DNA from: Bugula neritina
Lineage: Eukaryota; Animalia; Bryozoa
Reading direction: 5' to 3'
NCBI GenBank assembly: GCA_964035545.1
Contig: OZ037771.1
Span: 14,197,133-14,261,132, forward strand
Length of the DNA stretch: 64,000 nt
Shown: piece by piece, positions 1 to 64,000 of the stretch
How positions within the stretch are numbered: position 1 is the stretch's first letter
Layout: every line of letters begins with the position of its first letter
The notes under the pieces: generated by a model
Database searches by the model: none
Seen by the model: only the letters and a program-made list of their open reading frames with translations
What the model was told of the DNA's origin: nothing
Position numbers and translations under genes: made by a program

Positions 1-3000
1 AAAAATGGAGACGGACGATGCTGGGACACCACCACAGCCGATAGAAGGTGAGCGTGGAGATAATGTTGTTTCTGTAAATCCTGTAGTAGAAGAGCGAAGA
101 TCGATACCGGTTGAAGGCACCCACTTTCACGGGTGAAGAAGAAGTGGAACAGTTCATGCAGGAGTTTAGTGACGTGATGGAGGTCACCCAATGGCCACCT
201 AGGGTGGCCCTGCTAAAGCTTAGGATGTCGTTGATGGATACGGCCAAGCCCTATGGGTTAGGACCGCATATCGACAGTATCTTTGCGGGCCTGTTTTGGC
301 ATCTTTGCCATAGACGCCCGGGCCCGACTACAAAGGCTGCGACGTGATCCTCACACCCCGCTACAAGAACATGCCGCCACGGTGATGAAGCTGGCGCAGA
401 TTGCGTCTAGTGTTCTACCTCAAGCTAACCGTGAACGGTATACTTTTGACGCCTTTGTGCAATCTATTAACGACTTGGGACTCCATCACCAATTTTTGGC
501 CAGGGGAGTTACCACAGTCGAAGGCGTCCTCACAGAAGGGGAGGCCTATCTTCTGGCAAACCAGATGCATGAGAACCGCGGAGTTTCCCGCCAGGTGGAA
601 GTAGAGTCAGCGGTCGCTCTAGCCGATCCAGAAGCGGAGCCCTCTGTGACCGCTGCCGTGGGATAGTTAACTGCCTCATTAAAAGTCGCACAACTGACTG
701 ACATGTTGGCTAAACTGGTCACAGCACTGACACACAAAACCCCGGTAGGCACCGCCTGCGCGCCTCCGTGGCCGCTGGCGCCACCACCAGGGGAAACAGT
801 CAGTTTTTGCTGGGAATGTGGAAATTCAGGAAATTTCCGTAGATACTGCCCCTTTCTTGTTCCGGGGTTAAACTACCGCGGCCCACAGATGTCCCCGCCT
901 CCTGCGGGCCGGCGATGAATCTTCCAGGGAAGAAGAAACGCAGGTCACCCAGACGGGTACCGCGTACCAACAACCAGGAGTGGCATACACCACGGAGAGC
1001 AGGTAAGGGGCACCGCCCCGCTGTTACCTTCTCTATGCCACTCCACAATAGGTTTGACGGGCTACCAACCCAAGAATCGGAGTGGGGACCAGTACAGGTG
1101 CCAGAAGACACACCTCCCCCTCCGAGGTCACCCCGCAACCGTCCCAAACGACTACCTCTCCGACCCACAGCGAGAGAGGTGCTCCCTGCAAGAGTACGGC
1201 ACAAAGAGAGAGTACGGATGCAGCCCCATGGGAACAGCTATATCTTACTCGGCAAGATAGCGGGTAAAGCAGCTACCTTCCTGCTCGATTCGGGCTGCAC
1301 CACGAACCTCATAAGTTGCCAACTCTTCGCCACCCCCTGAGCGCTAGGGTCCAGGACGAGATGGAACCATACGATGGGGAGTATGGCACCCTGGCAGACA
1401 GGTCGTGCAGTCCCTTCTATGGTATAATTGAGCTAACGGGACGTGTCCGAGATCAAGCTATCCAGGAGACGTTTATCGTCAGTCAGCTGAAAGAAGATGC
1501 TATCCTCGGAATGCCGTTTTTGAAACGGCACGGATGTCACATTGACTTCAGTAAGTCTGCAATGGTGATGTCCGGGTGAGAACTAGCCTACGTCGACAAC
1601 TTTGGCCGTCTTCTAGTGGGAGGTGTGCAGGTAGTACGGAACTGTACAATACCAGGCCGCTCCGGGGCTACTATATACTGCAGGGTGAACAATAGCCAGA
1701 TCTCCGGATTGGGGGTGGTGAAAGGTGCGCACCATAGAATCCAACTCGCAAGCAGCCTGAATCAGCTGACTGCGCGAGGAGAGATCTTGGTGCAGTGCGT
1801 CAACCCCTTCACGGAGTCGGTAAAGCTACCGGCATGGTTCATTCTGGGCCGTTTCCACTCTGTCCAGGAAGAGGACGTGGGACCGTCCTTGGGAGATGCG
1901 GCGGATTGCCCCCCACAGCGCCCGCCAAAAGGGCGGGGGACCGTCCCGCCGCACATCAAAAAGTTGTATGAGACAGCCTGTGGTGGCTGTGCGAGCAATG
2001 AGGAACGCCAGGCTATGGCGAAATTGCTACGCGACTACGGTGATGTGTTCAGCAGCGGAGATCATGACGTGGGGCTGACCAGAGCTGTCAGACACAAGAT
2101 ACCGCTGGCTGCAAGGACAGTCCCTATTCGGCAACCCACGCGGAGTTTGGGGCCGAAGAAGGAGAAGGAGGTCAGCCTACAGGTCCGGAATCTTTTGGAC
2201 CGCGGCCCCATAGAGCCACCCCATAGCGCATGGAGCTCGCCGGTCGTTTTGGTCCCGAAGAAAGACGGAAGTTGGCGGTTCTGTGTAGACTACCGCAAGC
2301 TCAACAGTCTCCCATGGTAGCAGACACGCCCGAAATCTTATTCACTCCTGATGAACCAACCTCCGCGGAGATGGAAGAAGAGCTAGAATTCCCCACCGGA
2401 AGGCTATGACTCCACCACCAGACAGCCCAACCCGTCTGGCCACCGTAGAGGAGCGACTCCTTTGCTTACAGGCCGACTTCACGCAACTAGCCCCAGACTT
2501 GTTAAACACGACGACTGGGCTATACCAGCTTAAGGGCTCGGTGGAAAGAATAAAACGGAGACTGCGTGCCGGCCAGGCTAAGCATCGGCTCTCTGAACAA
2601 TGACAATAGTCCTCGTCCATGGGACCTATCTGTGAATCTTGTCCTTCCTGGGAATTCCCGATGTACAATATTATGATCACGTGAATGCCTGTTACTTTCT
2701 CTTCCTTGGCTACCACTATAGTTAGCACTACTTATCTTTTTATAGCTGATCAATTGCCGATACCTTGTTCTTGTTGTAATGATTATATTTTTGTCGTCAT
2801 TTATGTACATATATACTATATTATGTAACTCACAGGATAGTTAATGGCATCCTCACTAAGGATATCATAAATTTCTCTCAAAATGTTGTTTAGGTTCTTG
2901 AATAATATAGCTCTGCGGGTGGCATGCGTGTTGCCTACTTGCAATTGTTTAGCCTAAGATCAAACTACAACCAATAAGCAGCAACCTTCATTAGGGCTGC

Positions 3001-3684
3001 GTCATCCATCAACATTCCATTATGGGTGCTACATAAACAAAGAACAAAGCAAGCTATTCATTATAGCCTGCCAGCTAGCAAGCCTGTAATTAGTATGTAC
3101 ACGCCAATATCTTCTCATCCCTACCTGCTCATTGAAGCGCGAAGTGCTGCGCGCTGCTAGTTTCCTATGAAAAAATATAGCATTTTCAGTGTATAAATTA
3201 CCAATTTATGAGCAATCTAGCAGAATTATGGAAAAAAAAAGAAAAGATGCACTGGAGAAATATCTCAGAATTCCAGCGGTGCAATCTTTATTCAGATATC
3301 ATGTTTTGCTGCTGAGATATTTTACTAGTACTGAAAAGTCAGCTTTTCAGGCAAAATTGGCCAAAACTGGGCAGTTTTTTATCTATAACTTTGCAAAAAA
3401 AATGAAAATTGAAATTTCCAAAAAATTTGCACTGGAGAAAAAGAAGACCTACAACATAGTTTTCGAATTTTGATTCTAGCGCAGTTAGGTGAGATTTTAT
3501 TTTATTGGTACTGAATTCTTATATGATTACAATGCAAACCTCAGCAAGGCAGTTGCAGCTAAAAGGTTGCCCTTAACTATCCTGTGCTGCTTTTATAATA
3601 TTCTGTACTTTGCGAAGGAGTGTATTTTTTTATCAGAAAGTGGGCTTTCTGCTGGTGGGGGCGGTGTGGTGGCTTGTGGAGCTA
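1..3684 (+). mobile_element. Degenerate, internally deleted Gypsy LTR retrotransposon (copy A); its 5' LTR lies outside the window
   Basis: Frameshifted gag (5-918, zinc knuckle CWECGNSGNFRRYC), protease LLDSGC (915-1340) and RT N-terminus ending at WRFCVDYRKLNS (to about 2308), joined directly to the C-terminal part of ORF3 (2302-2603). PPT-like ggtgggggcgg plus the first 20 nt of the LTR (tgtggtggcttgtggagcta, 3665-3684) match the reverse complement of 30255-30309. Confidence 0.9.
2302..2603 (+). pseudogene. C-terminal remnant of the Gypsy accessory ORF3 (coiled coil)
   Basis: QQSPMVADTPEILFTPDE...RLATVEERLLCLQADFTQLAPDLLNTTTGLYQLKGSV aligns with ORF 30568-31422; one frameshift near 2375-2400. 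Confidence 0.85.
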
Positions 3685-3716
3685 TGATCCCGACGATGAA
3701 GGGGGCGTATTAATTC

Positions 3717-4325
3717 CCAATCAGCAGCAAGGACACATTCACATTGTTTGTTGTCTAACTAAAAGCTACCACAAGCTACGTGGAACTTGATTGCTAAGCC
3801 TTCATGATAGCTTACATCCAAATCATTTATAATCATGAATGTCTAATTCTATGTGATTTATTAACTTTGTGTGTTGAAATGTTTTTGATTAAAAGTTTGA
3901 TTTTGCAGTGAAAACTCTTTGCATTGTTTTGTAGTCTTAACTTTCACCTAGTAATTTCATTAGAGTGAAAGACTATAAGTATTGACACATTTGTTTTCAG
4001 CAGATAGATACTTACATGCATCATATCGAGTTTATAAACACACTTAATAGTGAAACTATAATGTTGCATATCATGACTGAAAACTGAAGAAAATATTCGA
4101 TAAGTCATGCTATATGGAGTTGTAACATAGGTTATATAATCACATATAGTATTATTATATCTTTGCGATCAGGGCACATGCGAAGTATAAAATACCTGAA
4201 TAAATGGTCTCTGGTAAGAATGGACAGGCAAAGGGTAGCACAGGTAAAAATGGCAAAGTAAAATTGGCGCAGGTAATAATGGCACCAGCACTTCAACAGC
4301 ACAAATGGAATAATTATAGGTTTAA
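3717..4325 (+). repeat. Duplicate of the 3' UTR and flank of the NHL gene (13318-13940)
   Basis: Collinear, highly similar sequence from ccaatcagcagcaaggacacattcacattg to ttataggtttaa at both sites. Confidence 0.9.
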
Positions 4326-7300
4326 GTGACACATTTTTAATATATTCGAGTTTGAGGTTTGAAATAGAATGAGTGGGAAACTGGGAACTAGAGGTTTGAG
4401 ACTAGAGTTGGAAGAGGGGCCTTATTTTGTAGGGAGGGAGTTTGGGTTTGGGTAAATATAATGTCAGTGTGCCATTTTACTTACTTTCCCATTTCTGCCA
4501 AAATGTTTTCCATGCCGTTGCTAATTGTGTTAATGTTGCCTGTGCCATTCATATCTTGCCACTTTTATCTATATACAATCAAATAAGTATAATGACCATA
4601 GTATGCATACATTAGAAATTGTTGTAAGAAAGTTGGCAAACACGGCTTGCTATAAGTAAAATATAGAGTACGTTCTAAAAGCTACATAATAAATATTGCC
4701 CAGGCAGACTAACTCTAAGTCTTCAAGTGTTGAGAGAACAAGCAGATGTGTATCAGAGACCACGTCAGTCAGTTTTATCTTAACTCATAGTATAACTATA
4801 CATAGCAACTTTCCAGAGGGTATATAATAGCTGTCATATTATACTGCTGACGTACAAGATAGAAACCTAGACTTTCACAGCTGGTTGTTTAAAATATTAT
4901 CTTCTTTACTTCACCATCCATTTATTGAATTGTTAATATAATATTATTAAGGTGCCTTCAGCTACAATATATCATAATATCTAGTTGGCGCAGGTAAAAT
5001 TATAGCACAAGTCATAATAGCACAAATAAAACAAGTAAGTTAAAAGGAATGCTGATGTTAATTTGCCCAAACCACTACCTTCAGCCTCCAACTCTACGTA
5101 CCAAAACCCCCCACCCTTCTTCCAACAATACCAATCACAAAATCCTTACCTCTAGCCTCCAACCCGGCCCTCTACCACAAACCCAGACCACTATACTGCT
5201 AACCCCATAACCCCAAATCTTATAGGTTTCAAACCTCAAATCCTCAAACCCTTAACTATAATATACCTCCAGCTTCAACCCCAAATCACACTATTTAAAA
5301 TGTGATGTTTTCACTTAATTTTCCAATTGTGCAATTAATTATTACTCCTGCAAATTTACGCTTATTATTGGTATTGTGCCAATTAACCAGTGCAGCTATA
5401 GCTTTACTTTTGTCATTTTTCACTAAACATCATATAAAGCTTCTCACATCATATAATAGCAAGTTGAACAAATATTATAGCTGGTGCCATAACCAAATGA
5501 TGTAATATATAAATGAGATGGTGAAAAGAGCAACAATGTGGTATAATATTAGAATTGTCTCCCTTACAAATGTAGTCACTTTAAGCGCTGGTAATGAGTG
5601 TAAAATACTTATGAAATACTAAGTGTATATGAGAAGATAGTTTAAAGTAGAAATGCCTAAGATTTGCACGTCTGTTACGAAAACATTATCACAATGTAGA
5701 TAGATCAAATAGTATAAAGTATATCAAATAGTAGAAACACACTTATATAATAGTGAAACTATGTTGTATATCATGACTGAACACTGAAGATAATATTCAA
5801 TAACTCTTGCTATATGGAGTTGTAATATGGGTTGCATAATCACATAGTATACAAATATAATTGCAATTATAAGTGCACATGTGGAGGATGCAATTGGGTT
5901 AAAGTTAGCACGCAGGTAAAATTGGCAAAGTGAATTTGGTGCTTAAGTAATTATGGTGCAAATGAAAAGTTTATTAAATGTGCCACAGTTACATATTTGG
6001 GGTTTGTGGTTTGGGGTTTGGTGTTTGGAGGAGGTTTGGGTTGGGGGTATAAGTTAGGGGTAGGGCTTTGGAGTTGGAGTGGGGTTTTCTGTATGGGGTT
6101 TGAGTTTGGGCAAATATAACAAGCTACTTTTCTATTTGCGCCACTTTTATCTATAATCAAAAAAATATATTAAGCATCAAAAATTAAAAATTGCTGCAAG
6201 AAAATTGACAAACACTTCCATGCAGGTAAAGTCTAGAGTAGTTTCTATAAAAGCTGCCTGATAAATATTGTCTAGGCAGACTAACTCCAAGTCTTCAAGT
6301 GTTGAGAGAATAAGCATATGTGTATCAGAGACTACGTCAGTCAGTTTTATCTAAACTCATAGTATAATAACTATATATAGTAACTTTCCAGAGGGTATAA
6401 TAGCTGTCATATATTATACTGCTGACGCAAAAGATAAACACCTAGATTTTCACAGCTGGTTGTTTAAGATATTATCTTCTTTACTTCAAGCAGTGTGTTA
6501 CTATAAATTACACCAATCAGATTAACTGAACAATAAACAACATTAAGATGCTATGGCTATAATGCATATAATAGTTGGCACAGGTAGAAGTAACTCAGGT
6601 AATAATATCCCAAATGAAAAAGTAAGTATAATGATACACTGATAATAATCTTGCTCAAACCCAAACTCCTACCTCTAGCCAGCCAATACCAAGCCCCAAA
6701 ATCCATAATTCACTTCTCCTGTAACCCTAAAATTCTAATTTCTAAAACTTACAACCCTCCAAACCCTTTACTCTACCCTGTACCCCCCTTCAAGATGTGC
6801 ATGGCTAGCTATAACACATAGTATATAAGTTAGCACTGATGCAAGTAGCAGAGGTAATAATGACACAAATGAAAAAGTAAGTAACATGATACACTGGTAA
6901 TAAAATTTGGTTCAAACTTAAACCCAAGCTCTTATAGCCTCTAACCCTCAGCACCAAACCCCCTACTTTTAGCCAATTGAACCAAAACCACTATTAGCTT
7001 GATTAACCCCTAAACATGAAATCCTGTAACCTTCAACCCACAAACCCAAACCTCAAACCCCTCCCTATACCCCTGCTGCAACCATATATCTCCCAATTTT
7101 AAAAATGTGTTTATTTTCACTTAATTTTCCATCTGTGCAACTATAATCACTACCTGACACAGGTAAAACTGGTGTTTCACGTGTGTCATTTTCCCTAGAC
7201 ATCATAAAACATCTCACATCATATAATAGCAAGTTGAATAAGTAATATAGATGGTGGCATGGTCAAATGATGTAACATATATAAATGATATATGGTGATA

Positions 7301-7500
7301 AGAGCAACGATGTGATATAATATTAGAGTTATCTCCTTTACAAATGTAGGCAAGTTAAGTGCTGGTAATGAAGTTGTAAAATACTAATAGTGTAAATGAA
7401 AAAAATATAGTTTAGAATAGAAAATATTATTTACATATGCAAATCTGTTACGAAGCATTATTACATAGGAGATATATCAAATAGTAAGTATATCTAATAG
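4040..7500. repeat. Diverged tandem duplication with a unit of about 1.7 kb (about 4040-5736 and 5737-7500)
   Basis: Matching blocks: 4040-4150 with 5737-5850, 4620-4912 with 6195-6488, and 5300-5720 with 7110-7490. Confidence 0.8.
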
Positions 7501-9502
7501 TAAGGGTATCAAATAGTAAGTATATTGCAAACAGGGAGTAAATAATTGGTTGTGATATTATAGCACCTATATTTTGTTATATTATATGATGTATAAACAT
7601 TTCAACATATATACATAGCACATCTCATTTGATGCACGCATCTATATTAAATGATCCTATAATTAACACTTGTTCGAGTAAAGAATATAATTGGTGCTAT
7701 TAACTGATGTATTTTAAAATACGAAATGGTAGTATGGGTAGTTAGAGTTGTCTCCCTTACTAAGCTATTCAATTTGAGTGTGAAATTGTTAGCATTATTC
7801 ACAGGTAAATATAGTTGTATACGTAAATAGAGAAAGTTTAGAGAAACTTATGTGTTATAGATAAATGCTACTTAATATATATATTCCATTATATAGCATT
7901 TAATAGCTATGTTACTATATGTAGTTAAACAATGCAAATAAAATGCATGCCATGCAGTAACATTACTGATATTTCAATTTACTTTCGTACTTAACATTTC
8001 AGTTCCCACTGTGAGATTACAAAGTGTGCTTACATAACATTATCCTTTAAACATTTTACAACATGAAAATAATTATCAAGTTGTGTAATTTTTGAATTCC
8101 CAAATCAAGTTATATATTTGCATATAATTGGAATTTTAACTGATTCAGATATTACATTGAAACAGTTCACTATTTTGCTTTAAAATTTACACAATTAATA
8201 TCTTGTTTACTTGACGACTATAAAGATTTTATACTAAAACTACATTTGAAAGGCTAACAATGAGTCATGAAATAAATAGCAGAACTCTCAATGCGAAGCA
8301 TTTCAAATACAGTTCAATACTCTTTGGTTACAAACTATCTGAGAATCTGGAGACTCTGTAATACCTGAGTTGTTGTGTAGTGAGAAGTGTACACCACACA
8401 GTTACTGTATGATCAGCTACTCTACCTCAACTCATACACACGTATAGCATACTATAGAAGTATATAATATACTCATATACTTAGGTCTGTGATGTAGTGT
8501 GGGTGAGTCGTGTAGCTTTCACATAGTGAAATGTGCAGCAGTCAGGGCTGTTGGAATATGAAACAACTTATACCAGAAGCAGATGTTGTTCTGATGCAAG
8601 AGAACTGACAAACTATAACCAGAGTTCTAACCTTTTTATAAGGAGAAGTCTTTATTCCTTCCTTAATCTATTCAACAAGTTTAAATATTCAAATAGAACC
8701 TACTTCTAGTTTTTTATGCTAAAAAGATTCTTTGAAACATAAGGCTTGCTATAATAGCTATGAACTGCATAACATGCAGTTCAAATATATAATAATCATC
8801 TCTTACTTCACTCAGGCTACCCCAGGCTTTGTGGTTAGGAAAACTTGGGTTTGTGGATTGCTTGCTGCTAGACAATTGTTGCTATGTACCTCATTTATGT
8901 TTGCTTGTATAAGGTAAAGTGACACAATATAATGGTAAATTTGCCCATACTTAATGAGATGTCTTTAATCTCTCCCCCTGGCTTTATGCTGCCTTTCCAA
9001 ATATTCAAATATAAAACAGATTTTTTTTTTCTCAGCTGAAAAGGATTCATTTAGAAATATAAGGCCTGCCATAATATACTATATTAATCTGCACTACCAT
9101 CTAATTATATATAATTTAATACAAAATATAAAATTATATACATATATAGGTACGAAGTTATATTTATGAAAATTGAAAGAATTGAAACAGATGTTATATA
9201 TTCGTGGAATAAAAACTTGCCTTAAGATAAGTGAATTTTAAACTACGCTGTCGAATTTTATTTTCTAACAGTCTCAAAAATTCTATTAAGTAGATAATAT
9301 TCTAAGCAGATATGGCTCTTAATGAAAGCATAGAAATTACTTGCATATATCATAAAAATAAGATAACTCTAATTATGTTCAATACATCCTTCTGATGGGA
9401 ACTAACATGTGCTGCTAGTGAGTTGATATAAAGTTTGCAACTTTGCTAGATAGACTTCATTTGTGGAAAACATTCACTTCAGGTAGACGTTACACAGGAA
9501 AG

Positions 9503-13309
<3,807 letters not shown>

Positions 13310-14802
13310 ATTGCTGACCAATCAGCAGCAAGGACACATTCACATTGTTTGTTGTCTACCTAAAAGCTTCCACAAGCTACATGGAACTGGATTGCTAAAA
13401 CCTTCATGATTGCTTACATCCAAATCAACTATAATCATTAATTTCTAATTCTATGTGATTTAATAATTTATGTGTTGAAATGTTTCTGATTAAAATTTTG
13501 ATTTTGCAGTGAAAACTTTTTGCCTTGTTTTGTAGTCTTAACTTTCACCTAGTAAATTCATTAGAGTGAAAACTATAAGTATTGACACATTTGTTTTCAA
13601 CAGATATACTTACATGGATCATACTGAGTTTATAAACACACTTAATAGTGAAACTATAATGTTGTATATTATGACTGAACACTGAAGATAATATTCAATA
13701 AGTCATGCCAATTGGAGATGCAACATGGATTGTATAATCACATAGTATTCTAATATCTTTGCAATCATGGTACATGTGAAGTAGAGAATGGGCTCAAAGT
13801 TTAAAAAACCTGAATAAATGGTCTCTGGTAAGAATGGCACAGGCAAAGGTTAGCGCAGGTAAAAATGGCCAAGCTAAATTGGCGCAGGTAATAATGGCAC
13901 CAGCAATTTAATAGCACAAATGGAATAGTTATAGGTTTAATATTATATTAGTACTGCTGTTTTGTCCCACAAAAATCTATGAAAATTAGAATATTATTCT
14001 AGATAACTCACGTTAGCTATTATAGTTATTATAGCTATTAGCATTTTAGCTATTCAGCTATCAATGCAACAGTTATATATAATTATATTACTATATATAA
14101 TTATATTGCACCAAAATAAAAAATACGCGTCTAAATGGGAAGCGTCTATCTGGAATGTAACCATACGAAATGGCTTATATTCAGCATCTCCAATAATAAA
14201 GGGAAGAGGTTAGTGCACATGACCTGTCAAACTGGGGTCATGACCCTGAGTTAATTCAGCAATAAACTGTCTAGATTTGATGATTATATTTTGATGTTTG
14301 AAGATGTAAACTTCTCAGCTAATTCTTGCAGTTAGTAGGATGTACTGAACCAGTTTAAATGCTATCAGAAATAAGAAATAAGCAAGAAATTATAGTGATA
14401 TTCATTGATTTTGGATACTGATTATTCAGGCCGCATAGTGTTTAATATAAAGTGGAAACTGTTTTAAAACTTTTAGTTTCAATGCTCATACAAAAACTAG
14501 AAACAGTTACATACTATAAGGTATTGTAATGGATTTTAACGCTCTAGTAATTATATCGCGTCACTATTATAATGGACTTAGCGTAACTTTGTAAATACTG
14601 TAAATGCTGTAATTATAGCTAAGCTCCTTGCGTAGCTTTCTAATGCCTCAAATATTGTAATTATAGCTAAGCTCTTAGTGTAGTAAATAGCGTAATGATT
14701 GTGAATTGCCCTTTCTGTTATTTTTGTTTGTTTACTGTAATAGTTTTTGTGAGTTGTATTCCCTGCCACTTTTCTTTTTGTTTTATAAATAATTAACTAT
14801 GT

Positions 14803-14921
14803 GAGCCGAAGCTCGTCCGAAGTCGGAACCGATGTCGGAGGAGCCTGTCCGAGATCGGACCGGATATTCCCGACATCGGTCGCCGGAACTCCGAACTTCG
14901 TACGAACTTCGGACCCCTCTG
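14803..14921. repeat. GC-rich imperfect palindrome, probably a small MITE or transposon end
   Basis: ccgaagctcgtccgaagtcgga...cgatgtcgg is mirrored by ccgacatcg...tccgaacttcgtacgaacttcgg. Confidence 0.55.
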
Positions 14922-15548
14922 TATATAAGCGTGAGTTTTTCTAGTATGAATCAGTCTAACACTGGAGCTCACAGAGGAAACATCAATAAAGACTATTAGA
15001 ATCAATATTTTACAAAGACTTTATTTCTATCACAATAACTGGCATGCAGACTACTAGTCTATTCTTATAATCCACAAAATCACAACAGTATTATATAATC
15101 AATGCATATGCTTCATTCTCCACCATAAATAATGATAGGCAACTAATACCATACATTCTAGTTTGGGATATAATTATATAAAACGTTCTCTTAATATGTC
15201 CAGAATTTATTGGAGTTGTCTAATTATTAAAGGTAGAGTAGGGTATACTTTTAGCTCAATAACGTCACATTGCTATTCTAGATGTTTCCATATGACTCAT
15301 CTCATAGCTGATATCTCTAGTACAAACTTTGCCTGGAAACTTTCAGGGAAAATTCTTTCACCTCTTTGCAAACTTTAGCATTATAGGTTTAGCTGGCAGA
15401 ATGGCAATGGTAGCTTGGAACTGGAGAGGTCTTGACTGTGAATAAAAACACTTGAAATTCATCATAAAAATCTGCGAGAATCTACAGCGAGGTACGTAAT
15501 CAGTTAGATTAGTAAGTATCTACTGAATTAAGTATGTTATAGTTTATA

Positions 15549-15756
15549 GTCACTATGATCCCTGTGAGAAACCCTTGATGGAAAGGGTTTTTGTTAAAGC
15601 GTGTTATGAACTTATATAAATGAGGTACAGAAGCATTTATGACTGGATGCTCTTCCTAACATTACTAATGGCATTTGTCCGAGCTCGAACCTATAACTAC
15701 GGGTTTAATAGGCAACACCTCTAACCCCTAGAGCCTACACCATGGCTGCTCCCTTA
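15549..15756 (-). mobile_element. tRNA-derived SINE, family A
   Basis: Similar to copies at 18850-19040, 20480-21062, 39090-39288 and 40917-41012. Head gggagcagccatgg, B-box-like ggttcgagc, shared core gatgttaggaagagcatccagtcataaatgc. Confidence 0.7.
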
Positions 15757-16371
15757 TACTAAGTATGTTATGACCAGCTAGAATAGTAATTCTATAATAG
15801 AGGTCAGTTAAATATCTAATCAGTTAGAATAGTAAATATTATCTATAAAGGTAAGTTATAAGGCCAGTTATAATAAACTGATTTAAAGTATAAATATGAA
15901 TATAATTTTATGCTTACAATAACGTTACTTGGATTATTTTGAAAAAAAAGTCTGCTTGAATTTATTTGATTTTATAGATAACTTATTGTTCTTGTTTTTC
16001 ATTCCAGTCTTAAACGGTTCTATTAAGTTAAACTAAATTAGCATGTGTAAATATCTCTACTTTAAACTCAGCTATTAAAGTACTTACAGGCGTTTCCTCA
16101 CACCTCTCAATAACAAATGACTTGAGAACAGAGACTACAGCCATTTTCATTTCTACCAAAGCAAGACGACTCCCAATACACTTTCTGTTTCCAATTCCAA
16201 AAGGGAAGAAAGAGTTTGAGCAATGGTCGGTAAATCTGTCTGGTGAGAACCTGCAGTAAGCAAGTATATTGGGCTGGCTATTTTATATAAGTATATAACA
16301 ATAACATAATTTGTGTATCCAATTACTAGTTTACTATAAAACCTATTTGCTCTATACAGCTACTTGTTAAA

Positions 16372-16930
16372 TATAGGTCAGCTAGTTGATGCATATATAG
16401 GTCAGTTAGTTGTTAGATATAGGTCAACTAGTTGTTGCTTATATAGGTCAGTTAGTTGTTAGATATAGGTCAGCTAGTTGCTACATATATAGGTCAGTTA
16501 GTTGTTAGATATAGGTCAGTTAGTTGTTATATATAGGTTAGTTAGTTCTTAGATATAGGTCAGCTGGTTGTTATATATAGGTCAGTTAGTTGTTAGATAT
16601 AGGTCAGTTAGTTGTTATATATAGGTTAGTTAGTTCTTAGATATAGGTCAGCTGGTTGTTATATATAGGTCAGCTACTTGCTGTATATAGATTAGCTAGT
16701 TGCAATATATAGGTCAGTTACTTGTTATATTCAGGTCAGTTAATTGTTGGATATAGGTCAGCTACTTGTTATATATAGGTCAGCTACTTGTTATATAGAG
16801 GTCAGTTAGTTGTTATATACAGGTCAGCTACTTGTTAGATATATAGGTAAGCGAGTTGTTATTTATTATAGGTCAGCTACTTGTTATATTCAGGTCAGTT
16901 AGTTTTTCGATATAGGTCAGATACTTGCTG
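16372..16930. repeat. Minisatellite with a unit of about 22 bp (tataggtcagttagttgttaga)
   Basis: More than 20 tandem units in CYP intron 10. Confidence 0.95.
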
Positions 16931-17597
16931 TATTTAAGTCACTCACTTAATTGTTAGTTGTTGAATATAGGTAAACAAGCAATCGTCAATTAGTTGTAAA
17001 AAGCATAGAAATTAGTCATACTTCAGTTAATCGTTAAAAGGTTAGCTGAGAAGTGACTTAATTCGGATCACTACTGTTTTCTTTATCATCAATTATAATA
17101 AAAATCAATTGTGAAGAGTAAAAATTAGCTTCCAAGAGCAAGTCGACTGTCGTTGGCCAACACCAATATTTGTAAATTTATATCATATAGTCTCTATATT
17201 TCAATTTTACTCTAATATTAAACCTGACGTCTGGTGACGATCTACCTGTCAGGGTCAAAGTCTTTTGGATTCTCCCAGATAGCCGGATCACGGTGAAGCA
17301 CCCAGGCTGACGCTACTACTACTGTACCTTTTAGTACAAATATCCCTTTTATAGTCACGTCTTCTGCCGCAACTCTATCAAACCTAAATAAGATACCTTA
17401 ATATTTTGCCAAATTCCTCGAAAATAATTAAAGTACAAGATTATAGATTATTTCTATTACAAATTATTATTTACTTAGGTCTCTACAAATATAAATGAAA
17501 ATGTTACCTAGACCATGTTTTTTATAATAAACTTTACCATTTAAAAATTATATTATCAATGTTTTTATCTAGCCTTACAGGGCTCTCAGTTAGCGTA

Positions 17598-17949
17598 GGG
17601 CCACACAACACGTTTTACACATGCATGTTTGATCTAATTGACTGATTATCATTCAGCGAGCACATTCTTTTAATTTCAATTCACAGTTTAGCTTTTAGCG
17701 AGCTGAGTTAAAACAGTTTCATACAATTTGCATTTCCGCTTTTATAATATCTAAATATCTAAATATCTATAAAGCCACTTTGCCGATGACGTAATTTTAA
17801 AAACAAACGTCTGTAGGCAAGCAGTAAAGTTTAACGCTAACATCATTTGCTAATAAATTTTTGCACTCGCAACACACACACTGTGTGTGGCAGGTCACTA
17901 GCGTATATTCTCACACGTCATGAACGTGTAAAAATGCGTCTTGTGGCCC
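17598..17949. mobile_element. MITE with GGGCCACA termini, flanked by TA
   Basis: ta|gggccacacaacacgttttacacatgcatg ... catgaacgtgtaaaaatgcgtcttgtggccc|ta. Confidence 0.75.
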
Positions 17950-18849
17950 TACACTTAACATTCAACAGCAATAATTGGAATAGTATGTATTTGCATATAT
18001 ATATTTAGAATGTTTCTCATTGGTCACAAGTATTAGTATAAGCTGGTACATTATTGGGACCATTTTAGCAGACAACTCCCACCCATTATTCCTGATAAAC
18101 AACGAAATTGTCCACTCATAACAGAACAAACATTCACGGGTATCATGTGACCAGTTTACTACGTAGTGTATATTATTTGGATTTACCTGAATCCTTGTGG
18201 ATAGAGTCGTGAAGTTTCATTCAGACAGTAATTGAGGTATTCAGCTTGAGTCAACTGCTCTGGAGTTATCTCCTCCGTGTCAAATTTTGTCTTAATCTCC
18301 TCGTACAACTAGAAAGGAAGTTGTCTTACTATTGTACATATACATGTGCACCTGGCGTAAAATACCAACACAATCTCTTATTAAACATAATATTCTGTCA
18401 AGGGATAATAAAACAAAAATTTTAATAATTGTATTTATTTTGCTCTGAATTATTTTATTAATGAATTAATTAATTACTACTTTTTGGTGAACCTGAGGGT
18501 GAAATTTTTAATTGAAATTAATTTATAGAGATACTAATGTTGTTCAAGATCTTTACCACAAAAGTAGATCTAGTATAAAATTATACAGAATGCTCAACCT
18601 TTCCAATCGCTAATAGTGTCAAAAAAAATTAACCAATCACCAACCAACACTGCTGAGTGTCAAATTTTACCTTCTGCTGAATGTCAGGGTGAAGCGCTAA
18701 CTCGTAGAAGAGGAATGATAAAGTATCGGCAGTTGTTTGGAAACCTGCCAAGAGAAAGAGCAGAGCGCTTCCTATGAATTCCTTCTCAGTTAGTCCTGAA
18801 ATTACAGGATCAAGTTTTTAAAGTCAAGTAATACAATATGTTATTACAT

Positions 18850-19040
18850 GAAACAGCTGTGGTCTAGAAGTTGGAGCACAGGCTTAGTAAGCACCAGTCA
18901 TGGGTTTGATTCCCAGTAAAGGCCATTGGTGATGTTAGAAAGGACATTTAGTTATAAATGCTTCTGTGCCACATATAAATAAGTCCTTAGTCCACTTGAA
19001 AAAACTTTTTTCACCAGTGGTTCTCCATAAACCCATGTTA
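18850..19040 (+). mobile_element. tRNA-derived SINE, family A (diverged copy)
   Basis: gggtttgattcccagtaaaggccattggtgatgttagaaaggacattt core shared with the other copies. Confidence 0.6.
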
Positions 19041-20479
19041 GTATTTTGTATAGTAAGCTATTTATAGATTGGCTTATATCTAAAACATGGCAAGCGCACA
19101 TCTAATTATCCATTAAAGAATTGTTCTTGAACAATTATTTTATGATTTGCATTTTTAAAGTAACTTCTTACCATCCTTAGTCCAATGTAGCCCTAGAGAG
19201 TCTGTCAAAGTATGCGGGTGTCCAGCTGGCGCCTCCACTATGTTGTCGGCTAAAGTTTGTACAAAATCATTACTCGAATCTCCCCCTCTCTCTCTTCGAC
19301 TCTCGATTACTGATTTACATAGATTCTCAAAGTGTGCCAGTGACTCTGTATTGGTTACTGTCAGAATCCTGAGTTCTGCGTAACGACTTATCTTTCGAAT
19401 TAGCCAGGCAGGCACGATCACTAAAACAACAACGAGACAGTTTAACTTTGTCAAATTCTTATATGTTTTATGCAAATCAATTGTAATACTGCTGTTGAAA
19501 AATTTGAACGATAATTAACAGAAATATTTTAGCATCAGTAAACTATTTTAATGAATCAAACTGATTAAATGAAATACAGTTAACTGTCTTGCATTAAGCG
19601 GAGCATAAATTTGAAAGCATTACTTCAATTATTGCAAAATATACCTAAAATAGTACCAAAAGAAATCAATAATTTCATAAATTTGTTGCTGTTATGTATC
19701 ATTTACTTGATCAAGAAAAAGCATTTCCTTACAGAAGATGACCGTAGCAATAGCCAATCGGATTTGTTCTTTTAGATTTGTATTAAAGCCTTCTCCATTT
19801 ATTATCCGTACAGCATTCAAAGCAAACTGACTGTTTTCATTTGTCTGGGCATCACTTTCCAAACGAAAAGCTGTTCTGGAAATGACGTCCAGAGTGAGAC
19901 GATCTACTTTTCTACACAGTATACAAATATTGCACGTATATATATTATTTTAAGTAATATAAGCATAATAATGCCATTTTCGTACTTTTTTTATACATTT
20001 CTGACATATTGTAGGCACATCAAAGTTAAACTGCATGTATTAATTGAAAGTTGTTAGATTCAACATAAAAATGCAGATGGTAAAGGCAAAATTTTAACAA
20101 ATTTAATACATTATTGACTATTAAAAAATTATTTTATCTTTTAAAAATATTTTGCAAATCCTTTAACAGTTCATTACTTTTCAAAAAGTTTTCCAAAGTT
20201 TATTATTGACCAAAGTCTTTTTGGCTGACATGTTTTAGGAGTTGTTACCCCAATCAAGTAGCAACATATATCTTATTACATTTGCTTACCTTCTTATGTT
20301 AACTTCTTTTTCTTTGTCATTAGTTCTAAGATTCACAAATGCCTTTATTGCTTTCTGTATTTCTGGCATCATCTAAAAATAGCAAAATATGCAAGCTGCA
20401 ATCTGATTGGCTGCTCAATATATATCATGTTGTTCATTTGTTACAATATATCTTGCATTATGTGAGAGTATATAAAAGC

Positions 20480-21062
20480 AGGGAGCAGCCTTGGTCTAGG
20501 GGTTAGAGGTCAGGGAGCAGCCATGGTCTAAGCCTAAGGCTACACTGTGCGTACGTATGCAAAAATTGAAATCACAAGTAGCAAAGGTGTCCACTGTACG
20601 CGTTGGGAAAACATTCGCACTTGTCGCTCAGCATTCTCAACGCAAGTGCAAATTGTCTCTGTCGTCGCCACCTAATTGGCTGGTAGTTATTCAGCAAGCC
20701 CAATTTCTTTATTTTAGTGCTACATTCCAGTAAATTGCGTTTTATTGAAAGCGAGTGCGTTTTAAAAATGAAAGCTCTATTTATCACGCATCACTGACAC
20801 TACAGTGGACACCTTTGCTACTTGTGATTTCAATTTTCGCATGCGAAAATACGCACCGTGTGGCCCTAGGTTAAGGGTTAGAGTATTTGCCTAGTAAACA
20901 CGAAGTCACGGGTTCAAAACCCAGTAAAGGTCATTGGAGATGGTAAAAAGAGCATCCAGTCATAATAGCTCCAGTGTCTCATGTGAATAAGTTCTTAGCC
21001 AGCTTTAAAAAACTCTTGCTATTAGGGGGGGGAAGGTTCTCACAAGGATAGTGACCATAGAC
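20480..21062 (+). mobile_element. tRNA-derived SINE, family A, with a duplicated head and interrupted by a MITE
   Basis: agggagcagcc(t/a)tggtcta occurs twice; the SINE resumes after 20868 with ggttagagtatttgcctagtaaacac..gggttcaaaacccagtaaagg. Confidence 0.7.
20537..20866. mobile_element. MITE with TIRs of about 65-70 bp and a TA target duplication
   Basis: ta|aggctacactgtgcgta..aaattgaaatcacaagtagcaaaggtgtccactgta pairs with tacagtggacacctttgctacttgtgatttcaattt..tacgcaccgtgtggccc|ta. Confidence 0.9.
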
Positions 21063-22906
21063 TTAGAGTTGAGTGAGTTTTATATATGAGCTATAAAAGC
21101 TCTATAAATTATTTGTTGTGATTTATAACTATTTATAACTCGCAAGTAATGTATCTATAACCTTAAGAATTACAACTACTTTTAGTATATAGCAACAGCC
21201 ATTGACTTTATTATCTAGATCATTATGAATTCAAAAGTAAACAAAGCTTGAAATATGAAAAGAAAATGCAAAAATTATTTGTTTAGAAAAAAACTAACCT
21301 TTTTAAGTTTTCCTGAAGAAAATTCAGGAGTGAGGGTTTTTCAGGTGTGTTTCCAATGGTCCCCTTCTAAAGAGAAGAGTCCAGAGTCTAAGGCGCGTCC
21401 TAAGGCTAACTGTCTTCTGTCAGTGAAGATAGAAAAGTTTTTAACGAATGCCTCCTTTATCCATTCTCCGTCGTACACCATCATCAATGGTAACACTCCT
21501 TCATAAGTTCTGGAAAGAGAATTGTTATAGTTACATGAACATTTTTATTGTCTGCTGTTTTAAATACAAATACCTAATAATATTACTGATACCTAAATTA
21601 ACTGCATGAAAAACTATTTTTGATTTATCAATTTCAAATTGAAAGCTATAAAATCACACAATGTATTTCTGAAAATATAATACCTTGTTTTAAAAATACA
21701 TAACATATTCTGTAGTGACTGTTTTTACAGACAAAAATTTAAATTTGGATAACTTTTAAAACCATTTCAAATTGAAAGCACTTTTAAAAGTGGAAGCATT
21801 CACTTTTTTATTGATCCTGGAATAACTGCTGCTTAAGATGTGCAACTATAAAAATCGATTTCAAAAGTATTTCTGGCCTAAAAACTAGATATTTTCCTTG
21901 AACATTTTTGGTTAGAGTTATAATCTGCATTCCAAGTTAATGGAAAGATATGAGAGAATAAGCATTGACCTCACTAGTTGCTACCCATAAGGACACTTTG
22001 TGTAGAATTGGATTTTTATACAACGAATAATGCATAGGCACTATATAGTTGTACTACAACCAATTTAGATAGATTAATGTGTGTTTTAAACTTTAAAGAA
22101 AATAAACAAATAACAAAAATTTATACTCACCCAACAAACCTGCCATATTTTTTAAACATTTTCATATCACCTGCCATCAAGTGCTATAAAGAATACATTA
22201 TGTAATATGTTACTATATGTGTATACATAACCTTTTTAATATAGATAACATGCAACTTCTTCTGACAAAAATAGTTTATGAATGTTGACTACTCCGCTGC
22301 AGTTGGTAAACATTTTGTTAATATTGCTGGCCACATTAATAAAATACCACTAATTTTCATTACAGTCTGTTTGTCCGGGTGCTAGAACATAATATTTGGA
22401 AAATAAAATTTAGGTCAGTCTGCATTTTTTAAAGCTCACCTATTGGCTTAGGGAGAGAATATAACTCTATATTCCAATATTCAAGTTGGGGAGGAATTAG
22501 CATTAATATCTCAACTTAGTACTACAGATCAATTGTTAACTTGAAATACCTGGCCTAATTTATTGTTTTATAATGGCAAGGGAGAGGACAACTCTACTGT
22601 ATACTAATATATTATATACACTGTATAGTGTATATAATATATTGTGTGTATACTTATATATTATATACACTGTATAGTGTATATAATATATTGTGTGTAT
22701 ACTAATATATCATGTTTGTTTGTTTGTTTGTTTGTTTTTTATTTTGTCATAGTCGGGAAAAAATTAATTGAGAAAATAATAAACAAAATGACAGGGCCTA
22801 TGGCGCAATAGCACTGTAGCTAGTCGGGGCACCGAGCCATGAATGGTTGACAGTTATATAAGATTTTTGTTTAGGTTTTTGGAAGTTTTAGCAACTTAAA
22901 AAAGTA

Positions 22907-25816
22907 TTATTTTTTTATCTGGAAATTTGCCATTAGATGGTCTCTCAGGGCAAGTTTGAAACCAGCCTCCCTCTCCACAGCACGAATAGAACTAGGCAAT
23001 TTATTCCATAGCGACGAACATTGGAATTCCACTCTTCGTTGACCTGCAGCAGTTGATGATGGAGGAGTTTGTAGGCTGAACTCTGAAAATCTTGTGGGAT
23101 AGTTATGTGTGAGATGTGTTAGTTGAGAATAGTAAAGTTTATGTGAGAGCAGTATTAATTTGAATTTGTGTAGAGTGTGAATAGGCATGATTGAAGAACT
23201 AAGAAACAGTGGTTTAGATGGGGAAAGGTGATGCTTTTTATATATAATTCTCAGTATTTTCTTTTGCAGTAAATGTAGTGGTTCAAGATAAATGTTTGCT
23301 GCATTACCCCACGATTCTAGGCAATATGTTAATTTAGAATTTACAAAAGAGTTATATATTTGTATTAGAATTTTTCTAGGTAGGTGATTGGAACATTTAC
23401 TTATCAAGCCTACTAAGGGCCTTAGGTTTTGACAAAGTTTGCTGCAATGTTGTTGCCAAGAAAGATGTGAATCTATTATAATACCTAAGAAGGTAGTTGA
23501 TTTTACTTCCACTAATTTTTTGTTAAACATTTCTAAGGCAAAGCCATTTAAATCTTGTTTATTTTGCGCTGTTTTGATTATCATATAGTTTGTTTTACTC
23601 ATATTTACAGTTAATTTATTTTTATTGCACCAATTTTCAATTTTCTTTAATTCACAGTTTATGACGTCCATATTGTTTAATAGATTTTTTGATTCAAAGA
23701 AGAGGTTCGTATCATCGGCAAATAATATAGGGTCTAAATGCATAGTTACATCTGGAAGATCATTTATATAAATTAGGAATAGTGTGGGACCAAGTATGGA
23801 TCCTTGTGGTACTCCACATGTGATATGAATAAAGTCAGAATATGTGTTGTTAATAATAGTAGACTGTTGACGATTGGACAGATAATTTTTAATTAGCTTC
23901 ACACTGTGACTTGAAAAGTGGAGCATTTTTAATTTAGCTAATAAGATTTCATGATTTATTGTGTCAAAGGCCTTACTAAAATCGAGGAAAATTCCAGCTA
24001 CAGAATTACCATTGTTCATGGCATTTAAAACCTTATTTGTTAGATTAATTAAGGCAATATTTGTGTTTCTATTTCGTCTAAAGCCGTACTGCTTATCAGT
24101 TAAATAATTTTTGCTTTCTAGAAAATCTACTATTTGCTTATTTAAAATCTTTTCAGCTATCTTACTGAAAACAGGTAGTATAGAAATTGGGCGGTAATTA
24201 CTTACATCAGTAGCTATGCCTTTTTTGTGTAGAGGAACAACTTTAGCTTTTTTTAGTTCATTTGGAAAAGCGCCATCATTGATAATTGTGTTTATAATGT
24301 AAGCTAAAGGCTTTGAAAGATGAGATGCAGATATTTTTATTAGGTTGGTGGGAGCTAAATCTAATCCTGCAGCTTTGGCTGGGTTTACATCTTTAAGTAA
24401 GCTTTCAATGACTGTGCTTTCAATATTTGTAAAGCTAAACTGTTCATCAAGTTTTTTATCTGACTTCTGAGCTGTAAAATCAAAATTGTCGTCAGTGAAT
24501 TTCTTTGATAACGTTGTTCCTATGGAAGTAAAGTATTTATTAAAACTGTTTGCTATGTCCTTATTTTCAGTTAGTGTAATATTTTCAGATGTTAAACTTT
24601 TAGGAGCATTTAATCTCTTTGATCGATTTTTTCCTAGATGTTCGTTTATGACTTTCCAACATTTACTAGAATCTGAAGTATTTTTAAAAAAAGATTCAAA
24701 ATATAAAGTCTTGGATCTACGCAAATTCTTCGTAACTAAATTTTTTAGAGTTTTATGTTTAAATTTAAGTTTCAAGTTTAGAGGGGAATTTAAGGATTGT
24801 CTATAAACATAATCCCTTTTGTTCATCAGCTCAATTAATTCAACACTAATCCAGGGTCTTTTATTTGTTTTAAGTTTGCGTGGCCAATTTGTTGAGAATT
24901 TTACTAATGGAGCATGTTTATTGCATAAATCCATAAATATTTTAAAGAAACTGTCATACCTAGAATTCACATCTTTCTTGGCATATACTTTGGAGTTCCA
25001 GTCTACTTTAGAAAGATCTTTCAAAAATAGTTCTTCATTTATTTTCTTATAATTTCTAATGTTTGTAGATTTAGTTATATTAAAATAGTTAGTTAAATTT
25101 TCTATTTTGATAAAAGTAGGCAAGTGATCTGCTATGCTTGTTGTTATTGTTCCAGATGTTAAGAATTTATCATAAAAATTAACATTTATATGATCTAAGC
25201 AAGAATTGTATCGTGTAGGAATCTGAATTGAATTTATAAAATGAGAGCAGGATAGGATGTTGAGGTAAGATGTACTCACAGGATCGGATTTAAGAGTGTC
25301 GATATTGATATCACCTAGTATGACATGATGTGGAAAATTAGAAGAACTGATGTACTGCTCCAGGTCAGAGAGAAAAGCTCCAATGTCCGCCGATGGTTGC
25401 CTGTAAATGATTGTGAGGTGAAGACCACTCCTAAAGCACCCAAAGAGACCACCCTTTAGCTCCAAATGTAAAGATTCACTGCCTGCAAAAAGTGCTCGAC
25501 TTTCCTTGACTTCAGCCACAGCACTACTGCGCACATAGGCCCCGACACCACCTCCTTTACTCTGTCTCTGCTTACCTATAAAAACATAATCATTTATGGG
25601 AAAATTATGTACTTCATTATCATAAAGAAAACTTTCAGTAATACAAACAACATCAAAAGGTTTAGGAACACTAAACATAAATGTTTCTAGGGAATCAAAA
25701 TTTTTACGAAGGCTTTGTACATTAACATTCAAAATAGTAAGAGAATTGGAATTATTTTTTATATTATTTCTAAACTGTTCTGGCGTGTATTGATCACAGT
25801 TTAGGTGTGCTTCCAT
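22907..25816 (-). CDS. LINE ORF2: APE endonuclease plus reverse transcriptase, 969 aa
   Basis: Endonuclease motifs NVQSL, ITES, GGGV, GDIN, LDH and DH. RT motifs YRPISIL, QYGFR, FLDFSKAFD, GVPQGSILGP, FADD and FLG. Confidence 0.97.
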   Translation of the reverse strand: MEAHLNCDQYTPEQFRNNIKNNSNSLTILNVNVQSLRKNFDSLETFMFSVPKPFDVVCITESFLYDNEVHNFPINDYVFIGKQRQSKGGGVGAYVRSSAVAEVKESRALFAGSESLHLELKGGLFGCFRSGLHLTIIYRQPSADIGAFLSDLEQYISSSNFPHHVILGDINIDTLKSDPVSTSYLNILSCSHFINSIQIPTRYNSCLDHINVNFYDKFLTSGTITTSIADHLPTFIKIENLTNYFNITKSTNIRNYKKINEELFLKDLSKVDWNSKVYAKKDVNSRYDSFFKIFMDLCNKHAPLVKFSTNWPRKLKTNKRPWISVELIELMNKRDYVYRQSLNSPLNLKLKFKHKTLKNLVTKNLRRSKTLYFESFFKNTSDSSKCWKVINEHLGKNRSKRLNAPKSLTSENITLTENKDIANSFNKYFTSIGTTLSKKFTDDNFDFTAQKSDKKLDEQFSFTNIESTVIESLLKDVNPAKAAGLDLAPTNLIKISASHLSKPLAYIINTIINDGAFPNELKKAKVVPLHKKGIATDVSNYRPISILPVFSKIAEKILNKQIVDFLESKNYLTDKQYGFRRNRNTNIALINLTNKVLNAMNNGNSVAGIFLDFSKAFDTINHEILLAKLKMLHFSSHSVKLIKNYLSNRQQSTIINNTYSDFIHITCGVPQGSILGPTLFLIYINDLPDVTMHLDPILFADDTNLFFESKNLLNNMDVINCELKKIENWCNKNKLTVNMSKTNYMIIKTAQNKQDLNGFALEMFNKKLVEVKSTTFLGIIIDSHLSWQQHCSKLCQNLRPLVGLISKCSNHLPRKILIQIYNSFVNSKLTYCLESWGNAANIYLEPLHLLQKKILRIIYKKHHLSPSKPLFLSSSIMPIHTLHKFKLILLSHKLYYSQLTHLTHNYPTRFSEFSLQTPPSSTAAGQRRVEFQCSSLWNKLPSSIRAVEREAGFKLALRDHLMANFQIKK

Positions 25817-25878
25817 GAATTTGAAAAAAAATATAGTTACAGAAATTAAAAATCAGAGGATATGGAGTAATCATGTGT

Positions 25879-26589
25879 TTAAGCGAGGTCATCTAAATCA
25901 TCTGTCGAATTGATCTGTATTGCATTACTATCACTGTCTTTCCTTAGGAAGATTCTTTGGTTTGATGTCCATGCAAAACGGTATTTATGTTCTTTTTTGA
26001 ACATGCGAGTCTCATGAAAAAGAGCAGCTTGAGGTTTGCTCAGCACTTCATTTATGTAGAGCTTAGAGTTGTCTTTAAAACCTAAGTCTGTTGCATTTAG
26101 AGGGTTTTTTCTAAATGATCCAAAGAACTTGTCACGTTTATGAGCGTGAATAAATTTAATTATAACTTTGTCAGATGTCTTGACTCTAAAAATTGAGTCT
26201 ATGTCATGGTAGGGTTGAAGTTCGCATTTTAGTTTTTCACTCATAACTTTCATGGCATGTAATAAGTTCTCTCCAGATTTTTGTGGTATTCCATTTAATG
26301 TCAACTGTTTTTTACGATCTTGGAATTCTAGTTGATCCACACGGTCTTTCACATCTGGAAAATCTTTTAGGAAACACTTCATTTCATTTCTTAGTAACTT
26401 GATATCATCAAATTCTTTGCTCAAAAATTTGCAGGTTTTAATTACTTCAGCCTGTTCAATTTCTACTTTCTTCAACCTACTATCAAAGTCATTTAGTCTT
26501 GCTAAGATCTGATCTAACTTTCCATGGATAGATGAATCGGGTGTAGATTCACTAGTTGAACTAGTGGCTGATTTAGCTCTACGAACCAT
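25879..26589 (-). CDS. LINE ORF1: coiled coil, RRM-like region and C-terminal domain, 236 aa
   Basis: Heptad region followed by RKKQLTLNGIP, IIKF, LYINEVL and KYRFAWTSNQRIFLRK, typical of ORF1p in this LINE group. Confidence 0.88.
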   Translation of the reverse strand: MVRRAKSATSSTSESTPDSSIHGKLDQILARLNDFDSRLKKVEIEQAEVIKTCKFLSKEFDDIKLLRNEMKCFLKDFPDVKDRVDQLEFQDRKKQLTLNGIPQKSGENLLHAMKVMSEKLKCELQPYHDIDSIFRVKTSDKVIIKFIHAHKRDKFFGSFRKNPLNATDLGFKDNSKLYINEVLSKPQAALFHETRMFKKEHKYRFAWTSNQRIFLRKDSDSNAIQINSTDDLDDLA

Positions 26590-27419
26590 GATTCAAGATA
26601 ACGATTTTATAGATATCACTGTCCCTATCCAGCTAGTTATGTAGTATGAAGGCAATATATAATCCACTGTTCACAGAAATAGCTTTTCTAAGCTTTATCC
26701 AGAGAGCAATGTAAAACACAACCTGTTCTGTTGAAAGCCAACTGCCAACTGTGTATGTGTACTATATACTAATATATCATGTGTACTGTACACTAATCCA
26801 TTGTGTATAGTTGTATTGTAGCAGGCTTTACAATGCACAAAAGCAAATAAACATAGAATAATATAGTTCATACAGACCTATGTTAGCATGCACGGTGCTA
26901 CTAGCTTACATTTCCGTAAAGTTCCATTGCAGTGCCAATGAAAGGCCATGGCTTTGGGCCAGGAATACCAGATCTGTTAAAGTGGCTGTAAGTGTGGTGG
27001 TTGTATCTACAATTACCATTTAGTGTTACCAACCTCTAACATCAGCATACGGTAGTTATAGTAGCACCACCAGGTGAAACCAGAATGTGATGTCTCCATT
27101 GTGCTAAGAGTGAGTGTGTTTTAAATATATCTATCAAACAAGATAATTATATACCAACACTTTCATAGTTCCTTTAGCACACAACCAATATAACCGTATA
27201 TGTAATAGTATATAGTATTAGTATATAATATTGTTCAAGGCAAGCATTTGGCCTTAAAAAGTAGGAAATGGTGGCGCTCACACACTTAGAGCTAAAAACT
27301 ACAGAGTACTTTATAGTATTACTTAGATGTAAAGTACCAGTACTAGTACTAGTAGTATACTAATTGCACTAGTACTATAGTAGTATACTAAGTACTAGTA
27401 GCAGAGTTTAGAATAATAA

Positions 27420-27605
27420 CACTATACCTACTACTGCTACTACTACTACTACTACCACTACCACTACTATAATTACTGTCACTGTTACTACTACCCCTAT
27501 ACCCCTCCCCCTCCCTTTCCCCCTCCCCCTACCCCTACCCCTACCCCTACCCCTACCACTGTTACCACTGCCACCACTGCTACCACTGCTACTACTGTAC
27601 TACTG
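27420..27605. repeat. Compound (ACT)n/(CCCTAC)n/(ACCACT)n simple repeat in CYP intron 1
   Basis: Direct reading. Confidence 0.85.
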
Positions 27606-28631
27606 ATAGTAATATAGTATCCTATTCACTACTACTATAGAGTACAGAGTAATACTTACAGATAGAGTAGTACTACTAGTAGTATAAAGAGAATCACCCA
27701 TAAAGGAATGTCAAATCCTCCCACTGTTATCATATTGACTTCAACTTCTTGTTCAAGCTGCAGACGACTAGTAGTATCGTATAGAAATACAGCGAGTTAA
27801 GCTACAGACGACTATAACTTCATACCATACCCATACCATACCATAGCTATCATCAACTCAGAGTGATTTATGATTAACTTTAACCCTTTGCATGACCACT
27901 CCAGGCACTTTATCACGGAGGCAGATAACAGGCTTTCGATATCACTGTAAGTAAATAGACAGGTTTACAGCCTCAATAAATAGCCTATTGGAGATTAAAG
28001 TTTGCCCAATGAGTTTAGTTGACTATATTGCTATTGATATCCTTTTAGATAGAAGTTTAGCTGTCTGGAGTATATAAAAGCTGGTAGGTAGCTCTACATA
28101 TAATATATGCAAGCGTAATGACATGCTAAAAGCAGCACCGAGCTGGGAGCCACCGAGTGCAGAGCTTGTATATACTTTGTACATTTTTTGCTTAATTTAC
28201 CTTGCTGGCAAAATTCGTGTGATGCTTATGCCATACATACTACATATTACATGTTACATTATATTTTATATTACATGTTATATTACATATATTACATGTT
28301 ATATTACATATATTACATGTTATATTACATGTTATTTCACATATATTAAATGTTATATTAAATATTGCTTCACATCTATACCCAGTAAATTTCAAAAAAT
28401 TGTAAGAATATTTTATCTAGCTATATCTTGAAACCTACATTTTCTACTTGGTTGCTTGTGCAGTGAAAGCAAGTTATTAGAATTTATTTGCAAAGCTCTA
28501 AGATTACAGGCTGGGAATAACCAGCTGATAAACTCTGCATAAATTGATACTAAGTTACACGCAGCACCTTTCTCTTGTAATGCTAGACATACAGTGTATA
28601 GGAAGGGTCAGCTAATAGTTTGCATTTAGTC

Positions 28632-31600
28632 ATGATGTTCATATCTATACTTCTGGTCCTAATTGTTGAAGCTAGCGTGAGTCTGAGTGTTTCTGACACA
28701 CCTTCTTGTCCGCAGTTGGGATGTGATGGTGCTGGTACGTTTACTCAAGGTTAGTATTTTCATCATCCATATTTACAAACTTAGAAATATTTTTTGCTTG
28801 CTTAATGTCTTTAAGCAAATAACAACATTTATAATTTCACTAATTATATTATTCTAACAATAACATTGCATGAGAAGATGACTTCAAGGTACCAATTACC
28901 GGGGAAAGAGCGGCCAAGTGGGTACGGTATGACTCATTTGCATCTCCGATGAACCCTCAGATAATAAACTATGGTTGTGTTGGAAACTCCAAACTCTTAG
29001 TGTGCCCACACCAACAAGATGGAGAAGCTGTGTGAGTTGATATCACTCAATGTGCACTGTATAACCTATAAGAAATCATTTAAATGTTTTTTATTTGTAA
29101 GAGCGTTTAGACAATCAAGGAAATATTACTTTTCACTTGTATTGATGATTATTAAAATGCTTAAAGCCTAACATTAAGGGAGCTAGCAAGTTGAAGCAGT
29201 TGTAAGATGCTTTTGGTTATAGGAATCTATATGAAAAGTCATAATAGAAAAGGTCTATAATCTATATTTTAGTTTCAAGATGCACAATATATTTTTTGTA
29301 AATGAGTGTTTAATTTTTATAATTTGTTATTTTACAACTTAAACAATATCAATTTAGTCTTCAATTTCAAAATTGTAGACATCTAATGTTGAACTCAGAC
29401 ACCGGAGTGGAGTACGATACGGCAGGATATGACACGTTACGTAATGTCAGCATGCCAATTCTGACTAAAGATAATCTTGTGTTTGCTGTCAATGGTTCAC
29501 ACGCTTCTCTGGTTGATCCCATAAACAATGACTCATACATTACCAAACTACCCATGGAAAATCCCCAAGGAGTTCATAGGTGAGGAGTTGTCTCTCTTTA
29601 TGTTACTCTACTGAAAACCTAGTCAGGTGATTAGTAATGTTTCTGTCGCAATTAAACTTATCAACTTATAAATAATATTAAAATAATTGCTAGATGCAGC
29701 ACAAAGTTTGGAGTTTGGTGGGGTTTGATCTTTAGGGTTGGGTGACAAGCTTGGTCTACTGCACTCAATGACTTCAAGCTGTGTGCTGCATTTAGAGATT
29801 TCATAATGTCAACCATGTTTTAGTCTTCTTTTAGATCAGCAACTATTTAAAGTTTCATTGTAATAATAATAAACCTTAACTGATAATAATATGGTTTATT
29901 ATCTTGCATATAAAAATAAATGACACGTGTGACATTTGGTCACTATGAGAAGCAGTAAGCTGTAATATTGTTATGATTTTCAGATTTAGGGTTGATATGC
30001 TATCCAGAGAGTCTAATTACTTGCTATAGAACTGCACCAGGATAAGTCGAGTGAACGAGTATATATTTTACACACAATAATACATTATAAAACGATACAA
30101 ATACATCTGACAATTTACACATCTAGTCTATTCAGCACTCTAACTTCGACTGAGTTAGCAGGGGGAAACTATAATTTCTGCTAACTATTAAACACGCTAA
30201 TTGGCTATCCATTGTTCCGGGTCAATTACGCGACCCTACATGTTGTGCTGCTGGTAGCTCCACGAGCCACCACACCGCCCCCACCAGCAGAAAGCCCTCT
30301 TTCTGATATAAAAAAAAATGTTCATTATTAACCACATACATCAGTAGACCAAAATAATACATAACACATAATATAAAGATACATAATAACAGACAGAGTC
30401 ATTATAACAGCCAGTTACATACAATTGCCCAGCTATAGAGGAAGAATACCGGCTAGCTGTGGTGTTAGACAAGGAGTAGGCCTGTCGAGCAGTCAAGCAT
30501 TTACATGACCTTCTTGGGTCTCCCAAGAGGACGAAGTTGTGGATTATTCCGGGTAGCAGAATTAGAGTCATTGTTGGGCACGCCGGTGCTTGGCTTGGCA
30601 GGTACGTAGTTTCCATTTAATCCAGCTTACTGATCCTTTTAGTTGGAAGAGCCCCGTCGTAGTATTAAGTAGATCCGGTGCTAACTGGGTAAATTCTTCT
30701 TGTAGTCGGAGGAGGCGTTCCTCTACTGTGGCCAGGCGAACTGGGTCTGGGGACGATGTCCGTCTGCGGCGCAGAGGGGGACTGGGAGACCTGGTTCGTC
30801 TCTTCATCGGGGTAGGGGAGACCTCTCCTTCTTCTGGATAGGCAAACTCGTCGGGGGTGTACACCATCTGAGGGCGGTCAGATACCAATGGGGATTGTTG
30901 TCTGGCATAGTCTAATACGCGTTGGAAACCCGAAGTCAGAACGGCCAACAACATTGCCTTCTTTACTAGGGGTCGTATCAGGGTGAGGAATTCCGGATAG
31001 AGCTTGGCATCGACCACATAATTCTCTCCAGAGAAACAGCCCGCCGCTCGATGTCTGGTGACGGGGTAGGGGTAAACATCATTGTATCCACAGGGGCAGA
31101 ATGTGAGTAGGAGATGGGCGTTGACATGTAGCTTCAAGGAGCGGTGAGAGGCACATTCTTCGCCACAAATCTGGCATCGCGTCCGTCTTCTGGACCCCCA
31201 GGCCGTTTCTATTTCCTCCTCTGTTTCTGGAGACACCCACCGCCAACGGCGGCGTAGTGGCTCGGGCCGGTCACCATTGGCATACTCCTCAGGATGCGGA
31301 GCGGGAAGTGCTCTATCCCGTACCCTGGTTGTAGCGGGTCGAGTGTAATCTGAAAAAGTTTCAACAGTGTTAATACAGTACACTGCCGTGTTGTCAGCTT
31401 GAATAGCTTGGCAACTACTCATTCAGTTACCTCGTAGACATTTATGGTAGTGAATAGTCAGATAGAACACGTATTGCAATGAGATTATAAAAATCTCTAA
31501 GTCAAACTGAGTTTTTACTACGGTATTTCACTAACCTATCTCCAGCTCGATTGACTCAGTGAGTCGGAGCTGAGCGATGCAATCTAGTTTCATATTAAGA

Positions 31601-34600
31601 TATAGTTAACTCACCCCACGATCTGTTGTCGTAAGACATACTGAATGTGTGAAATGGTTTGAACTACTGCTTAGAAACACGTCTACTCCTGACTGCATCA
31701 GCGTATGAAAAGATCGAGCAACGTGGTTGGGGTGCGTGATTAAGACTTTGTGCACCCGGCGGATGAATTTTGTTTCTATTTCTGCCGATACAAAAGTTGA
31801 TATTTTCGTGGTGTTGACAACTTCCACATTTGCTCGATACTTTTCTCGTACGGTTTTCCCCTAGACTTTCATACGCGCCGCTACTAACGCAGTCGCATAC
31901 GAAGTCCTTCAAGTATGCATGGGGTTGCCTCGTACGCTGCCCCCTTTCTAGGGGGGGGTGACACGCTCGCCGGTTCGTTAGTAGGGGCCTCTAATGGCGT
32001 CTCTACTTCACCGTTAGCGGTCGCCTCTTCTTGTTCTCCGGATGGAGCCCCTCCCTCCGTGGGGGTTTGCACTTCCGGAACCGGCTCGGTTTCAGGAAGT
32101 GATGGAATTAGACTTGGCGGTGGCGGACACGCTTCCGTTGGCAAAAGCTGTCGCTCCTCTCTCACCAAGTTTTCTTCCCGCGGTATGACCACTTCGTATT
32201 CAGGTCCATGCCGCCGTCGCCGCGCGTTGTTGTCTGCCTCCTGGGCTCCAACAACGGGGGGGCTTCTCCCACTGCGTCGGGGCTAACCCAATACGGTTTC
32301 AAGCAAGACTCATTCTGGATAGACACCTGTCCTGAGCGCTCAATCTTGTACCTATGATTGGGCATAGCCTCGACGATCACGTAGGGTCCTACGAACTTAG
32401 GCTTTAGTTTATCAGCCTGTCTGCGACGCCTACGGTAATTGACCATCCACACCTTATCTCCCGTTTGGTAGAGAGGTGGTTCATCGGAATCTTCATGCCG
32501 CACCTTCCACTGCTGTTCGCGCAGTATATCGTGTGCGGCCTTCATCCGTTCCACTAGTTCACTGGCATACTCGTGAACCGAGTTGTCTTGCTCTGGAACG
32601 TGGTAGGTAAGATGGTCAGGGACACGAGTCTTTCTCCCGAGCATCAAGAGGTTTGGGGTCTCACCAGTACTGGTGTGTGGGGTGCTACGGTATGCACGCA
32701 TGACTTGCGGCAACACCGTATCCCATTCCTCTTGGCCTCGTCCAAGGAGGAGACTCCGGAGCGCATCACCTAGCATCCGGTTGTTGCGCTCCACCACCCC
32801 GTTACCTTGAGGGTGGTAGGGGGTGGTCCGGCTCTGATTTACTCCCCAGAAGTGGCAAAGGTCGCACATCAGTTGAGACTGAAATTGAGCGCCTTGATCA
32901 GAGTGTGTCTGTTCGGGGAGACCAAAATAACAGAATACATGTTGGTCTAGTGCCCTGGCCACTGTTGGGGCTGACGCATCTGGGATAGCCAGAGCATCCG
33001 CCCACCTAGTAAAGTGGTCGGTTAGTACTAAGGTCCAACTATTGCCTCTGGGGGTCAGGGGCATGGGTCCGACCAGGTCTACAGCGACTACTTGCCAGGG
33101 CCTTCCAGCATATAGCCTCCGCCGTCCTGCTTCACCAGGGGGGCGGCTATGCTTATTGGCCTGGCAGATCTCACACTGTTTGACTCTGAGCCGGACGTCA
33201 CGCTCCATTTGTGGCCAATACCATCGGAGTCGTAATTTGGATATCACTCTCTTGACCCCTGCGTGGGCCTGTTTGTGAGTATCCCAAATCAACTCACGGC
33301 GGATGGCAGTGGGGCAGACTACCCTCTTCCTCTCCGGGTGTCTGCCGCTGGCGGCTAGAGAGATGGTTAGTAACCCATCCTGCCCGATCCGCAGCGAGTC
33401 CCAACGCTGACAGTATAGCCACTCAGCAAGTCTAACGTACTGAAGTACTTGCTGCCGGCTAGAGCGTCCAACAACTCGTCAATACGAGGTAGAGGGTAGG
33501 CGTCCTGTATGGTTACGCTATTGAGTTTGCGGTAATCCACACAGAACCGCCAACTGCCGTCTTCCTTCCGGACCAGCACGACCGGCGAGCTCCACGCACT
33601 ATGGGCGGGCTCTATCAATCTCCGGTCCAGAAGATCCCGTACTTGTCGGCTAACCTCCTTCTCTTTCTCCGGCCCCAGTCTGCGTGTTGGCTGCCGGACA
33701 GGGACTGTCCCTGCAGTCAGCGGTATTTCGTGTCTGACAATTTCAGTCAGTCCCACGTCATGATCTCCGCTGCTGAACACATCAGCGTAGTTGCGTAGTA
33801 ACTTCGCCATAACTTGGCGTTCTTTGTTACTCGCGCAGCCGCTACAGGCTGTGTCATACAACTCCCGGAGATGTGCTGGGACTGTCCCTCGCCCTTGAGT
33901 AGGGCACTGAGGGAGTGCCTCTGTCGCATCACCCAGCGACGGGCCTACGTCCTCCTCCTGAACAGAGTAAAAACGGCCCAGCATCGACCCAGCCGGAAGC
34001 TTGACAGACTCGGTAAAGGGGTTGACGCACTGCACTAAGATCTCCCCTTGCTCAGTCAGCTGATTCAGACTGCTGGCAAGTTGGATCTTTTCGTGCGCGC
34101 CTTCAACTACCCCGAGTCCAGAGATCCGGCTATTGTTCACCCTGCAGTGAATGGTAGCCCGGGCGCGGCCTGGTATGGTACGGTTGCGTACCACTTGCAC
34201 ACCTCCCACTAAAGGGCGGCCGAACTTGTCGACGCAGGCGAGTTCTCGCCCGGACATCATCATCGCAGATTTGCTAAAATCGATGTGACATCCGTGCCGT
34301 TTTAGGAACGGCATCCCGAGGATGGCGTCCTCCTTGAGCTGACTGACGATGAACGTCTCTTGGATTGTTTGATTACGGACTCGTCCCGTCAGCTCAATTA
34401 TACCATAGAAGGGAAGGCACGACCCGTCAGCTAGGGTGCCGTACTCCCCTTCGTATGATTCCATCTCGCCCCTGACCCTAGCACTGAGGGTATCGAAGAA
34501 TTGGCGGCTCAAGAGGTTCGTGGTACAGCCCGAATCAATGAGGAAAGTAACAGCTTTGCCTTCCAGTTTACCGGGCAAGAAATAGCTGTTCCCATGGGGC

Positions 34601-37600
34601 TGCACCTGAACTCTCCCTTCAGGCCTTACTTTCGCAGGGAGTACCTCCCTCGCTTTGGGTCGCGAAGGAGGTCTCTTGGGGCGGTGGTAAGTAGGCCTCG
34701 GGGGTGCCGAGGCTAGATTCCCAGCTACTTTTGTGGGCTCCCATCCAGACTCTTGGGCTTGTAGCCCTGCGAATCTGTTGTGAAGGGGCATGGAAAAGGT
34801 AGCGGCGGGGCGGAGCCCCTTGCTGGTCCGTCGTGGCTGTTGCCACGGTTGGTTACCAGTACGCGGTACCCGTCTGGGTGACCTGCGTTTCTTCTTCCCT
34901 GGAGGTTTCATCGTCGGCCCACAGGAGGTGGGAACATCTGCGGGCCACGGTAGTTTAACCCCTGATTTAGGAAGGGACAGTATCGGCGGAAATGTCCTTG
35001 ATTTCCGCACTCCCAGCAAAAACTGACTGTTTCTCCCTGTGGCGGCGCCGGTGGCCGTATGGGCTCAGTGGCGGTACCTACTGGGGTTTGGGGTGTCAGT
35101 GTTGCTATCAGTTTGGCCAGCATGTCTGTCAGTTGAGTGACTTTCAATGCCGTCGCCAGCTGGGACACGGCAGCCGCGGCGGGGGTTTCCTCCCCTTGCT
35201 CCGTGGCCGTGTCCGCGCGGTCTACCTCCACTTGACGGGAGCTCCCGCGACTTTTATGCATTTGATTAGCTAGGAGGTAAGCTTCCCCCTCAGTCAGAGC
35301 ATCTTCAACGGTGGTGACTCCCCTAGCTAGAAACTGGTGGTGGAGACCCAAATCGTCGACAGATGCTATGAAAGCGTCGAGGGTATACCTCTCGCGGTTG
35401 ACTGGGGGCAAGTCGCTGTATGCGAACTGTGCCAGCTTCATGACCGCGGCGGCGTGCTCCCGCAGCGGGGTGTGGGGATCACGCCGCAACCTCTGCAATC
35501 GGGCCCTGGCATCTGTAGCAGAGAGGCCGAAGCGGGCCCGCAGAGAAGCAAAGATATTATCAATGTCTACGCCCAGCCCATAAGGCTTGGCTTTGTCCAT
35601 CAATGCCATTCTAAGCTTCAGCAAGGCCACCCTAGGGGGCCACTGGGCGACGTCCATTACGTCGCTAAACTCTTGGATAAATTGTTCCACCTCCTCTTCG
35701 CCCGTGAAGGTGGGCGCCTTTAACCGGTAGCGGTCTTCAGTTAGTTCTCGCGGAACCCTTCGCTCTTCTACTACATGGTTAACAGGCATTGTCTCTACAG
35801 CATTGTCTCTACGCTCACCTTCTACTGCCGGTGGTTGCGTTCCAGCATTTTCAGTCTCCATCTTGGATGCACTATCCCACCGCTGCCACCACTGTTATGA
35901 TTTTCAGATTTAGGGTTGATATGCTATCCAGAGAGTCTAATTACTTGCTATAGAACTGCACCAGGATAAGTCGAGTGAACGAGTATATATTTTACACACA
36001 ATAATACATTATAAAACGATACAAATACATCTGACAATTTACACATCTAGTCTATTCAGCACTCTAACTTCGACTGAGTTAGCAGCGGGAAACTATAATT
36101 GCTGCTAACTATTAAACACGCTAATTGGCTATCCATTGTTCCGGGTCAATTACGCGACCCTACATGTTGTGCTGCTGGTAGCTCCACGAGCCACCACAAT
36201 ATGACTACAGATTAAAATGTTAACAGAAACAACGCGGTGCTAAATCTATACAGTTTGAAAGTCTAGTTGACAAATTCAGAAGTACGACTGCTATACTAGA
36301 TTTATTTCATCTGTATTTCTAATTATATTCTAGTCCAATCTACTTGCCGGAGCTCGACTTCTTTGTAATCTTTGGCAACTTCAGTACATCACATTCTATA
36401 TATAAGATTACTAAAGGAATAAATGGAATGGCTGGTAGGTAATTGATTTCCTGTTTTCTTACTATTTGTTTGATGTCAATTTATAAATTGTAATAGTGGA
36501 ATAATATAAAAAGCTTCTAACATAAAAATCACGCTGAATTAATGAAAAACATTGCATTTTTGAGTTTTTTTTAAGAAAAGCATTTTGATTTGAATTTTAC
36601 AGAGCTTGACCTTTTGACAACCTTCACAGTAGAGAAAGAAGGTAAACAGTGCCCATGGCTACCAATGACCGAAGTGACCACCAATGGGAATAGAGCTTAC
36701 TTCTACGCCTATCAAATAAATGTAAGTATATAAGGCAGCGCTGGCAGCATATAAGGCAGCATACATTTTATTGACAGTGAACATGTTTTAGGCCATTGAG
36801 CAATAAATAGCACATGGAATAGTCACTGAATCAATTTTAATTGATGATAATTGCATGACTATAAAGTTAGAAATACAACAAATAATTTCATAAAGCTTCC
36901 ATAAAAGACTAAATAATGTACTATTATTTTACCAATTAGCATCATGTGTATCAGATATTATTTCATCAGTTTGTAGAGTAAATCAGCATACATATTAGTC
37001 TCACAAAGGTTTTGGTTTAGGCCATGAGATTATATTGCAACATGTAATATACTATAACACGTAGGGCACTGTAACATATAGCGTACTGTACTGTAAGATA
37101 TTATACTGTAACATACTACAGGAGATAGATGGTATAGTGGCCGTTGAGTTTATGGAGGATCACCCTTACTACACGAAGATCTGGGAAGTCTCGGATGAAG
37201 AGGGATCTCAGGTTCTAGTGAGCAGCAGACGTCATGGCGTGAGGGCAGATGATAACTGCACTGTCATCCCTCAAATTGACCCAGACTATTCAATATTTCC
37301 ACCAAGTAAGCCTCCACTACGTAGTAATATAAAATAATCGACATTGTACGAAATAAAATGCTGGTGCAGCATTTGATGACATAATAATCGGAATTCCCGA
37401 CGCTACTACATAAGTATTATCTATTGGTATTTCCACTATACTGCATATTATCTCACTGAAATATACAGGACTACTAGTCTACTACAATCAGTAATGTTTA
37501 GTTATATCATGCTATCAGTTCTCAATTCACTAACACAACCCCCTAATGCACTACACAATTATTATAAAACTATTTTAAAATAATTGCACAAAATCAGCTA

Positions 37601-39772
37601 AAAAGCAGCAACTGACCAGTTCACATCCATAAACTTTGATTACTTTCCCCCAAAACATTGGGCATAGCATGTAGTAGGATTAGCATATAAAAATTACTAG
37701 CCTAATACTAAACTTTTGTTTCTAAATAGTCTGCTTTTAGTGAGTATATTGCCACCTTAGATAGTACTGCATTTTTCTAAAAGTATTCTGCCAGTCAGTC
37801 AATAAGCACCATTCAGTTGTGAACTGGGAAACATTAACTTCTGTCATTGTGTTCACACAGTTGACCTGAATACTCAGATGTTAGCTACTTCGGATGGTTA
37901 CGTGGTGGTGACAACTCCAGTAGGACTGCTGACTATGCAAGATCATGGTGACAGTGGAGAGCAGGTAGCCATCTCTCTATTTGGTGAGTCATGTGCTGAG
38001 AATGCCCACAGCATAATTAATTTTTGACGCAATCTAGTTTAACAAGCTGTTTGTCTGTTCTTAAAACTACAGAAGATGTTGACAGTTGAATCTTGTACAT
38101 TCTCATATTCTGGAAGTTTTTTTCTGATGGCCTAAAATCTTTTAAAATTATGTATCTAAAATCGTTCTGTTTTAAAAAATGTTAACCAATAATGAAAAAT
38201 TTTCGTTAAAAATTTATGTTTACATGTTGCTAGGCGCCCATTACATCTCATTGGACAAGCCTGCAGATGAAGAGAAGAGACCACCAATTGTTTGGATGTC
38301 CGGTTGGTCGGTTTACCCACCCTTTAGGTAAAAACTAATTCTGTATACTTTGATTGAGTTAGTAAATGGGTTATTATAAGAAGTGTGTCTGGTTATGTGA
38401 GAGTTAGTCAAACTGAAAGTATTAGTTAGTGAGTCAGACTGAGAGTGTTAACTAGTGAGTGGTAGTTAGTGAGTCAGACTGAGAGTGTTAGATAGTGACT
38501 GGGAGTTAGTCAAACTGAGAGTATTAGTTAGTGAGTCAGACTGAGAGTGTTAACTAGTGACTGGAAGTTAGTCAAACTGCTAGCATTAACTAGTGAGTGA
38601 TAGTTAGTCAAATTGAGAGTGTTAACTAGTGACTGAGAGTGTTGAGTAGTGAATGAGACAGTATATATGTCAAACTTCTACATATATTGTTTAATCACAG
38701 GTCAATACAAAATCATGTGGACTAGTATAGTGCCAAAAGCCTTCCCCAGCTATACTGAAATAATTTTTCTACTATGATGTACTAGTAGTTTTCAAGTTAC
38801 AGGCAGTTCCTCATTGCATACAACTACACAGACTTGACGTCTGGGAACAGCATCTGGGCAATCAGTTTTACGGAATACCTTGGCATCAACGACCTCAACG
38901 TCACATCTCGTATCACGACTTTCCTAAACCCTGAGGATAAAAATAGCAAAGTTAGTCTGCACCATGATAGTCTGTATTTCATCACAAATATATTAGATTA
39001 TGCGTACACGTGTTGCTTATTTAATTATCAATTATTACTATTTTCAAAATGATATTATATATGTGCATTATAAACTCAAGCAAGTTTATAGTCGCTATCC
39101 CTGTGAGAAACCCTGATGGAAAGGTGTTTTATTAAAGCTGGCTAAGGACTTATTTAAATGAGGCACAGGAGCAATTATGACTGAATGCTCTTCCTAGCAT
39201 CACCAATGGCCTTTACTGGGGTTTGAACCCATGCCCTGGTGTTTACTAGGCAAATGCTTTAACCTCTAGACCACGGCTGTTCCCTTATACATGTACATTA
39301 TGTTGTGATGAAATTTATTTTTGCAGATTTTTAAAGTTTAAAATTTCTAAAAACATAGAAAAAAATTGATAAAATCATGGAGTTAAGATTTTAAAGGCAA
39401 AAGTTAATCTGTTGCATGCAAGCGTTATTTCATCTATTAGCTGAAAAATTATTGACTCGGTTTGGTAATAATTATGCCACATCTCCGCAGGTGCTTGTAT
39501 TTGGAGTGAGTGTCAACAACACCAACCTTAACAGTACATTCCAGCGTATGTACTGTCAGGGGTGTGATCTCGGTGTAAACCACCTGCTGATGGCTGTCAG
39601 GAGTGAGTACCAGAACAAGGCTACTCCCCACATCTACTGGATGGTCAAAACTACAATCTCCTCATCCTCGGACCCCACTTTCATGATGAGGGGACAAATC
39701 TTCGGCATAGCGGATAAACTTTATTATTACGCTGCCGGTGTCAGCAGCGGAGGTGTCGTAGCGATTCAATAG
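28632..39772 (+). CDS. Uncharacterised secreted protein of about 508 aa, beta-rich and possibly a propeller, 10 exons
   Basis: Exons 28632-28749, about 28875-29031 (acceptor uncertain), 29379-29579, 36334-36434, 36603-36721, 37122-37305, 37861-37983, 38234-38327, 38803-38950 and 39491-39772. Phases are consistent and there are no internal stops. Signal peptide MMFISILLVLIVEAS, then CPQLGCDGAG; many N-x-S/T sites; ends GGVVAIQ*. Confidence 0.72.
29969..30274 (-). repeat. 3' LTR
   Basis: Direct repeat of 35893-36198, preceded on the minus strand by the purine-rich tract ggtgggggcgg. Confidence 0.97.
30568..31422 (-). CDS. Gypsy accessory ORF3: C2H2-like zinc fingers, RS/SP-rich basic tract and C-terminal coiled coil; not Env-like
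   Basis: 284-aa ORF between pol and the PPT. Motifs CQICGEECASHRSLKLHVNAH, CPCGYNDVYPYPVTRH and KRRTRSPSPPLRRRRTSSP. A homologue at 2302-2603 diverges mostly at synonymous positions. Confidence 0.8.
   Translation of the reverse strand: MSSCQAIQADNTAVYCINTVETFSDYTRPATTRVRDRALPAPHPEEYANGDRPEPLRRRWRWVSPETEEEIETAWGSRRRTRCQICGEECASHRSLKLHVNAHLLLTFCPCGYNDVYPYPVTRHRAAGCFSGENYVVDAKLYPEFLTLIRPLVKKAMLLAVLTSGFQRVLDYARQQSPLVSDRPQMVYTPDEFAYPEEGEVSPTPMKRRTRSPSPPLRRRRTSSPDPVRLATVEERLLRLQEEFTQLAPDLLNTTTGLFQLKGSVSWIKWKLRTCQAKHRRAQQ
31664..33415 (-). pseudogene. Pol 3' part: integrase (HHCC, DDE, GPY) with two frameshifts in the Pro/Glu-rich tail
   Basis: THKQAHAG..CEIC, VAVDLVGP, HSDQG, VERNN and FVGPY. Frameshifts near 32220 and in the G-run near 31950-31958; removing them restores RTRQPHAYLKDFV. 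Confidence 0.9.
33367..34959 (-). pseudogene. pol: Pol 5' part (aspartic protease plus truncated RT), in the -1 frame relative to gag
   Basis: LIDSGC, then WSSPVVLV, WRFCVDYRKLN, YPLPRID and STLDLLSGY, followed by an abrupt out-of-frame fusion near 33415. No YxDD motif and no RNase H. Confidence 0.92.
34908..35861 (-). CDS. gag: Gypsy Gag, 317 aa, intact
   Basis: Capsid-like region APTFTGEEEVEQF and CCHC knuckle CWECGNQGHFRRYC. Confidence 0.9.
   Translation of the reverse strand: METENAGTQPPAVEGERRDNAVETMPVNHVVEERRVPRELTEDRYRLKAPTFTGEEEVEQFIQEFSDVMDVAQWPPRVALLKLRMALMDKAKPYGLGVDIDNIFASLRARFGLSATDARARLQRLRRDPHTPLREHAAAVMKLAQFAYSDLPPVNRERYTLDAFIASVDDLGLHHQFLARGVTTVEDALTEGEAYLLANQMHKSRGSSRQVEVDRADTATEQGEETPAAAAVSQLATALKVTQLTDMLAKLIATLTPQTPVGTATEPIRPPAPPQGETVSFCWECGNQGHFRRYCPFLNQGLNYRGPQMFPPPVGRR
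34916..34959 (-). promoter_or_regulatory. Predicted -1 programmed ribosomal frameshift signal between gag and pol
   Basis: G TTA AAC in the gag frame, a 6-nt spacer, then stem GGCCCGCAG/CTGTGGGCC. The same arrangement occurs in copy A at 867-910. Confidence 0.75.
35874..35891 (-). promoter_or_regulatory. Primer-binding site complementary to the 3' end of tRNA-Leu (AAG/TAG type)
   Basis: Minus strand TGGTGGCAGCGGTGGGAT, 1 nt after the LTR; complement of ...AUCCCACCGCUGCCACCA. Confidence 0.85.
35893..36198 (-). repeat. 5' LTR
   Basis: Direct repeat of 29969-30274, followed by the PBS. Confidence 0.97.
38398..38658. repeat. Minisatellite (gttagtcaaactgagagtattagttagtga-like units)
   Basis: Direct reading. 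Confidence 0.85.
39090..39288 (-). mobile_element. tRNA-derived SINE, family A
   Basis: Collinear with 15549-15756. Confidence 0.75.
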
Positions 39773-40916
39773 TATGCTGACTTTCTGTTAGTTCATGCAC
39801 TCTTTGCTTGTATGTTTTTTGTAAGAAATTAAATACAATAAAATACAAACATTCCTTGCATCTATCAACCAACAAGATGTGTTTTTAGTGAATCACAAAA
39901 TAAAGTTAACTGTGCATACTCCAAATCTGCGTATCGATTTTTTGTCATGCATTTTAATACTAAAACTTTGTGAAAATGAAATTCTACTCACTAGCTATAA
40001 GAAAGTTATATAATGCTATAATACATTCGTAATTAATAATAGGCCTACATGATACATAGGTAATATACCATACTATAGTATATACTAAACTTAATTACAT
40101 AATATATAATAATGCAGCAAATATTTATTGATAACATGATACATTACAGTAGCATACCATATTATAACATATATTCATTGATGTTGCTATACATCATATA
40201 TAGCACAATATTTGTACTCATTGATTACACAATAGGTTACATAGAATTGTATACCATAATTGGTGCACTCATTGATAATATAATACATTGTAGTGTCCTA
40301 TAACACTCATTCATAATAAATAACATAATTATTCAATTTGTAATCATTCATAGTTTTAAAAACTATTTGTGCTTCTGTTCACAAAATTTTTTCCAAAAAT
40401 ATCTCGAATGGTAAGAATCAATGAGAGTCATGTGATGTCATATTAGGAGTTGTGTTTCCTTTGATTAATTCATAAACAATTACTTTGTGCTCTTTCATCT
40501 CTTTCTTTATTTCAAGTATACAAGATACACTGTGCACTGTGGCCCATTAACTTTCAAAATATTATTAATTAGCCTGCAATATACCTGACTTATGTTTGCT
40601 TCTATTGGAGTTGTATTTCCTTTTTACTGAAATATTATTCTGTAAATAGACATAATATAATAACAGATTGTTACATCAAGTCATGGGCTATTATTGCCAA
40701 GTATATATTTTGTGATTTACTTGTAGCAACAGAATGCAAACAAACATGGCCAGCTGTTAGTACTTTTCATCTTATTAAAACAACCTCCAATCTATGCCCT
40801 GCAATAACCTGCTATTATTTGTATATCGTAGATTTTCCATTTCTTACATGTAGGAAAAATTGCATACAAACTTTTATTGAGATTCTATTTAGTTGTTCAT
40901 GATATATTCATCTCAT

Positions 40917-41012
40917 GGAGCAGTCATGGTCCAGTGGTCATGAATTTGCATCCATACAAGGGCATTGGTGATGTCAGGAAAGACATCTGGCCACAAGTGC
41001 TCCTGTGTCACA
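40917..41012 (+). mobile_element. SINE family A fragment
   Basis: ggagcagtcatggtcca...ggcattggtgatgtcaggaaagacatctggccacaagtgctcctgtg. Confidence 0.55.
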
Positions 41013-43219
41013 GCTAAAGTCTCAAACTAGTATGACAAGAAGTACCAGAAGAATTCTAAATGATTAAATTAAGTTCCCTTAGATTCAGAGAATCTTTTGA
41101 ATTTTATATCTGATATAGAAAAGGGATAAAATCATTTGAGTTCACTGAAATTATGATACCGCAGCCACCAAGGATTACTCTCATTGCCGCATCGATAAAT
41201 TATTTTACAAAGCTAATCCATTGTGAGGCTATCAGATATTCAAACGTGGTAGACTGTGGTCTACTATCATATGTATTTCATAGAAACTTGCACATAGTGC
41301 ACAGGAGAGAGTAAACTGTAATTTCACTAAAACTTTTAGGAATTTTTAAAATTTTTTAAATGGAATAGCATTTTTATGATATGGTCATTACGAGTTTTGA
41401 ATGCTTTTGCTTGGAAAGGACATTAGTTTCTCTACTAGAGAACTATCTTATATAAAGGGTACTGACTTGGTAATAGACATTTGACAGCAGCTTTTATTCT
41501 GCCTAAGAAGTAGCATACAAAAAACTCAGCAGTAGTTAGAGAGGCAATTTTATGCCTAATAATCAATTGTTTAACAGAAACAATGCATGCTGGACAACAA
41601 AAACATCACACATGTTTTGTTTACAAGTATGCCTCCTTGCCGAATTCATTCTTCAGCGTAGAACAATCACTTGCACACGCTAAATAAGTTAGGGTTGTTT
41701 ATGTAAACACCTAAATGTGTCAGCAGCCAATGAAAGCTTTAGCTTGGCAGCATTGTTCATAATAACAATTCAAGTATTTCTATTTAATAAATTCATCCAC
41801 AATTATTTTAAATTCTTGTTGAATAGTCAGAAGGCTTGTATTGGAGAGTTGAACCGCTGATATTATTAGACTAGATGTGACACGTATAAAGAATTCGTTA
41901 CCAGACAGTCTGACTATTCATCATTGCAGACTTACAAATGCTGACGCAGGTCAATGCTTTACTAACAGGGATATTTCACTAAGCACTTTTAAAGTATGTT
42001 ATTAGACTTTATTTAAAAGTATACAATTCAGCATTGAGATCAAAATACGCAGCAGTTTCTGTCTCCAGCTTTGACTGAATAACGACATTGAGCTACGTTG
42101 CTGCTAGATTGACCAAGCTGTAAAGGTAAGATTCCACACTAGCTGAAGACTAAGACTACTTCTGTGTATCAGTTATATATTTAACATAATATCTAAAATG
42201 TGATTTTGTAGGCATATATATGCTGTATTAGTGTGACATAATTGTTATAAATTTGTTTTTATTTTGATCAAAGAAGTGTTATTGAAATCAACTGAGTTTT
42301 CATTTCATGTAGATCTGACATAATATGTTTCAAGCAAGCAACTAATAAAGATTGTTTTCAATTAAGGGGTTCATAAACTATAAACAAATTTACTATTTTC
42401 AATTAAAAATACTTTGATGACATATTGAACTTATTTGACTAAAATTTGCTTTATGCCAGAAAATGAGAAAATTCTAACATTCAAGTATTGTATGAATTAC
42501 CAGTCAAATAAGGAAACTATGTGTAACACAGACTGTTATTTCTTCTGCTAAGTAACTCAATATTGCTGTAAACTATACAAAATGTAACTTGTCAAAATCA
42601 ATTCATGCATTTGAAAATATTAAACTTGACAAACATCTGTGTAATATGAAGCAAATACTTTTCTATTATAAAGTTTCTTTCAAATGATATGAGAATAAAC
42701 AATAAAGCTGGTAATCAACTACAAAATCAATGTCAATCACGTAGTTGCACTCACCGCTGGCCATGACAGCATTGTGTTACATCGACAGCATTCCTTGGCA
42801 GCAATGTACATGGCAGCAGCAGAGATGACATTCTAATTATAGACACATGCTGGCCGTTGCATTCCCTCAGACCGTCTGTATGCTGACCAAACGGATAAAA
42901 ATAGTGTTTGTGTACTTCCTGGAGAGGCCATAACTCCTCGGGGCTCCAAATCCTATTTTACTGTAAAAAAAATCAATTTCAATTTAAAAGAAATTTAGTC
43001 AAGGGTTATGATTAAACCTAGAATGACCGAACCAATGTCTATTTTAAATGTGCATCTGTTTTTTAATATATTTGATGTTAGATTCAATTATCTTGGGGCC
43101 GAAATAACAGATATAAGGAAATAATTGAGTAGAACTTATATCTATATATTACATGGAGTGCACATAGCTAACAGTTAGTGTATGTTACAGGTTAGTCGAG
43201 TGAACTAGCAGTTTGTAAA

Positions 43220-46200
43220 ATGGCAGCCACTACTACTGTAGAGAAAGGCTATAGGCAAGTCATCGAGAGTTATCAGTCCCTTCTTGAGAAAAACTTGATT
43301 CTTACGGATGATTTCTTCCGAACTCTTGTAACTCATGGCGTGTTCTCTGAGCCGTTACTCAATGATATTAAGGTGAGATATACTACGTGCCCCAAACTTG
43401 TTTAAAATAGAACCTGGCTATTTTGCTTAATGCATGTTTTTAAGAATGCAGAGCGTGCATTGCTAATCTTTCAATTTTATAAGTGTTTTAGTTTGATGCA
43501 AACTGGGTACAAAATTTTGTGCAAACTTTAAACTGGGCAGCAAAAAATATTTGGATCAAATATTTACAAGGTTTCCTTTTATAATGTTTTGTCTATTAAC
43601 GCTTGAATCCATGCTATTACTGCGAATTTTGATCTAATGCACACTTAGGAACAAAAATCGTGCTGCTGCGTAGCCTAGATAATTGTTGCTTTCTATATTA
43701 TATTTTCTTAAATAATATTTAGTGTGGAATAAAGTTGTCTTCTGCGTTTTGAATTTGATATTTTATTTGATGAAAATTGGAGATATACCAAACATACTCT
43801 GCATGCAAATATTTATAAAAATTAAATGCAACGTGAAGCCTGTCAGTTGAAAGTATCACCTAAAGTTTGGCAATGATTGTTTTGGCCATATTCTTACCCG
43901 CACCATATTTGTATTATATATACAAAACACTGTGTTGGTTAGAATCATATTGTACTAAGCTATCAAATGATACAAAATGGTCAAGTTAGTAGCAGTAAAT
44001 CTTTAAAATATCGGAAATTACAGTTGGCTTGCTATATGCAGCCATTCAAATGTCAATAAATAAGAATAATTACAAGCAATGGTCTATTTCAATAGATTAT
44101 TCGAATATAGTATTGAACTACTTGGGCAACTATTAATATGCTTGTCACTGTTAAATACATGGCAATGAAATGATAATTTTAAAGTTATTTTCAAACTAAT
44201 CAGTTCCAAGGTCTTCCTTCACATATAATTGAAGGTAATGGCGTCTTTAGATGTCCTTAATTTGCCCGATCAGCATTATGCGTTCTGTTACAAGGACACC
44301 TATGTACTATACGTTAATGTAGATTGAACTGTTGACACTTGCGTTGTGGGCCGAGGAACTTTTATTGGAAATCATGACTTTAATATTCTTCACATTACAC
44401 AGTTGACATGATGTTACATACAGCCTGATTTCTAGACTATAGTTTGGTTTTGTATAGTCTGATTAAATATCTATAATATTTTATAGAGCCTATTTGACCT
44501 TGAGAATTTAGTAGCTTTTAACATATATTACAAGCTGTACTACACTATGCTATGCTATATGCTACTATATATAGTAGCATACTATGCTATATACTATATT
44601 GTAATATATTGTAATATATTATATTATATTATATTATATTATATCATATCATATCATATCATATCGTATCATATTATATTATATTATATTATATTATATT
44701 ATATCATATCGTATCGTATCATATTATATTATATTATATTATATTATATTATATTATATTATATTATATTATATCATATCATATCATATCGTATCATATT
44801 ATATTATATTATATTATATTATATTATATCATATCATATCGTATCATATTATATTGTATTATATTATATTATATTATATTATATTATATTATATCATATC
44901 ATATCATATCGTATCATATTATATTATATTATATTATACTATTCACAGACACTTCCTGCCCAGGAAAGAACTCACAAGATGGTGGAACTGTTAATGACTC
45001 GCACAGCCACAGGTTTCAGGAAGTTTGTAGACGTCCTTGAAGTTACGGGGCATCATTTTCTCTCCGACTGTCTGCGAGAAGCAGGTACTCAGGCTATCTT
45101 CTCTTCTCTGAGGCTATATTCTATTCTCTGAGGCTATATTCTATTCTCTGAGGCTATATTCTATTTTCTAAAGCTATATTATATTATCTGAGGCTATATT
45201 AGATTCTGTGAGGCTATAGTCTATTATTAGTAAACTAAAAGTATATTTATAGTTTTGCTATTAGAATGTTGTTTTAAAAGTAATCGCTATGGTAACCAAT
45301 AAAGTGATTGAAAGCTCAAGTGATCCCGTCCAGGAATGAAGTACCTAATGAAGAGTTTTATTAATAAAATGGTTTTCACTTCATTCTCAGTTTAAATATA
45401 TAGATACAGCATTTGCCCTCTGATTAAATTACAAGTGATTGTAAAGCTGTTACTTTAACTTGTAAACAGAAACTGGGGAGACGATTTCTGACATTGACAT
45501 CAATGACTTGAATAACCGACTGCCTTTCATCAATAAAGCTTTAAAGACGGAGCAGCAAAAGAATGCTGTCAGACAATTCTTTAGAGAAGCAGTAAGCAAT
45601 AAAAATATTAAATAAAAAAATAAATAAATAAATAGATAAATAAAGAATTAAATATGCAAACAAACAAATAGATAAATAATTAAATAAATGAATAAAGCAC
45701 TTCAGTGTTTTTCACAGAGAAATTTTTTTCCTACAATGGCTAAAACTGTTTTGATCATTTTAATTGCATCTTTTTAACAAAATGAGATATTTTAAACTTT
45801 CAAATACAGCATGTTCAACTTCAAACTTACTAAAGATTACTTATTAATTTATACTTCTTTACAACAATTTAGTATAGCAGCTACAGTTAAATTTAAGCTT
45901 TTAAATATTAATTCAAATTGCTGTAGCTGTAATTATCAAACGTCAGTTTTATCTACAACTAAGAGAAGTTATAAACTTTCATAAGATAAATCTTTTGTGA
46001 AAGTTTAGTGAGCAGAATTTATCAAAAATTAATTTTTTTTGATAATTTAGTATGAGGACTAAAATGCCTAAGAATAATAAAAAACAGAATACATTTCAAT
46101 AAAGTAAATTAATAAATAATTCATTATACAAAACTGCTGATATATAAAATGACGTTAATTACAGATTCAGAAGGAGGTAGTGAGGTGTACGTGGAAAGGG

Positions 46201-46605
46201 GACATCCACACCAAAGAGCAGCTGATTATATCGAGACAAAAACAAATTGAACAGCTTTGGCAATTTGAGGAAGAAGAGAAAATCAGAGAGAAGTCAATGC
46301 TGGTATGAAAATATCCATTTTCAATCATTTAGAGGTCAATTTTGTAGTAACTAAAGAAATAGATGCTGTGACAATAAAGTTAAAGTAAAGTAGTTTAATC
46401 TGGAAATTGTGTTTTCCTTTTTATGCTATGCTTGCGTACTCTGCTCACTTGCTGAATTACAGATGCAGTTTAGTCATTTACATACCGTTGAAATTACACG
46501 CACACACACATACGCACACACATGCACATGCATGCACACGCACACAACATTAGGCTATACATAACTATATACACAACTATATATATAGTTGTGTATATAT
46601 ATAGT

Positions 46606-46644
<39 letters not shown>

Positions 46645-49600
46645 GTGTATATAGTTATGTATAGCCTAATGTTGTGTGCCTGTGCATGCATGTGCATGTG
46701 TGTGTGTATGTGTGTGTGCGTGCGTGCATACATGCATGCATGCGTGCGTGCGTGCGTGTGTATATAGTTGTGTATATATATAGTTGTGTATATATATAGT
46801 TGTGTATATATATAGTTATGTATATAGTTATGTATATATTTGTGTATATATTTGTGTATATAGTTATGTATATAGTTATATATATATTTGTGTATATATA
46901 TAGTTATGTATATAGTTATGTATATAGTTATGTATATATTTGTGTATATAGTTATGTATATAGTTATGTATATACAAATGTATTTGTGTATATAGTTATG
47001 TATATATTTGTGTAGCCTATATAGTTGTATATATTATAGCTATAGATCATGACTTATACATGGTTATGTAGGTGCAGTTATACCTATGTATATATAAGTA
47101 ATATATATAAGTAATATCTACATAAGCCTTTTGTCAAATTATATACAGTAACAGTTACACATAGCTACAATTTCACATATATACATTAGTTATATTTATA
47201 CTGCATATAGTAGTTATAGTTAATGTACTGTATATGCACTGTTATAGTTATGTCTAGTTACTGTTTTAGTTGAATAGCACTCACTTTGAGAACGTTTTGC
47301 GGGCAGACCTCCTTTGAGATGCTATTAACAGTACAATGATCAATTTGTTTCAGTACACTATCAGTTTCCTGTACACATCTGCATGAATTCCCACCGAGAC
47401 CGGAGTTTGTGACTTGTGTTTTGAATTTCATTGAGTCTGTTAGCACTTTATGCGAGTCAATCAAAGGAATTTTACTAGCTTATAGAGAAAAAGATCATTC
47501 ATCAAATATAATAAGAAATTTGTTAGTTCCTTACTGAAAAATTGCGAATCATTATTCTTTGATCCCAATGGAAATGAATTATAAGTACATCATGTACTCT
47601 TAGCTGGAGGTTTTGAAAGAGGCATTTCCTTTGTAGGAACTTCAAGAGAAATATTTGAGTCTGCAGAATTTTACGGATGATTTGAGACGAGAAACAAAGT
47701 CGTTACATAAGCATATCGAGGATCTTAACAAAAAGCATAAAAACGAGTTAAAAGCACAGGTTTGTTATACTTATCAAAATTTATCTAGTTTTTAAGCACC
47801 TTTCATCAGCTAAATTATGTAACGAACAAATTTTAAATTAAAGCTAAAAACTGTAACGTTTTTGCATTAATGAAAACATGCTTGTTAGTGTGGAAATAAA
47901 CTGCTGTGTAGTTCATGGGTTGCTGTGATAATATTGCTGCCTATTAACAAGGCATCTATAGTTCATATTAACATGAAGCAAGAACCTCTATTGTTGTAAA
48001 TTTCCCTATTTTAGTTTATTGAACTGCATAACGAGGAGTATAGCATAGAATCATCTCCCCTTTCTATGAGATAAATAAAATTACCATATAATGATAAACG
48101 AGCAACCGCTTAAAGTTATTCAAAAAGAAAGAAATGCTTAAATTTACCCAGCGGCCCCGTGGTGTAATGGTTAGCACACTTGCTTACAAGCCATAGGACT
48201 CGGGTTCGATTCCCAGTGTGGGCAAAATTATTTTCCACATAATAATAGTTTTTCAACATTACCAATCCTTTATAAGCTACATAATGTTGTTACGGGTTCC
48301 TGTGATTCAAAACTTGTAGGTAGATTTCAATATGGCCAATGACAGACACTTGACTAGACTGAATGAGAAAGCCGACGATGCAGGTAGTATTCTAGACAAT
48401 CTACACATGGAGTTGAAAGGGGTGCTGGCGGACGGTTATCAGACTAAAGCCACAATCACAGACTACCAGAACCTTCAGAATAACTTTGATCTGCTTTGCG
48501 CACATTACAGGTACGGGTACATTGTATAAGACTGCTCGAGGGTTACTGTGATACGACTTAACTGAAGGCAAGGGTAACTTAACCGCATAGCCATTGTAAA
48601 TTGCTCATAAAGTAGTATTGTGATATACTTTCATAGCTACAATACGACAAAGAGTAGAGTCAATGTAGTTTCTGTAGATCTAACTGCAAATAACAAATAT
48701 AGTCACTGTGATAGAATCGTATATTGTTTGAAGAACGACTTATATTTTAGTTGTTACTCTGTTTTACAATTTTATACTTATTATTTTTTTAGTATTGTCT
48801 ATTTATTTGAACAATGAGTTTGATGTAGACTAGATAATATGGGGTGTCATCTATGTAGTGTTGAGATTACCCAGTAGCCCAGCGGTGTAATGGTTAGCTC
48901 GCCTGTTTTCAAACCAGAGATCTTGGGTTCAAATCCCAGTGGGGGCAAAATTATTTTACAACCCAAAAGGTGACAACTTGTGCCTATAGTATTAGATTAG
49001 GGAGGCTGCAACTAAGATATTTTGCATGATTTGTAGAAAATTAGCTGCGCTGGTCGAGCACTTCCGTGATGAGAGACACTACATGTCTCACCAAATCATT
49101 GGTGTCGCTGTCCTAGATAAAGCTGACTTTAAAGAAGACTTTAGAGCTTATATTTTGAAAAATGAAGAAGAATTTACGAGACTCAGAACTCAGATTGCTA
49201 AGCTGACTCAATCGCTGACTTCTACAGCTACAAAATTGAGGGTGAGTTTGAAGTTTTACAGTAACTTGAAACTTTAAAGTGTGTCTCATGTTAGCTCAAA
49301 ATATTATTTGAAGATAATTTTCAAAGTAATTTAGTAATCAAATTGAAAATTCATTATATAAAATAAGTTTGCAAAGATGCACTGAAGTTTTCATTCAGAA
49401 GCAGTATTGGAAAAATTTTAATAGCTCAAGTTTGTTAATTTTTCCTAATAAATTTTTGTTGTGGTTAAAATTCTCATGAGAATATAGCTTCTTTTGGTAA
49501 CTTTTAAACTGAAGCACAAGCTCTTTTTAATTTATTCAAAACTGCACCTATACTTCAAAGGATTTTTGTATATCAAATTTGCTATTTAGAAGAATTGTGC

Positions 49601-52330
49601 AGTTTTGGTACCTTCGGAGCTTATACTTTTCCTTTTAAAACTAAGTTTGAAAAAGCTACCAGCTACTGTATAAGATTTGAGACAAGACTAATGGTTTACA
49701 GCATTACTCTGAGAAAACCAAAATGTTGCAACTTCTGTTGCCGATGTTTTTCAGGATTTAGAAATAGCGCATAAGAGAATAGAAAATGGAGAGGCAGTGA
49801 TTGATTCTAACACAGCAAAGCTGGTGGCCCTGGAAGAAGAAAACGAAAAGAACAAAGCAGCTATTATTAGTAAAGATGACACAATACTGGTGAGGAAACA
49901 TCTAGAAATTTCAATTGTAAAATAATCATAGATTCTCTTGTTGAATATCAATTCCTGTATCTTTGTTGTGCATATACAGTTAATATAAGTGGTACTTTTC
50001 AACTTTTGTTTAATCAGCTTTATTGTCAAACTGTACTGTAGCAGTACCATACAGTAGCAACACTATACAATAGTGATTTTATTGTGTAGTAAAACAGTAA
50101 GCTTTTTTGACATGCTAACAACTATAAAAATAGTGTTAATATATTTAATCATAATATTTCATGATGAGTAACAGCTGATGGAGAATAAAACATGGCAGAT
50201 TGCAAGCTAGTAGTTGACAAGTAAAAAGAGCGAGAATATTACAAACTAGCAAGTTTAGCATATATAGCAATGTACAGATAGATGTATAACATTTGAAATT
50301 TCTTTGAAATGTAGCTTTGTTTCTACAGTAAAAAAATTGCTGTGCTTGTCTTTATTTAAAATTTTGGTTCGCAGGCTTTGGAAAAGCAGCTAAAGTCTCT
50401 GAACAGTAAATTCAAATCTCTGGAGACGGTTCTGCAGGAGAGTCAGCAGAACGAGAGACACTTGAATGACGCTGTTGAGGCAGCAGCTAAATCGGCAGCT
50501 GTAGTAACGGCAGCGGGAAATTCTGAGCAAGAGAAGACAACTCTGCCTGAGAATCAAGACTCTGAAGTTGGAGATGTCCCAGTACCTCCCCCACCTACCC
50601 AGTACCATCAGAGTTTGAAAATCAGGTTAGCTTGATAGTATTTTTTGAAGGCATCAACAATTTAGGAGTTATCCGATCATTAATTTCAACAGTTTGTCGT
50701 GTAATAAATTTTTGGCAGTAATAATTGAATTTCATGTTAAAATAAGCTTTCTTTGAAATTTATATTGAGCAAAATTCCAATAGTCTTGTTAATTGAATTC
50801 TTTGTTAAGAACAAATCTCATTTGTTCCACACACTGCCGTTAGAACCAATTACAACTTGTTTATACAAATTATTGCTGTGTTGTCTTTGTAACAAGATTA
50901 TATTATATTATATTATATTATATTATATTATATTAAATTATATTATATTATATTATTATATTATATTATAATATATTATATTATTATATTATATTATATT
51001 ATATTATATTATATTATAATATTATATTATATTATATTATTATATTATAATATTATATTATATTATATTATATTATGCTATATTATATTATTTTATATTA
51101 TATTATATTATATTATTTTATTTTATATTATATTATGTTACCTTATACTATATTATATTATTTTATATTATATTTGTGATGTTTGTATTTCAGTACAATA
51201 CACAAGGCCACTAGCTGTTCACAAATTTCAGTACATCAGGCCTCCCCCCCCCCCAGTTTATAATTCCTTTGTATAAACAGCAGCAACTCAATAGAGAATT
51301 ATAGCAATATTTTTATCTGATAATCATAAATGAGAAACAAAATTCTATTTTCTATGCTTATTAAAAGATTTCTACAATTTTCTCAACCTAAATTTAGCTA
51401 GCAAAGCTCAACAATAGAGCATAACTCCTAATATTTCTTTGCTATATATGTGCTAATGTTTCCACGTGCTGTTTAGAAACAAGTCGTTTGATGGTTCGGC
51501 TGCCGGCAGCAACTCTTATCTCCTGAAGAAACGAGGCTCGGGTCCTATTTATCTGATGGATGAAGACAGGGAGGAGGTCAACAAGGAGAAAATCAGTAAC
51601 CGATTTATTGAAAAGTGAGTCATAATATAAATATAGGATATAAATAATATATATTTAAATATAGGATATAAGTAGCATATATTTAAAGATATGCGACTTT
51701 TATAGCATATATATTTAAATATGAGGCATAAATAATATATTTAAATAAAGATATGTCAATGTTCGGTGAAATGCATTATGATTGTTATTGCTCATTGTTC
51801 TAATATACATGGAATAAGTTCATAAATGTGAAGGTAATGATAGGAGTTGCTTTCTCTTCGAGTTAGCTGTTGAAAGAGCCATGCAATGTGTACGCTATAA
51901 AGTTATAATATTCGTTTTTCAATAAGATCAATTACATGGGTGTAATTAGTCAGCTAATGACAGTCTAACCCTTAGTTACTGGCAACTGAGTCTCTTATAA
52001 GTTGTATTTTAATGCAATAGTCTAGATAGATAGCCAATCAGAAGGCTTGTAGGAGAGTCATTAACCAATGACATCTAGCTATAAAGCCATCACTTTAATA
52101 ACACTAAAAGCCAGCTACATAACAAGTATGTAGTTATATGCATTGTCTATTACTTTGGTAATTGCTATTGTAGGACTTCTGATCCCATAAAGTTTAAGCA
52201 CCCTCCCAGTTTACCAGCAAAGAGCAAAGCTACGGCAGCGACTAACTATAGTAAAAGATTGGCAGCATCCAAGGCTCTGAAGCAGAACAAAACAGGAGCT
52301 CTTCCAGCCACTTTGCTAAAAATGAAGTAA
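43220..52330 (+). CDS. CARD (death-fold) plus long coiled-coil protein, about 582 aa, 11 coding exons
   Basis: Exons 43220-43372, 44949-45084, 45470-45591, 46165-46302, 47637-47759, 48320-48510, 49037-49241, 49755-49889, 50375-50625, 51477-51614 and 52174-52330, all phase-consistent. The first 95 aa are CARD-like (LVTHGVFSEPLLNDIK..ERTHKMVELLMTRTATGFRKFVDVLEVTGHHFLSDCL), followed by heptad-rich E/K/L/Q sequence and a low-complexity tail. A possible 5' UTR exon ends near 42125. Confidence 0.85.
44610..44938. repeat. (ATATT)n/(ATATC)n pentanucleotide satellite
   Basis: Direct reading; ends just before the acceptor at 44948. Confidence 0.95.
45103..45225. repeat. 20-bp tandem repeat (tctctgaggctatattctat)
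   Basis: About 6 units. Confidence 0.9.
46497..47012. repeat. Inverted repeat around (TA)n, followed by a tatatagttatgta-type minisatellite
   Basis: Arm 46497-46586 is close to the reverse complement of 46634-46722 (cacacaacattaggctatacataactatatacacaacta / tagttgtgtatatagttatgtatagcctaatgttgtgtg). Confidence 0.9.
48147..48236 (+). mobile_element. Short tRNA-like repeat, family B
   Basis: A box tggtgtaatggttagc and B box ggttcgattccc; poor acceptor and anticodon stems; related copies at 48869 and 54281. Confidence 0.7.
48869..48957 (+). mobile_element. Short tRNA-like repeat, family B
   Basis: cccagtagcccagcggtgtaatggttagc..gggttcaaatcccagtgggggcaaaattatttt. Confidence 0.7.
50897..51173. 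repeat. (ATTAT)n satellite
   Basis: Direct reading. Confidence 0.95.
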
Positions 52331-53940
52331 AGCTCTGACCTGACTAGAAGTAAAAGGAATCAGTAGTAATTGAATTGAGCTACAGCTTTGTTGAAGTGAA
52401 ATGTTGGGATAATACTGAGCTAGTCTTATGTTCCATTTAATATAGAGTTAGATGCAGTAATGGAAAATTTGAGAACAGCCTGTATTTTAGATTAGAAATG
52501 CAGCAAAAGAAGTTATGTTCTTGCAATAATTTCAACTCTCGTCCCAAACCATAATTTAATAAAATAATTAAAGAACTTAGGCTGTCTCAATTTCTCCACT
52601 ACTGCTGCTAAATGTTTAAATGTACAAGAGACGACAACTTTAAATATATTTTATTACCTAATGATTTCTCAATTACATACAAAAGACTTTTTAGGATGCA
52701 GATTTCAATTTCCATGTTGTTTTGCTTTTGTTCTGTCATTTTAAAATCGTATGTCAATTATCTGTGATTCCGCCCAACTAATTGAGAGTTGTGCTCTCTT
52801 TGTACAAGGATTTTATTGGAAAACTTTTATGTTAGTAACCACTCAACACTAGAGAGTATGGATTTATAGGCTGCAGATAAAACTGTGAGTGCAAAGATCC
52901 TGTCCATGTATTGAGTGCTTTCAACTGCAAATCTATACATTACATCTGCTGTAATATTATATTCAGCATACATTCGCACTTTGTGTTCGGAGTTGCTTTT
53001 CCTTTGATTATTAAATACGGGAAAACAACTCTGTATGCATGATGCTTTATTAGGTAATTATTATTTTAGTTTTAGTTTAGTTTTGATGTGATCAGTATTT
53101 TTGTTATAAGAAGTATATTTTATAATTTATAGAGTCAACACCTGGTTTAGAGACATTGTGCAGTTCTTGCTGCTATAAATAATTTTATAGAGCTCACAAT
53201 GCCTTACCTTTCCGAATCAATAAGTATAACCTAACGTATATATTATAAAATATGTCTGTATTAGAGTAGAATAGATAAATATATGTTATTTATTCATATT
53301 TTGTGTCAAAATAATATTAAATCACAATAAAAAAAGTTATATTAAAGACAAACGGCTACTATTATGTATAATATTGTGTTAATAAGTAATTGAATACTAA
53401 CTATATCATTGTAACCACTATGAGTATGATATGACACTATGATACTGTAAGAGCTAAGGCTATGTGAAAAATGGCCATAACTCCTGAGACATTGTGACAA
53501 TTCACACTCATAGTAAACATATACACTCCTAGCAAAGTCATGATATTAAATTGCACCTAACAATTTGATGTACAATGTTTATATAAACTGGAATGCAAAT
53601 AACTTCTCTATTAACAGTTCCCTTTCTTAATTGGCAACAGCAAAATACATCATAATAGAATATAAACTAAGTAGTGATATCAATGTTATTTTCTATTCTA
53701 GCTTGTTATTATAACGGCAGGTAAAGAAACCATTGTCCAACATACAAAGCATCACAAACCTATAGTATGATAAAATGAGCATTTGATTTGGAAGTTGTCT
53801 AATTACTAACTACAGTAGAACAAAGAAGTAGACTGAGATTCTAACTCCCTGTAGCAGCACCTTTTCACAAACTATGGTCAGCAGGCTACAGCACTAGAGT
53901 TACCCCTGAATATATACTAGAGTTTGGAGTTATTATCTCA

Positions 53941-56900
53941 CTAGATCTCGCCATCTCCGCTGTACTCTGGCATGGAATCTACTTGACAGGGCCGACCTGG
54001 TTGACATATACTAATTTTAATTCCGCCTCTTCGACTCTTCAAGGCGGCTGATTGGCCAATGTCCTCGTCATCAGATGGCATTGATCCGCCCACACTTGCT
54101 GCCACACCTTCAAACAGATCGAGCAAAACTTTATGCAAAGGGAGAATAACTCTTAAAAGTCATTAAATAATATTCATGTATGAGTTTGCACTGCTGATGA
54201 ACATGCTGTAGTTCTTTCATAATATCATAGTACCATATGATGAAACATGATACGGAATATAATATTATAGTGAAGAGTTTACCCAGTGTTCCCCCCCTCC
54301 CACCGTGGTGTAATGGTAAGCACACTTGCGAGTGAGCCAGAGGTCTTGGGTTCAAATCCCAGTGGGGATCAATTTTTTTTTCTAGCTATTTCGGCCTTTA
54401 GCAAAGTGTAGTAGTAGTACTCTGAGAGGCCAGGGGAGCCTGAAAACCGAAGGAGTAGTAGATAGGCCAGTGAAGTTCAGTGAACTGGGTGGGATGTAGT
54501 GCTGTAATCACCCAGTAGTCCCTGTGGTGCATTGGCTAACACAATTGCCCCCCCCCCCCCAGTGGAGGCAATTAATTTTCAAATATTATAGGTAAACTTA
54601 TGAAATATGTTTATGAGAGTCATAGCTAATTTTTACCTCGTATAGCAAAGTCCTGTTGCTGTGTCCCTGCATCATTAACTGCTTTACATTGATATCTTCC
54701 TGCATCATATCTTTGAAAGTTCTTAACAGTCAGTTTAGAGATCACTGCATTGTCCTTATAAGCTGGCTCGTAAGACTATAGAACAAAGAAAACTTCACAG
54801 AATTGATGCAAATAATCAAATGCAAACAAACAAAGAACAAAAATGTCTAATTTTAAAAATTATGTTTAATTTATTGACAAAATCTATAAAATTAAAGTCT
54901 ATAAACTAATTTTGAAGTAAAAATTGAATATGATGAAAATACTCACTGTGATTATGTATTTGTAAGAATTGCTTAGGAGTCTGCCATCTTTTAGCCACTG
55001 GACAGTAGGGGTGGGTATTCCACCGGTCTCGCACCTTAAATCAACATCCTCTCCATAAGTTGGATCTTTGTTATATTGTGCTAGCAGGGAGTCTACTTTG
55101 AAGTCAGAGATGAAGGCATCGATGGGCCAGGGGCGCTCTAAAATGTAAAATATTGTAAATTATGTAAAACTACTTTCTAGCAATAGTTATTTGAACTTAG
55201 GTCCAGGCATGTATGTTTTATTTTAATTTATAATTTGTTTTTGTAAACAAAAGACACCAAAAGTTATTAAAACTTAAGTTTAAATATCGGCATATTGCAA
55301 TTTTTCTCTACTTTAGGTAATCATTGCGTAGGAACTACAATGTTAGACAGATGAGTTTTGATGCAGTTATCAATGGAAATATGTAACAATAATTAATGAA
55401 AATATCAACTGGTTATTGAATTATTGTACAAATCTATATTTATTGCATTAGCCCTTGCGATATAATTTTTTGCAAACTGTAATATTAAAAAGAGGCTGTA
55501 TTGCAGTTCCTCGTATAGAACAAGGTGATGATGCAATTTCCTGAGTCCCTAAATGCTAACTGAAACTAATTAGTTAGGCTTATCCAGTACAAAGATCTTG
55601 CGCTGATTAAATAGATATAAGGCTATATCAAGTTTTATTAAATTAAAGGGCGTTGCTCATCCCACCCATACAATAGCTAGCTGTTAAGGACAGACATGCT
55701 TCTAAGTGCAGACAAAGTAGAAATAAACTTAATAAGTTACTTTCATACACGTGTAGCTCATATAACTCATTAATTCTGCACATATGCTTAAAGACAATAG
55801 AATAACTGGGGCCAAACTTTGCCAATTGTTCTCTTAGAACTTCTTAATACTAATTTGCTGCCAAAACTCCTCTTAGTTACATGTAATTGAAATTTTTGTT
55901 GGCAGCGCTAAACACACCCTGGCATTGCATACCTTCAACTTATTTGTTTATTTATATTCTCATTCCTTGAAGTAATAATTTTGCATTTTAATGTTTAAAC
56001 TATTAGATGTTCATTGAAGAAAGCCAGTGACCAAGCTGTATGATCAAGCGCACAGGTGTGGTTTGTTTAGTGGTTATGAATTGTACCAGCTTACCCTTGA
56101 CAATAACATTGAAATGTCTTCTGATAGGAGAGCCGAAACCAATCTCTACATGACATGTGTAAATGCCTGCCTGGTTTCCTTGAATGTTTCTAATGATCAG
56201 GTTTCTTCCCTAAAATATGGATCTAAGTCTTAGTTCTAGCTGTTAAACTTTTGCTACAGTTTTTTCCTTTATGCTATTAGTGAACACTGTAATAGATCTT
56301 AAAGATATTTTTGAGTTACAAAATTTGTAATTTACTTTTGACTGAAGTTGAGGTAACTTACTGCTGTACAGTGCAACATAATTATAAATACTATAAAATT
56401 TAATTCATGGACCACAAAGTGTATTATAAATATAAGCATGAGTATAATTATATCTGATTGCCTCTAATACATAATGTTAATGTATTTTAGTGTTGTAAAG
56501 TATACTGCAGTGTAAAAAATACATCATATAACTTACCGCTACTCTATCGAAGCCTCTTGTAACATCTATATTGTTTCCTGTAGCATCCTTAGCAGTCCAC
56601 CAAACTTTTAGACTCGGGTCTTGGGGCTGACAAAATAGACTGAGCTCTTCTCCGGACTTGAGGGCATTTTCCTTCGGCGACATGGCTATCCCATCGCTCT
56701 TTGCTTCTACACAAGTTAATTCATTTATTTCAATGCAGTTTCTATACAGAGTTGTTTTGGCTCTAGCTAACTCTTGAATGTCTAGCTTTAGGGGAAAGAC
56801 AGCAAATGAGCTTACCTTTGACTTCTAGAGCTGTAAACCTTGTTTCTGTGCCAGTAATTGTTGGTAGACTACACTTGAACTTGCCGGCATCGGATGGCAG

Positions 56901-59900
56901 CACATTTTTGATAACAAGAACAGAGAAAGTGTTGTCAGGAAAGGTGACAACTCTCAATCTGTCGTCTGGAATTCTAACCTGAGTTCCTGCGGCCATGATG
57001 ACGGGTCGGTCACTGCTCCTCTCTGGCAACTTTGTCCACCAAATCTGTAACATAGGGCTATGCAATGATTTTCACTTACTTTGCTATAGCTGAGTGAAAT
57101 CTCAAACTAAAGCTGACCCGCTCAGTTTAGAAACACTTATAAGTTTGATCTATAAATAGGACGTTATATTATGACTAGTTAATATAGACTTTGGTTTTAA
57201 GCAAAAGTATGTCTTTAGGTCGTAAGTTAGGTCAGTTACACGCATTCTATAGCTTCATCTCCCCTTCTTATAACTGCTTGATTAGTTGAAGCAATTTCTA
57301 TGCGAAAAATTCTGTTGAAAAGATTATCACCCCAAAAAACATCAGAGACTGCTATTCTAAGCTTTTGCTTGTAATTACTTCTCATTGTGATATAACTTGC
57401 TTTTTGTTGTAAAGCTCAGTCAAATATTTAAGTTCTTTTGAGTCATACGGAGTGTTGCATAACAAAACAAAGACAGTCTGCTGAATCTATTCATCTCGCA
57501 TTCTCTAGGATAGTATTTCGCTAACGAAATGTGACTTTTTATTTTTTAAACTTGTAAATTGAATCTCCCAGATAATGTTCCCAATTTTAACTGAGAGGGT
57601 TTTTTGGGCCCTGGACTCTCGAAAAATTCTTTTGTAAGTTGAGTCTTTGTATTTATCAACACATAATTGTTGGCATTTTTAAGCACAAAAGATTTGTTTA
57701 TAGTGACTAATTAGTAGAAGTGTTTAAGTCCAGTGAGTTGAACAGACAATGAGCTGAGGCATGCAGTTGCTTGTGAAAGGTTTACAACAATAACAATCAC
57801 TCATAAATTTGGTGTATGAGAAATGCAACTCTGATATCACAAAAACAATGCTCGGCCAAACCTAGTTAAGGTGGCATACTCATACCCTAGATATGAAATA
57901 CCACCTTGCTAGTCGTGTTCGCACACCCTTAATAGAAGTAATTATATTTTGTAATTATTGCTCAAAAATTAAAATATAAGTTAATAATTTATTAAACTTG
58001 TTTGTTTTGCTGATGGTAACTACATTGACAGGTGCTTTCGGCAACCTGTTGGCATGTGCCCCATAAGCAAGTATTAAACAGGTGCATGCAAGTTCCCTTT
58101 AAACTACAGCTGAGCGCTACGTTGGCAAGGCCACCCACCGTTGACTAGTGCTTTCAGCATCACCTGACTGGGGTACAATTTAAAAATTGTTTTTATAATA
58201 ACTAACCGATGATTTCTTATGTTCTTAAATACAAATATTTCTAAAAGTATGAATTCTGCTGAATGAAAATTGAACGCTGCCAAAAAGTTACCTGAAACAG
58301 TCATTTGTTATACAGTAATCCAAAATGCTAACATATGAAGTTTACTTTGTATTGCTTTAAACTGTGATATAAAGTTTTTCAATTTAATGTGGTTATAGAT
58401 TGTTTATTTTATGTTCGTAAAGTTATAGTTGTGGATAGGTAAATGATAGAAGTAGCTGTAATGTTTTATATCTTGACTGTTAATAAAATTTAAGCTGAAG
58501 AAATTACTGATAGCCCAAGATTAAAATTTGTTGATCCATATTAAGGACACGTTACTAACCTTAGCCTGTTGATAAACTCCTATCTGAGTGATGTCATCAA
58601 AGGCGCAGTGAACGATGGCTGTCTCCCCAACATGCGCCACTTCCGTCACCAAACTCTCTTCTTCGGTGGCCAACGGAATTCTGGACTCAATGTTGATTTT
58701 ATTTGGATTTGACTTTTTGACAAAATCTTCTTTCTTTGGTTTTGCTAAAACATGAAAATTTAAAATCTCACGCACGCATTGTTTTTAGTCATAAACATTG
58801 CCACCCATGCTTTATAATACGCATTGAGTTGCTCCATGAGAAATCGTGTAGGGATATTGTTTAGTGGTAGTGAAGCAGAGTAAAGGTTAGTGAACTGAAA
58901 GGCACGGCCTAGCAACCAGGTACAACTACAAACATCAGTTTAAGTTTGTAAGTCATGCATGATTCAACTTAAACTTACTTATTTTGAGTCAAGAATGTGG
59001 AATATTGTTTTCTAAATTAAGAATTATTTCTGGTTGGCTTGTTGCAGGTGTTGAGGAATAAAAAACTAAAGTTGAAGGTTTCAGATTATGTAAGAAAGCA
59101 AATACCAGTGAAATGAGACAAGTTATCAAATGAACCCCCATATGCAATACATTTGTAGTGATGTAAAAGGTTTGCAAAGCAAATTTTCTGAGGCCAACAA
59201 AATGCAATGGTTGTAACATGTTTTTGCAAAAGTGCTTTTAAAAGCATTTAAGTACTGTTATTATAAAAGTTGCAACTATAAAAATGTCCTACCAAAATAG
59301 CTAAAACAATTAATTTTTACCAACTAATTAAACAGCGATCGCATTAGGCAAGCACCTATATAAATATTGCTGATAATTTCGTCATAATTTAATCTTTGAC
59401 AAGACAAAACTTTGCTGTAAATTGGAGTAACTGAACCAAAAGTCCCGATTGCTAGACAGGTAAAACGAGTGCATTCATTAGAGCTATAGGTCTCAGATAT
59501 TTCAATTACTAAGCATTATTTGGGTTACGCAATTCCTGATTACTCATGCATAGCATTGTACATATTTCCTATTGTTGTTTAATCAAAATGATTGAATACA
59601 TCGACTCAACTTCGTTTAAGCAACAGTAGAGAAAACCTAACACACCTCATATCTAGAGACACCATCCAGGGTTTCATTTTACTCTTTCAGGTTAAAAGTT
59701 TAACAAATTAATTTCTGAATAGCTGCATAGAACCAAATTTTATGTCTTGCCTGGGGCAAAGTTGGGGTGGGTACCAGGTGCTGCCTCAATAATTTAAAGT
59801 GCTTTTAGAGGTTTTTTAGCAAGATCACTATTTGATACTTGGTACAACACCATGTTAATATAATAAAGATTATAGCATTTAATTGCCCATATAGTGTATG

Positions 59901-60694
59901 TATGCATTTCGTGGAACAATTACTTCAAGCTGTATCTATGAACGAATCTTCTGTGACAATAAACTGGTGATTTGACACAGAATTAGACTTAATCTAATAT
60001 TTATTTATCTAAATTAGTATACCCATGCAAGTTGTTACTTAAAATTTAATTTGCAAACCTACAGTACAGGTTATAAATAGGGCATCACTTACTGTATGTA
60101 TTGTCTAGTATAACATAACTTACTATACATTATGCCTGGTATAACATAACTTACTGTAAGTCTTGTCTGGTATAATGGCGTTGAACTGATCAGAGAAATC
60201 ATAGGAACCCTCTTCTCCAGCCTTGAGCGCCTGAACTGGCCCCAGGTCGTTAGTAGCCGAAGTGCTGGTGGGCGTGGCTGGCACAGCAACCTTGACCTGA
60301 GGCTGTCCGGCTGGTTTTCTCCTCAGTGGAATCCTACCTTGTCGACTGCCACCTGGAAGTCTCGAACGTAAACTGCCTCTCGTACCGAACTTGGGTCGAG
60401 TCAGGGTAAACCTGCAAGCAATTTGATTAAATTAATAGTCCATTTAAATTCAGTATGTAGCCAAATTTTGCAAAATGACTAATGATACTAGAAAATATAT
60501 TACAGATAATAAACATTTTTCCTAAAAATACAAGACCCTTTGGAGAGTTTAGTTACATACCTTCTTTTGGTTACGGCGCCAGTTGATAGCCGTATGGCAT
60601 TTCCTGTTCTGTAAGTGCCGCTGTTCACGTCAGCATTACACGTCCACATGTATGCTGCCAGCAATACAAATGCTGATACCAACAATTTATTCAT
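53941..60694 (-). CDS. Secreted three-Ig-domain protein (IgLON/lachesin-like domain layout), about 535 aa, 9 exons
   Basis: Exons (-) 60694-60561, 60411-60155, 58744-58560, 57044-56816, 56706-56537, 56209-56095, 55137-54947, 54775-54637 and 54128-53941, all phase-consistent. Signal peptide MNKLLVSAFVLLAAYMWTCNA. Ig cores AIVHC..IWW..DAGKFKC, LSLFC..VWW..QAGIYTC and VDLRC..GIPTPTVQWLKDG..DAGRYQCKAVN. Confidence 0.88.
54281..54580 (+). mobile_element. Family B tRNA-like repeat, two heads in tandem with an intervening body
   Basis: Heads at 54281-54380 and 54510-54580 match the copies at 48147 and 48869. Confidence 0.65.
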
Positions 60695-63600
60695 TTTCAA
60701 GATATATGCTTTGCCTCTCGACTGTTAGCAAGTAAACAGGAAGAGCACAGAAAATGTGTATGATTGTTTTACAGCTGTCAAGTCATTTTATATGCTTTGA
60801 ATTTCCAGACCTGCCAACCATTGTGAAAGAATAAAATGAAAGACTGGATGTGATTGGCTACTATTGATTGAACTTCACTTTGAACATGGCAGGTATGATG
60901 TGGAATGAAGAATGAAATGGTTATGTTACTTGAGCTAATAGAACATTTTTAATCTGCATATTTCGTCGTCATCATTTGCGTCAGCATTTGTCTAATAAAT
61001 TGCATTTAATAATACAAGACACCAAATGCATTGAAAGCCACATTCTTTTGAAAGAAAAAATATTTTAAATTCTTACAGATACTGTTGCTTTGTGTTTGAA
61101 ACAACAATAAGCTCTCTGTATAAACTATTAACCTGCAGCTATTTTTAATTTAAGCTTCATATTAAAATATGTTGAAACAGTGAAATGTGACCAACATTAA
61201 ATCTAAACTATAGAATTGACTCTAGTTTGAACATGAAATTTAAGGCTGTTCATATTTTTAAAAGTTGGGTAATCAATTTATCAACTTTATTTTTAAATTA
61301 ATGACTTCTGAAAATTTAGTTACGCAAAGCATACTATACTTTTCATTAATTATAGCATTTCTTATGCATAGATTTGTGTTATGTCATCAAATATTATTAA
61401 AGTTCTCATATGTGTAGGTCTATTTATTTAAAGATATGTGTTTTTTTAATTTCGGCTATAATTCATTGTCATCAATTATGTGTTTTTTAAAGATATATAA
61501 ATAATTCATTACACATTGTGTTAAGAGCTATACAAAATAATGCATTTTAAATAGTGTTATATTATTTTGCAATGAATCACATTGGTGTATTGTAATCTAT
61601 TTCCTGCTACTATACTGTCACATTATATAACAAATATTATGTCATATTAACTTATAAATTGTTGCCTAATGTCATAATACATTGCATAGTACAATGTATT
61701 TCAACTGAACATGTATATGGAATATATCATGATATATTATGCTATATTGTGATAACAAATATAATATTTTATATTATAATATATGAGTTAAATTAGGGAG
61801 AGTTACAAAGACAAACCCAATTAAATCTTCAAGAAAATAAATGCACTGAAAATCTCACAAAGAAAATGAGTGTAATATTTGAGTTCAGCCGTCTCCGGTA
61901 ACTCCAGTCGAACTGTCTTGGGTGTCATATGGCAGCATAGTATACCGCAGAGTATGCTAACATAGTATAATATTGTGTAACATAGTATAATATTGTGTAA
62001 CATTGAGTTATATAAGTAGCTGTATTGACTTAAACTTATACTTTATAAATCATGCAACCTGCAGTGCAAGTCAACAATAAACAGTAAAGAATAACTAAGT
62101 GCATGCATTGCTTGTTATTGCGTTGGTGTCAATTTAAATTGAAAAATTCGTTTACAAGTAACATTCAGTAACAACACTGAAATTCTACACGCTATAAAAA
62201 ACTGAGAATTGTGTTTTATTAATTAGTGCACTGGATTTTGTACTTGTGATGAGATAATATTGTGAGTGAATGTTTGAGTCTTCATGAAGTTCGATGAAAG
62301 CATTGAACAAAAGCGAATTATTTACATTCCAAAAGATGATCTACGGAAGGAAATATCAGCCATTCTTGTCAATACCTGTGTGAATAAGGTGTCAATTAAA
62401 TAGCTAATGAAGGCTTTGTGCTCGTCTTGCACTAAGAATAAAAAGATGTAGAGAATACGTCTGCTACAAACCAGACGACCTTGATAATGTGAACTCGTAA
62501 TCATGTAACACACATTGTCACACACTTCAATAAGCAAAATATAACGTTTATCAGTTTTCCATTGCTTAGGTCTTTGTTTGAAAATCATTGCATCAATTTA
62601 ACGTAGAAATTCAGCCTAAAGAAGCTAGTGTTCATTTTGCTCATTCAGAATTTTAGCAAACTTTTTCTTCAACAGAATTGTTATCATTTTTAACTAGATT
62701 GAAATGCTTATCTTCAGTCAACTGCATTTAAATAGCCAATAAATTTACTTAGCTTTATTTCCAAATATTTCATTAGCTGAATGAGTTAAAGTTGAAGCTG
62801 CTGTGTATTTGCTGAGCAGCTGCTTCTCCAACTGTAAACAAGTCAGACGTCATAGAATTTGTAATTGAAACATGGCTGCAGTCAGGTGAGGTCATCAAGG
62901 TTATTTGTAGGTTACATACCTCAATCACGTCAGCGTATAAATTCAAAATGACTCTTACAAACAAGTATGGTGTACAGAAGGAGATCTGTATTTTCTCTGT
63001 ATAGCATTAGTTCTAGTAAGTTTCTATACAATAGAAGGCTGGGTTAGTTTTTAGCTCCAAACTCAAGCACTATGCTTAAGAGTGAAGAACCAAAGCTATA
63101 CAAGAATCTGTATCTCACACTAAATAAGATGAACCGCAATCTAAACATATGTGCATGTAATATTTATACATGTTTTGAGTGCTTAAAATATGTGTTCAAA
63201 AATACTTGATTTGTTATTCGAAGTGAGTCATCAAGTTGAGGTTATAGTAAAAACTTGAAATAAACACCATTGCATCAATTATACTGTTATAAGAACAACA
63301 CCATATGGTATATCTATAGTTTTCCACAAATAAATACATCACTCGAAATAAATGATCCAACTAACTGTAATTGAAATAGCTTTATAAGGAAAGTTAGTTG
63401 ACTGAATAACAACTGCAGTTTTTGAAACTTTGAGTTATTGATCTACCCTCATGTTTTAGACCACCCCGTATAGCAATACCTTCCAACAGTCAATAAAAGC
63501 TCAAGGTGTGTGGTAAAATATTTTGTGTTGTTCTTTTCTTACGGATGACTGGATAATTTTATTGCCTTTTAAAATTCCCAGTCAATGACAGCTTACTATA

Positions 63601-64000
63601 CGTCTATTCTCTACCCTGCTTTGTGATTTAAGGTATTTTAACTTATATTATAGCAACACTGAAATGAAAGCAAATATTTTCTAGTGTAGCTATTTACATG
63701 TTACCGCTATGAGATATGTGCTCACTTATTCTAATGCTAGCTTAAGCATGAGCAGTACATTTATAAAGAGGAAGTTGCATAAAATATTAGAAATCCATGC
63801 TGTGAAATAGAGAGTAGAACAAATAAATTAACAGCATTTCTCTACAATCACTAAGAATAATAGCAGCTAACTATGAAAAGCATCTTTTACAAATATATTG
63901 ATAATTGCTTTTGTTACCCAACGTAATTTAATTTTTTAGTATAGCGTATATTTTTAAGCTAAGGTTGCTTGAAAAATGCAGGTTTATATAACCATGGGCT

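Follow-up and report, generated by a model that had tools for sequence, protein, structure and literature searches.

A non-env accessory gene for a predicted double zinc-finger/coiled-coil protein in a bryozoan Ty3/Gypsy element

The window, the whole stretch of 64,000 nucleotides from Bugula neritina that was analysed, carries an LTR element at 29969-36198 on the minus strand (element B). The open frame studied here, ORF3, lies in sense orientation to it. Element B had a TG...CA LTR pair, a target-site duplication, a primer-binding site and a polypurine tract, as in Ty3/Gypsy elements, and Pfam searches placed gag, protease, reverse transcriptase (RT) and integrase upstream of ORF3 in the Gypsy order. 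The two LTRs were identical at 304 of 306 positions (2 differences), marking a young Ty3/Gypsy insertion. The parts of the element are as follows.

35893..36198, minus strand: 5' LTR, 306 bp, TG...CA, from comparison of both LTRs
29969..30274, minus strand: 3' LTR, from the LTR comparison
36199-36202 and 29965-29968: target-site duplication ATAT, 4 bp, in the flanks
35874..35891, minus strand: primer-binding site, from sequence inspection, which we take to be of the tRNA-Leu type
34908..35861, minus strand: gag with a CCHC knuckle (zf-CCHC E 0.15, under the Pfam cut-off)
33367..35064, minus strand: 5' part of pol, protease and N-terminal half of RT (Pfam), with a break near 33415-33422
31655..33420, minus strand: integrase (H2C2, rve, SH3_Tf2-1) and pol tail (Pfam and public contigs; pol end approximate)
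30275..30285, minus strand: polypurine tract, from the sequence

The order of protease, N-terminal half of RT and integrase fitted the PR-RT-RH-IN arrangement, from which RH has been deleted in element B. This deletion removed the C-terminal half of RT together with RNase H, and its break lies near 33415-33422. Loose ends occurred at 33415-33422 in contigs of all 4 sequencing runs compared; this divergence in 4/4 runs implied that other copies carry different sequence there. According to public contigs, the integrase/pol frame was also shifted near 32219 and 31951. A contig of run X4 joined the flanks of 29969-36209 without the element, and from this empty allele the insertion of element B is probably recent and polymorphic. 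In contigs 85-93% alike, the relatives were contiguous from ORF3 through to the polypurine tract and LTR, and from the predicted splice acceptor (below) into the pol tail. None of the compared contigs covered one complete element, so that ORF3 is a presumed rather than an observed part of fully autonomous copies. A stretch of about 170 aa between protease and RT (33775-34287, minus strand), kept in copy A, had no Pfam or PDB match.

A relative of element B opens the window.

1..3684, plus strand: copy A, a diverged dead relative with stops in gag and pol

A deletion near 2302-2311 in copy A joined early RT to ORF3 aa 175 and removed both ORF3 fingers. The ORF3 remnant at 2302-2603 comprised aa 175-192 and 216-280 only, in different frames, and the 3' end kept, at 3625-3684, the polypurine tract and the opening ~20 bp of the 3' LTR. 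Element B and copy A are both non-autonomous. The preliminary description had stated that copy A keeps the ORF3 C-terminus; this stood for the stretch it compared, where 15 residues were identical and 13 of 15 codons differed, but the copy is broken and without the fingers.

Three other features of the window were recorded. An apparently intact LINE lies at 22907-26592 (minus strand), with an ORF1 of 237 aa (Baculo_FP_2nd, E 1.2e-11) and an ORF2 of 981 aa (endonuclease and RT). A 300-aa open frame at 10656-11558 (plus strand) contained an NHL repeat (E 1e-5) and is probably a host exon. At 45040-45131 (plus strand), a short peptide ended a low-complexity frame; it had no Pfam match and presumably resembles a CARD/death-fold exon.

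ORF3 itself has the following parts.

30568..31422, minus strand: ORF3, 284 codons as an open frame, its coding part probably beginning at codon 25 (31349)
30883..31272, minus strand: conserved folded domain, aa 51-180, with an N-terminal helix, two fingers, a strand and helices (alignment, profile, AlphaFold2)
31114-31176, minus strand: C2H2 finger (finger 1), C83-x2-C86-x12-H99-x3-H103
31036-31098, minus strand: second finger, CxC-x12-H-x4-C, C109-x-C111..H124-x4-C129
30748..30804, minus strand: basic Ser/Pro/Arg tract K207-P225 (aa 207-225), lineage-specific, in the disordered linker
30574..30744, minus strand: C-terminal coiled-coil helix, aa 227-283, with a basic patch at its end (model and homologs)

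A 284-aa sense frame in the env position had been noted before, and we located it at 30568-31422 (minus strand), between the integrase (32162-33478) and the polypurine tract and 3' LTR. Both finger motifs, the basic Ser/Pro/Arg tract and the C-terminal helix described for it were all present in element B. The claim that the protein lacks a signal peptide and a transmembrane segment also held. The highest 19-residue Kyte-Doolittle mean was 1.51, at aa 145-163, a segment inside the folded domain and modelled as helices continuous with the fingers. Inspection of the N-terminus revealed no hydrophobic core, simple hydropathy detected neither a signal peptide nor a C-terminal transmembrane anchor, and the C-terminus was basic. 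There was no env match in Pfam, and the sequence contained no RS dipeptide repeats and hence no SR/RS domain.

An AlphaFold2 model from a 51-sequence alignment folded aa 51-180 at block pLDDT values of 84-98; aa 231-284 formed a single helix (83-96), and the N-terminus and linker were disordered. An alignment of the close family gave a poor model, and the BFVD search was run with a low-confidence model. Finger 1 showed the C-x2-C-x12-H-x3-H spacing and the beta-beta-alpha fold of a C2H2 finger, although the single sequence stayed under the Pfam cut-off. A canonical TGEKP-linked array was absent, with 5 residues from H103 to C109 and a CxC-type finger 2. In the family profile, finger 1 alone found counterparts, among the C2H2 fingers of HIC2 (E 1.5e-7), SALL3 and ZBTB proteins. 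No PDB entry matched the full domain (best Foldseek E 0.51), and Foldseek also returned weak rows to BCL11A fingers. For the domain, none of the Pfam results examined passed its cut-off; SUZ12, POGZ-like and C2HE fingers matched weakly below it. The conserved core consists of a compact double zinc-finger domain, which the model folds with high confidence, together with a terminal coiled coil.

The domain belongs to a diverse family. A phmmer search yielded 58 ORF3 homologs among 2076 candidates, a profile search 140 among 7989, and a library of 50% representatives 109, the most distant of them at 26% identity. The conservation alignment used the 70 of these 109 that covered the finger region, giving 74 domain rows. 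The ligands were nearly invariant over the 74 rows (C83 in 70, C86 in 72, H99 in 71, H103 in 71, C109 in 74, C111 in 72 and H124 in 71), with C129 kept in 55; W62 was kept in 62 and D138 in 67. At the finger-1 helix, positions +2, +3 and +5 were Arg or Lys in 41, 36 and 41 of 55 rows, and +6 was Val or Leu in 34/55.

Outside the domain, conservation was looser. An Arg/Ser linker tract with at least 7 Arg/Lys occurred in 3 of the 39 close homologs scored (2 of 41 rows, unmatched by the pattern, were left out), so the RS-rich tract fell as a family feature. A basic motif ended the coil in 32/41 close homologs, and a basic patch followed the domain in 16/36 distant ones; a basic patch thus recurs, but its position shifts. 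Among distant homologs, the N-terminal part was net acidic in 31/35, acidic-hydrophobic patches were found in 11/35, and a terminal heptad helix was scored in 17/36 by a crude measure devised for this analysis.

When 30 distant homologs were looked up, 3 clusters carried an organism name. All were bryozoan and uncharacterised proteins, from Watersipora subatra (XP_067940964.1, XP_067944745.1) and Bugula neritina (KAF6040923.1). Only one distant homolog gave a sign of retroelement context: P0133, 39% identical to ORF3 and sister in the tree to the clade of the element B ORF3, had a stretch matching the pol tail of element B just upstream of its domain (E 2.7e-5). P0182 and P0233, W. subatra and B. 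neritina proteins, had a second, N-terminal domain in common (37% over 54 aa, pairwise E 2e-8), suggesting an orthologous host gene. The finger domain was present in two copies each in P0131/P0227 and P0233.

ORF3 evolved under constraint. Between copy A and element B, its pN/pS was 0.139 (bootstrap 0.064-0.251; pS 0.845, pN 0.118) over 51 ungapped codons, compared with 0.175 for gag (220 codons) and 0.205 for pol (322 codons). The comparison with gag and pol that had been proposed as a check therefore indicated purifying selection like theirs. The differences at codon positions 1/2/3 numbered 10/4/33. In the two other sense frames pN/pS was 1.35 and 2.91, and in the antisense frames 0.97, 0.32 and 2.74, the 0.32 belonging to the frame with common third positions. 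In public contigs, 23 of 35 ORF3 differences were at third positions and 22 of 35 were synonymous; 40 of 166 differences were listed, of which 5 were dropped (4 outside ORF3, 1 stop codon). Because copy A itself is broken, the signal between the two copies reflects active ancestors of both. The pS between them also varied by gene (0.45 in pol, 0.70 in gag, 0.85 in ORF3), which may reflect recombination among lineages or stronger constraint on pol. ORF3 is very likely a real gene under selection. To that extent the earlier proposal of a selected, non-env accessory gene has been upheld, by the constraint, the homologs and the ligands alike.

The start of the protein required revision. Translation of all 284 aa from the ATG at 31422 was not supported: of 33 proteins covering the start, just 2, the query and P0003, had a Met at this place (position -23). 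In 22 of the others the annotated start was a Met at -2 and in 6 a Val at -10; the remaining 3 extended beyond ATG 31422 and lacked a Met there. The acceptor sequence noted at 31357-31350 is present, and an in-phase partner donor was found in gag.

31350..31375, minus strand: predicted 3' splice site with a branch-point-like TATTAAC, a pyrimidine tract and CAG; last intron base 31350
35819..35861, minus strand: predicted first coding exon, the first 43 nt of gag, with the phase-1 donor AAG|GTGAGC; intron from 35818
31615..31639, minus strand: candidate for a different first exon, an ATG and 25 nt up to the second-best donor, phase 1; intron from 31614; region deleted in copy A

Scored with a consensus matrix of our own, the gag donor was the best of 366 GT sites in element B and of phase 1, like the acceptor. 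By a crude score, the acceptor at 31350 ranked in the top five of 465 AG sites; it cuts codon 25 in phase 1. When the first 150 nt of gag were shuffled, 177 of 5000 shuffles reached the donor score, 48 of them also in phase. The four codons around the donor were identical in copy A, and elsewhere in gag such a run occurred in 1 of 218 windows. A peptide signature, S/L-D/G-Y/H-T, marked the acceptor in 33 proteins including the query. Upstream of it, homolog peptides matched different frames of element B: P0018 and P0020 followed frame 0 first and then, with four others, had a His-Cys pair in frame +1 at equal distance from the acceptor. This switching, in a comparison of peptides alone, suggests that intron sequence has been preserved as DNA. 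No joint 35818->31350 occurred among 15 of 85 contig joints listed, and no matching loose end among 18 of 73 listed; both are weak tests, the contigs being mostly of uncertain or DNA origin. From these signals, ORF3 probably uses the gag donor, and the predicted product consists of 14 Gag residues followed by ORF3 from residue 25, ~274 aa in all. The annotation of 22/33 homologs with a Met two codons before the acceptor tells against gag splicing, and some lineages may start there.

We tentatively interpret ORF3 as an accessory gene of an env-less Ty3/Gypsy family whose spliced double-finger/coiled-coil protein acts as a nuclear, DNA-binding activator of its own LTR. The acidic disordered part, arginine-faced finger, basic patch and heptad helix give the layout of a dimeric transcription factor. 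Splicing would link gag codons 1-14 to codon 25 of ORF3, the basic patch would import the protein into the nucleus, the coiled coil would pair two finger domains, and the arginine-rich finger-1 helix would contact nucleic acid. The acidic disordered segments might then recruit the transcription machinery, creating positive feedback on transcription of the element. However, Val or Leu at +6 of finger 1 and the 5-residue spacing are unlike canonical base-reading arrays, and the acidic segments of P0001 are short.

The same protein might instead act on RNA, as CERV and Rev do: it would bind unspliced genomic RNA in the nucleus, multimerise through the coiled coil and license export, leading to Gag/Pol expression. 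We regard this as somewhat unlikely in itself, yet in our weighing an RNA exporter is a close second to the LTR transactivator ranked first, because splice signals in the genome are strong and the fingers depart from a canonical DNA-reading array. Genomic RNA with a strong conserved donor and acceptor must escape splicing or retention, and non-canonical finger geometry and basic tracts suit RNA binding. In the portions of PMC10309623 available, CERV of Cer1 is spliced, has the Gag N-terminus in common and is needed for export; but by the same account its 517 aa include a C4-type loop and a G-protein-like domain, both absent from ORF3, and it is not needed for transcription, whereas the acidic N-termini of ORF3 homologs suggest activation. 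Folding of two non-coding stretches revealed no structured response element (z -1.53 and -1.03).

Expression, rather than function, is at issue in a proposal that overlaps all functional ones: ORF3 could be transcribed from an internal promoter behind pol, as is foamy-virus Tas, through the 31639-31615 exon or the ATG next to the acceptor. Such a start would fit the donor at 31614, second in rank and preceded 25 nt upstream by an open phase-1 ATG, and also the Met two codons before the acceptor in 22/33 homologs. That donor is weaker than the gag donor (4.8 vs 6.3), and no TATA-like site was seen upstream of 31639, leaving this route unlikely. At 31495-31513 a 19-nt motif of the LTR reappears with 15/19 matches, which would suit a promoter there, but by rough estimate this is about chance level. 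The motif lies in the LTRs at 30138-30156 and 36062-36080 and is a candidate binding site at that same chance-level agreement.

Less likely again is that the double finger is a protein-interaction module; ORF3 would then bind a host protein, either to counter silencing or as an adaptor for chromatin or for integration targeting. Its compact fused fingers and hydrophobic +6 residue would allow this, and a mimic could compete with the host-annotated bryozoan proteins that contain the same domain (twice in two). The SUZ12, POGZ-like and C2HE resemblances point the same way, but all were below their cut-offs, and the conserved arginine face of finger 1 is better suited to nucleic acid. The env position and the long heptad helix would be accounted for if ORF3 were a reduced or decayed Env/fusogen, or else a piece of host sequence captured without function, but this is highly improbable and largely refuted by the missing signal peptide and anchor, the cysteines placed as zinc fingers and selection equal to that on gag and pol.

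A broader reading, which we hold with a little less assurance than the LTR-activator interpretation, is that bryozoans, and perhaps further marine invertebrates, might harbour a widespread and as yet undescribed lineage of 'complex' env-less retrotransposons. This lineage would encode a Tat/Tas- or Rev-like regulator of its own, made by splicing from the gag leader and containing a new double-finger domain that has also moved between elements and host genes, such as those annotated in Watersipora and Bugula. Complex retroviruses characteristically encode regulators of their own. For animal LTR retrotransposons, we found one characterised self-encoded regulator in the papers searched, CERV. The ORF3 family, which is diverse, unrelated to CERV and has a clear predicted splice, would be a second case, and with it one can test whether self-regulation of transcription or RNA export is common among env-less elements. 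The zinc-finger domain, without a Pfam family and common to uncharacterised bryozoan proteins, may record capture or domestication. No description of the ORF3 family was found in the papers searched, a search of literature rather than of Repbase, Dfam or GyDB.

Foamy-virus Tas acts by binding DNA and is our working model for the LTR-activator interpretation, with no zinc-finger homology claimed. In the part of PMC7828637 drawn on, it is a 3'-encoded transactivator of its own transcription in an enveloped retrovirus with an internal promoter. CERV, from the C. elegans Ty3/Gypsy element Cer1, is described in the available portions of PMC10309623 as a protein of 517 aa encoded by 5 exons; it contains a C4-type loop, and its domains are termed H, M and G. 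Its spliced mRNA has the Gag N-terminus, and the protein has a Cys finger, a leucine zipper and a candidate NLS, is nuclear and is needed for RNA export; that account found no homologs outside nematodes. ORF3 is likewise a Gypsy accessory protein with a Cys finger and a predicted spliced mRNA sharing the Gag N-terminus, but it has ~274 aa and a C2H2 plus CxC-H-C/H double finger, without a G-like domain. Set against the published description of CERV, it showed no sign of homology, and its model, one double-finger domain and one long helix, did not match the H, M and G domains.

Finger 1 fits the consensus of classical C2H2 factors (HIC2, SALL3/4, ZBTB, BCL11A), whereas the CxC second finger 5 residues away, within one 130-aa domain with extra helices, does not resemble them. 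Bryozoan errantiviruses have a gB-type ENV in the order GAG-ENV-POL, according to the available part of PMC13524379, in whose main text 'zinc finger', 'C2H2', 'extra ORF' and 'accessory' occur 0 times. Like errantivirus env, ORF3 is a third ORF of an animal Gypsy element, but it has no glycoprotein features. As candidate classes, Env, CERV and SR proteins all failed to include ORF3, which may still work like CERV or Tas. A general precedent is found in bdelloid rotifer LTR retrotransposons, where non-env ORF3s behind pol are family-specific and typically come from spliced messages; the types in the part of PMC5408684 consulted are GDSL esterase, DEDDy exonuclease, TM, CC and env, and 'finger' occurs 0 times in its main text. 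ORF3 of element B is similarly family-specific and behind pol, and within the types given there a coiled-coil one exists. On the sequence comparisons made here, it thus appears to be of a known kind, the non-env ORF3s, and what appears new is a double zinc-finger family in animal Gypsy elements.
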